From Octopus vulgaris (taxonomy: Eukaryota), in assembly GCA_951406725.2 (NCBI GenBank), contig OX597828.1, forward strand, positions 75,392,001 to 75,456,000: a stretch of DNA of 64,000 nt, read 5' to 3'. Of this stretch, positions 1 to 64,000 are shown one piece after another; the stretch's first letter is position 1, and every line of letters starts with the position of its first letter. A model generated the notes under the pieces. The model was not told the DNA's origin, made no database searches, and saw nothing but the letters and a program-made list of their open reading frames with translations. The position numbers and the translations under genes are program-made.

Positions 1-248
1 ATATGCATATTTAATATATATTAGTATATGTATTTTGAATATGTATGTCGAAGTAGTATATGAATATATATGTGTATGTATGCTTTTTTTTTATCTCACT
101 CGCCTTGTGTGTGCGTTTGTGAGTTTGTGTATGTGTATATATATACACACACACACATCACATACATTTACATATACATATATATATTATTATATTTCTA
201 ATACTATATATAACTCTCACACATTGTGCGTGCAAAAGCGTAGCAATA

Positions 249-298
<50 letters not shown>

Positions 299-706
299 TT
301 CACGTAGAAATATATGTATGTGTGGATGTGTATCAGTGTATGTGTTTGTCTGTGTGTTTCTGAGTATATGTAGATGTGTGTGTTTTTCTTCTTCATAATC
401 GAAAATAATATCTCCCGAGTCTTTACACCACCAACATTACTACATTAGTAAATAAAGGTAATTATTTATCGGATTAACTTCACCTCAAACATGATTTAAT
501 ATCCCAAAAGCAATAATATTTCGCTTATGAGTTCGTCTTTGAAACTTTCACTCTGATCTTTCTGTTTAACTGGTTTCTTTTTATGAATTTCACGCGTGAA
601 AGACAAAGAAATTGTAACATCATTGGTTGTGTGTTGGAGTAAGGGAGGGGTGTGCTTCTGTAGTCGTGTCTGCGTATGTGTCTATTTATGTATATATATA
701 TATACA

Positions 707-739
<33 letters not shown>

Positions 740-1055
740 CTGTGGAGATTTCATTGTATATTACGCTCTATAGGGAGTCGAGATATAATATTCTTTGGAA
801 CTAATTCAGATGGTTTCAACCAGCTTTCCTTCGAATCTATTTTGGCAGCGCTAGCTTCGCAATCATTGCAAACAATGATGAAAATATTGTAGATGAATTA
901 CTATTCTGTACGGATTAAGCCTGATATAACTTCACAGTGTCCCTTGTCTGTTTGTGTGTCGATGTGAATTCGCAGGTGGTCACGTCATTAGCGTACATGG
1001 TGTTGTTGTTGTTGGTTGGCCCCAAGTTAACTCCGGTTTCGTCATTAATATATAC

Positions 1056-1348
<293 letters not shown>

Positions 1349-2184
1349 TGGGGTTTTGTTTTTGACGACGGGGTTTTCTTTGACAAGGCATGATTAGACG
1401 AACACACGCACACATAAAATATTTTTCTGCCGCCCGACGGATCTTACAGCAGTGACCATTGTGTAGAGCTGTTTACCAACTGACAGCCGCGCGATCAAAC
1501 GCACACACGTACACATAAAATGTTTTCTACCCCTTGACGGATTTCTCGGCAGTGACCAGAATGTAGCGCTTCTTGCCAACTTGCGCCCGTACACATATAT
1601 AGAACAGTAAACACACACATGTCTCTAAGTAGTTTTTGTGTCGCCCCATATAATACATCTAATATTCTTTAAATAGTCAGAACTTTACTCTCGGTCACAA
1701 AGAACATCTACACACCCCATGCCCTCACCCACCGAAATGACCGCTGCCTGACCCGTTAAAATCTTCAACGCACCCACCACCCGTTTTCAGCATACACTGA
1801 TAAACAGTTTGGCCATGGGCTCTTAGGAGCCTAGTTCGATTTGTTTTGCTCCGCCTCTGTTCTGTTTTTGTTTTTTCCAACGGATTTCCTATTTCTTCCT
1901 GAAGAGAAAGACACAATATGGTCTCATTATTCAATCGGAATTTGGTAAGTTGTGCCTTTCGAAACACGTGTAGAATGAAATAAAACGATTTATGTTCAGT
2001 CTTCGTTCAGCTCCATTTCTTCAATTCACTAATAATATTAAAATTCAATTATCCGCACCAACGCACGGTTGCAACACCATATGGTTGTACCTCCAACCGT
2101 GCTGTCTTCTGCTGTGATTTTTGCTACCAAGGTATCGGTTAGACTTTTGATTAATCTGCAACAAGATTATTCATCTTTCTATTT

Positions 2185-2237
<53 letters not shown>

Positions 2238-2382
2238 GTATATAGATCTATCTATCTATCTATTTCGTTGCTAAACCCTTAATTGCTTAGTATTATCTAT
2301 ATATATATATATATACGTATATAGATATATATCTATATATATATACGTATATAGATATATATCTATATATATATACGTATAT

Positions 2383-2451
<69 letters not shown>

Positions 2452-3284
2452 GTATATATATATATATATAGTGCCATACGAAGTGTGTATACGGTCAAAA
2501 GTTTGTTTTCTTTCTTTCGCTACTGGAATGGTACTTAATAATAGATGTAACATTCTCATTGACATCTAAATGAAGTTGTTGCTTATTGTTTAGCCCCAAG
2601 TCATTCTAGACTGAGTAGACTCATGAACAAGAAGTTCAAGCTGTGGCCATTCAACCAATTTTTGTTGTCCGGGAATAATGTACTGCGCATTGAATGAAGC
2701 AACGTATCTTTTCGAAATGGCTCCCAGCAAAAATTGCAGAAATTTCAGCGACAAATTCGACAAAGGCGAAATTTCTTGTTCTTTGACGCCTAAGGGGTGT
2801 GTAAATCACACGGAATTTCGCCGGTCTTTCAACCACAGCTCTGATGTGACTTATATAAATGGATTGAATTGTTTATAGATCAAATGATATATATAATTCG
2901 AAACAAATTCCTGGCTCTTTTGGGTTTTTAAAGAATTATTTAATGTTATCTTATATTATATAATATTCTTAGTATATTATGTTTATTATAATATTAATAA
3001 ATTATTGGATTGTCAATTGAATCTATCTATTTAATTTATTGTTTATATAAACACATACACATAGATACATGTATATATGCACATATATATATATATAGAT
3101 ATATGGTGGTTGTCTACTCCTTATGCAGAGTTTGACCACCTCATGTACTTATACTTTAGCACCATCATGCCATTTGATGTGGCTTTTTAAACCATACGAT
3201 GTTCTGAAAAGACGCCCACACAGATTGTTGCACTTCGATCTGGACCACCAAGAGCTGCAGATAAGTTGTGTTCTTTGTGGATCT

Positions 3285-3346
<62 letters not shown>

Positions 3347-3356
<10 letters not shown>

Positions 3357-3676
3357 TAAATTAGAGACAAAACCACTATTAGGCAAATCAAACAATGAAA
3401 AACTTAAGCCAATACATATGATTAATTTATATTATTTAAATATATAACAAAATTATTAAAAAAATATAAGTGATATTAATTATATTTTTTTAATAATTTT
3501 GTTATATATTTAAATAATATAAATTAATCATATGTATTGGCTTAAGTTTTTCATTGTTTGATTTGCCTAATAGTGGTTTTGTCTCTAATTTAATATAATA
3601 TAATATTTTACTATAAAATTGGATTCAATCCTAAATCTGATTTTTCCCTGTAAGTTTGGATTTATTCCCTAATATT

Positions 3677-3680
<4 letters not shown>
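3347..3680. repeat. Perfect inverted repeat (123-bp arms, 10-nt loop) plus ~80 bp unique extension, embedded in (TA)n; probable TE-derived fold-back
   Basis: 3347-3469 is the exact reverse complement of 3480-3602 (e.g. ttagagacaaaaccactattaggcaaatc / gatttgcctaatagtggttttgtctctaa); the loop is gtgatattaa. Confidence 0.9.
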
Positions 3681-3718
<38 letters not shown>

Positions 3719-3789
3719 ATATATACATATATACACACACATACATATATATATACACACACACACATCAAGGAGGAAATATTCTTTCT

Positions 3790-4050
3790 CGACTTGACTA
3801 GAGTACACACACTGCGCATAATGTAGCCACTTAAATTGTAATGAAAAGCCGCACCATGAACTAAAAGGAAACGATTTGTGCTCCACATGTCGAAGATTAG
3901 CCTTAATATGTTGCTCAGCGAAGCACCAACACTTGGAACTAGTGTTTGTGTGGTAGAGTTTATTGGATTGCAAATATTCAAGACCGGGTCTCCAATCTGA
4001 GGATAATCCCCTCCCTCCGAACACTCTTGGAAGACTCTGAAAATGGCCAT
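3790..4050 (-). mobile_element. Possible highly decayed LINE (CR1/L2/jockey-type) reverse transcriptase N-terminal fragment
   Basis: Translation FRVFQECSEGGDYPQI...NPINSTTQTLVPSVGASLSNILRLIFD...NRFLLVHGAAF loosely follows the LINE RT pattern 'F..SL..G.FP..WK...DP.NYRPISL...SKILE.II...N.LL...Q.GF'. Confidence 0.3.
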
Positions 4051-4585
4051 GTCTGCTGCCTTTTATCTTCAAACTAATAATTCGGATCTTTAATTATTGT
4101 ATCATGTCACTCTCCAGGAAAATCAGTTGTGCTGGCTGTTATTGTTAATACCTGGCAGAACGGACCTATGATTAAGGACAATCCACTATGGCCTACCTGT
4201 CTGACTCGTGTATCATGAGTTTTTACGGCTATGTAGTCCAATGTGTTCTTCACTTTTCAAAGCTGGAATGTGTGATTTGGGGGGATATATGGCTGCTATT
4301 TCTAAAAGGTCAAGCCGTCACGTAGAGGCACTCACAAGAATATATCATTGTGGGAAATCAGTCAGATAAAAACATTTATTCCAAACGAAAGAGAAATCTG
4401 CAGTTATGGACCCTGGGGTAGATTTATATTTATACATATAACTATTAAGAGATTTGGTTATATAATCCATGACCTCAGCATCAATCTTGTGAAGGTGGGC
4501 TTCGCAAAACCAGAAGTGGGGGGGCCAGCTATGAAATTTAGTTTCTAGTTAAAATATTCCAGAAGTTTAGCATGTAACAAATATA

Positions 4586-5222
4586 CAGGGTGCGGCGGAA
4601 ATAACGCTCTTTCTTATTTGTATTTCTTTTTATAGTTTTCTACTTGCAAAAGAAAGGTGCACCAACTCACTATGGCCTCAACGCTCGGGAATACTTCAAT
4701 CTTAACTTTGATGGGAGGTGTATAGGGCGATGTGGAGTAATTGAGTGACCATCACAATTACCAGACCTAACACCACCTGATTTTTTTCTTGCAGTGTGCG
4801 TTGGAGAATTGTGTTTATTCCCTGAAACCGAAAACGATTCCTGAATTAAAACAAGCAATTTCTGATAAACTTTCTCCGATTAACGTGGAAATGTGTGAAA
4901 AGTTTTGTAGAAGTGTTGCTGGAAGGCGTTAGTATTGTACAAAAAACGAAGGAGAGGCTTTTGCACATTTTAATTAAACTTATTATCTTAATGAATTACA
5001 TTGTTTTGATGGGGCAATACTTTATAAATTTCTTAAAACTACTGCAACTTATGTTCGTTTAATTGTATCTTCTTTTTCGTTTCTGTAACTTCTCGAATTA
5101 ACTTTTGTATTAGAAGAATCAATAAATGGTCGAATCAACCTTAATAAAAATCAATAAATAAAACAACTTTTGTACTATAAAAATTACTAAATAAAAAAGG
5201 GCGTTAATTCTGCCGAACCCTG
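4586..5222 (+). mobile_element. Internally deleted Tc1/mariner (DD37D/maT-like) transposon fossil
   Basis: Imperfect ~27-bp TIRs (CAGGGTGCGGCGGAAATAACGCTCTTT vs reverse complement of AAAGGGCGTTAATTCTGCCGAACCCTG), with TA on the left. The decayed C-terminal transposase reads GAPTHY..REYFN..F.GRCIGRCG.IE*PSQLPDLTPPDFFL and KPKTIPELKQAI...GEAFAHF. Confidence 0.85.
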
Positions 5223-5298
5223 CATATACCCAAGCGTGCAGACAGATGTATGTTTTGATATCACAGTGTCACAGTATTGGCCAGGCCTTCAGATAACG

Positions 5299-5590
5299 TT
5301 ACACACCGCTGATCACAATGCGTTTCCAATTTTGTCTTGATTGCACCATCTTTTCCGTACTTAATAAAATCGTCTTCTCATCGTCGTGGAGGCGATCCAA
5401 GTGGCCTTTTCCGATATCTTGAATACCACTCGGCAACTGAAAGGGTCCACCCAATGTCTGTGAACCTTGCAACCTGTCCCACACAGCGCATCTCTGCGAT
5501 CACATCGTTAACTCTGCTCCAGTCTTCAATTTTCCCATTTTGAATGTGCTCTTTTAGTGATATTCCTACCAACCACGCCAATCCTTGCAC
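5299..5590 (-). mobile_element. RTE-clade LINE 3' fragment (decayed)
   Basis: Translation LVGISLKEHIQN..I...SRVNDVI...VGQVARFTDIGWTLSVAEWYSRYRKRPLGSPPRR matches the RTE C-terminal pattern (GHVAR..D.RWT..V.EW.P...KR..GRP..RW). Confidence 0.75.
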
Positions 5591-5595
5591 AGACG

Positions 5596-5642
<47 letters not shown>

Positions 5643-5880
5643 TCAGAGATACATACGTACATATATAACTATATACAAACATATACATACACATGAATGT
5701 ACACGCATATATATACGTATGTAAAAACATGCTTACCAGGGTATACACAACGTACATAGATATATATACACGCATACTCATTTACATACTGGCCTATATA
5801 GCCACATATCCACATATATAAAAATTCACACACGCACACACACATGAATACATACATGTATACACACAAACAAATGCATA

Positions 5881-5939
<59 letters not shown>

Positions 5940-5963
5940 AGGGTAGGACATATATGTATAATA

Positions 5964-6126
5964 GGCACAGGAATAGCTGTGTGGTAAGTAGGTGTCTTAC
6001 CAACCACATGGTTCCGGGTTTAGTCCCACTACGTGGCACCTTGGGCAACTGTCTTCTACTATAGCCTCGGGCCAACCAAAGCCTCGTAAATGGATTTGGT
6101 AGACGGAAATCGAAAGAAGCCCGTCG

Positions 6127-6182
<56 letters not shown>

Positions 6183-6650
6183 TGAATATATGTGTGTGTG
6201 TGTGTATATGTTTGTTCGTCTGTCTTTGTTCTCCTGCTAACATCAATTTCTTTACTACCCACAAGGGACTAAACACAGAGAGGATAAACGGATTAAGTCT
6301 ATTATATCGACCCCAGTGCGTAACTGGTACTTATTTAATCGACCCCGAAAGGATGAAAGGCAAAGTCGACCTCGGCGGAATTTGAACTCAGAACGTAACG
6401 GCAGACGAAATACGGCTACGCATTTCGCCCGGCCTACTAACGTTTCTGCCAGCTCTCCTGCCAACATCGCTTGACAACCGATGTTGATATGTTAACGTCC
6501 CCGTAACTTAGCGGTTCGACAAAAGCGGGCGATAGAATAATGTACTAGGCTTACAAAGAATAAGTCCTGGAGTCAATTTGCTCGACTAAAGGCGGTGCTC
6601 CAGCATGGCCACAGTCAAATGACTGAAACAAGTAAAAGAATAAAAGAATA
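5964..6650 (+). mobile_element. SINE family A (tRNA-like head, internal TA/TG microsatellite, AAAAGA-type tail), interrupted by a family B SINE
   Basis: Head ggcacaggaatagctgtgtggtaag...ggttccgggtttagtccc (Pol III A/B-box-like). The shared body cttgggcaa-tgtcttctactatagcctcgggcc and the 3' end ggcggtgctccagcatggcc-cagtcaaatgactgaaacaagtaaaaga recur in more than 12 copies in the window. Confidence 0.92.
6245..6454 (-). mobile_element. SINE family B (tRNA-like head + Nin/Deu-like central domain) nested in the family A copy
   Basis: Reverse complement reads gagctggcagaaacgttag...gagttcaaattccgccgaggtcgactttgcctttcatcctttcggggtcgat. It is flanked by TSD ctcctgctaacatc (6231-6244) / ctcctgccaacatc (6455-6468). 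Confidence 0.92.
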
Positions 6651-6667
6651 TATATATATATATATAT

Positions 6668-6930
6668 GTGGAGGCACAATGGCCCAATGGTTTGGGCAGC
6701 GGACACGCGGTCGTAGGATCGCGGTTTCGTTTCCCAGCGAAAACATCTAAAGCTCCACGAGTGGTGGCGCTCCCTGCTGAACTCTTTCGCCACAACTTTC
6801 TCTCACTCTTTCTTCTGTTGGCCTGCTCACTTAGCCAGCGGGGTGGCGTCATTTGAAGGCTAAGACAATGCGAAGCGCATTGTGACCAGCGATGTTAACA
6901 ACATTTGATAGCCTGGTTGATCACGGTGAT
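6668..6930 (+). mobile_element. SINE with family C head but a different 3' tail (internally deleted)
   Basis: Head gtggaggcacaatggcccaatggtttgggcagcggacacgcggtcgtaggatcgcgg matches the copies at 45192 and 58860. After ...ctctcactctttcttc it diverges into tgttggcctgctcacttagccagc...gcgcattgtgaccagcgatg...tcacggtgat. Confidence 0.85.
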
Positions 6931-7709
6931 ATATATATATATATATATACCGACTTTGCTCACAAGCATTCATGTACATATTTCCGTCTAAGAATTCTAC
7001 TAACCTTTCATATATTGTAATACAAATACATGCACATACACACTGATATGCTACATAACCACATATATACACACATAAATATACCTACACACACACGCTA
7101 ATATAATGCGTAGGTATATACACACTCAAGTACGCCTATGTGCACATATATATGCATACAATTACACCTCTATACATACTTGCACACACTTCTGTGTGCA
7201 TAGAGTGAGGCCCATTTATAAAAATCTCCAGTTTGTCTGGAAGTTATTTATAGAAATAAAAACAATCAGTTTTGTATTCCGACCAATTTCTCAGCCCGAA
7301 ATAGAAGAAGAGTTGACATTTAGGCAAAACTGAGAAAGAACTTTCGATAAAAGACGAGGTTGCTGCTGCTGCTGCTGCTGCCGATATTGGTGGTGGTCAT
7401 GGTGGTGTTGGTGCAGTGCTGCTGTGTACGATAATCATGATTACTATGGGATGAAAATGTTGGCGACGGTCACGAAGACAGTAACGTCAGAACACACACA
7501 CACGTACACATGGCGTTGGTACATGTCTGTAGGGGTGTGCGTTAGTTTGTATGAGTGTCTGCTGGCTTCAGTCGACAAACCAAGTCAATATTTTACGGCA
7601 CTGGCTACTTTACATTTTTCCTCTGTTATTTCTAACGTGGCACCAATACAAATACATGCATTCCAAATATACACATATGCTTGCATATATACACAGATAC
7701 ACGTATTTT

Positions 7710-7746
<37 letters not shown>

Positions 7747-7869
7747 CTTACTGCAATGATAACGTCTCCGTTGTACAGATTTCAATAACGCGAAGGAATC
7801 TATTAAAATCGTTCGTGGACCAAAAAGTGAAATTGCGAGTAAGAACATAGACCGATTTAGCTCTCTCTC

Positions 7870-8164
7870 TGGTTCCGGGGTTCAGTCCTACTGCGTGGCA
7901 CCGTGGGCAAGTGTCTTCTGCTATAGGCTCGGGCCGACCAAAGCCTTGTGAGTGGATATAGTAGACGGAAACTGAAAGAAGCGCGTCGTGTGTATATATA
8001 TATATATATATGTAAGTATATTTGTGTGTCTGTGTGTGTGTGCGTGTGTGTGCGTGCGTTTGTTTCCCCCGCTATCGCTTGACAACCGATGTTGGTGTGC
8101 TTACAAAGAGTAAGTTCTGGGGTCAATTTCTGCGACTAAATGCGGCCACAGTTACTGAAACAAG
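7870..8164 (+). mobile_element. SINE family A, 5'-truncated and internally deleted
   Basis: ggttcagtcctactgcgtggcaccgtgggcaagtgtcttctgctatagg...agacggaaactgaaagaagc...atcgcttgacaaccgatgttgg. Confidence 0.85.
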
Positions 8165-8266
8165 GGCTAAAAAGTTCCTGGCTTTGGGTAAAAGAAAACA
8201 GAGGAGGATCAGATAATTATGCTCCTCTCAAACTCACACACCTATTGCAGCGATAGACATGATATA

Positions 8267-8478
8267 CAGAATGTCTATAAATTATCTTTACAGCTTTTAC
8301 AAGACATTGAATAGTTGTGTTGCGAGCAACCAATGGAACCCATATGGAAGAGTTCTGAAGTTCCCCATAAAACTTTATATATTTTTATCTATGTCTTCCA
8401 ATAAACTCTGCTGAGTTATCCTCATTTGTCACTTTTTTCTAAATTTTTCAAATTGCAAAGATCATACTGGACACCCTG
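8267..8478. mobile_element. Tc1/mariner-type MITE
   Basis: TA-flanked, with imperfect TIRs cagaatgtctataaattatctttacag... and ...ttgcaaagatcatactggacaccctg (reverse complement CAGGGTGTCCAGTATGATCTTTGCAA); no coding capacity. Confidence 0.55.
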
Positions 8479-10586
8479 TATATCGAAAAGGCCCAGCTTA
8501 ATACTGCGGTAGGTACACGACTATACACGTTTCAGTAGGGAGATAACATGGCTCCTTTCTTTGAATGGTCTACGGTTTATGAGAGAATGTTAATCTTTGC
8601 AAAAGCTTTATTTTTAACCCTGTCCAGTGTTTACTCATATTGTTTAAGAAATAAATGGTGTGAATGCCCAGTTTAATACAATGTTACTTTTACAAATGAA
8701 ACATCAAATAAGTTTATTAGTTTCTCGGAAAGCAGATCCATAAGGAAAGACCAAGTGGTTGTGTTCGTGGCAGGCATATATAACCGATATAGAAGCAGCA
8801 TGGGAGGTACGAAATGTGTTTATGTATATAGTGCTTATAAATTCAGTAAATGGCCTTGTTATATTGGTAGTGGGGCGGGGCATCCATATTGCAAATCCTG
8901 AGCAGGTTTATTCTTCCTACTCGGAGTGAAACGGGTTTCCGGAATTTCAATAGATTTTTGTCAAAGTGCCGACTCTTTACAAAAGAAACTTGTAAAAAGT
9001 GAGTTTTACTTCGTTCTAATCGATAATCATAATCAACGGCTTAAGGATTGTGAATTTATGTTGCCCTTAATTCAGGCACAAACACATATCAACCGTAATA
9101 TAATAAACAATCAACAACAGAGCCTTTATCAACACTAAACCTTGTCCTCAACCCACTGGTTTAAAAAAGTCTAGTAGAATAATCTTTGACTTATCTTTTA
9201 TTTCCCAAAACTGTTTTATATTAAAATAATGGTTTTAGTAAATACCAGCTTCAAAAGTACCTCAAATGATCTGGCGCACACTCTCATACTCATTATATGT
9301 AAAAACCAACATGATTTAAAACCGTCTTGAGTAGATATACATCTTCTCCTCGATCCCAGTAGCAGGGAAATTTGAAGCAGATGCTGTTTAACAGTGAATT
9401 ATTGTACCATATCAATTATGAAAAACGTAAAAACATAGACACCAGTAAAAGCAACAAAAGGCAAGTGTGCATGGGTGCAGGATTTAAAAGTCACGTAAAG
9501 AATCTCAAACTCACAGCTCAAACACTTACTCACTTGCATGTGTTCCTTTATATTGGAAATCTCTTAGTAACTACACTAATATATAAATTATGGTTGACAT
9601 AACTGTCGACAATCTTGGCCTTGCTTGCTACTGGACATTTATTTGTTGGCATCTGGAGAATGATATATGATTTCATACAACTGTGTCAATACAATTGTGT
9701 GTCACTATCAACCAAAAACGCACAAAGATTTCATCTGGAGGCGGCTATTATCTGGTAAGATGAAGTAATTATCACATATGTGTGTGTTTGCTACGTAACA
9801 CACAACGGTTTTATATATATAGCTTTCAAAGAGCAGCTCGGCACTATCTAACAATTTCCTCAACCATTTATTATCTATCATGTTATAAACAAAGTAATTT
9901 TCTTTGCATCAGTGTTTCCTCACTTCCCCCTGTTAACACACACACACACTCTCTCTCTCACGCTCTCTACCCCTCTCTCTCTCTCTCTTTCTGTCTTTCT
10001 CCACACACATACTCAAACTCATGCACGCACACAAACACACACGTACATATACGTATGTATGAATGTTCCTTTAACCACCCCCACAAAAAACACATTCAAT
10101 TCAATTATCTGTGTCCACAATAAGTTATAGTTTCCAATTTTTTTCTTCACCATATTCAAACGACCATACTAATAGAAACATACAAAACACCACAAAATGA
10201 TTTCAAATCGTCTCATTTGATATTTTCATTTTAGAAAATATTTTATATATATTTTTTCCATAATATATTAATATATATTATACTGTTTTTTTCTTCTTTC
10301 GGTCGTCTCAATCGCTTTCACCATACATTCAATATATTCAACAACAATTTCAACATTAAAAAAATTATGAGGAAAATGGGGGGATAAATGTATTGAACAA
10401 AAATAAATCAAGTTTTTCCATCAGAGTTCTTGCTTTTATTTATTAAATATATACTTCGGAAAATGAAAAATAATAAAAACATAGAGCATGAAATAAGTAT
10501 GTAACACCAGGCTACATCTCTTTCTGTCTCTATCACACCCTTCCTTTGTGTGTGCATGTGTACGTATGTTTTGTATATATATCTGT

Positions 10587-10654
<68 letters not shown>

Positions 10655-10902
10655 GCTTATATATATAAATACATATATGTATGGAGATATGTATACATAC
10701 TTGCGTGTATGCATACACATGTACATATACGTTATATATATATATATAGTGTATATATACATATAGTGTATGTATATATAGGTATGTATGTATATATATA
10801 TATATAAATATATATATATACAGACACACACAACCATACACACATATAATACATAAATATATAAAGTACTTATATGTGGATATTTATATATACATGAATA
10901 CA

Positions 10903-10957
<55 letters not shown>

Positions 10958-11255
10958 TGTCATTAATATTTTCTGTTATACACACCATTTACTTTCATCC
11001 ACAATTTTTTCATTTACATTTTAATATTCTTTTATGGCGAATATTTTCTGATTTTATGTTTTTTGTCATCTTATTTTCTTCCCTTGCTTTATCTGACTCC
11101 TCTTTCTCCTCCTCTTCTCCTCCCCTTCATTTCAGTCCTCCTACTCCCACCTTCACCATCCTTCCCTCAGAGCCTCCAGTTATAGTCTTCTCCGAACCTA
11201 ACTTCACAAAAAGAAATTAACCAATAATGGTGTTTTTCACTTTATACACTCACGC

Positions 11256-11318
<63 letters not shown>

Positions 11319-11720
11319 ATAGTGTGTGTGTGTCTGTGAGTATGTGTGTACGTGCATATATACATAGACACCCCTCAACAAATATAAAATTCATATTAAA
11401 ATGAAACTTCTTAGGACAGCAAGAACTATTTCATGTGTAAAATATTTATAAAGCACTCAACGAGGAGAACCAGAATATGAACGAGAGCATTGCTATGTGA
11501 AATATATGATGTGTAAATCTATTTAGTACATTAAAATATTACCCGAGGCAATAAACCCACGTGGCCCGACGCACATGTGTTTCTGACGCGTGTGTCACTG
11601 CCAAAGCTCATTTAGCTCCCATATTTATTAGGTACAGGCTGCAGAGCAAAGGTCAAACAAAATACACGTTAATATGTACATACATAAATATGTAAATGTG
11701 AAGCATATGATAATGTGTAC

Positions 11721-11752
<32 letters not shown>

Positions 11753-11765
11753 GTCTGTCTGTCTG

Positions 11766-11822
<57 letters not shown>

Positions 11823-11936
11823 GTCTGTCTGTCTGTCTGTATCTATCTATCTATCTATCTATCCATCCATCCATCCATCCATCCATCCATCCATCCATCC
11901 ATCCATCCATCCATACACCCACCCACCTATCTATCC

Positions 11937-11980
<44 letters not shown>

Positions 11981-12001
11981 GTCTGTCTGTCTGTCTGTCT
12001 G

Positions 12002-12061
<60 letters not shown>

Positions 12062-12116
12062 CATCCATCCATCCATCCATCCATCCATCCATCCATCCAT
12101 CCGCCCACCCACCCAC

Positions 12117-12213
<97 letters not shown>
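11721..12213. repeat. Compound (ATCT)n/(GTCT)n/(ATCC)n/(CT)n microsatellite
   Basis: Direct reading; it explains the SIYL/SIHP ORFs. Confidence 0.97.
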
Positions 12214-12215
<2 letters not shown>

Positions 12216-12559
12216 ATATATATATACACGAAGGGAAAACGAAAGGTTGTAAAAAGAACCGAAAGACATTTTTATAATTCAATCGCAACTACAGTCAACG
12301 TCGTAAATATCTTTATATAAAGAATTCAAATTTCTAAAAATTGGCAATAAAAATAAATCAATTGTACTTAATGAGTTTGATAAAAGTGACGCTGAAATAC
12401 TTGGAGAACAAAAATAACAAAACCATTTATAAAAAAGTGAAGGTAAAAGACAAAACTCTGCCGCGATTAGGATAGTAATGTATTTAATGTCAAGATCACG
12501 TGCTGAATTAGCATAAATGAACATAAAATTAACATAAATAAACTAGAATAAAGCTTTAG

Positions 12560-12990
12560 TTATACAACCGTCACTTAGTAAAGATGGTGACGAATTTAGT
12601 TTTTCCAGTGTGTGCCTGTCTTGAACGCACGTACGCCAGGGCAAGATAGTTTCATGCCTTGTTATAAGCATTTAAAATGGTATGACATGCGTCCTATTTC
12701 AATGTATTAAACAGTATGAGCTGTGACAAATACACAGTTTATTAGAAGCAATGTGTGAATGTATAATGAGAGGGAAAATGTCAGCAACACAGAATATCCT
12801 ATTAATTGGTTGTAGGGGAAATTCTTTTTAATATGTCGGCATTTTGGGTTCGTAGTTCTGGCATAACGTGACAGAAGAAATGTGATGAAGGTGGAAACCA
12901 CAGTATCGAAGTTTTCATCTTGGCATAGACCGTAGTTCTGTAAATTCATGACAACAGACCAATTCTTGGGAAAGAGCTCTCTGATGAAGA
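12560..12990 (-). mobile_element. Possible highly decayed Penelope-like linker/endonuclease remnant
   Basis: Translation NYGLCQ..NFDTVVS...LLS...TNPKCRHIKKNFPYNQ loosely follows the PLE pattern SYSC..N...II..HN..LL....CNCR.K..CPL. A ctgatgaag motif lies at ~12981. Confidence 0.3.
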
Positions 12991-13231
12991 TTAAACAGCT
13001 ATCCCGCCATAAATCCTAGGATAATCAACAGAAGCCGCCATTCCACACTAATGAAATCTTTGACAGGAATTCTGTCTCAAGTACAATATTAGAATTAACA
13101 TGGCCATGAGGTTGTTCTGATGCTTTGTGGAATTCAAACAATAATGGTTTCTCGGTGCTGCCAGAGAGCACCATGCTCGAATTTCATTTCGTTTTTCCGA
13201 AATCAATCAGAAGTAGCGAAAAACGAAAACT

Positions 13232-13384
13232 TGGCTGTTTGGTAAAAAGTTTGCTTCCTAACCACATGGTTCCGGTTTCAGTCCCACTGCGTGACACCCT
13301 AGGCGAGTGTCTTGTACTATGATCACTGACCAACCAAAGCCTTGTGAGTGGATTTGGTAGATGGATGACTGAAAGAAACCCGTC

Positions 13385-13415
<31 letters not shown>

Positions 13416-13428
13416 TGTGTGTGTGTGT

Positions 13429-13460
<32 letters not shown>

Positions 13461-13640
13461 CCCACCACCACTTTATAACCGGAGCTGGTGTGTTTACATT
13501 CCTGTAACGTCGCGATTCGGCCTAAGTAACCGACAGAACACGTACCAGGCTTAGAGAATAGAAGCACTGGGGTTAATTCGTTCGGCTTAAGCTCTCGAAG
13601 GCAGTGCCCCGGCATGGGCGCAGTCTAATGACCGAAACAA
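13232..13640 (+). mobile_element. SINE family A, older diverged copy
   Basis: tggctgtttggtaaaaagtttgcttcctaaccacatggttccggtttcagtcccactgcg...gcagtgccccggcatgggcgcagtctaatgaccgaaacaa. Confidence 0.88.
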
Positions 13641-14354
13641 ATTTCAGAAAATACAATTGACTTATCTTCTGTGTTGATTCCCAAACCGGTGTTTACCAAT
13701 TTACAAAACTGCTCTCTCCATGAGGTCAAATTCGACACCATGGGGTTGTAGCTTATTTCCTCTCCATCATTTCTGTTCATGTCCTATCGTAGTTAGGGGT
13801 CATGAATATCTGGAATGCCGATATACTAAGATAAATATCACCTGTTTTTGAAATGAAGAACAAAACCTCTGGTATTGAGCGTGCGTGCATGTGTGAGTGT
13901 AGGTGTGCGTGTGTATGTGCATATATATATACATGTGTGTGTGTATGTGTGCATATATATATACATGTGTGTGTGTATATATGTGTGAGAGAGGAATAAT
14001 GTGTGTGTATTTATATATATACATATTTATGCGTGTGAGTGTGTATCGTATTATTCGTTGCTTTTGTTGTTGCTTCTCTCTTCCATTCTCTTTAAACCTG
14101 TTAGCGTCTGCATTCCCATATCTAGAAACATACACACATATACATACATACATACAGACAGACAGACAGACAGGCAGATAGGCACACGTGATTGATTTAC
14201 TTTTATTGGTAAAGTGTTTTGGCACTGACAGTCATCTGTTCTCCACTTTTATTTCTACAAGACAAAACTGACGCAGGAGATATCGAATATGGCTTGTTTC
14301 ATATACCTTGTGTGAGAAACGATAGCCATCAAATTAAAGAACCGGCAGAGAAAA

Positions 14355-14432
<78 letters not shown>

Positions 14433-14498
14433 ATACATACATACATCCATCCATACATACATACATACATGCTGCACACACACATACACACATATATA

Positions 14499-16101
14499 CA
14501 GTATCTCACAGAAGTATGTACACCACTAAAAAATTTCAGTAAAATTGCCATTACTCTGATAATATCGAAGGAGATCAAACGAAATTTATGCTGAATATAA
14601 TATATTATAGATGCAAACATTATACAAATTTGGAACAGAAAACAATAAAGATTTTCTAAAATATGAACGAACTATTAAACGTCACAAAAATATGTACACC
14701 CTAAAAGAAATTTGGTATATTCAATATTTTCTCCACTTTTTAAACTAAATTCAGATATTGCTGATAATTTCAATTCTAATAAATTATTTCTCCTGGCATT
14801 TTTGCGCCGGTCATTGGTTATTGCATCTGCAGGAATTCTAATCTGTGGACCGTGGTGAAAATCTTCTTCATTGTGATTAAAATGGCACCAAAAAGGAAAA
14901 GAATTGTCTGAAGATTTGAAGAAAATTATTTTTAATTTGCACAGAAATGGTTTAGGATGCAAGTTAATTAGCAAACGAAAACATATTAGTTGCCAAAGTA
15001 ATTCAGAAGTACAAAGCTAATGGATGGCTAAGCAATAAACATTGTCCAAGTCGTCCTTCTATTTTAACTGCGCGTGATATTCGCCACACCCAACGTTGCG
15101 TGATGGACGACAGGCGTCGTACCGCTTCGGCTCTGACCCAAGAAGTGTCTTCTGTTAGTGGAAAGAATGTATCCGCCCAAACAGTTCGCCGAAGTTCGAA
15201 CCAGTGTGGTCTTCATGGATGCAATCCTCGTAGGAAGACTCTCCTCACTACCAGGCATAAATCAAGTTGTCTTTCTTTTGACGAAACCTATGTAAGTAAG
15301 AGGAAGGAGTTTTGGAATGAATTTCGTTTTTTTTGACGAGACTAAGATCAACTTGTTTGGGTCAGATGGTATTAAACGAGAATAGTATTAAACGACCAGG
15401 TGAAGATAATAGCGAGAGATGCACCGTGGCTACCGTGAAACACGGCGACAGAAGTGTTATGTTTTGGTTGCGGCTGGTGTGCGAGGACTCACGTTTATTG
15501 AGAGAACAATGGGTTGGAGGCTTTATTCCGACATATTGCAGAAAACAATGTTGAAAAGCATCAAGGAACTACGAAGACATTCCATGTTCCAACATTATTA
15601 TGACCCTAAACACACTTCAAAGGTGACAACTAAGATTTTAACAGATAAAAAGGCCATGGTATTGCCTTGGCATACCATGTCACCTGAATTAAAACTCAAC
15701 AGAACATCTGTGGGGTGTTTTGAAAAGGAAGGTTAAGGAAAAAAAAACCCCGCAATGTAACACAGTTGAAAGACATAATTCTGGATGAATGGAGGTCGAT
15801 TTCATCGCTTATATACGGATATTTAGTCGACTCTATGGCCAGAAGACTTAATGCAGTCATTGACAGTCACATCAGATATTGAATATAGTAAAAATGATCA
15901 TCCTTTAGGGTATACATATTTTTGCAGCGTTTGAAAATTAATATTTCATTCATATCTTTAAAAATGTTTATTGTTTTATGTACAAAATTTCTATGTTTGC
16001 ATCTATAATATATTATAATTCAGCATAAATTTCGTCTGATTTCCTTCGATATTATCAGAGTAATGGCAATTTTACTGAAATTTTTTAGTGGTGTACATAC
16101 C

Positions 16102-16106
<5 letters not shown>
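14499..16106 (+). mobile_element. Tc1-family (DD34E) DNA transposon with ~210-bp IR/DR-type TIRs, non-functional
   Basis: Left TIR 14499-~14710 (TA|cagtatctcacagaagtatgtacaccactaaaaaatttcagtaaaattgccattactctgataatatcgaagg...) is the reverse complement of ~15901-16106. Each TIR has outer and inner direct repeats (cacagaagtatgtacacc / cacaaaaatatgtacacc). Confidence 0.95.
14882..15882 (+). pseudogene. Frameshifted Tc1 transposase
   Basis: MAPK/GKELSEDLKKIIFNLHRNGLG..., SAQTVRR...GLHGCNPRRKTLL, FDETKINLFGSDG, TVKHGDRSVMFW, FQHYYDPKHTSK, WHTMSPEL, RRLNAVI; several frameshifts and stops. Confidence 0.92.
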
Positions 16107-16156
<50 letters not shown>

Positions 16157-16589
16157 CATATATACATAATTTTATATACATATATACATACATGTGTGTG
16201 TATACAATCAGAAATGTCCGGGAGCTCTTGTAGTAATTACTACCAAAATTTGGTTTCAATTCTACAAAGAAGGGAACATGTCACGATTTGCAAGCTACAA
16301 AAAATATGCACCTTTTTTTTCTCGACTGAAGACAGAACACTGTAATATAGCCTGGATATCAAAGGGCTAAAAATAAACCACAAAGAATATACGTGGAGTA
16401 AATGCCAAAATGTTAAAGGAGGAATCCGACAAACAGTTGTGTACAATTCCTGACAAACTGATGACGATAAGAGAAAGAAATGATGGATGCAGCTTCGACT
16501 CCAGTTTCCCTAGTTCAGTAAATAGTGAACACTAAGAAGAAAAGATGTGATGACGTTGGCCCAGTTGGGCTACAACCAGATCGCTGAAA

Positions 16590-17190
16590 CCAATAAAAAG
16601 AAGTGTATATATATTTACCCATGGTCATGAATGTTGGGTAATGTTGGAAAGAGTCTGGTCGCCAATGTAAGAGGTCGAAATGAGGTTCCCCCAAAGGGTC
16701 TCTGGAGTAACGTTACTCGACAAGGGGAGTAACTCAGAGATTAATGAGTCTCCAGGTCGTGTTGTTACTTCGCCGCATTAAGAGGCCACAGTTCTGGTAC
16801 TACGGAATAGAATGCCACAAGAAGCGATTGCAAGACGTAGGGATATGCCAGGAACGAGACGGTTGGATAATATCTCTTGTTTCAGTTGGTAGCGCTTCGG
16901 AATCCAAGCGGAAAGTATAATGAGAGTTGCATCTAACAGGACCATTCCCCTACGACCCCCACCTCCAGCAAAATTACATACAAACAGATATTTGCGTGTG
17001 TTTATATTTGCCTTCGAAACGTGGAGTAGTTGAAACCGGGACGACTGAAGAAGGGGAATATTCTTTACGTTGTATGTCTCGTTTCTGTTTTTTGTTGTTG
17101 TTCCAATGTTTCTATGATTTTGTTTATATGTTTTCGTTTCTCATTGTGTTCAACATTTTTTTTGATGTCCTGTACCCATAATTGCATGTA
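16590..17190. mobile_element. Possible decayed Penelope-like fragment (minus strand) followed by a pseudo-LTR-like segment (plus strand)
   Basis: Weak PLE-like peptide traces on the minus strand, and gccttcgaaacgtggagtag...gactgaagaagggg followed by a T-rich tail on the plus strand; weak similarity only. Confidence 0.3.
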
Positions 17191-17217
17191 TATATACATA
17201 TATATGTAGGTATGTAC

Positions 17218-17282
<65 letters not shown>

Positions 17283-17335
17283 GGCCCACGAAAGCCAGGC
17301 AATTGTAATACCTTGATAATATTCAAAAGAGTAAA

Positions 17336-17547
17336 GTCGGTGAACCGGCAGAGTCGTTTGAACGCCGGACAAAATGTTTAGCGGCATATCGTCCGTCGTT
17401 GCGTCTGGAGTTAAAATTTTACCGAGGTCGACATTGCCTTTCATCCTTTCGGGATCGATTAAATAAAAACCAGTGGAATACTAGGATCGATGTAATTGAT
17501 TAGTCCCCTCCCCCAAAATTTCAGGCCTTGTGCCTATAGTAGAAAGG
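17336..17547 (+). mobile_element. SINE family B with (ATT)n tail
   Basis: ggcagagtcgtttgaacgccggacaaaatg...gaggtcgacattgcctttcatcctttcggg...caggccttgtgcctatagtagaaagg followed by (ATT)n. Confidence 0.88.
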
Positions 17548-18391
<844 letters not shown>

Positions 18392-18424
18392 TTATTATTA
18401 TTATTATCATTATTATTATTATTA

Positions 18425-18465
<41 letters not shown>

Positions 18466-18466
18466 T

Positions 18467-18652
18467 AGGGAAGCTGGCAGGATCGTTAGCACGCCGGGAA
18501 AAATGCTTAGTGGTATATCGTCTATCTTTACGTTCTGAGTTCAAATTCCACCAAGGTCGACTTTGTCTTTCATCCTTTTATGGTCAATAAAATAAATACC
18601 AGTGAAGCACTGGGGTCGAAATTGCTGGCTTTATGCCAAAATATGAAACCGA
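18467..18652 (+). mobile_element. SINE family B
   Basis: agctggcaggatcgttagcacgccgggaaaaatgcttag...gagttcaaattccaccaaggtcgactttgtctttcatcctt; starts right after (ATT)n. Confidence 0.88.
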
Positions 18653-18697
18653 TATTTAAGAGAAGAAGAGATGGCGGTAGAGAGAGAGAGAGAAACG

Positions 18698-18773
<76 letters not shown>

Positions 18774-19479
18774 CCGATACTTCGGAACTATACAATGATG
18801 TCTTGCTCGGTGAGTTCTCTAGTTTTTATTCTTGTCCAGGACATTTTGGATGCAGGTGTCGGCATTTCGTTCATTCCATATCCATATACACATGCACATA
18901 TAATATATAATGTGTGTGTGTGTGTGTGTTCGTACATATATACTTCTCGGAGCGTGAGAGAATGGATGAGGAGAAAGAGAGATAGAGAGAGATAAAGCGA
19001 AAAAGAGGGAAAGAGCAATAGCTAGCCAGCTAGATAAATCGATTGATAGACAGACGGATATCTTGAAATGCTTAAAGGAAGAAGTTGTGGAAAGTAGTGC
19101 CACAATAAGACAAAACCTAATCGATTAGGGTTTAATTGTGATCGAAATGACCGTGTCTGCTGTGTTAGTTCCCCGAGGCCAAGGAATGGTGATCACAATG
19201 AATATAGCTATGACGAGACACACGAGGATAAATAGAGGTAATAAGGACATTCATTAAATACTGTGCTACCTTAAAGATAGAAACGATAGACAGAGAGACT
19301 ATGGCAGTGCGAAACAATACGTTAGAGATTTCTCATTATATTTACAAGCGGAGAAACAGGAAAATATGAACACACATCATACATACGAATGTTGATACAC
19401 GGATGCAGATAGGCACTTTTATATGAGTTGCATATACACATATAAGTATAAAACGTATATATACATATATAAATATTTA

Positions 19480-19533
<54 letters not shown>

Positions 19534-19633
19534 CATAAAAGTAGATAAATGGTACAACTAGGCACCAATAATGTTATCCTTATGGGCTATCTTTTACTGG
19601 AAAGTAATACATTCGTATTGCATTATTATTTTC

Positions 19634-19675
<42 letters not shown>

Positions 19676-19863
19676 GCAGGAGTGGTTGTGCAGTAAGTAG
19701 CTTGCTTAGTGACTCCATGGTTCCGGGTTCAATACCACTGTGTGGCACCTTGAGAAAGTGTCTTCTAATATAGTCTCGGGCTGACCGAGACCTTGTTAGT
19801 GGATTTCGTTGACGGAAACTGAAAGAAGCCCGTCGTATATATGTATATGTATATATATATATG

Positions 19864-19938
<75 letters not shown>

Positions 19939-20141
19939 GTATGTGCGCTTGTATCTGCTTGTCCACCCACTATCGCTTGACAACCGATGTTGGTGTGTTT
20001 ACGTCCCGGTAACTAAGCACTTCAGAAAAAGAGAACGATAGGATAAGTACTAGGCTTACAAAGAATAAATCCTGGGGTCGATTCATCCGACTAAAAATTC
20101 AAGGCGTTGCCCCAGCATGGACGTAAAGGATAAAAGATGAA
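19676..20141 (+). mobile_element. SINE family A
   Basis: gcaggagtggttgtgcagtaagtagcttgc...ggttccgggttcaataccactgtgtggcaccttgagaaagtgtcttc...internal (TA)n(TG)n...aaggcgttgccccagcatgg. Confidence 0.9.
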
Positions 20142-20287
20142 ATATATATATATATATATATTTCCAACTATATATAGTTACGTATTCTTTCTAATTTTGG
20201 CAAACTGCTAGAATATATAGTTACATAAATATATAACTATATATGTGTGTATACACATACACACACGTAAATATAAAAATTATATGA

Positions 20288-20338
<51 letters not shown>

Positions 20339-20375
20339 GTAAATAGAAAGATGAATAATCAGGATATATATATTA

Positions 20376-20408
<33 letters not shown>

Positions 20409-20431
20409 CGATATATATATATATATATATA

Positions 20432-20473
<42 letters not shown>

Positions 20474-20650
20474 TGTGCGATACTTTTGTTGATCTCCAAC
20501 GCAGGTGATATAACCAGCAGAATATATTCGCAGATGGAATGTTAGCCACACGATCTGCTTCGAATGGATTCAAGGCCCAGATGGCGCTGTTACACCGAAC
20601 GACGAATTACATCTCTATGATTCACACAGTTCAATAATAATGATAATAAT

Positions 20651-20864
20651 CCTTTCTACTAAAGGCACAAGGTCTGAAATTTTTAGGCAAGGGATAGTCT
20701 ATTACATCGACTCCAGTGCCTAACTGGTACTTCTTTCAGCGGTCCCCGAAATGATGAAAGGCAAAGTCAACCTCGACGCAATTTAAACTCAGAACGGAAG
20801 GACGGACGAACTGTCACTAAGCATTTCTCCCGGCGTGTTTACGATTCTGCTAGCTCGCTGCCTT
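20651..20864 (-). mobile_element. SINE family B
   Basis: cctttctactaaaggcacaagg...gatgaaaggcaaagtcaacctcg...ttctgctagctcgctgcc, preceded by a short (AAT)n. Confidence 0.87.
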
Positions 20865-23217
20865 TGGAAACATTACTGACAGCAGAATGGTTTACCAAAT
20901 AAATAAAGAAGAAATTTGGTTTAGAAAAATGTGCCAAAGCAATCCTGAAAAAGGAAAATTAGTTCAGAGTAGCAACATTACACTAGATAAAGCAAATGAA
21001 ATAAGAGAATTAGACCAAAGCCAGATATACAAATACTTAGGAATCAATGAACTAGATACGATACAGCAGACTCAAATGAAAGAAGATAAAAATGGAATAC
21101 TATAGACGAGTTAGATTAATACTAAAAATAGAGCTCAATGCGAAAAACACGATAATAAGTATCAACACGCTAGACGTCCCAGTTATAAGTTACAGTTACA
21201 ATATTCTTAACTGGACTCTAAATGAACTAATCAAAATAGACAGGAAAACAAAAAAAATAATGACTGGATTTAGGATGCACCACCCAAAATCTGACATAGA
21301 AAGGTTATATATACAACGTATAGAAGGTGGTAGAGGCCTTATACAGCTAGAAAACTATTACAAAATAACCATTATAGGACTACAGAAATACCTACTTCAG
21401 AAGCAAGGAAAACTGATACAAATAGCCATAAAAACACGAACAAAACAAAAAACTGTTTTCTGTCTTTAAAGAAGCTAACAAATACAAAAAAGAAGCCATA
21501 GTACCTAACAACTATTAAGAAAAAGAAGAAACATCAAAAGCTGTAAAAAACTGGAACGGATCATGATAAAACGATGACAAGAAAAGCCCGTTCATTGCAA
21601 ACTAAACAGAAAAGAAATAGACAATGTAATGTTCAAACAATGGCTGAGAATCTCAGGACTCAAAGCAGAGACTGAAAGATTTTTAATTGCAGCACAAGAT
21701 CAAAGCCTCCCCACCAGAAATTACCAAAACATGCAATGAAAAGAGATACAAGTAACTGCAGAATATGTGGAGATGGAGAAGAAACAATAAATCATATCGT
21801 CCCTGGCCGCGCAGTCCTGGCTAAGAAGGAATATTCTGACACGACTGAGTTGGGACCTATATACACTGGAAGCTATGCCGACCCTATGGAATGACAACAG
21901 AAAAAATATGGTACAGGCAGACGCCAGAATAGGTAAAAGAAAATGAGAAAGCAACTCGGGGATATGTTAATAGAAATAGAGAAATTAAGGCCAATAGACC
22001 GGATATAGTTGTCAGAGATCACCAAGCAAAAAATGCTTTCTAATCGATGTATCAATACCAACAGATGACAATGTTTCTCTAAAAGTGACGGAGAAACTTT
22101 CAAAATACAAATAGGTAACTAAAATGTAGAGCTGTTGTGGCGGACGCCTCCAGGTGAGAAGTGAGCGGGTCCGTTACTAATAAATAGTGGACAAACTCAG
22201 TAAGTAGTGTCAGTCGGTGAGAAACGCTGTTCAGGCCAGTCACGCAGACGACGAAGTTACGTTATCATAATGCGGAATATAGTGGTGACGAGGATTCGGA
22301 GCTCACGCAGTGGAAAAATGTTACAAATCCCGAGGTGGGATTTGAACTTCACACAGTGAAAAGTAAACTACACACAGTGAAAATATATAAAAAAAATTCT
22401 GAAGAAAAAATGTCTGAGAAAACTTGAACTCCAACACAGAATTGAACTATACACAGTGAAAAATAATATACACACAGTAAAAAATAATATACACTCAGTG
22501 AAAAAGTATATAAAAAAGATTCTGAAGAAAAAGTGTCAGATAAAATTGAAACTAACACAGAACTGAACAACACACAGTGAAAAATAATATAAGTCCGTTC
22601 AAAGTATTTAAGTAAGGTCGCTATATGTAGCAGCGATACCAGTAAACAATGTAGACTGGTACTACCTGCGGCATTTTGAAGAAAAATATATATAATTCTG
22701 TGTGGAACAAGAAAAAAATCTAAATAAGAAGAGAAAAATAATTCTGGTTAGAAGAAAAAGAAATGAAAAAGATATGTTGTGTTGAAAGAAGAGAAGAAAA
22801 TCTCAAGGTGGTGGTGTTGTGGCAGACGCCCGCAGGTGAGAATTGGGCGGGTCCACTACTAATACATAGTGGACAAACTCAGTAAGTAGTGTCAATCAGT
22901 GAGGTACGCTGTTCAAGCCAGTTACGCAGAAAACGAAGTTTCGTCATCATAATGCGGGACATAGGAGCCTAAAAACAAACAATTCCTATGATAGTGGATG
23001 CATTAGTTGTGATAAAAAATATTCAGACAAATACATAACAAAAACACCAGGACTTACATACAGAAAATAGCACTACTAGGTACTGTACATATCCTACGTA
23101 AAACACTTTCTATACAGTGAAAATAAGAGCATCACAACAAACCACAGCATATATCCAAAGCACACAGGGTTGCGCTCGATAGTGCAGTGAAAGCAGTGAT
23201 AAAAATAAGACTACTGA
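20865..23217 (+). mobile_element. Decayed 5'-truncated R4/Dong-like non-LTR retrotransposon (RT end, CCHC finger, RLE), interrupted by a TRIM-like element
   Basis: Frameshifted peptides FGLEKCAK, YKYLGI, IDRKTKKIMTGFRMHHPKSDIERLYIQRIEGGRGL, LIAAQDQSLPTRNY, CRICGDGEETINHIV, NRPDIVV...LIDVSIP...EKLSKYK. After the insertion it resumes as QKIALLGTVHILRKTLSIQ*, then a 3' UTR and an (AAT)n tail. Confidence 0.92.
22133..22963 (+). mobile_element. Non-autonomous miniature LTR retrotransposon (TRIM-like), 831 bp
   Basis: Two ungapped 149-bp direct repeats (22133-22281, 22815-22963; about 20 mismatches by eye) starting TGTTG. PBS tggtgacgaggat at 22283-22295; purine-rich tract before the 3' repeat; TSD agagc/ggagc; non-coding interior. 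Confidence 0.9.
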
Positions 23218-23274
23218 ATGATAATAATAATATTAATAATAATAATAATAATAATAATGATGATAATAATAATG

Positions 23275-23317
<43 letters not shown>

Positions 23318-23403
23318 CAATAATAATAATAATAACTATAATAACAACAATAATAACAACAATAACAACAACAATTAATAATAATAATAATAATAATAAT
23401 AAT
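23217..23403. repeat. (AAT)n/(AAC)n microsatellite (tail/target of the R4-like element)
   Basis: Direct reading. Confidence 0.97.
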
Positions 23404-23957
23404 GCCCTGATGCAGTACCAGGCAGTGGCTCTCATGGCTTCTGATCTTAACTGATTGGAAGTGTTATCATGTACATTGTTTTGTCTTTGTATAAAAGATG
23501 GGCTACAGCAAATATTCTGCTCAATACCACAGATTTGCTTGTCAGTTGTTTGACCTTAACCAGTTGAGCATGTCCCTTAGTGGCTGACGATATGTGCATC
23601 TCTGATCACGAGCAGAAGTAGTGGGGGAGCATCATAGCCATGTGTTGAGAGGGATTCTCTGGGGTTTGAATGATGCATCTCTGGAATCATAGGTGTTTCA
23701 TTAAACATCCTTAAACAACCCTTAATCAGGGACCTTTTGAGTGGGATGGGTTACCCAACCAGAAGAAAATTCTAACAGGGCCCCACCCGCAAGGTCATGC
23801 GCTGTTTATCTTGTTATGAGATCACCATGTCGCGCACATATGGTTGTGATGCATGTGCCTAGTGTACCCTTATCAGACGGGTAGTCATGATGGGTATACT
23901 GGGCTTCGTATATTTTACCTCAGTGTCACTTTGATGGCATGCACTGCTCTCTCACTC
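23404..23957 (+). mobile_element. ~550-bp non-coding insertion between two (AAT)n tracts; probable 3' UTR-only copy or non-autonomous partner of an (AAT)n-targeting retroelement
   Basis: Sharply bounded, more GC-rich segment (gccctgatgcagtaccagg...gcactgctctctcactc) with (AAT)n on both sides and no ORF. The family assignment and strand are inferred. Confidence 0.6.
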
Positions 23958-24015
<58 letters not shown>

Positions 24016-24370
24016 GTGCTCTCCCGTATTCTGCATGAATACAGGATGACACTTTTATTATTTCATTGTTATTAATTCTGCAAGAATTCTGAGATATGAG
24101 AAGACTTGCTGTCACCAAAATCTCAAGACAACATCTCTGCAAATTAAGATAGCATGTAATAATTTCAATAACAATAATGATAAATATTTTCTTACAGTAT
24201 CACAGCAAGAACTACTTACAGATGAGAAAAAATAAGAGGGACAGTCAAAAATTGTCGAAGTTTAGAGTGAAGTAGGATGAAATGGCGCAGTAGTATAGAA
24301 ATGCATAAACTGTTGGCCCAAGAGTAGTACAGCCTGCTATAATTAGTAAAGGAAACTCACGCTCTCTCTC

Positions 24371-24776
24371 TTTACTCTTTTACTTGTTTCAGTCATTTGA
24401 CTGCGGCCATGCTGGAGCACCGCCTTTAATCGAGCAACTCGACCCCGGGACTTATTCTTTTGTAAGCCCAGTACTTATTCTATCAGTCTCTTTTGCCGAA
24501 CCGCTAAGTAACGGGGGTCATAAACACACGAGCATCGGTTGTCAAGCAATGCCAGGGGGACAAACACATACACACAAACACAAACACGCATACATATATA
24601 TATATATATATATATACGACGGGCTTCTTTCAATTTCCATCTACCAAATCCACTCACAAGGCTTTGGTCGGCCCGAAGCTATAGTAGAAGACACTTGCCC
24701 AAGGTGCCGCGCAGTGGGACTGAACCCGGAACCATGTGGTTGGTAAACAAGCTACTTACCACGCAGCCACTCCTGC
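24371..24776 (-). mobile_element. SINE family A, near full length
   Basis: ttttacttgtttcagtcatttgactgcggccatgctggagcaccgcc...gggactgaacccggaaccatgtggttggtaaacaagctacttaccacgcagccactcctgc. Confidence 0.93.
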
Positions 24777-25448
24777 CACTCGAGGATCACTTCTAAATCT
24801 GAATAGTAAGAGTTCTCTTCCATTCTGTTGCAAAATGACTCTTGCGCTCGAGCTATTTTCGCCTCTCTAAACCAACATTAAGCAAATTATTGGTGGATAC
24901 CATCCTTTTCACTTCCTTTCTTCATTAATCATCTTATTTCTTCATCGACTCCTTTTTTCCCCTCTCCTTCTTCCCCTCCGCCTCTTCTTTCACATTCGTC
25001 TCCAAGTGAAACTTGAAAGCAATCGATGAGGGTTAGGGTTAGGGCTTGTTTCAAGAGGAAAAGATCTATGAGCTTTCCTTTCAATGTTCGTTTCGAAATT
25101 ACTTCCAACAAAGTCTCGTCACAGGAAAATGCCAGTCTCTCCAGAACAAAGGCAACTGGCATGGAATTTTCCACAATGGACACAGATGATAGCCGGATCC
25201 GACCTACTCACGACAACAGAACTCTTTAAGCTAGTGCTAAACTAAGAACAAAACTTCAAATTTAGAGGAATGCTCACTCAATTTTCTCGAGAGTCAACAC
25301 TTGACTGGTGCGTTATTTTATCGCTCCAGTGTTAAAAGCAAAGTTACCTCCAGCGGGATTTGAACTCAAATTACAGTCAGTAAATAAATATTTTGTCCAG
25401 CATATTTATGATTTTACTAATTCGCTTGTAATATCAATGAAAAACTAA

Positions 25449-25657
25449 GGCGGCGCGCTGGCAGAATCGTTTGCACGTCAAGCAAAATGCTTAGCGGCAT
25501 TTCGTCCGTCTTTACGTTCTGAGTTCAAATTCCGCCGACGTCGACTTTGCCTTTCATCATTCCGGAGTCGACAAAACAAATACCAGTTAAACACTGGGGT
25601 CGATGAAATCGACTACCCCCCTAAAATGCTGGCCTTGTGCCAAAATTTGAAATCAAT
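25449..25657 (+). mobile_element. SINE family B (gccaaaatttgaaa-type tail)
   Basis: ggcggcgcgctggcagaatcg...gagttcaaattccgccgacgtcgactttgcctttcatc...ctggggtcgatg...ggccttgtgccaaaatttgaaatc. Confidence 0.9.
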
Positions 25658-27141
25658 ATAAATAAAAACTAACAATAGTAAAAAGGGTAAAAAGTCAAAT
25701 ATATATATATAAAAAAACAAACAAGTTAGCTTTGATCGTAAACAAAAGCATATAAAAAAGGAAAATATAAAATGAAATGAAATATTCCCATTTGAATGAA
25801 CAAGAAACAATTAAAATTACAAAATACATACAAGATTACAGATCAATAATTATACAGTAAATGTAGTACTTAGTATTGCATATTGCTTGTACTAGATTGA
25901 AAAACAATATGTGGTATTTGATATATATTGTTTGATTGATCACCCAAATCTATCAATGAATATTTTATTGAACTTAGGCAAGTGTGAATAAAATATAAAT
26001 GTATATAGATATAGTGACTTATAACTTTCACATTTCCTCATGAGAATATTATGATATTTGAGAAAACAGACGTAAGTGTACATATACGTGTTTATGCAGA
26101 AGGCATACACATACATATATGTCCGCACACATTTCGATCATTCAGTAATAAGTAAAGCGACCGAAAGCGATGTCGAACAGCAGTTGAATACAACGAGAGG
26201 GAAAAAAAATGCTGAAACTAAAAGAGATCACTACAGGTGGAACTTTGACATTTCAAGACAAGAATAGGTTGTATATTCGTCGGTTCCAGCTGTGCTTCTA
26301 TTGTTGGCGCAGTTTTTTAAAACGGAGGTAAGCCTCTTGAGAAAGAGTGCTTTTGCAGAGAGACCGCAACATTGTCTGTGTCACATTATATGCAAAACTT
26401 TCTACAAAGAAATGTATACACAAATAACGTAAATATATGAGATATACATACACATACACACACGCACGCATACACACATAGCTTTGTGCATATATGTATG
26501 TGCTTCTACACACACACACACACCGAAATGCTACAACTTTTTGACGAAAGAGGAAGAGATGACTCAATATGGAGGGTGGAAGTGAGGGAGATATTGTTTA
26601 TTGGAAATGAATTATTTTCCTAGCGACACGAATTTCATGACACGGCGATCTTCAGGTGACATGGATCGTGGTTGTGTGAAACTCCAGTCCCAAGGGGAAA
26701 TTTTACACACACATACTTTCTCTCTCTCGCACACACACATACTTTCTCTCTCTCGCACACACACATACGACAGAAACATACAAATATATTTTGTGTGCGT
26801 GTGTGTGTGTGTGTGTGTAAATGAATGTTCTGCATCAAAGAGACATACGTAGTAATCCTTCCAAACAATCATGCAGCCACATTTTCAGAATCAATGTTGC
26901 AAGCGTTACAACCATCTATAGTTGTCGTGTGTATTGTTGGAATTAGAGCAGCGGAGTACAAAAATACGTTGAGCTTACATCTCTTCAGTTACATCCCCTC
27001 ACATCTGGGTCTACATTAGCAGTTTTGACATCGATAAATAAATAACCATATAACTTAATAGGGCTGATATTATCGATGAATAAGAGAGTCTTTCGAACCC
27101 TTCCATTATAGCCGCCGTCCAAAAACACTAAGCAGTAAAAG

Positions 27142-27225
<84 letters not shown>

Positions 27226-27371
27226 AAAGTGAGGTGATAACATACTCAGTATACTTCTTAACCTTCTGTTTTAAACTCAGGGTTGTAGAGTCACTTTCGG
27301 TATCTTAGGAAACTGTTGAAACTACGTATTTACAATTTTCATTTGAATTACTTTTATTATCATTACTGAGA

Positions 27372-27490
27372 TCAACTTTGCTTCCATCTTTCAGGGGGGG
27401 GGGTCATTAAATTTAATACCAGTTAAATTCCGGGGTCGATTTAATCAACTAACCTCCCCACTTCAAAATTGCTGTCATTGTGCCTAAATT
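27372..27490 (+). mobile_element. SINE family B 3' half, degenerate
   Basis: tcaactttgcttccatctttcagggg...taccagttaaattccggggtcgatttaatcaact...attgctgtcattgtgcc. Confidence 0.65.
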
Positions 27491-27914
27491 AGGAACAAAA
27501 ACCCATATAACAACAACAACAACAACAAAAATAGTAATTGCCTATATAAATAATAATGATAATAATAATAATCGTCTCTACAAAAATGATCAAAATGCAT
27601 CTATTTTCGATATTTGAACATATTGCATTTTTTTGCAATTCATTTAGATATATAAAGTAAGATTTACATGTTACACTCATACATAGGAAGACACACACAC
27701 ACACAAACACACACAAAATAACACACACACACACACTTATATGCCTCACCATACGTACCCCACCCGTCCCTTTTCGGACACGAAAAATAACAATCAAAGC
27801 GAAAGAAAATACAATAGGAGTTACTTATATATTACACTGTTACATAGCAACACGGTTACATTCAGATATCAGTCGCTGTCATAATCAATACAGCAAATAT
27901 ATTGAAATAAAGGC

Positions 27915-27968
<54 letters not shown>

Positions 27969-28124
27969 TATATATAGAACACACGTTTGTATTCGGTATG
28001 TGGCTTTGCAGTATAGAACTTGGCTTCGCAACCGCCGTCTGAAGTTTAGTGCTTCGTTTTCTAAACGGAAACTATATGGAAGACCGTTGTACGCATATAC
28101 GTACACGCACACATACACACACAC

Positions 28125-28218
<94 letters not shown>

Positions 28219-28243
28219 TTATATATATAAAAGTATATATATT

Positions 28244-28290
<47 letters not shown>

Positions 28291-29639
28291 ATATTTGCCT
28301 CTACGATTGATTTTACATTTGACAACAGTTGGAGAAACAGTCTTTGTGCTGCGATATACAGATACATTAACATGAGTAAAAAGTGTTGGCTTGCGGATTA
28401 TTGACCGGAAATTCTACAAGGTGGTGCTCCAGCAAGGGCCAGAGTCTAATGACTATGAAAAATAAAAGAATATATAAAGAGTAAAGAGAGTCGTTTGTAG
28501 TTCTAAGCAGACCGGACGCCTTTCGTCACATTTCTAATAATGGTCGACTCAGAAGCTGAACAATGAAAGGGAATCGAGCAAATTTCTTTTGAATATTGGT
28601 GACTACGATGATTGTGGTGGGAAATGTATTTGAATGCTGAGCACAATGGGTCAGGCTGTGCTACAGCATGGTCGTAACAATGATGGCTCAGAGAGGAACT
28701 ACAATTTGGTGGTGGTGATGGGGGGGGGAGAAAATAACATCTCCAGAGATAAAGATCTTATTAGATATTACAGATATTTACAAGTGTGATACATTGATAT
28801 CGTTATCATATGTGCAGAGAAAAACATTCTCACACAGAGCAGCTCCATGAGGACATCATATCTATGAAAATACTGTTGTCTGAATAAATAATTAGTAATA
28901 TGAAACGCAGTGAAGTCACATAACTATGGCAATATTTCCTTGATATACGTGTGTCAGATGATAGTGTAAAATATATTGAAAAGCCTAACATATACGTAGA
29001 GAACTGCATTCTCTCTCCTCTCTCTCTCTCTCTCTCTCATTCACTCAGAGGCACACATACACGTTGGTAGGTGCAGTAATTAGTTGCGTAAAAATAAAAT
29101 GAGAGACTGCTCAAATGTGTACAGAAAACGAGACAAAATACTTTTATTCGTTAAATGTCAGTTAATGCTGTATCAAATACTATATGCATGTATGTATGTA
29201 TGTACGTACGTACGTTCGTACATACATGCATATTGTATGCACGTACGTACGTTCATACTTGAGTATTATGTATCTATGTGCGTATGTATGTGTGTCATTG
29301 TTCAATTTTATTTCAGGATTTCTTTCTAATAGACAAAGATCCGGTGTGTGTGTGTATGTATGTGTGTATGTGTGTATGTGTGTGTGTGTGTGTTCATTTG
29401 CAGAGTTAAGATGTCTGCAAGTCAAAAAGTACTCGATACGTTCGAACGCACATTGCTTATTTAATATTACACCAATATATGTGTCTCGGTGTGGGAGTCT
29501 CTGCTTGTATATACATATAAAAATACATTTGCACATAGAAATGTGCGCGCGCACACACACACGCATCCACCCCACAGAAACCCTCACGGGTAGAATGCAT
29601 TTGTCAGTTCGCCACTGTAATTCCAGTTCTTATTCCTTA

Positions 29640-30790
29640 CAGTTGGTCATGTCCTTGGATGTATCGTAGACTCACAGACTGCTTCAGTCCTCATGTTGCT
29701 ACAATGTAAAGGGAGGCAAGTCATTGAAGTCTATTTCATTCAAATACAATTATTCAAAAAAAGCTAAGTAAAACGGAATTTTAAGGGCTGGGAGCTGCGG
29801 GTGACTAAATTCTAAATTTTTCTGGAAACTATCTTCTTTGGTGGCAGTAATTGGATGATAATTTTGATTTTTGATTAAGAGAAACAACAGATTGCAGCGA
29901 CATCTGTAATTTTTCTGTTAGGCTTAGTTTCTAGGTCTGTGACTCATTAATATATGTACGGTTCTATCATTAATATTGGATGTTATTAGAGAGAATGGTG
30001 AGCGCTGGTTACCTGGTTTTTAAACGAAATATGAGAGAGAGATAGGGATTATTCTGTTTCGTGATAGAAATGAGTTAATCCATCAAAGAAAACAGCCCTT
30101 GGAAGTGATTGTAGATAAACCACTGTAACTGCCCTCCATGCCATCCGGTGTATTAGGATCACTCGGTGTACCTCGTATATATCCTGAAGCGGATCCTCAT
30201 GAGGATCGTTTGAGAAAGTAAACCGATACATTTCAACAGTTTCAAGTTAGCTAATATTTTTGTGACCTAATAAAGGTGTGTGTGTTTGAGGCTGTAGTTG
30301 TTAATCTGGGATAACGTGAAGTTGCGCGAATTGAAAAACTTTTGGTATTTGTATTTGCGTATGGGAACTGAACTAGGAAATCCTTGGCTATATCCGTTGT
30401 GACGTCTAGACAGTGAGTTGGATTAAACAAGTTACTTTCCTCTTCCTATGTCTACTGTGTTGTATGGTGGGTGGCTTCTAATCTATATGAATTAGTTTCT
30501 CACTGAAGCCGCTTCTAGCTAGAGCATCATTATTATAGAAATCTCTTCTAGAAGATAACTCGATCCGGCGTTAGATAAGAGGTATTCTTATCTTTTTTGC
30601 TGCCAAGATTTTTAATTATGACTGTTGAGAAGTCGGAAGTTTTATGGTTGTATCATTTTCAATCATATTTATGTAGTGGTATTATTTATCTTCAAATCTA
30701 ATGTTTTGTGTCAGAAGATGGCTAACATTAAGTTAGTACAAATGGTTATATTTAAGCAAGTTTCTTTAATATTTCTATTAAATTCTAGAT
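29640..30790 (-). mobile_element. Decayed Penelope-like element (RT thumb, linker and GIY-YIG endonuclease remnants)
   Basis: Minus-strand peptides KETCLNITICTNL...TLDLK, NDALARSGFSEKL, RHRKRKVT(W)FNPTH, VTTDIAKDFL, TVVYLQS and LSLTEKL...LNQKSKL...CH follow the PLE order (RKR.I.WFNPP; CLTEK...LN.RSEL..C.H). Confidence 0.7.
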
Positions 30791-30799
30791 CTGAATGAC

Positions 30800-31295
30800 C
30801 CCCACTCACCACACAGTAAACAACGAAAAAGAAGACTATAATTTGGTTTAATCCGCCCTACAACCTCAAAATTGATTACAAACATGCAAGTTACACTGTT
30901 CGTACACATCAGACTATCTACAAAAATTGATCATACAACTACCATAAAGGTCAATTGCTTTGTACTGTAGTTTTGAACATAAAACAAAGTTAAATGGGAA
31001 AAGAATAAAGTTTATATTGTAGACTACCCTGAAGAAATAGACGATCAATGATGGCACTAATACTCTTAGCACAATAAATGCACAAATAAACACACAGATT
31101 ACGGAACTAATATATATTTTCTCAGCCTACACATGATGTATACAACAACCGTAATGCTTTTATTAAATACATTAATTCTGCGACAGCAACACATGCCAAC
31201 ACCACCTCATTCTGAAGACGAAACTACTAAGATCTAGAAACATTGACGTGGAGTGGGTCTAGTGTCTTTATAAAACTGATGAAAATGAGAATTAC
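30800..31295 (+). mobile_element. Second decayed Penelope-like fragment, divergent from the first, ending in a hammerhead-like motif
   Basis: IIWFNPPYNLK encoded at ~30838-30870; ctgaaga...gaaac...gtg at 31212-31250. Confidence 0.65.
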
Positions 31296-31468
31296 TTTCA
31301 TGATTCAGTAGAACAATACGTACACATACAATTAATATCCACAGACTGATCACATATACACGCGCGCATATATACACTCATATTTACACAAAGTAGAAAG
31401 AGAACTGACTCGACACAAAGTACGATATCATTAATCTCTTCTATGATATCATCAATTCTAAACGTGTG

Positions 31469-31511
<43 letters not shown>

Positions 31512-31573
31512 ATATGTATATATATCTGTATGTGTTTGTGTATATATGTATCTATATATGTGCGTATGTATAT

Positions 31574-31606
<33 letters not shown>

Positions 31607-31797
31607 AGTATGGAAAACAATTAAATTTTGGAAAAATTAAAAGAAAAGTATATTTTAAAAGAATATTTGCATAGTATTCAAATACAAGGGCTATTTTCCT
31701 TGTTTCTGCTTGTCTCTGTCTCTCTTGTTTACTCTTGTGGGTTAGTTAGTAGCTGGTAGTTACTAGCACCCTCTATCACTTTATTGGTAACTGTTTA

Positions 31798-31837
<40 letters not shown>

Positions 31838-31838
<1 letters not shown>

Positions 31839-32216
31839 TAGCAGTATCGCCCGGCGTTGCTCGGGTTTGTAAGGGAAATAACTATATAAGCATTTTTAGA
31901 GATGTAAAGTATAATAGCCATCTCAATATGGCTAACCACAAAGGGGTGGTGTTACTGTAGCTTTTTACGTTCCGAGATTTAATAATACATTTTTAAAGAG
32001 TTACTTCCCTTATATATGCCAAAAATGCATTAAAAATGGGAAAAATTGATGGTAATTTTTTGTTTAAATCGTAGACTCATCGTAGACGCGCGCTAATACC
32101 CAGAAGTGTTCGATATGAATCACGAATATAAGATACCCGGTTTTGGTTAAACTGCACCGCAAAATGTGGAGTAGTTAGGAATCTAAATCGTAGGAGACAG
32201 ACAGCACACAACCTCA

Positions 32217-32225
<9 letters not shown>
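31838..32225 (-). mobile_element. Non-autonomous Helitron
   Basis: On the minus strand the 3' end is a GC hairpin (cccgagcaacgccggg, 31850-31865) followed after 8 nt by CTAG|T (31838-31841). The 5' end merges into (TA)n; there is no TSD. Confidence 0.8.
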
Positions 32226-32251
<26 letters not shown>

Positions 32252-32252
<1 letters not shown>

Positions 32253-32589
32253 TTTTACTCTTTACTCTTTTACTTGTTTCATCATTTGACTGCGGCATGC
32301 TGGAGCACCGCCTTTAGTCGATCAAAACGACCCCGGTGGTCTCTTTTTGCCGAACCGCTGTGTCAGTTGTCAAGTGCTGTGGACAAACACAGACACACAA
32401 ACACACACACACACATATATATATAACATATATACGACAGGCTTCTTTCAGTTTCCGTCTACCAAATCCACTCACAAGGCATTGGTCGTGCCCGAGGCTA
32501 TAGCAGAAGACACTTGCCCAAGATGCCACGCAGTGGGACTGAACCCGCAACCATGTGGTTGGTTAGCAAGCTACTTACCACACAGCCAC
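32252..32589 (-). mobile_element. SINE family A with internal deletions
   Basis: ttttacttgtttcatcatttgactgcggcatgctggagcaccgcc...gggactgaacccgcaaccatgtgg...cacagccac. Confidence 0.9.
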
Positions 32590-32623
<34 letters not shown>

Positions 32624-32904
32624 ATGAGACAGATATTCTCCGTATAGAACACACTTGGTAGTACTCAAGAGATTTAAACTTGAGCAGGTAGAGGAGTAAA
32701 TGTAAGGACGAGCAAGTTACAAAAATATTAAATACATTTAATATGAAAAAATGTACAAATGTTTACGTATAAAAAGTTCTGAGTTACACAAAATAGAAAT
32801 GATATCAGGAATTAAAAGGTTTGAATAAGAGTTTTATTGAATAAAAACTGTTCAAACTCTTATTCAACCCCTGTAATTGCTGAAACCGTTTCTATTCTGT
32901 GTAA

Positions 32905-33125
32905 ATCTAGTCTACATTATTTACATCGGACGGAAATTTGTCCTCATCTTGTTTGTTGTTACCACCACGTTTTGGCTGATTTACTCTCCAGCCTTCATCA
33001 GATATCCTGGGGAAATTTTGAACCCAATCCTGGGCTCTCAATCTTAAATTATGTGTTTACTGATGTTATTATTAACCCCAAGATTCCGAGTTCAATTGCA
33101 GACAGTACCTTGAATAATAATAATG

Positions 33126-33180
<55 letters not shown>

Positions 33181-33235
33181 TAATAATAATGATAATAATG
33201 TTAATAATAATAATAATAATAATAATGATAATAAT

Positions 33236-33293
<58 letters not shown>

Positions 33294-33480
33294 TCAGCAA
33301 AAAAAAAGCCTTAGAAACGAGAACCCAGAGTTGGGTTCAAAATTTTACCAGAACACCCGATGAAGGCTGGAGAGTAAATCAGCCGAAACATTGTGGTAAC
33401 AACAAACAAGATGAGAACACATATCCGGCCAATGTAAATAACGTACAGAATTCCTCATCTCTAAAATATAGAACAGTAAA
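32905..33480. mobile_element. Inverted pair of Penelope-like pseudo-LTR segments around an (AAT)n tract
   Basis: ~32910-33040 is the diverged reverse complement of ~33318-33448. Each arm carries a C(T/C)GATGA-A-GGCTG...CAGCC-(G/A)AAAC hammerhead-like core. Confidence 0.7.
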
Positions 33481-33513
33481 TCTAGTCTGTTTTAAATTTT
33501 ATTGCCGAGATTA

Positions 33514-33571
<58 letters not shown>

Positions 33572-34770
33572 AGATGAATATTTTTATGCCTCTACAGATA
33601 TGATACATCCCGTATGTCTTGTCATTATATCGATGTATAGTATGTAACTTTGTACATGAGTGTATTTACTGTAATGAAAGTAATTACTGATATGCAGTAT
33701 GACGTACGTAGAAGATTTTCGTTTTAAATCGTAATCCATACAAATTGCTGAATTTTTTATCTACTATGATTCAAGTTATAACTAGCCTAGTATCTTGCTA
33801 ACCCTTGCTGTCTATAAAAAGACAAGCAGGTTCGTGTTTACTATGCGGCATTTATGAGATCAAATAACAGAGAAAAATATCAGCGTCTGCACAAACATAA
33901 TATTAGATTTTCTCTGAAACAAGTGATTTGATTCAGTTTTATAATCTTTTGAAATTTTCTCCCATTTTCACCGTGAGTTTTTATCAAATACCACTAAGTT
34001 TTGGTTTCTTTCTATAAGTTTTAAATGACAATACATCAATAATTTCTCTTGAAATGATACGTTAATCTGTACATCAAATATACTTGATGTATGTTAATTC
34101 ACGCCATTGGCTTATTTTAGTTATTTCCCTTGGCTCAATTTTCTTTCAAGTGTATTCGAATGTAAGCTTATACAAATGTATATTTAAATTTACACAAAAA
34201 TTTCGGTTCCTGTTCGCGTTTATCTGTGTAGTGAAGTAGAACTAGCAGGAGTTAGATTGTTGAAGAATTTACACTAAACACACACACACACGCGCGCGCC
34301 CATACACACACACAGAGTTTCTTTTGTGTTATTGTTACGAAAGCGATGTGTGTTTACATATTTACGTGTGTTGGTGTGCGTATGTGTGTTAGCGCTAACT
34401 TCTACATTTGATGTTTCAAAGGAATCTACGCAAAGATACCGCCGTAATACCGTCCCCGTGGGATAACGCAGAAGCAAACACATAATGGATATTAGATTCT
34501 AGCTTGATTTAATTTTTATTATCGAGATTATCTGATAAAAATATATACGTACTTACCACAAACACACACACACACACACACAAATATATATATACATAAA
34601 TACACACGTAAATGTACACACACGCATACACACACATACTCACACACATTTCATTTATTTTTCGAATTTTTCACCAATGGAGAAAGAACCGGCTTGTAGC
34701 CTAGAAACAAGGCACTATCATAGGAATTTCGTGTATATAAACAGGGTTTGTTTTACACACACACACACAA

Positions 34771-34853
<83 letters not shown>

Positions 34854-34940
34854 TATATATGTATATATATATATATGTACGTATGTCTATATATATATAT
34901 ATATATAAAATAAATATATATATGTATATGTTTATATATA

Positions 34941-35010
<70 letters not shown>

Positions 35011-35382
35011 TAAATACATATATATAAATATATGTAAATAAATATATATATAAATAAATATATATATAACTATATAAATGTATGAATAAATATATAATAT
35101 ATATATATATATGTATATAGATGCATTGATACTTGTGCACATGGATGCATATAAGCTTGCAGACATGCATGTCATCGCGTATGCACGTGTGTATTTAGAC
35201 AAATGCATGTAAACACAAACATGCTTGCATGTCTGTCTGTATGTTTATACGCCAATTACATTCTAAGCCTCTTGGATATTCTGCATGCCTTGGCTGCCTT
35301 TGATGTCCTGTGGCTATAATGGATGTGTGTGTGTGTATACATTTTATTCATTATATAAGTACACATGTTAATAAGTATGCAC

Positions 35383-35442
<60 letters not shown>

Positions 35443-35450
35443 ACATACAA

Positions 35451-35482
<32 letters not shown>

Positions 35483-35483
<1 letters not shown>

Positions 35484-35812
35484 GGCTCGAGTGTGGCTCT
35501 GTCGTAAGAAGTTTGCTTCCCAACCACATGTTTTTGGGTTCTGTCCCACGTCGTGACATCTTAGACAAGTGTCTTCTACTATAGCCTCGAGTCGACTAAA
35601 ACCTTGTGAGTGGATTTGGTAGACGGAAACTGAAAGAAGCCCGTGGTATATATATATCAATGTGTGTGTCTTTGTTTCTCCCCTCATCACCATTTGACAA
35701 GAGAGACCGATAGCTTAAGTATTAGGCTTTAAAAAATCGTTCAATTAAAATCGTTCAAGGCGTTGTCCCAGCATGGCCAGACATGTCTGAAACAAGTATA
35801 AGCATAAAAGAA
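35483..35812 (+). mobile_element. SINE family A, diverged
   Basis: gtgtggctctgtcgtaagaagtttgcttcccaaccacatg...caagtgtcttctactatagcctcg...ggatttggtagacggaaactgaaagaagcccgt. Confidence 0.87.
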
Positions 35813-35847
35813 AGAATACATGTATGTGTGTGTATGTATAAGTAGGT

Positions 35848-35905
<58 letters not shown>

Positions 35906-38782
35906 GGTATCCGAATACCAAGCTACGAGTCAAGAGTTCTAATTTCCTCACATGGTTTTTCTACTACATTTCTTCACAAGACGTTCCTGTCTTCTGGCGT
36001 TCAAAGTTGATCTCAGTTTCATTTAAATCCAGATTCTAACGTTCTGGATGCATTCCTGCAATCTGTTGTTCTACTGTCTTATCACGATAACTTTTATGAA
36101 CCAAGGAGGGGAACGGTATGCAGTTGTTTGACCAGCTAGAATGTGTGAGGAGCGAGTCTCCTTTAAATGTCTTCTTACGATGTCAGAAGTTGAATGCTTG
36201 ATACACACTGCCTGACAAAAGAAGTGAGATCATTATGAATAAACGCCGTTGGTAATAGATTTACGCGTCCAGTGCTGAGTTGGGGCTAAACAACAACAGT
36301 TCCTGAAACAACAGCAGCAACAACAAAAACAACTACAGCTCCGTAATATTATTTTTATAAACATTATATCTGTTTACTTTCTATTGTTCTCAATGAAGTG
36401 ACTTTATTGTGATCACTTCCGGATTAATGACGGTTCATGATCCGATCTTATAGAAATAATAGCGAAATTTCCATTTTACATCAGTAGGATAATAGAGGAC
36501 GTGATCAACAACAAATAAAATGATTTTGCAGCCAACATTTGGACTGGACGTTCCCGAGGGTGTGAAGATGGCGGTGGAAGGGGTATTGACTATTCTTTAT
36601 TGAATCGAGTCCATCAGTTTTCATCTGCCTCTGTAATGTGTCATCACTCACTGGTTTCACCTACTGATCTTATCATATGTCTGCCACTTATCCCCACTCT
36701 TTGGTTGTACGCAACAAAACCAGAAAGGCCCCCCACCCCACCCATCTCTGTTTTATGTCGTCACTCTTTAGTCGTTAAACCTGTCAAATCATGTTTGTTC
36801 AAAGAAGATCACTGTCTACACTGTGGAAGCGTTACGATACACATCATCTTCAAATAGGCTTTGTTGTTGTCCCTTAAACACCAAGTAAGCCTTAGTTATG
36901 CAGGTCTCTGATCAAAAGCAATCCAGTCATGACTGCCTCGATTTAGACATCGTTTGTCTCTAATATCGGCGAAGTAATCTTTGGCATCTTTTTATTTCCA
37001 GGTTGGATGATTCTGATTTAAGACAAAGGTGGCAGGGATTCGTAACCGAGCGAAAGTCTCCTTTGCTGGCTCATTTGTCAACAAATGTTTTTAGTAAAGC
37101 AAGCCACCTCTACTTTTCTCACTATCCGCTTTTTATGTAATAAAACGAGGCTATCGAACGAAGAGTGGAATGGTTTATGTAATAAAACAGTCTTCGTCTC
37201 GTTTTCTAACCTCGTTATGCAGACATTAAAAAAGTTCCCAGGTGGTCAAGATTTAATTGTTTACAACATCAATGAGGCAAATATGAACTTTGATCGGAAC
37301 GTCATTACTGACATGTAGTCATGTCTTCACACCAACTCACCCAAATACATTGACACAAAGCTACATACATTATGACGTAAAGAAATACATTTACTCGTGG
37401 TTATTAAGCGATTTACAAGCTTTAGTGTAACAACAATGTAATTCTCTTTAAAATCTCATTAACTGCAACTAATGTTTTCTAAACGTTAAAAAATATCAAA
37501 AACACACAAGTAAAAACACTAATAATTGAAAGAAAAATTAATAAAACATTGAAAAAAAATTGAAATAAGGTAAATATTCATTTAGTATTTTAAAAGCAAA
37601 GTGTGAACGAACGGCTTTTAAGATTTATTCGAGACTAAAACATCTGCAAATATTATTAGAAAATAAATAAAAATCAAACTCCCTATGCATCCCATAACAA
37701 AAGTTAAAACATAACATATAAATATGTAAAGAAATAAAATAAAATATAAAATTTAAGAAATAGAATAAATGTGAAACTCTCCTCTTACTATACAATTCTA
37801 CAGTTTATTTCCTCACTATAACCTCCCCTACAAAAAAAAAAAGTAGAAAAAAAAACAAAGACAAAACGAAAAAGTAATGAAAAATCTTTGGTGAATTTGT
37901 GACGTTGCCTGAAATATTCACCGTATTTTCAGTGGCACCATGAGACACCTACCAAGCATCAAATTCACTATTTCAATAAAATTGGCATGAACTTGAATAT
38001 TTTAGCGATTTGCATGAAAATCTTGGGTAATTATAACTTAAATACCCACGGGGAATAAAATATCAAATTTTAATTTGCTTTCAAAAACAATAATCATACG
38101 TAAATCATCAGCAATTTAATTATTAATCTTTTCTTTTTAAAACTTTTACTGCCTTTAGTTTTTTCTATTTTTGTTTGTTTTTCATTTCATTCAAGTTCCT
38201 TTTTTCTTTTTTCATTTTCACAAATTTTACATTTTCCGCCTCATTTTCAAATTTGAACTAAGTTCTCTTCCCCTATCAGGCTTCCTCTGCTTTTCTAAGT
38301 CTCTCTCTCTCTCTGTCTCTCCCTCTCTGTCCATGTCCCTCTCTCTACATCATTCCTAAAACTTCTCTTTCCTCGTCTTTCTTTTCTTCTATTTTCTTTC
38401 AAAAACAAACAAATGCTCAAACGATTTCTCCGCTTGGCACATGTTGAAGCTAATTGTATCTCAGACTTTTGCACATTTCGTGATTTCTGAACGCAACAGG
38501 AGTATTGAGAACAAAATGTAAAACAAAAAGCAAACCAAAACAAAAACATGACACAAATAAATGCAATTACAAAGAAGCAAACAAAAGCAAAAACAAATAA
38601 CAATACTTCCTTCTTTGCACAAACTTTCAGCTCCTGCCATGACTACCACCACATCGCTGATGTTGTACATTTCAATCACCGTCACTACTAACACTGTAAC
38701 CATAAATTCCACAATTACCACCAAAACTACTATCACCACTACTACTATTACAAGAAATAACGCATCGTCTTTACTAAAACTA

Positions 38783-39004
38783 GCGAGCTGGCAGAATCAT
38801 TAGCACACCGGAAAAATTGCTTAGCGACATTTCGTCCGTCATGTCGTCCTAAGTTCAAATTCCGCCGAGGTCGACTTTGCCTTTCATCCTTTCGGGTTCG
38901 GCAAAACAAGTGTCAGTTGAACACTGGGACCGATGTCATCCCTTCCCCGAAAATTGCTGCCCTTATGGCAAAATTTAAACTATTGTTGTTGTTGTTGTTG
39001 TTAC

Positions 39005-39046
<42 letters not shown>

Positions 39047-39608
39047 GGCGGCCATTTAGCCGAATGGTTAGCACTTCGGCAAAATGCTTAGCTTCATTTC
39101 GTTTATCTTGACGTTCGGAGTTCAAATTCCGCTGAGGCTGACTTTACCTTTCACCCTTTCGGGGTCGATAAATTAAGTACCAGTGAAGCACTGGAGTTGA
39201 TATAATCGATTAGTCCCCACCTCACAAATTTGAGGCCTTCTGTCTCCAGTCGAAATGATTATCATTATTATTATTATTATTATTCAGGCGGCGATATTTC
39301 AGACCTTGTGCCTATCGTAGATAGTAGTATCATCATCATCATCATCATCATTAATCCTCCTCCTCCTCCTCATCATCATCATCAATACAGGCGTTGAGGT
39401 GGTAGAATCGTTAGCACACTAAACGAAATGCTTAGCGGTATTTCATCCATCGCTACGCTCTGAGTTGAAATTGCCCGGGGGTCGATCTTGCCTTTCATCC
39501 TTTTGAGGTCGATGAAATAGGTACCAGTTACGCACTAGGGTAGATGTAATCGACTTAATCTCTTCCCCGCCCAAATTTCAGGCCTTGTGCCTACAGTAGA
39601 ACTTATTA

Positions 39609-39662
<54 letters not shown>

Positions 39663-39850
39663 GGGCGGCGAGATGGCAGAATCGTTAGTGCGCCAGGCAA
39701 AATGTTTAGCAGCATTTCATCCGTCTTCACGTTCTGAGTTCATGTTCCGCCGAGGTCTTTCATTCTTTCGGGGTCGATAAATTAAGTACCACTGAAATAC
39801 TGGGGTCGATGTAATCGATCAGTACCTCTACCCACCCCAGCAGAAAGGAT
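38783..39850 (+). mobile_element. Head-to-tail cluster of five family B SINEs separated by (TTG/TTA/ATC)n tails
   Basis: Copies at ~38783-38980, 39047-39258, 39287-39325 (head-tail fusion), 39390-39602 and 39664-39850, all on the plus strand. Confidence 0.9.
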
Positions 39851-39916
39851 TCAAAAGAACAAAATCATATTTAATTGCTATCTATTACTCCGACAGTAAT
39901 GCCGATAAAAATTGAC

Positions 39917-39952
<36 letters not shown>

Positions 39953-41350
39953 GCAGTTATGATGGTGATGGTGATGAAGAGTATTATAAGGATGATAACG
40001 ATGGTGATAATGAAGATGGGGGTGATAATACAGCTGACGGAAGTTCTACTGTTGCTGATAGCCTAATTGATATTGATGATGATGATGTTGCTGCTGCTGA
40101 TGGCTATAATGGTGATGACGTTCTGCTGATGTTGTTACTAATCCGGCTTACCATTACTTACAGCAAAATTGATGTTCTTACACGATAGTGGAACTCTGTG
40201 ACGACGATGGCGAACAGTAAAGTCATGCAGAAAACAGTGACAAAAAAGAAACGGAAAATGCTCGTTCAGTAGAAAATCATCAGATTGTACTTAAAGACTT
40301 AATTAAAAATTACTATGGTATGTAAGAAAATGTAACTAATTCTAATTATAATTGCTACGAGTTGATACAATTTGAATGGCATACAATTACACCTTTAATT
40401 AAATCACCTGATTATGTAGATGCTTTAGAAAGGAAGAAAAAACAAAAGCAACACACGAAGCACTACCACCAATGCTTGGCTTTTGGAAATGCCCCAAGAT
40501 GATTTCCTTTACAATTTTTGTTTTATTTAAGCTCTAAGTCTGGAGATTCCTTTTGTGTGTTTTAGAGCATTAGTTTATTTCTTTAGAATTTGGAATTTTA
40601 GAAATAATAAAAATAAAAAGTGATTCATCAAGATTTAGTGTTGTTGTTGCTGTTCCGATCGAGGTTGGTCTTGATTGTGTAGGTTCAATATGCAAAGACA
40701 ATCCGTCCATGTCTATCCCTACTTCTTTTCAGATGTGTTTAGATGTTATTATCAAGACAGTAGGTATGGATTAAGGAGAGATTAAGGCGACAACAGGTAT
40801 GAATCCTCTGAAGGAATTTTGCTAGAGACCAGTTTCTTTATAAGAATCCAGATGATTATATAAATAATGCGTATGTGAATGTGTGTGTGTGTGTGTGTGT
40901 GAATGGATGGCTTCCCATCGGTTTCGAGGATGAAGATTCAGTTGTGCGGTGAATTGAATTAACGTATAAGTGGCAGAAACACGCGTACGCCTAACAGAAT
41001 TCACAGGCAGAATCGGCATGGCCCGGTGAGTGTCATTACGTGTACAATCCATCCAATGGTTCCCATTGCTTCACTTTAACTCACAATTATAGATCGAACG
41101 GAGGCTGGAAAATAAATTTATGATGTTTGCGAAGGTTAGCACGCGTTGGGATCGCGCTCAGAAGCCGGTGGCTGTGAACCGAATGTCTCAACCATTTACT
41201 CCCACATATACATCAAATACATACAGGCACGTAGACGCATTCTTATGCCTGTCACATATAAGACGCCATAGTCTGACACCAGTGCCTAAGGCTTCGTTCA
41301 ATCATGGCTCACTACGACTCAACAGGGAGACAAGATATGACAAATATATG

Positions 41351-41722
41351 TGGAAGCACTCCGTCGGTTACGACGACGAGGGTTCCGGTTGATCCGAATC
41401 AACGGAACAGCCTGCTCGTGAAATTAACGTGTAAGTGGCTGAGCACTCCACAGACACGTGTACCCTTAACGTAGTTCTCAGAGATATTCAGCGTGACACA
41501 GCGTGAAATACAGGTACAACAGAAACAGGAAGTAAGAGTGGAGTGAGAGAAAGTTGAGGCGAAAGAGTACAACAGGGGTCGCCACCACCCCCTGCCGGAG
41601 CCTCGTGGAGCTTTAAGGTGTTTTCGCTCAATAAACACACACAACGCCCGGTCTGGGAATCGAAACCGCGATCCTCCGACCGCGAGCCCGCTGCCCTAAC
41701 CACTGGGCCTTTGCGCCTCCAC
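41351..41722 (-). mobile_element. SINE family C, full length
   Basis: Reverse complement begins gtggaggcgcaaaggcccagtggttagggcagcggg and ends gtaaccgacggagtgcttcca; TSD tgacaaatatat (41338-41349) / tgacaaatgtat (41723-41734). Confidence 0.93.
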
Positions 41723-42381
41723 TGACAAATGTATATAATTAATAGCAAGAGAAACAGGATCGACACCAAAATGTGTTATATTTATCGCTACTTAAAAGTA
41801 GACGTTGTGTTAGAACATAGAAAAACTGCGTTAGTTACCGTAAAGGAATCTCTCCTCTGTACTTGTGGCACATACAAGCACTCATGTTTATGTCTCACCT
41901 AGGCGATAATCGTCCGTCATCGCCTCAGGGACTACCAGACCATTTGATTTCAGCCTTCCATTGTTTTGTCAGTGGTAGATGCCCGATGCTAAATATAGCA
42001 CTGATTCCTCCAACAGCGAAATACACAGAATCTGAGGGCCTCGTCAGGTGTTGCAGAGCTTTTGCATCCTAAAACGAATAATCTACTCCACTCACCAAAA
42101 TAACGATAACTGCTCCTAAACTAGGCGAGGCCAGAAGTTTGAAGGGAAACAGTGAGATGGATGTAATCGATCTCACTGCTTGGTTGGTACTTTAAATTAC
42201 GCCGAGCTGACGTTAGTGGGATTTGAAACCGGAACTTAAATAGATGTAACTAACGATACTACTAATAACGAAGTTTTAATAATAATTCTAAATAATGAAG
42301 ATAAATGACGACTCTGGATATGGAGATAAACCTGCGATAATATTGGTAACGATGGGGAGGGAGACGACGGGGACGAAGATG

Positions 42382-42630
42382 ATGACGGCTAATATGCTGA
42401 CGACGACGATGACGGCTAATATGCTGACGACGATGATGACGGCTAATATGCTGACGACGATGATGACGGCTAATATGCTGACGACGACGATGACGGCTAA
42501 TATGCTGACGACGATGATGACGGCTAATATGCTGACGACGACGATGACGGCTAATATGCTGACGACGACGATGACGGCTAATATGCTGACGACGACGATG
42601 ACGGCTAATATGCTGACGACGACGACGATG
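42382..42630. repeat. 27-bp minisatellite (atgacggctaatatgctgacgacgayg) x9
   Basis: Nine near-identical units differing only at one C/T position. Confidence 0.95.
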
Positions 42631-43256
42631 TTGGCGACCACGGCCATGACGACTGTTATTATTATTATTACGATAAGAAATAAACACTAATCTTATAAAC
42701 ATATCTAACTTTTAATTATCATCCCGCACTTTTTCTTCATCATCATCTTCCTGTTTCTCGTTTTTGTTCTTCCGCCCCCCCCACTACCTTTTATCGTCGT
42801 TTCTTCCCCCTCCCACACTCTATTTTGGATTACGACAAACAAGGACACACACAAACACGCACACACACACACACATGCACACAATAAGAAACTCACTCTC
42901 ACACATACACACACACACACACAAACACAGAAACACTTATACAAACACATACACACACAGCGAACGAACACATGCACACAACCCACCCACCCCAGTCCCC
43001 TCCAAAACAAAAATTTATAAACGAAACCAAATTTCATTTCTTTAATTCATTAACGTAACGGAGTAATTGCTTAATTGGCTCACGAGTCTGGGCAGATTAG
43101 GATTGACTCTCCTATGAGATAAAAAAACACATTAAAATATATATTGAATATTCCTCGAATTCTGCTTAATTAATAACAATTAATAATTATTAGGTTTGGG
43201 GGATGTGTGGGGAGGGGGAGAAAAAGTTTCTTTTTAGTAATTATTTTTTGTGGGAT

Positions 43257-43313
43257 GGTGGTGGCGCCGGTGGTGGCGCCGGTGGTGGCGCCGGTGGTGG
43301 CGCCGGTGGTGGT
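43257..43313. repeat. 12-bp GC-rich tandem repeat (ggtggtggcgcc) x~4.7
   Basis: Direct reading. Confidence 0.95.
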
Positions 43314-43421
43314 ATAGTTTTTGTTTAGTTTTTATCGTTTACAATTAGATTCCATATTTACTGTTAGTCACTCACACTCCCCCTCTCACTCCTTATGTGC
43401 TTTTGCTTTCTCCCTTACTCT

Positions 43422-43454
<33 letters not shown>

Positions 43455-43891
43455 CATACATATATACATACATACATATATACATATACATATATACATA
43501 TATATATTATATATATATATATATACATATATTCATATGTATATGTACATCTATACGCATGTATATATATGCATACACATATATACATGTATACACATAT
43601 ATATATATGCATATATATACACACATATATACATATATACATATATACATAAACACATATATATATACACACATATACATATATACACATATAAATATAT
43701 ATATATATATATGTGTGTGTATATATATATATATATAGACACATATATACTTATAGGTATATATATGTATACACACGCGTATGCACATATACGCTTATAT
43801 GAATATGTATATATTTATATACATACACACATGTACATCAACAATGCATTATATCTATTTACCTGATTGTCTGTCTGCTTATCTATCTGCC

Positions 43892-43962
<71 letters not shown>

Positions 43963-44690
43963 TTATGCTTTCCAAAATGGAAATGTGATCGGCTTGAACA
44001 ATTGGTTAGATACTTGGATATTTTCCTACTTTTCTTAACATGAAACATATGGTAGCTTTAATTTATAAATCAAGACAGGTGTAGGAACAACAAGCAAGTA
44101 TATTAGGTTGACGTTCGGGAAAAATGAAAAAGTCTCTTACGTTTTGCCAGAAAGGAATAAGAAGAAGAAATATATTGAGAGAGAATGAAAAGAACGTGCT
44201 GAGTCCAGTCAACCAACATGGCAACTGATTCCAAAAAAACAAAAGAGGTTGGATGAAAGGGAAATAATAATAAAGAGAGGTTGAATGAAGGGGAGATAAT
44301 TCATGGTGATATATATAATTGGTCATCCTTTTTACAATCTACGCAGACATAATTAAATATGTTTGTATGTCTTATACTTAACTTATTTATAACATATCTT
44401 GACACTGTGTTGACCGAGATACCCGTCGACTGTCCCCTGACATTAAGTAATGTGTGAATTACTTATGTTATGCAAATGAGTTGCACCCGTTCCTGAAGTT
44501 ACAGGATTTGTTGTGTATACAAACACATTCACTGCTTAGTGCTCTGGTGTTGGCCAAGTAAAACCTCTGACGAGACACTAATAATCCTTGAAAATAGATC
44601 AACGCCCTTGATCTAGCATTTTTTTCAGTTTTAAGTGCACACACGTACGAACATATACATTACACACATACAAATACATACACAGGCAAC

Positions 44691-44726
<36 letters not shown>

Positions 44727-44841
44727 GAGAGAGAGCGCAAGTGTTTGGAGTGGTGTACAGATATTGTATATTATGAAAAATCTGCCTGCCTTGTTTTTCT
44801 TAATGTATATATGTATATATCTATCTCGGTATGCGCACACA

Positions 44842-44905
<64 letters not shown>

Positions 44906-45191
44906 CACATACATATACACAGTTGTGAACATTAAAGGATGTCATGCAAGTGTAGTGTCATTGATTGAGAATCGAAACCCTGTCATCAGATTTTTTTTTG
45001 TCGTTGCCTTAATGTCAACAATCGAATGTAACAAAATGTCATTCATCCATCTACAGACAGAAGAACTCCAGCGTTTTGCTGTTTATCTCTAGGTTAGCCT
45101 CAATCAAACAAAAAGAGGATAAATAACAGGGAAGCTGTTACGACTCCAAACAGTATTTTCCAGAGCAGTATATCTTGTACTACATTATCCA

Positions 45192-45580
45192 GTGGAGGCG
45201 CAATGGCCCAGTGGTTAGGGCAGCGGACTCGCGGTCATAGGATCGCGGTTTCGATTCCCAGATCGGGCGTTGTGAGTGTTTATTGAGCGAAAACACCTAA
45301 AAGCTCCACGAGGCTCCGGCAGGGGATGGTGGTGATCCCTACTGTACTCTTTCACCACAACTTTCTCTCACTCTTACTTCCTGTTTCTGTTGTACCTGTA
45401 TTTCAAAGGGCCGGCCTTGTCACTCTCTGTTTCACGCTGAATATCCCCGAGAACTACGTTAAGGGTGCACGTGTCTGTGGACTGCTCAGCCACTTACACG
45501 TTAATTTCACGAGTAGACTGTTCCATTGATTCGGATCAACCGGAACCCTCATCGTCGTAACCGACGGAGTGCTTCCATCC
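45192..45580 (+). mobile_element. SINE family C, full length
   Basis: A-box-like tggcccagtgg and B-box-like ggtttcgattccc; perfect 13-bp TSD actacattatcca (45179-45191, 45581-45593). Confidence 0.95.
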
Positions 45581-46086
45581 ACTACATTATCCAAAGTGTA
45601 TTTTCAATTTTTATGACCAAAAAGATGTCACTGTCGTTTCTAGCATGTGGTTGGACACATATAGAATATGACACGTCGTTGCGGGGAAAGAATGATGATG
45701 GCATTGTCTGTCATTGAACCCAGGACAAGATCGACCTCTAGGTCAAGACTTAATCAGGTCTAACCAGGTGTTAATCAGGGTCATTAAGATTTTTGGATAC
45801 AATGATGATAATGACCGTCGTAACCATGACGATATTAGACACTGAGACAGTTAAAGGTATCTTATTACAACTCGCTCAAGGTGCATATATACACACCTAT
45901 ACACATGCACACATGTATATACACACGCATATATACGTTTACGCATATATATACGCGTATACACACATATATATACTTATACATACATATACATATATAT
46001 GCCCAGGCATAAATATATGTATATCGATATATATATACGCATGTATAAATAGCTATATATATGCAGATATATAAAAACACCTATAC

Positions 46087-46139
<53 letters not shown>

Positions 46140-46162
46140 CACGTATACATATGTATATATAC

Positions 46163-46208
<46 letters not shown>

Positions 46209-47034
46209 AGCCGTGTATATATGAACATATATGCATTAAATACCTATATATACATCTAAATAAATATATATATACACACATATACACTTGCATAGATATA
46301 TACACACACACATACGCATATATATATACACATATATACACATATAAGCCTAAATATATACACACATTATACACTTACCTAGATACAGATACGTATATAC
46401 ATACATACATACATACACACACACACATACACACACATATGCATATATACATACACGCACATATATATGCGTATATACACATATGCATGCATACACACAC
46501 AGTCTCACATATAAGTTTAGAGAGACATATATAAGATTTATAAACACACAAGTGTAATTGGTAAACTGCGAATAATCAGATATTGTTTTATCTAACATTT
46601 CTTAATAAGTTTCACACTGTTGCTTCATACAACAAGCAGAAGAGGAAAGAAGAGAAAATAAGAAACGAAGGAAACAACAACAACAACAACAACAACTCAA
46701 CGACAACGGAAGGGTAAAAACAAAACAAAAAAAAAGTCAATCTTATAGACTGAATTGTTAAACTGAAATCTTTTTATTCTTCGCAAATGTAGCAAAGTTG
46801 TGACGAATTAGATTAACGTTGTTGTCACTGTTGGAGCTAAGAGATATTTAAACTGATTTCAAGTCTTTTAGTAATTGACGAAGTCTAGAAAGAATGCGAA
46901 GAAACAAATCTAATGTAAAAGATATAATCAAGGGAATCGTGGCTGCTAATCACACAGGCAACCAGGCAGCAGCTATTAACAATAATTAGCTGGTATTATT
47001 CACTCCTGCTTGATTTGACTAGGTTTTTGCCGGC

Positions 47035-47078
<44 letters not shown>

Positions 47079-47537
47079 GTTATTATTATTATTATTGTTA
47101 TTGTTGTTGTTGTTGTTGTTCAGTTGATTTGGTTTTTATCAATAATCATATTTATACGGCTTGTTTGCTAAATAACATATATTGTTAATAATGCTGGTTT
47201 ATCATTTTGCTTCTTTTTTTTGTGCGTGTGTTATTGGGGGGGGGGGGAGCAGCAAATGGCGTGCTCCTACCCCCCCACGTACATTTACTGTTACGATAAA
47301 CATATTTAATACGATAATGGTAGTACTGGTGTGATAATGATGGAGCTGATAGAAGAGGTGATAGTAGGGGTGGTCGTAGTGGAAGCATAGTGGTGATAAC
47401 GGTGTTGTTGTGGTGATAGTGGTACTGGTTGTGTTGATAATTGTGGTAATGCAATGGAGGCAAGTTAAAGGTTTTAGATTTCTGAGTTACCTCCCGCAAT
47501 CTCCCTTCATCGCACATACTATGTAGATATACATATA

Positions 47538-47714
47538 GGCGCAGGAGTGGCTGTGTGGTAAGTAGCTTGCTAACCAAACACGTGGTTACGGATTCAGTCC
47601 CACTGAGTGGCACCTTGGGCAAGTGTCTTCTGCTATAGCCTCGGGGCGACCAAAGCTTTGTGAGTGGATTTGGTAGATGGAAACTGAAAGAAGCCCGTTG
47701 TATATATGTATACG

Positions 47715-47770
<56 letters not shown>

Positions 47771-47969
47771 AGTGTTTGTTCCACCAAGATCGCTTGACAA
47801 CCGATGCTGGTGTGTTTACGTCCCAGTCACTTAGCGGTTCGGTTAAAGAGACGATAGAATAAGTACTAGGCTTACAAAAAATAAGTCCTAGGGTCGATTT
47901 GCTCGGCTAAAGGCGGTGCTCCAGCATGGCCGCAGTCAAATGACTGAAACAAGTAAAAGAGTAAAGAGT
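47538..47969 (+). mobile_element. SINE family A, full length
   Basis: ggcgcaggagtggctgtgtggtaagtagcttgc...through...gactgaaacaagtaaaagagtaaagagt. Confidence 0.94.
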
Positions 47970-48339
47970 ATACACACAACACACATACACGCACATATTT
48001 ATATACGCATACCACACATAAATACACACCGCACAAAAAGGCACATAATTATACGTGCGACTTACATGTGCACACATCGCGCAGGCATATACACACTGCG
48101 CGCATATACACATCCCATGCACACTAGTATATAACACGGTCCCTTCATACCATTCTCCCACAGCACTTGTAATTCATTTGATCGACCTTTGATGGATGAA
48201 ATGTAAAGTTGGCTTCGCCAGATTTGAACGCAGAGCTGGGGAGATGTGTGGAGAAAAGCATTGCATTCTGGGAAAATTCACGGACCAGCAACACATTAAT
48301 AAGCTACATTAAAATTATCGGAAAAATCATTTTTAACAG

Positions 48340-48735
48340 ATGTATGCATCGTCACAACAGCTAAACGGCTGATCCCAAAATACAAAATTAACCCCAACAA
48401 CTCTTTCAAAGTATATTTGGTAAAGACATGACAAAGATCAAGCATTGTATGCTGGAAAAAAACAAAGAAATTCCGAAACCGATGAAAGGTATACGACCTC
48501 ATCATGAAAGACAAACTTCCCCTAATGTTCACCCGCTCGCACCAATTTTGAAATAAAGGAGCTAATGTCAAATTCCTAAAACAGGGACATATGTTTCCCG
48601 AAGAGTTTCAAAAAACTCCTGTAATACAATAAAGATGGCAACCATTGAAATACTCCACTAAATCAACTTTAGGTTATTTCATTTCTTCGAAATCAGCTGA
48701 CGTTTCGATACGCAGTATCATTGCGTCAGAGACGT
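48340..48735 (+). mobile_element. Decayed Penelope-like GIY-YIG C-terminal fragment with an adjacent inverted hammerhead-like motif
   Basis: Peptide DPKYKINPTTLSKYIW (frameshifted) matches the PLE endonuclease motif N.T.LSKYIW; the minus strand reads CTGACG...GATAC-tgc-GTATC-GAAAC-GTC at 48697-48730. Confidence 0.5.
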
Positions 48736-49411
48736 AAATTGACGGTTATGGTACTCGGTATACTTATAGCACAAGTGTGTACTGTGTGTAAACAAAACCT
48801 CTGCTGAATTATAGATATACATAAATAAATTGCTACTTAACGCTGGTGTGGGGGTGCAGAAACATATGCTGTCACTCATCATTAAAGATTGCCAGTTTTC
48901 AACCTTATGTTATTAAGTATGTATATATGTAGATCAGCTGCAGGATTCGTTAGAATCTAATTATATCAACAAGAAGGGCACCTGGATTGGCTGGGTACGT
49001 AATATTCAGCTTACAGCACGTTGAAGCAAGTTGCAGTTGTAGTTAGTCAGAAGAATATATATTACAATTAATAAGAGGAATAACCACTAAAATGGATTCC
49101 TATACGTTAGATATAGAAGTCAAATCGCCTTACCACAAAGAGTGTGTTTTGTGATCACCTGATTAGCTGTTGTGTTGATGCATACATCTGTTAAAAACGA
49201 TTTTTTCGATGTCTCATTTATGTGTTGCTGGTCCGGGAATTTCCCCCAGAATGCAATGCTTTTCTCTACACATCTACCCATCAGGAGGCATAATTTCATG
49301 CGTCACTAATTGCAGGTGGGTTCACTACACTCTAAGAACACGCTCTTTGTGGCAAGGTGATTTGAATATGCTAGACCACTGGTTTAAATTGATGTTAATT
49401 GATTGACACAC

Positions 49412-49483
<72 letters not shown>

Positions 49484-49570
49484 TCAGTCCAATATTAACT
49501 GTAGATCCAACCCAGATGGTTCGGAGTATAGGGTCTGTATAATCAAGAACAGTCCATATATGTGTTTCTG

Positions 49571-49661
<91 letters not shown>

Positions 49662-49844
49662 GTATATGTTTGTTGTGTAAGATCACTTATCAAAGATTAG
49701 CTGTTTTTATCTATTCTTCCTTGTCATAGGAAACTGTGTCGCAAACCCATGAATTTATAATTTTTGTAGATGTTTGCTGCAGATTTGTTAAAACATACAT
49801 TGTAAAGCCTAATTATGCTGAAAGCTGAGAGGCATGTTTCTCAT

Positions 49845-49888
<44 letters not shown>

Positions 49889-50065
49889 ATGAAAATAGGG
49901 TAAAGTAAAATGAGGAACTGTTGAGAACGAAGGATTAAATAAGAATGGAAGAAGAAAAGAAACAGAAATAATACAAGAATCAAATGCCTGTTAGATTATA
50001 GAATATATTGGAACATGGTTCTTTGGGACTAAAAGACGAGCCAACATATTTATTCTTTGGAGCTT

Positions 50066-50136
<71 letters not shown>

Positions 50137-50459
50137 CATATATACCCACACGCATATGTACAGATACATGCATGGATAAGCACACTCATACCTACAGTTA
50201 CAAATATGTGTACATACATACATACATACGTGAGTGCGTATATATGTAATTAGTTAAAAGAGTGAGTAAAGAAGAGAAAAAAAGCCGGAACATATCTGTG
50301 TATTGATTTAGATAAGCTGTAAATATGTAGTTGTAGTGAGAGGAAGGAAATCACGTATATTGATTGGATGGAAACACACACACACACACACACTTGTATT
50401 AGCACAGAGGGTTCGTTCTACACATTCACTATGTTATACATGCGTGTGTATCTGGGTGC

Positions 50460-50587
<128 letters not shown>

Positions 50588-51008
50588 TATGTTTACGTAG
50601 TGTATATGTTCGTATGCAAACGGAACGACATATTATACGTACTTGCATAACTATTCTACACATATATGAATATCTTTATGTATCTATGTATACAGGAATA
50701 TGTATACATATCAATACGCACATGAAAGCAAACATATTCACATGTATACCTATATATATATATATTTATGCAGAAGTATGCAATGATGTATGTATGCAAA
50801 TATATATATGCACATACCATATATATGCATAAATATACATGTGTTTGTATGTGTGTGTGTGTGTGCTTGTGAGTGCATACGCATGTACTGATATACATGC
50901 TACCTGGTGTAAGATCAATATGCATTATCAAATGGTACAATCAGAAAAACATATGAAAATAGTACTAAAAATATGAGGACATAAAGAATAATAATAATAA
51001 TATTAATG

Positions 51009-51051
<43 letters not shown>

Positions 51052-51225
51052 TAATAATAATAATAACAATAATAATAATAACAATAATGATAATGATAAT
51101 AATAAAAACAACAGCAACAACAACAACTGTAATACGTAGTTAGTAAGTCCGCGTATCGGAGATATGGAACGCTTTGTGCGTGTATGTATAACTTTATATA
51201 TATATGTGTGTGTGCGTGTGTGTAC

Positions 51226-51264
<39 letters not shown>

Positions 51265-52054
51265 CTCTGTGTGTGTGAGTGTATGTAAATATGTACTGTA
51301 TGGTATGTTTCAGTCTTATACAAAAGCACCCCTCTTTATCTCTGCTATTGGAATCATTCTTATATTCTTTTATTCTTCGGTTCTTCTATTCTCTCAGTTC
51401 GTGTTCATTTTTTTATATAATTTTTCTTTTCCCTTTCGCTTTGTGTATGTGTTTTTTCTTTCTTACTCACGATTTCCTTTCGTTCTTTCTATACATTTTC
51501 ATTTTCCTTCCCTCTTATCTAAATCTCCCTCCATTCATCTATCTGTCTACATGTAATTATATACATACATGTGTGTGAGTAAATGTGTTCGTTTCTTCTA
51601 TGTGTGTGCAAATATATATATATATATGTGTGTGTGTATTGTAGTCGATATTCGTCGTTCGAGAGTGTATATGCGGTTGAGTATACCTCAAACATGTTTA
51701 ACAATAACGCAATTCTCAGGCCGTATCAATGTGACACTGTGTCTGACAAGGGTGTATCTTTGGTTTTGAATTACGGGTGTAATTCCTCCGGCGGAATTCC
51801 ATATAGTTTCCGTTTTCTTTAATTTATTCACAAAATATGGATTGACTCAGGGTTATAGAAAATGTCAATCACCCAAGATGCCGCGCAGTCAGATCGAACC
51901 CGGCACTTCGTGGTTCCGAAGCCAACATCTTCACGATTTGTTCGTACGGTCCCTGCGTGCGTTCGCGTCCACCTCGGCGTGAGTTTACGTATTCAGATAC
52001 AAAGAGAAAAAAAGAGAGTCGGAGGTAGATTCATTGGCAGAAAATATTTGGGAT

Positions 52055-52104
<50 letters not shown>

Positions 52105-53639
52105 AGAGACAGCATAAGGAAGAGAGAGAGAGGAAGGGAGATAGGGAGAGTGGTTGTATAGGTAGAATGTTCGTCTTACAGAGAGAGAGAAAGGGAGAAA
52201 GTGAGAGGGAGAGAGAGAGAGAATATGCGTGTATGTATGTTTAGCACTGCGTATGTATATATTACAGAGATGAGGTGTTTATGTGTACAAGTGTTTCTGT
52301 GACAGTGCGCACGCACGCTCGTACGCACGCACACACCCATACACACGCTTGCGCGCACGCACACCACTGTTTCGTTTTCTGTTTTTGACATTGCTTGTCA
52401 TGTTTTCCTCTCTCTCTCTCTCTCTCGCCTCCCCCCCCCCCTTCTCTTACATATTTGCCGATACTGAATAATAAGCATTGTGTGTTCAATAGAAGAAAAT
52501 CTTTGCTGAAAACCCCTTCCATATTGATTCAGTGACAAAGCCGAACTACCTCTTGCTGTTGCTCCTGCTGTTTGTGGATGTTATTCGCTGCCGAGTCATT
52601 CAGACGTGCCTGATTTTACTCTGAGATTTCTCGGCGATTTTCAAATATAACCGAAAGAAACATCTTTTATTTTTGTATTTTAATACGAGGGGACTATTAT
52701 TTAACGATTCAGAAGTTTAATCCGTAGTGAGTTGAGAATAGAACATTAGTGTTTCTTTTTCTTTTTTTTTGTTTTCATGTTCCTATTTTTTGTAGACGGG
52801 GAAGACTTAAAGTCAATAATAGATTTGTATGAGACAGGAACAGTCGCACACCTCTTAAAAAATTACATCGAACAAAGTAAAGAAACTTGCAAACAGGCAA
52901 AAACATACAGTCATTAATTGCGGGAAATGGAAGAAATATGACATTCCAGTAAAATAAAAATAGCAGTGTAGGTAACAGCATTCACACACACACGCACACA
53001 CACACACGCACACACACACACGCAACACACACACGCACACATACGCAACACACACACGCACACATGTATGCATGCATTAATGGTAAAAGAAGAAGCAAAA
53101 TCGAATATTATTGAACATAGGGTTTTCTAATTGCAGAAAAGGAAAGAAAAAATATATTTCAGCAGAAAGCAACGTTGTAGGAAACAACAATAAGCTACAC
53201 ACAAAACAAAGAAACCCGTGTACATACAAATATACACACGCACATCCACACACACCATCTGTGCCAAACAAAAGCTTTTCAAATGCAGCTCTGTCATTAT
53301 ATTTGGCAAATTTAGTCACAAATTAAAACATTTCACTGTAAGGACAAAAGCATTGTGACATCCTTTGTCAAAAACGGATGCCTTGCTGTCCGAAACCATT
53401 AGTGAAAGAGAAAACTAAGTTATTTGGGCGTTGCAGAGGCGGAGGAGTTTTCATTATGTCCCCGGAGAATAATTTGACGAAGCCCTTTCAGCTAATGGAA
53501 TGACATTTCTCTCATCAGGAGAAACAAGGCATATAGGATAATATGTATTGTTTATAAAAATGAGGACAAGACAAAGGTACCGGGTTATATTCAATGTGCC
53601 ACACCTATTTCTAAATTGGTCATACAGTGTATGGGAATA

Positions 53640-53930
53640 AGGAATATGAGGGGAGCAGCTAAACCATAGGTGACCCCGTCAACTCTGAATCATCATCGTA
53701 TTCATTTCGCAGTATGGACCATCGGCGACTTAACATTCGGTGACCACTGGCTGGATACAGTTACCATGGACACACACGTGCTCTTGGTAACACAGAAACG
53801 GAAAGCATTCCACTGGTGTGCCTTGTGATGGGTGCTCCGAGAAAGGACATAAAGCAGATCATTCAAGGTCGAAAGCCGAGTTGCTACATATGCGGCAGCA
53901 AAAGTCGTTTAAAGGTTTTCTGCCCGAAAC
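53640..53930 (+). mobile_element. Possible decayed gag-like/ORF1 remnant with a degenerate zinc knuckle
   Basis: GRKPSCYICGSKSRLKVFCP (53867-53926) has CX2CX4(H>R)X4C spacing; an upstream FISQYG resembles L1/Tx1 ORF1. Confidence 0.4.
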
Positions 53931-54061
53931 GTTTGCAACGAAGAAACGATAACAACCATCAAACCATGTTTTCGACAAAATTAATTTGATTCTTTACTTC
54001 AATGTCTCGTGTCGAGTGTTACCTTCTTACGTTTGTTTTCTCTCCTACTTTTCCATATGTA

Positions 54062-54452
54062 TTCTTTTAATCTTTTACTTTTTTCAATCATTTGACTGCG
54101 GCCATGCTGAAGCATCGCCTTTAGTCGAACGAATTTATCCCAGGACTTATTCTTTGTAAGCCTAGTACTTATTCTATCGGTCTCTTTTGTCGAACCGCTA
54201 GGTTACGGGAACGTAAACACACCAACATCAGTTGTCAGAAACACACACAAACACACACACACAGACAAACAAACATACACACACATATATATATATACGA
54301 CGGGATTCTTTCAGTTTCCGTCTACCAAATCCACTCACAAGGCTTTGTTCGGCCCGAGGCTATAGTAGAAGACACTTGCCCAAGGTGCCACTCAGTGGGA
54401 CTGAACCCGTAACCATGTGGTTAGGAAGCAAGTTTCTTACTACACAAGCACG

Positions 54453-54454
<2 letters not shown>
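54062..54454 (-). mobile_element. SINE family A
   Basis: tcatttgactgcggccatgctgaagcatcgcc...agacacttgcccaaggtgccactcagtgggactgaacccg. Confidence 0.92.
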
Positions 54455-54491
<37 letters not shown>

Positions 54492-55199
54492 TGTGTGTAC
54501 TTATATGTACCTGTCAACTGGTATAAACCAGGGCAAATTTCTGTTATGCCTGTGAAAATTGAATTAACTGTATGAAGGGAAATAATCAAAGTGCATTTAG
54601 CCATTCAGTAAATAGAGAAACAAAAGGAGTACTAAGAAAGAATAAGAAGAAATGGTCACATTAGGAAGGTCTTTGATTATAGGTCTGCTGTATCACCTCG
54701 ATATAAACAAAAATGTCACAACAATCCATTAACCATTCTATATTTTATGCAGACAGCTTCTTTAGTGAACGACCTAAAGTAGAGGTTTATGGTAACCTGA
54801 GATCCATTCCTATAGATTCAGTCACTTAATATTCTTGGTTGTGTCTACAATTTCCTGGTGTACATAAAACCCTTAGACAGGTATACACACCCAGAACGCT
54901 GATTTCCTATCATATATTAAAATAAAACAATCAACATGAAATCCCTTTGCAATGTCACCTGATCTTCTAAATATAGCAGTCGAATCCCATTTAAAATACA
55001 CCATAATGTCTTAAACGAAGGATAGTTAGATTAGTATACAAGCAACGGTAGTAAATGTCTAAATAAAAGGTGATGGTCACAATAATAATGTTTGGTCATA
55101 GGTCTGTTAAAAGCGTACTAAAAGGAAACTATCAGTTGCGACCCCTGATACGAATCGGCAGAGACTGGACGAATAGATTTGCCCCGACAAACGAGACAC

Positions 55200-55985
55200 A
55201 AACTGTGAGCTTGCTACACAACTGGACTGTAGTCACATTATATTTTAAAATAGGTGGAAAACTTTGGGTCGAAAAGTGTGCTCAAGATAGGTACCTCGGC
55301 AGCTGATAGTCGATTTGAAGGAGAGAAAGGCTGGAGTCTGCTCTGCTAGAAACATTTGCAACCAGTGAAATCTCATTCCTCCAGATCTGATGGATGAGGC
55401 ACAGCCATATCTTTATGATTAAGAAACGAAGGATCAGTTCATGGAATGGCCTAACGCCTTTGTTTTTTTAGCCCCAAGGCAAGAGTCAACGAATGTTATG
55501 GCAAGTCTTTTGTGAATAATAAGGGTGCCATTCTCTTTGAGTTTCTGGAACGTGGCTGTACAGGAAACAGCAAGCACCACATTGAAACTCTATAAAATCT
55601 CAGAGAATCCAGCAGAAGGAAGGAAGAGAATGAAGAAAAACATGAAATCGACCCAGATTCACTCTCGCAATACGTGACACAAACATCCTGGATTAGTCAG
55701 TAGTTACCTATCTACCAAAAAAACACCTATCTAGCATCCTACAATTTCCACCTGTTTATCCCAATGAAGGACGGTCCTCGTGGACTACGGTTTGATGACA
55801 CAGACAACATAAAAGTAAGTGTGGAATGGATACACTATTTCCCAACTGATTTTTTTTCAAAATGGATTCGAGACAGGTTTAAAGATGGCGCAAATTCATC
55901 GCTTGTGACAGAAGCTATATTTATTAGTGCCTTTGTATAGACGTGTTACTCAACCAACATAAGCAATTTGAATAACTTATATCAA
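55200..55985 (+). mobile_element. Decayed mariner (DD34D-type) transposase remnant
   Basis: R*VPRQL (WVPR.L motif), DEAQPYLYD*ETKDQFMEW, KGAILFEFLERGCT.NS, YLASYNFHLFIPMKDGPRGLRFD (SPDLAPSDFHLF-like) and RWRKFI...SYI; TIRs were not resolved. Confidence 0.8.
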
Positions 55986-56386
55986 TAAAACAGTTATGCC
56001 CACTTTGTAGCTTAGTTTCGGTACAAAACTTGGTATAATCCATCCATATATGCATCCGCATAAATGAGCAGGTGTGTGTGATTTTAGGAGGAAAGCATTT
56101 ATTTGCATGCAACAAGATTTACGTAAATATCTTTACAAAGGATGATTAGATGATTAACATTATACGAGAAACGTATGTTGATGCTAGATATGTTCAGGTG
56201 AGTTTATATGTGTGTGTTTCAACAAGGAAGTGTTCTTGTATATGTGTGCACCTTTATGTGTGTACCTATGTGTGTGCACCTGTATATGTGTACACCTGTA
56301 TGTGTGTACCTATATATATGCACCTGTATATTGCTTACGTGCTTGTACGTAAAAGATATAGTTTTACATATATACGACAAATTCTG

Positions 56387-56430
<44 letters not shown>

Positions 56431-56861
56431 ATATTTCTCTCTCTTTTTTTATACATATGTGTGTGGTGCGTGTGTGTACGTATAGATGTGTGCGCATATA
56501 TATATGAATCAATGTACATATACACAAATGAATAATTTCTTAGTGATTTCTGAAAAATCCTAAGAATAGCGAGATAGGGAAATTAGGTAGAGATCAATTA
56601 GATAAAATGAACAAATGTCAATTCTTTCTCTCTCCTACACGCTAAAACAGGTATATAAATGCACGCATATTTGAATACAATATGTACAACACATGTATGT
56701 ATGTGTATATGTATATAATATTCCTAAACACACACACACATAATGAAAGCATGCAAACCGAAATTTTGAAGTCACCTTTTCTTTCTAAAAGTTAATATAT
56801 AGTCTAACCAAAAAGTATTTAGCAATCCTTCAGCATAAAGTTAAATTAACTTTATATATAT

Positions 56862-56894
<33 letters not shown>

Positions 56895-57096
56895 ACTTTT
56901 TTATCATCTTATAATCATCTCATAATAATGACTTTTATGACTCTTATTACTACCTCAGTCCATCTAAATGTATATATATGTCGTTACCTGTCATAAAAAG
57001 CCTTTTTTTATTCGCAATGTGCATTTTCGTTGATTTTTCATATTTTAACCTTACATTTCCACGTGTATTTTATATTTTGCTTTTGTAACATATTTC

Positions 57097-57162
<66 letters not shown>

Positions 57163-57186
57163 GTATATATATATATATATATATAT

Positions 57187-57539
<353 letters not shown>

Positions 57540-57695
57540 TGTATATAAATAAATAAATAAATATATATATATATATTTATATATATATATACATATATAT
57601 ATTTATATATACACATATTTGTGCCCGTGTATAAGTATATATGATTAAATATCGGTATATTTATCTATTCATCAGCACCATACCACCACCACCAA

Positions 57696-57755
<60 letters not shown>

Positions 57756-58259
57756 AGCAACATCAGTAACACCACTACCCCCGGCATCACCATCGACCCA
57801 CTAATTAACATTTTAATGGAGGCATAATCTAATATGCTGAACTTCCTTATCATTCTTGCAAGGAAGGAATTTTTGCAGAAATAGTTTAGGACTAAATTTA
57901 GCATAGAATCTGATATATATTTGGCATCGATACCAGCATTTCACAGAAATATCTCCCAGAAATTCTATAGCCATTGCTACATCGAACTGGTTGTTTGTGT
58001 GTTATATGGGAGTGGTGGTGGTGGTGCTGTAATACCATGTATGTGGTGTAATGTAGCTTAAAGTTAAAGAATATGAAGCGAATACAAATCCAAGAGAAAG
58101 TAATTTTACACCAATAGACAAAAGTTGGTGAACTAATTTATTTTACAAAAAGTTTCCTGCAAATGATTTCTATGTATAAAACTCCTGTTACTTTGAGTAT
58201 AATAGTTATTTAAATCTACATATAGGTACACACACACATACATGCACACATACATACAA

Positions 58260-58345
<86 letters not shown>

Positions 58346-58350
58346 GTATG

Positions 58351-58384
<34 letters not shown>

Positions 58385-58737
58385 TGTATGTATGTATGTA
58401 TGTGTGTATATAGTGTGTGTGTTAGAGACAAGAGCGTAAATTCCGAGTGCAGTATACCTGCAAACACAGCAGAGAAAGATTTGGTATTTACCCTTAGAAG
58501 ACGGAAATGTTAAAGTTGTCAGCAGGCGGCTACGGAGAACCGAACACTACACCCTTCACGTACTGGTTGAGTGCTCTGTCCATTAAGGTCAAATGGTCCC
58601 TGATAATAATTACCATTAATTTTACTGCTAAATAATAGCTTTCCGAATGTGAGAACATTTTATTTATACGCAAAAAGATACATGCATGCACATAAAATAC
58701 ATGTGTGTATAAATATATCTATAGCTATATATATATA

Positions 58738-59529
58738 TCTTTCATTCTTTCACTTGTTTCAGTCATTTGACTGAGGCCATGCTGGAGCACCACCTTTAGT
58801 CGAACAAATTGACCGCAGGACTTATTCTTTGTAAGCCTAGTACTTATTCTATCGGCCTTGTGGAGGCGCAATGGCCCAGTGGTTAGGGCAGCGGACTCGC
58901 GGTCGTAGGATCGCGGTTTCGATGCCCAGACCGGGCATTGTGAGTGTTTATTGAGCGAAAACACCTAAAGCTTCACAAGGCTCCTGCAGGGGTTGGTGGT
59001 GAACCCTGCTGTACTCTTTCACCACAACTTTCTCTCACTCTTACTTCCTGTTTCTGTTGTACCTGTATTTCAAAGGGCCAGCCTTGTCACACTCTGTGTC
59101 ACGCTGAATCTCCTCGAGAACTACGTAAGGGTACACGTGTCTGTGGAATGCTCAGCCACTTGCATGTTAATTCCACGAGCAAGCTGTTCCGTTGATCGTA
59201 TCAGCTGGGACCCTCGTCGTCGTAACCGACGGAGTGCTCCTATACTATTCTATCGGCCTCTTTTGCTGAACCGCTAGATTATGGGAATGTAAACACACCA
59301 ACATCAGTTGTCAGAAACACACACACACACATACATACACACGCACACACACACACACGCACATATACACGACGGGCTTTCAGTTTCCGTCTACCAGGTC
59401 CACTCACAAAGCTTTGATCGGCCCGAGGCTATAGTAGAAGACACCTGCCCAAGGTGCCACGCAGTGGGATTGAACCCGGAACCATGTGTTTCGTAAGCAA
59501 GCTACTTACTACACAGCCACTCCTACGCC
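58738..59529 (-). mobile_element. SINE family A interrupted by a family C SINE
   Basis: The 3' part (58738-58858) and 5' part (59246-59529) join into a colinear family A copy. Confidence 0.92.
58860..59240 (+). mobile_element. SINE family C nested in family A
   Basis: Full-length copy with perfect 14-bp TSD tattctatcggcct (58845-58858, 59246-59259). Confidence 0.94.
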
Positions 59530-61821
59530 TATACACACACACACACACACACATATGTGTCTATATGTATATATATTTATATTATATATGTATATATATA
59601 TGTTGGTGCAAGTATATATGTGTTTATTATTTAAAATAAAACCTGATGCTGACAGCGATAAGGGTGATTTTTACATTCCTCGCAAAAGATCTGACGTTCT
59701 TACATATATTGGTACATACGGGTTAAGGCCCTGCCTTTTAATTGGTTCGCTTTCTGAGCCCCTTAAAAGGATCAGCAAAACTGGTTTCTACAGGGCTTGA
59801 ACCTACAACTGAAACTGTTGTAACTAAATACTGCAAACAAGTCCCTTTATCATTTTAAAATGGTTTTTAACATATAAGGCCTCTGTTACTATAGTGATAT
59901 AAATTTATTTACATGGACCCCAATATTTCACTGGTATATTTTATTGAGCTACACGAAATTTAAAGGCAGCATCAAATCCGGTGAGATTTCAACGCTAAAA
60001 CAGTCATAACATTTTGTGAAGGCTTGACAAATGAAATCTGTGCAACACTAGACTTTTGTATGCTTTCTTTTCACTTCAAGAATATAAACCGGAAGGGTTA
60101 TGTACTGAAATATTATCAATTCTTTTGGCTGCTGATCAATTTCAACTTGTATCTTAGCGTGCGTAAATAACTCGTGTTTTAGCAATATGGCTGACCAAAT
60201 ATTCCCCAGGCGTAGATTCTGAAAACTGAATAAACAGATGTTGCAGACTTATAAGTAAGGTACAGTGGGTTGAAAATATTCGATTAACGGAAATTAATAC
60301 AATAAATATTAATAACAAATTAGATTATAATATGCAGTTAATAAAAGAAAAAATCCTTTGCGTGAGACGGAGTGAGTTAACTTGTAACAGACTACAGGGA
60401 GAAACTCGCATAAGGTCAGTTGTACACGAAAATATTTGGACAATGTTGCTACAGTATGACTATAGTATGACTGAAACGAATTTAAGAATATAAAAAATTT
60501 AGAACATATTAAATCTGGTAGGCAACTTGAACTGCTGTAAATAATGGACATGTTTCGGTCTTATTGCATCTTGTCAGCACATGTGGCTAAAGGAGAGTAC
60601 TTCAAGAAAGAGGTCTGGTTACTAAGGGAATGAAATGATAGAGCTTCACTTATTTAATATTGTGCGTTGAAAAACTCTTAACAGAAATTATGCAACCAAT
60701 TTAATAAAAATAATCTCCTTCCTTTGTTCGTTGCTTTTAGATTTAAAAAGTCAAGAGAGGGAGTCTACGTTTGATAATTGCTTAGATTTTCTCAGATGTT
60801 TAAAGTTTTCTGCTAACTATGATGTATTGAGATTTCAACCACAGAGTGAATCAAGATATGAACTCTAATGATAATTTGAAGCTAGGAATCCGTTGAATGA
60901 AACAAAATGCTGCAATGTTGGTTATGACAGTCAGTTGGAGCCTGTACCTTACATTAGATATTGGTCCCCCTTACTAAAGAGAATGGCAAATTCTTTGAGG
61001 TACGCTTGTATAATGAATTATATGGGTTTTTTTTCTCACCATTACAAACTGGAGATGATATTTTCTTCCTTCTCTCGATAAGTACAGGCTAAATACTGGA
61101 ATCTATACAGGCAGCTATCCATACTCCTCCATGAAACTTGGAGCTGTAGTCTTTGTTAAAAATCCATATTTTACATTGTTATAAAGATTTGCAGCAATTT
61201 TAAATTTGTGTATCTTTAGTTCTATTTTGGAAGAATTTGTTTGTGAAATGATTTAGATGAAAGAATTTATTATATTTGAAAATAGATTTATTTTTGATAT
61301 TGTTCAATTTCCAACATGTCTACTATTATTCCATTTACAAACAAGGACGGGATTCGGGAAATTCTTGAAATAACGTCTAGCAGCTGCTTTTGTAAACCAC
61401 AAAATTGATTCTAGCCCCCGAGTTATCTTGAGAACAAAGTTTAGCTGAATAAACAATAATTTTTACATGTTCGCAAAATAAAGATTAGGTAATTAATAAT
61501 TTTAAAATATTAATAAACAATTACAATTATTGCTTGATTAATGACTAGAAACGTGGATATATCATGCTTCTCGATGTTGTTTAAATGTTGATTTTTATAT
61601 ATACAGCAAAAGTCTTTAAGATTTATAACTGAATGTTTAAAATTGCACAAAGATCAGGAAAAGAAATGTCTTTCTGTGTTTGTAACGATACATCACTTAC
61701 AGCAGACAAAAACAAATCTCTATATAAAATCATCCACATCGCAAAATACATCCCTCTATAAGAGCAGAGGTTCATGGGATTAATTAGAGAAATTATTTAG
61801 CAAACGTTTACATATTATAGG

Positions 61822-61918
61822 GATGGCTGTGGTAAGAAACTTGCTTCCCAATCACATGGTCCTGGGCCGACCTAAGCTTTGTGAGTGGATTTGGTAGACG
61901 GAAACCGAAAGAAGCTCG

Positions 61919-61961
<43 letters not shown>

Positions 61962-62580
61962 ACCTTTAGTATATATATATATGTATATGTATATGTATGT
62001 ATTTGTGTGCCTATGTTTGTCCTCCCATCATCGCTTGACAACCGATGTTGGTGTGTTTACATCCACGTCACTTAGTGGTTCCAAAAGAAACCGATAGAAT
62101 AAGTACGTGGCTTACAAAGAATAAGTCATAAGGCCGATTTGTTTGACGGAAAGGCGGTGCTCCAGCATGGCCGCAGTCCAGTGACTGAAGCAAATTAGAG
62201 AATGTTATAGGCGCAGTCGTGGCTTTATTGTTAAGAAGCTTGCTTCGAAGCGAAGGGGTCTTGGGTTCATTCCTACTTCGCGAGACTTTGGGTAAGTGTC
62301 TTCTGTTATAGCCCATGACCGATTAAAGCCTTGTAAGTGAATTTGATTGACGGAAACTGAAAGAAGCCAGCTGTATGTGTGGGTGGGTGTCTTTTTGTTT
62401 GTTGTGCCTCCCCTCCGCCTCCTGACTGCCAGTGTTGGTTTGTTTACGCTTCGGCAAAAACATAACGCTAGAATAAGTACCAAGCTGAAAAATAAATTTT
62501 GGGATCGCATTGTTCAACACTTCAAGGCAGTGCTCCAGCACGGCTGTAGTCCAATGCCAGATACAAGTAAAAGATAAAAG
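61822..62580 (+). mobile_element. Two tandem family A SINE copies (61822-~62200 with deletion; 62210-62580 diverged)
   Basis: Each has the head, the gacggaaac-gaaagaagc body and the gctccagca-ggc-g-agtcca-tg 3' end. Confidence 0.85.
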
Positions 62581-63017
62581 CTTTAAGATACTTGAGGAGA
62601 CTGCTTGTTAAATATATTTTGTCAGGAGTCGTTATTATTGATTGAGCGCAGATACATGTTGGGGGTGACGTTGTCATTTATCCTTGTAGTTTAAACGTAA
62701 TAGAGAGTCAGAGAACCACATCTGAAATACGGTTTAATGGAAAGCCAACCAAAGTCAGCAATATAGAATATCCGAAGAAGGAATTAATTCTAAAGGCCCC
62801 CCTTTTAAGCTACATCAAACATATAACTTGTTGCGTTGGGTGAGAATGACAGCACTTCAGTACGTAACGGCAAAGTTATTGTCCCGGTTGCATTGCACCT
62901 TTGAAGGTTCATTACGAGTTCAATTCTCAGTGACGCTATTATTTTGTGAGTTATATAGTAATGTTGATGCCAGAATGAAGAAAAGAGGCAGTGATGGTGA
63001 AGATGACATACTTTCTG

Positions 63018-63140
63018 TTCTACTCTAGGCACAAGGTCCGAAATTTAAGGGGAGGGGGCAGGCGATTAAATCGACCCCATTACACAACTGGTAACTTAAT
63101 TTATCGACCCCGAAGTAATGAAAGGCAAAGTCGACCCCGG
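63018..63140 (-). mobile_element. SINE family B 3' half
   Basis: ttctactctaggcacaaggtccgaaattt...ttatcgaccccgaagtaatgaaaggcaaagtcgacc. Confidence 0.8.
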
Positions 63141-63250
63141 AGATGATATACTTATGATGATGATGAAGAGGAGGAGGGAGAGGAGGAGTAGGCGCATGAC
63201 GACACTATTGAAGACAGTGATGGTGGTGATGGTGATGTTGATGGTGTTCT

Positions 63251-63460
63251 TTTATTCTCTTTGCTTGTTTCAGTCATTTGACTGCGGCCTTGCTGGAGCT
63301 CTGCCTTTGGTCGAACAAATCGACTCCAGAACTTTTTTTTTTGTAAGCCTATCGAATTCTTTTGCCAAACCGCTAAGTTACGTGGATGTAAACACACCAG
63401 CATTGATTGTCAAGCGATGTTGGAGGGGGAGGACAAACACAGACACACAAACATATTCAC
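63251..63460 (-). mobile_element. SINE family A 3' half, cut off at its internal microsatellite by the next element
   Basis: cttgtttcagtcatttgactgcggcc...ccgctaagttacgtggatgtaaacacaccagc...gtcaagcgatg. Confidence 0.85.
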
Positions 63461-63465
63461 ACACA

Positions 63466-63511
<46 letters not shown>

Positions 63512-63516
<5 letters not shown>

Positions 63517-64000
63517 AAGCTTTATGAAAATAGACAAAAGACGAAGGCAGGTGGAAAACAAACGAACAATTGTATTAGTATGGCGATCAGGAAATATAAA
63601 TAAAACAAGTCTTTAACGTTTCGAGCCTACGCTCTTCAACAGAAAGATACACAGAGAGAAAAAAACACAGAAAGAAGGAGAAAAAAAATGCGTGCAGTAG
63701 CTAACGAATCAACATGGCGATCTGATTTCGGCCAGAGGTCAAAGATCAAACATGAGACGCGAGAGCGAAATAAGGGGAGATAATAGGGTTGATAATAGGG
63801 TTGATAATAGGGTTGATAATAGGGTTGATAATAGGGTTGATAATAGGGTTGAAGGACCAGCTAATAGTGCGTAGGAGGGGTCTGGACGTGTGTATGTATA
63901 GGGTTGGTGTATGTATAGTATGTATAAGGGTGTGTGTGTGTGTGTGTGTGTATGAGAGAGTATTAGTGCGTAGGATTGGTCTGGACGTGCGTATGTATGG
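63512..64000 (-). mobile_element. Probable Penelope-like pseudo-LTR region with a minimal hammerhead-like motif, running off the window
   Basis: Starts abruptly after (TA)n; the minus strand reads TCTTT-CTGTTGA-A-GAGC-gtag-GCTC-GAAA-C-GTT-AAAGA at 63610-63647. Confidence 0.6.
63779..63850. repeat. 12-bp tandem repeat (GATAATAGGGTT) x6
   Basis: Six perfect units. Confidence 0.96.

Follow-up and report, generated by a model that had tools for sequence, protein, structure and literature searches.

Within the 64-kb window of Octopus vulgaris DNA, the whole stretch that was analysed, an 831-bp element occupies positions 22133-22963. It is non-coding and decayed, and it lies inside a copy of a LINE (Table 1). 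The first-pass annotation described two ungapped 149-bp terminal repeats with about 20 differences. The alignment bears this out: the LTRs align without gaps and differ at 20 positions (86.6% identity, K2P 0.15, BLASTN E about 1e-47), comprising 14 transitions and 6 transversions, with 7 of the 20 at CpG. As also annotated, one base separates the 5' LTR from the primer site (G, 22282).

Table 1. Positions of the element, its parts, and the surrounding LINE in the window
Feature	Position	Strand	Description
Host LINE, presumably R4/Dong-like	21146..22127	+	RT end, CCHC knuckle, first part of restriction-like endonuclease
Left TSD, AGAGC	22128..22132	+	First base G>A relative to target
5' LTR	22133..22281	+	149 bp, TGTTG...ATA; U5 end three bases shorter than in the family
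Primer binding site, TGGTGACGAGGAT	22283..22295	+	Pairs at 12/13 bases with the 3' end of host tRNA-Ser(GCT)
Second tRNA-complementary box	22296..22308	+	tRNA positions about 47-58, preceded by a 5-base skip; predicted extended primer site
8-bp hairpin	22324..22352	+	Overlaps decayed second tRNA-complement copy
Two 121-bp tandem units	22350..22591	+	Decayed leader motifs (GAACT.CACACAGTGAAAA)
Polypurine tract, decayed (AAGGTGGTGG)	22805..22814	+	G-rich, abuts the 3' LTR; family form AAAGGGGGAGG
3' LTR	22815..22963	+	149 bp, three terminal bases missing here too
Right TSD, GGAGC	22964..22968	+	5 bp; empty sites of paralogs
Host LINE, remainder	22969..23400	+	Rest of endonuclease, 3' UTR, (TAA)n tail; from paralog alignment

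The interior consists mostly of decayed repeats of a leader unit, and L089, a relative that carries gag, has the motif of the 121-bp units in its own leader. The hairpin comes from a fold prediction; the same stretch has a local match to the tRNA antisense that was equalled by 3 of 300 shuffles. A purine-rich tract had been noted before the 3' repeat. A polypurine tract (PPT) is indeed present, but it is the G-rich stretch abutting the LTR and not the A-rich run that precedes it; CTCAAAGGGGGAGG occupies this place in the family and in its gag-pol relatives. A tblastn search with seven gag-pol pieces found no coding remnant in the element, whose longest stop-free frame is 132 low-complexity codons on the minus strand. 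An Rfam scan of the element gave 0 matches at E<=1, and ARAGORN called 0 tRNA genes over the window.

The host LINE carries a CCHC knuckle and a PD-(D/E)xK endonuclease after the RT and ends in a TAA-repeat tail; from these motifs and this tail, we take it to be R4/Dong-like. The copy is 5'-truncated and disrupted by stops and frameshifts. Its left flank had 3590 first-look candidates in the genome, and a stop-free stretch of a paralog matched 21146-22040 at 60-75% identity (tblastn). As an empty-site test, each of the two flanks was aligned on its own to 11 paralogous copies of the LINE. The paralogs span both flanks, in agreement with the annotated nesting in an R4/Dong endonuclease region, and in nine of the 11 the flanks abut or overlap by no more than 5 bases. 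The paralogs carry GGAG/GGAA only once; therefore, the original target was GGAGC, and the left copy mutated from G to A. The annotated 5-bp target site duplication (agagc/ggagc) is thus upheld by the empty sites. The peptide KMWSLKT, proposed to be restored on removal of the element, corresponds to RMWSLKT or RMWNLKT in the paralogs.

The left junction is bridged by contigs from X2, X4, and X6, which are labelled as three organisms, with 3-4 differences in 167-299 bases; the insertion is therefore common to those three. Elsewhere the nesting is reversed: (TAA)n runs within other family copies contain Dong-like LINEs (L060 1930-2640, and L068-L070 from about 960), the latter being three near-identical loci no more than 60 kb apart on C22. 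Dong-R4 elements are described as abundant in octopus (PMC13282606, PMC8967140).

A dispersed family of non-coding LTR elements

A search with the whole element returned 390 first-look candidates and a search with the LTR 338; the best 40 of 390 and the best 40 of 338 were scored. The scored matches have 68-86% identity and are spread over many chromosomes. At these loci, the LTR almost always runs to about 152 bp and ends in ...GACATATCA, with G and then the primer site behind it. A PPT-plus-LTR-start pattern gave 30 anchored 3' LTRs; the PPT is conserved at 30 family places and decayed in the window copy. A 5' LTR was found within 1.5 kb of 16 of the 30 anchored 3' LTRs, and these paired copies measure 595-1397 bp. 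Among the 13 paired copies with both ends called, nine have TSDs matching at 4 or 5 of 5 positions. Loci with miscalled ends (L003, L013, L016, L024, L050, and L053) were left out of the first TSD counts; L013 and L016 were later re-called. Solo LTRs with perfect TSDs were found at L045, L059, and L061; the element belongs to a multi-copy family with paired and solo forms.

The internal region of the family is modular and 300-1100 bp long. Over all members, the length is 595-1544 bp, and the longer ones hold captured or nested DNA. We found gag or pol upstream of the PPT at none of the 30 anchored 3' LTRs, and a search with seven gag-pol pieces over 77 further loci and the window matched nothing lying between family LTRs. 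The case that would have undone the first-pass annotation, in which the element is an isolated product of deletion and the other copies are long gag-pol elements, therefore failed (pol upstream in 0/30).

Several loci were considered as long copies or as coding partners and rejected. Eleven loci with a leader and no nearby 3' LTR (L068-L078) contain no gag-pol, and other repeats interrupt their 3' parts. At L175 (LTR followed by gag) and at L003, L066, and L152 (pol nearby), the coding pieces are not enclosed by the two LTRs. At L003 (287-2532), a decayed Gypsy element has a family copy inserted in its integrase region.

Longer members (L072 1630-2016, L078, L158, L036, L066/L209, L180, and L182) contain a segment, at most about 390 bp long, that matches residues 14-141 of a 476-aa uncharacterised protein of O. 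bimaculoides (P0009) at 57-72% identity, with no Pfam match. This piece, which is missing from the window copy, is likely a captured fragment of a host gene. A family 3' LTR with its PPT was also seen inside a multi-kilobase repeat on C8, C9, C10, and C29 (L181, L182, L186, L204, and L066; L206-L209); we take the fragment adjoining it to be Tc1/mariner-like.

The LTR-LTR distance (K2P) is 0.13-0.24 in most copies of the family and about 0.09-0.10 in two. If the published octopus substitution rate of 0.0036 per million years (PMC13282606) applies, the window copy is about 21 million years old; at this rate, the family would be about 12-33 million years old, both estimates being inflated by CpG decay. 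A wave of LTR elements in O. vulgaris is placed at a JC distance of 0.12 (PMC13282606). The window copy is old and dead and lies within another dead repeat; nothing suggests a function in the host.

Primer tRNA and candidate Gypsy helpers

A first tRNA pattern found no match in the genome because the host T arm differs. A pattern for the 5' end found 39 tRNA-like places, and ARAGORN called tRNA-Ser(GCT) at all four loci tested. The complement of the 3' end of this tRNA is the 13-base primer site of the family, matched at 12 of 13 bases in the window copy and at 13 of 13 in 6 other places. The annotated complementarity to tRNA-Ser(GCU) thus holds against the host's own genes. Clusters of tRNA-Ser(GCT) genes or of copies resembling them lie at G000:C3:70854361-70896830 and C7:103873444-103889795, with about 19 and 6 pattern matches, respectively.

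Beyond the primer site, tRNA bases 59-63 are skipped, and complementarity then continues for about 12 bases, covering the T loop and the 5' T stem. The duplex of the window copy with the tRNA has a predicted energy of -33.3 kcal/mol, and 6 of 300 extension shuffles were as low. Of six further A-type copies picked for comparison, five gave a similar extension duplex, as did the gag families G3 and G4. The extension box is weak in G2 (49/300 shuffles as low) and absent from the B-type leader (246 and 222 of 300 for L017 and L054). These cases were hand-picked as good matches and counter-examples, and 60 junction rows served as the unselected set; the extension reached p<=0.05 in 23 of the 60, although the rows share descent and the 23 tests are not independent. 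A bipartite primer site consisting of the 13 bases and the T-arm box, similar to that of Ty1, is predicted from these duplexes. Alternatively, the box could be a remnant left when copying overran into the primer tRNA.

An exact junction pattern led to a broken gag (L035). A search with this gag returned 105 candidates, and scoring the best 40 of 105 revealed several decayed Gypsy families. L124, of family G1, is 4.55 kb long with 265-bp LTRs, and its domains follow the Gypsy order DUF7083-protease-RT-RNase H-integrase (Pfam on separate stop-free stretches). L121, of family G2, has 215-bp LTRs; it is an internally deleted relative and likewise has the Gypsy order. In G1 and G2, as in the non-coding family, the LTR starts with TGTTG and ends with ATA(T/A)CA, a G separates it from the Ser primer site, CTCAAAGGGGGAGG precedes the 3' LTR, and the TSD is 5 bp. 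These shared features support the first-pass reading of a non-autonomous, TRIM-like element with a Gypsy-like partner. The annotation had called for a search for an autonomous element sharing LTR ends and primer site; the decayed G1 and G2 share both, but among the best 30-40 places per search we found no gag-pol element with the whole 152-bp LTR. G2 shares LTR bases 1-60 with the family at about 74%.

Several TRIM copies hold the G1 leader as far as the start of gag, the A-type leader motif was found in G4, and the TRIM interior combines pieces of the leaders of at least two gag families. The LTR-LTR K2P of the gag-pol copies is 0.12-0.26. Because cis signals, leader pieces, and age range are shared, we infer that the decayed gag-pol families are the likely helpers of the TRIM family. 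Among 599 candidates, eight matches to the gag were found, to DUF7083 gag-pol proteins of about 1400 aa from flatworms and to a K02A2.6-like protein from Culex. The helpers have a Ser primer site, a 5-bp TSD, short LTRs, and a length of 4-5 kb. The pattern given for the Mag lineage in Culex is a Ser/Leu primer site, a 5-bp TSD, short LTRs, and 4-5 kb (PMC3286476), and by these features the helpers appear to be Mag-like. Mag-lineage elements are reported to make up more than one third of mollusc Gypsy elements (PMC6238403).

We consider it probable that the 831-bp element is a decayed copy of a multi-copy, TRIM-type family that was likely mobilised in trans by a Mag-like Gypsy element primed by tRNA-Ser. 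The TRIM RNA would be packaged in helper particles, reverse transcription would be primed by tRNA-Ser through the 13-base site and the second, T-arm-pairing box, and the helper integrase would insert the resulting DNA.

There is a small chance that the family instead arose by internal deletion from a cognate autonomous element with the same 152-bp LTR, now extinct or unsampled, and that G1, G2, and G4 are only cousins. The lack of a shared whole LTR in the gag-pol families found (best 30-40 places per search) fits this possibility, and the 195-bp form described below may represent a solo LTR of this cognate element. Evidence against this reading is that none of the 30 anchored 3' LTRs and none of the 77 other loci has gag-pol inside, and that the mixture of leaders derived from different gag families fits recombination inside common particles.

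Dead-on-arrival derivatives, which lost gag-pol copy by copy after insertion and whose short form was never mobile, would account for the widely differing internal lengths (elements of 595-1544 bp); however, the same non-coding modules recur at independent loci, each with its own TSDs, and no copy examined retains a gag-pol remnant, making this very improbable. A Helenus-type TRIM driven by Pol III from a tRNA-derived promoter is scarcely credible: the element does contain tRNA-related sequence, but this is antisense and internal, the LTRs have neither an A or B box nor similarity to tRNA (283 and 295 of 300 shuffles were as good), Rfam had no match, and the TSD is 5 bp as against the 4 bp given for animal Helenus (PMC10886601).

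LTR termini and the 195-bp form

The ATA end of the window copy had been interpreted as a possibly decayed ACA. Other copies end in ...ATATCA, so the window copy has rather lost three bases, and the same three terminal bases are missing from both LTRs. Within G000, the searches recovered the shortened 5' junction from the window copy and L048 alone, and the 3' LTR of L048 is normal; no TA-ended subfamily is therefore shown in G000. A second, closely related LTR-primer junction that also lacks these bases (window 22134-22354) is present in contigs of X3 and X4 and was not found in G000; the X3 contig, record 11, aligns over 221 bases without a gap and with 14 differences.

The U5 of both LTRs is templated by the RNA's 5' terminus, so that a parent with the loss would give the double three-base loss. 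The parent of the window copy would already have lacked the three U5 bases, leaving both LTRs short, and the integrase would have joined the TA end with the normal 5-bp duplication. The window copy probably integrated with a TG...TA end; since the TSD is a normal 5 bp, the integrase likely accepted TA. We regard it as unlikely, though less so than any of the alternatives above, that the TA ends arose after insertion, through one deletion spread by gene conversion or through two deletions. The identical loss at the 5' LTR alone in L048 indicates that such a deletion can occur once in place. However, the two LTRs differ at 2 of the last eight positions, which argues against conversion, and the second junction lacking three bases (X3 record 11) comes from contigs of other runs.

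In a shorter, 195-bp form, a related LTR is joined to G and the primer site, and an 18-base linker then leads to a further LTR end. This form was found at 24 distinct loci (L141-L169, L171; e.g., L148 1501-1695 and L155 1501-1738), and its LTR is 71-81% like that of the window copy. The linker is predicted to be able to fold back onto the primer site. TSDs matching at 4-5 of 5 positions were found in 10 of the 18 loci with fixed ends, compared to 10 of 306 cross-pairs; L141 was added by eye as an eleventh locus with a TSD. No PPT precedes the form at the 24 loci. A pattern for the primer site that would follow it in a parent with an interior matched 2 places, both of them doublings of a 43-bp unit without an interior, and the extended LTR occurs at none of the 30 PPT-anchored 3' LTRs.

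In the leaders at L072 660-815, L078 630-780, and L032 1460-1610, and in the G1 leaders L080-L086, the "LTR end + primer site" unit is present in two or three tandem copies. The LTRs of G1 contain a relic of such a unit and end just after it. Together, the tandem leader units and the G1 relics suggest that LTRs grew through shifts of the priming site. On the plain reading, the 195-bp form represents solo LTRs of an unsampled element with an extended LTR. It is also conceivable, although doubtful, that LTRs grow by swallowing spent primer sites and that the 195-bp unit was integrated directly as single-LTR DNA and is not a leftover of recombination. A hairpin would then mask the old primer site, and priming would move to a downstream copy of the LTR end and primer site. 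If this were true, the 195-bp unit would be the smallest LTR-type insertion unit, below SMART, for which a length of 292 bp is given (PMC3281118).

Comparison with known systems

TRIMs had been annotated as sparsely reported in animals. This overstates their rarity: they are reported from bivalves, hymenopterans, and cestodes (PMC6934838, PMC10886601, PMC4558846, PMC3532108), and Helenus TRIMs from six animal phyla (PMC10886601). The octopus element is shorter than about 1000 bp, has terminal repeats within 100-250 bp, a tRNA primer site, and a PPT, lacks coding capacity, and has dispersed copies with their own TSDs, as is typical of TRIMs; it lacks the tRNA-derived A/B boxes in the LTR and the 4-bp TSD of Helenus (TRIMp3). 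In the literature, the scope of this comparison, we found no TRIM family from a cephalopod and no use of the phrase "duplicated PBS." The papers found on octopus non-autonomous LTR/Gypsy elements describe no such family, and the supplement of PMC10886601, with 0 matches for Octopus, Sepia, and Euprymna, lists no cephalopod Helenus or Ajax. The annotation of O. vulgaris has 141 LTR consensus sequences, 25 of them unclassified (PMC13282606), and its Zenodo library, Repbase, or Dfam may already hold the family, unnamed. The family is new but its kind is ordinary, miniature elements being already known in other animals, and a few of its details are odd. It adds a cephalopod family to the animal TRIMs, and its significance is modest; the link to a helper, through primer site, PPT, termini, leader pieces, and age, is better supported than in most reports of animal TRIMs.

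By description, the family resembles biv-TRIM, which is molluscan, non-coding, and under 1 kb, with direct repeats of 100-250 bp, a PPT, and solo and variant forms (PMC6934838). The descriptions also set the two apart: biv-TRIM has repeats of 202-218 bp, an interior of 77-80 bp, and no clear primer site (PMC6934838), whereas the octopus family has 152-bp LTRs, a modular interior of 300-1100 bp, and a clear tRNA-Ser site. Helenus and Ajax are likewise animal TRIMs tied to Gypsy helpers by identity of the primer site, and some of their bivalve families use tRNA-Ser (PMC10886601); in contrast to these, the octopus LTRs have no tRNA or 5S promoter, and the TSD is 5 bp instead of 4 bp. The non-autonomous LTR elements of Culex resemble the octopus family in having a non-coding interior of tandem repeats (PMC3286476). 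However, the Culex elements are 1.6-14.6 kb long and young, with more than 98% LTR identity, whereas the octopus elements are shorter than 1.6 kb, have 80-90% LTR identity, and contain repeats derived from the leader.

The predicted extension of the primer site recalls boxes 0 and 1 of Ty1, where a short primer site is followed by downstream complementarity to the tRNA (PMC3592414). The Ty1 site was shown by probing, in a Copia element using tRNA-iMet (PMC3592414), whereas the octopus site is predicted, uses tRNA-Ser, and belongs to the Gypsy group. As for the termini, TGTA is one of seven non-TGCA motifs listed with 5-bp TSDs (LTR_retriever, 10.1101/137141); TG...TA ends are reported in plants, mostly in Copia (10.1101/137141), whereas in octopus they occur in one copy, perhaps two, of a TG...CA family. 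The family may serve as a natural record of three mechanistic details: of a bipartite tRNA-Ser primer site, as predicted for a lineage of the Gypsy group, of the tolerance of integrase for a TA end, and of LTR extension by captured primer sites.
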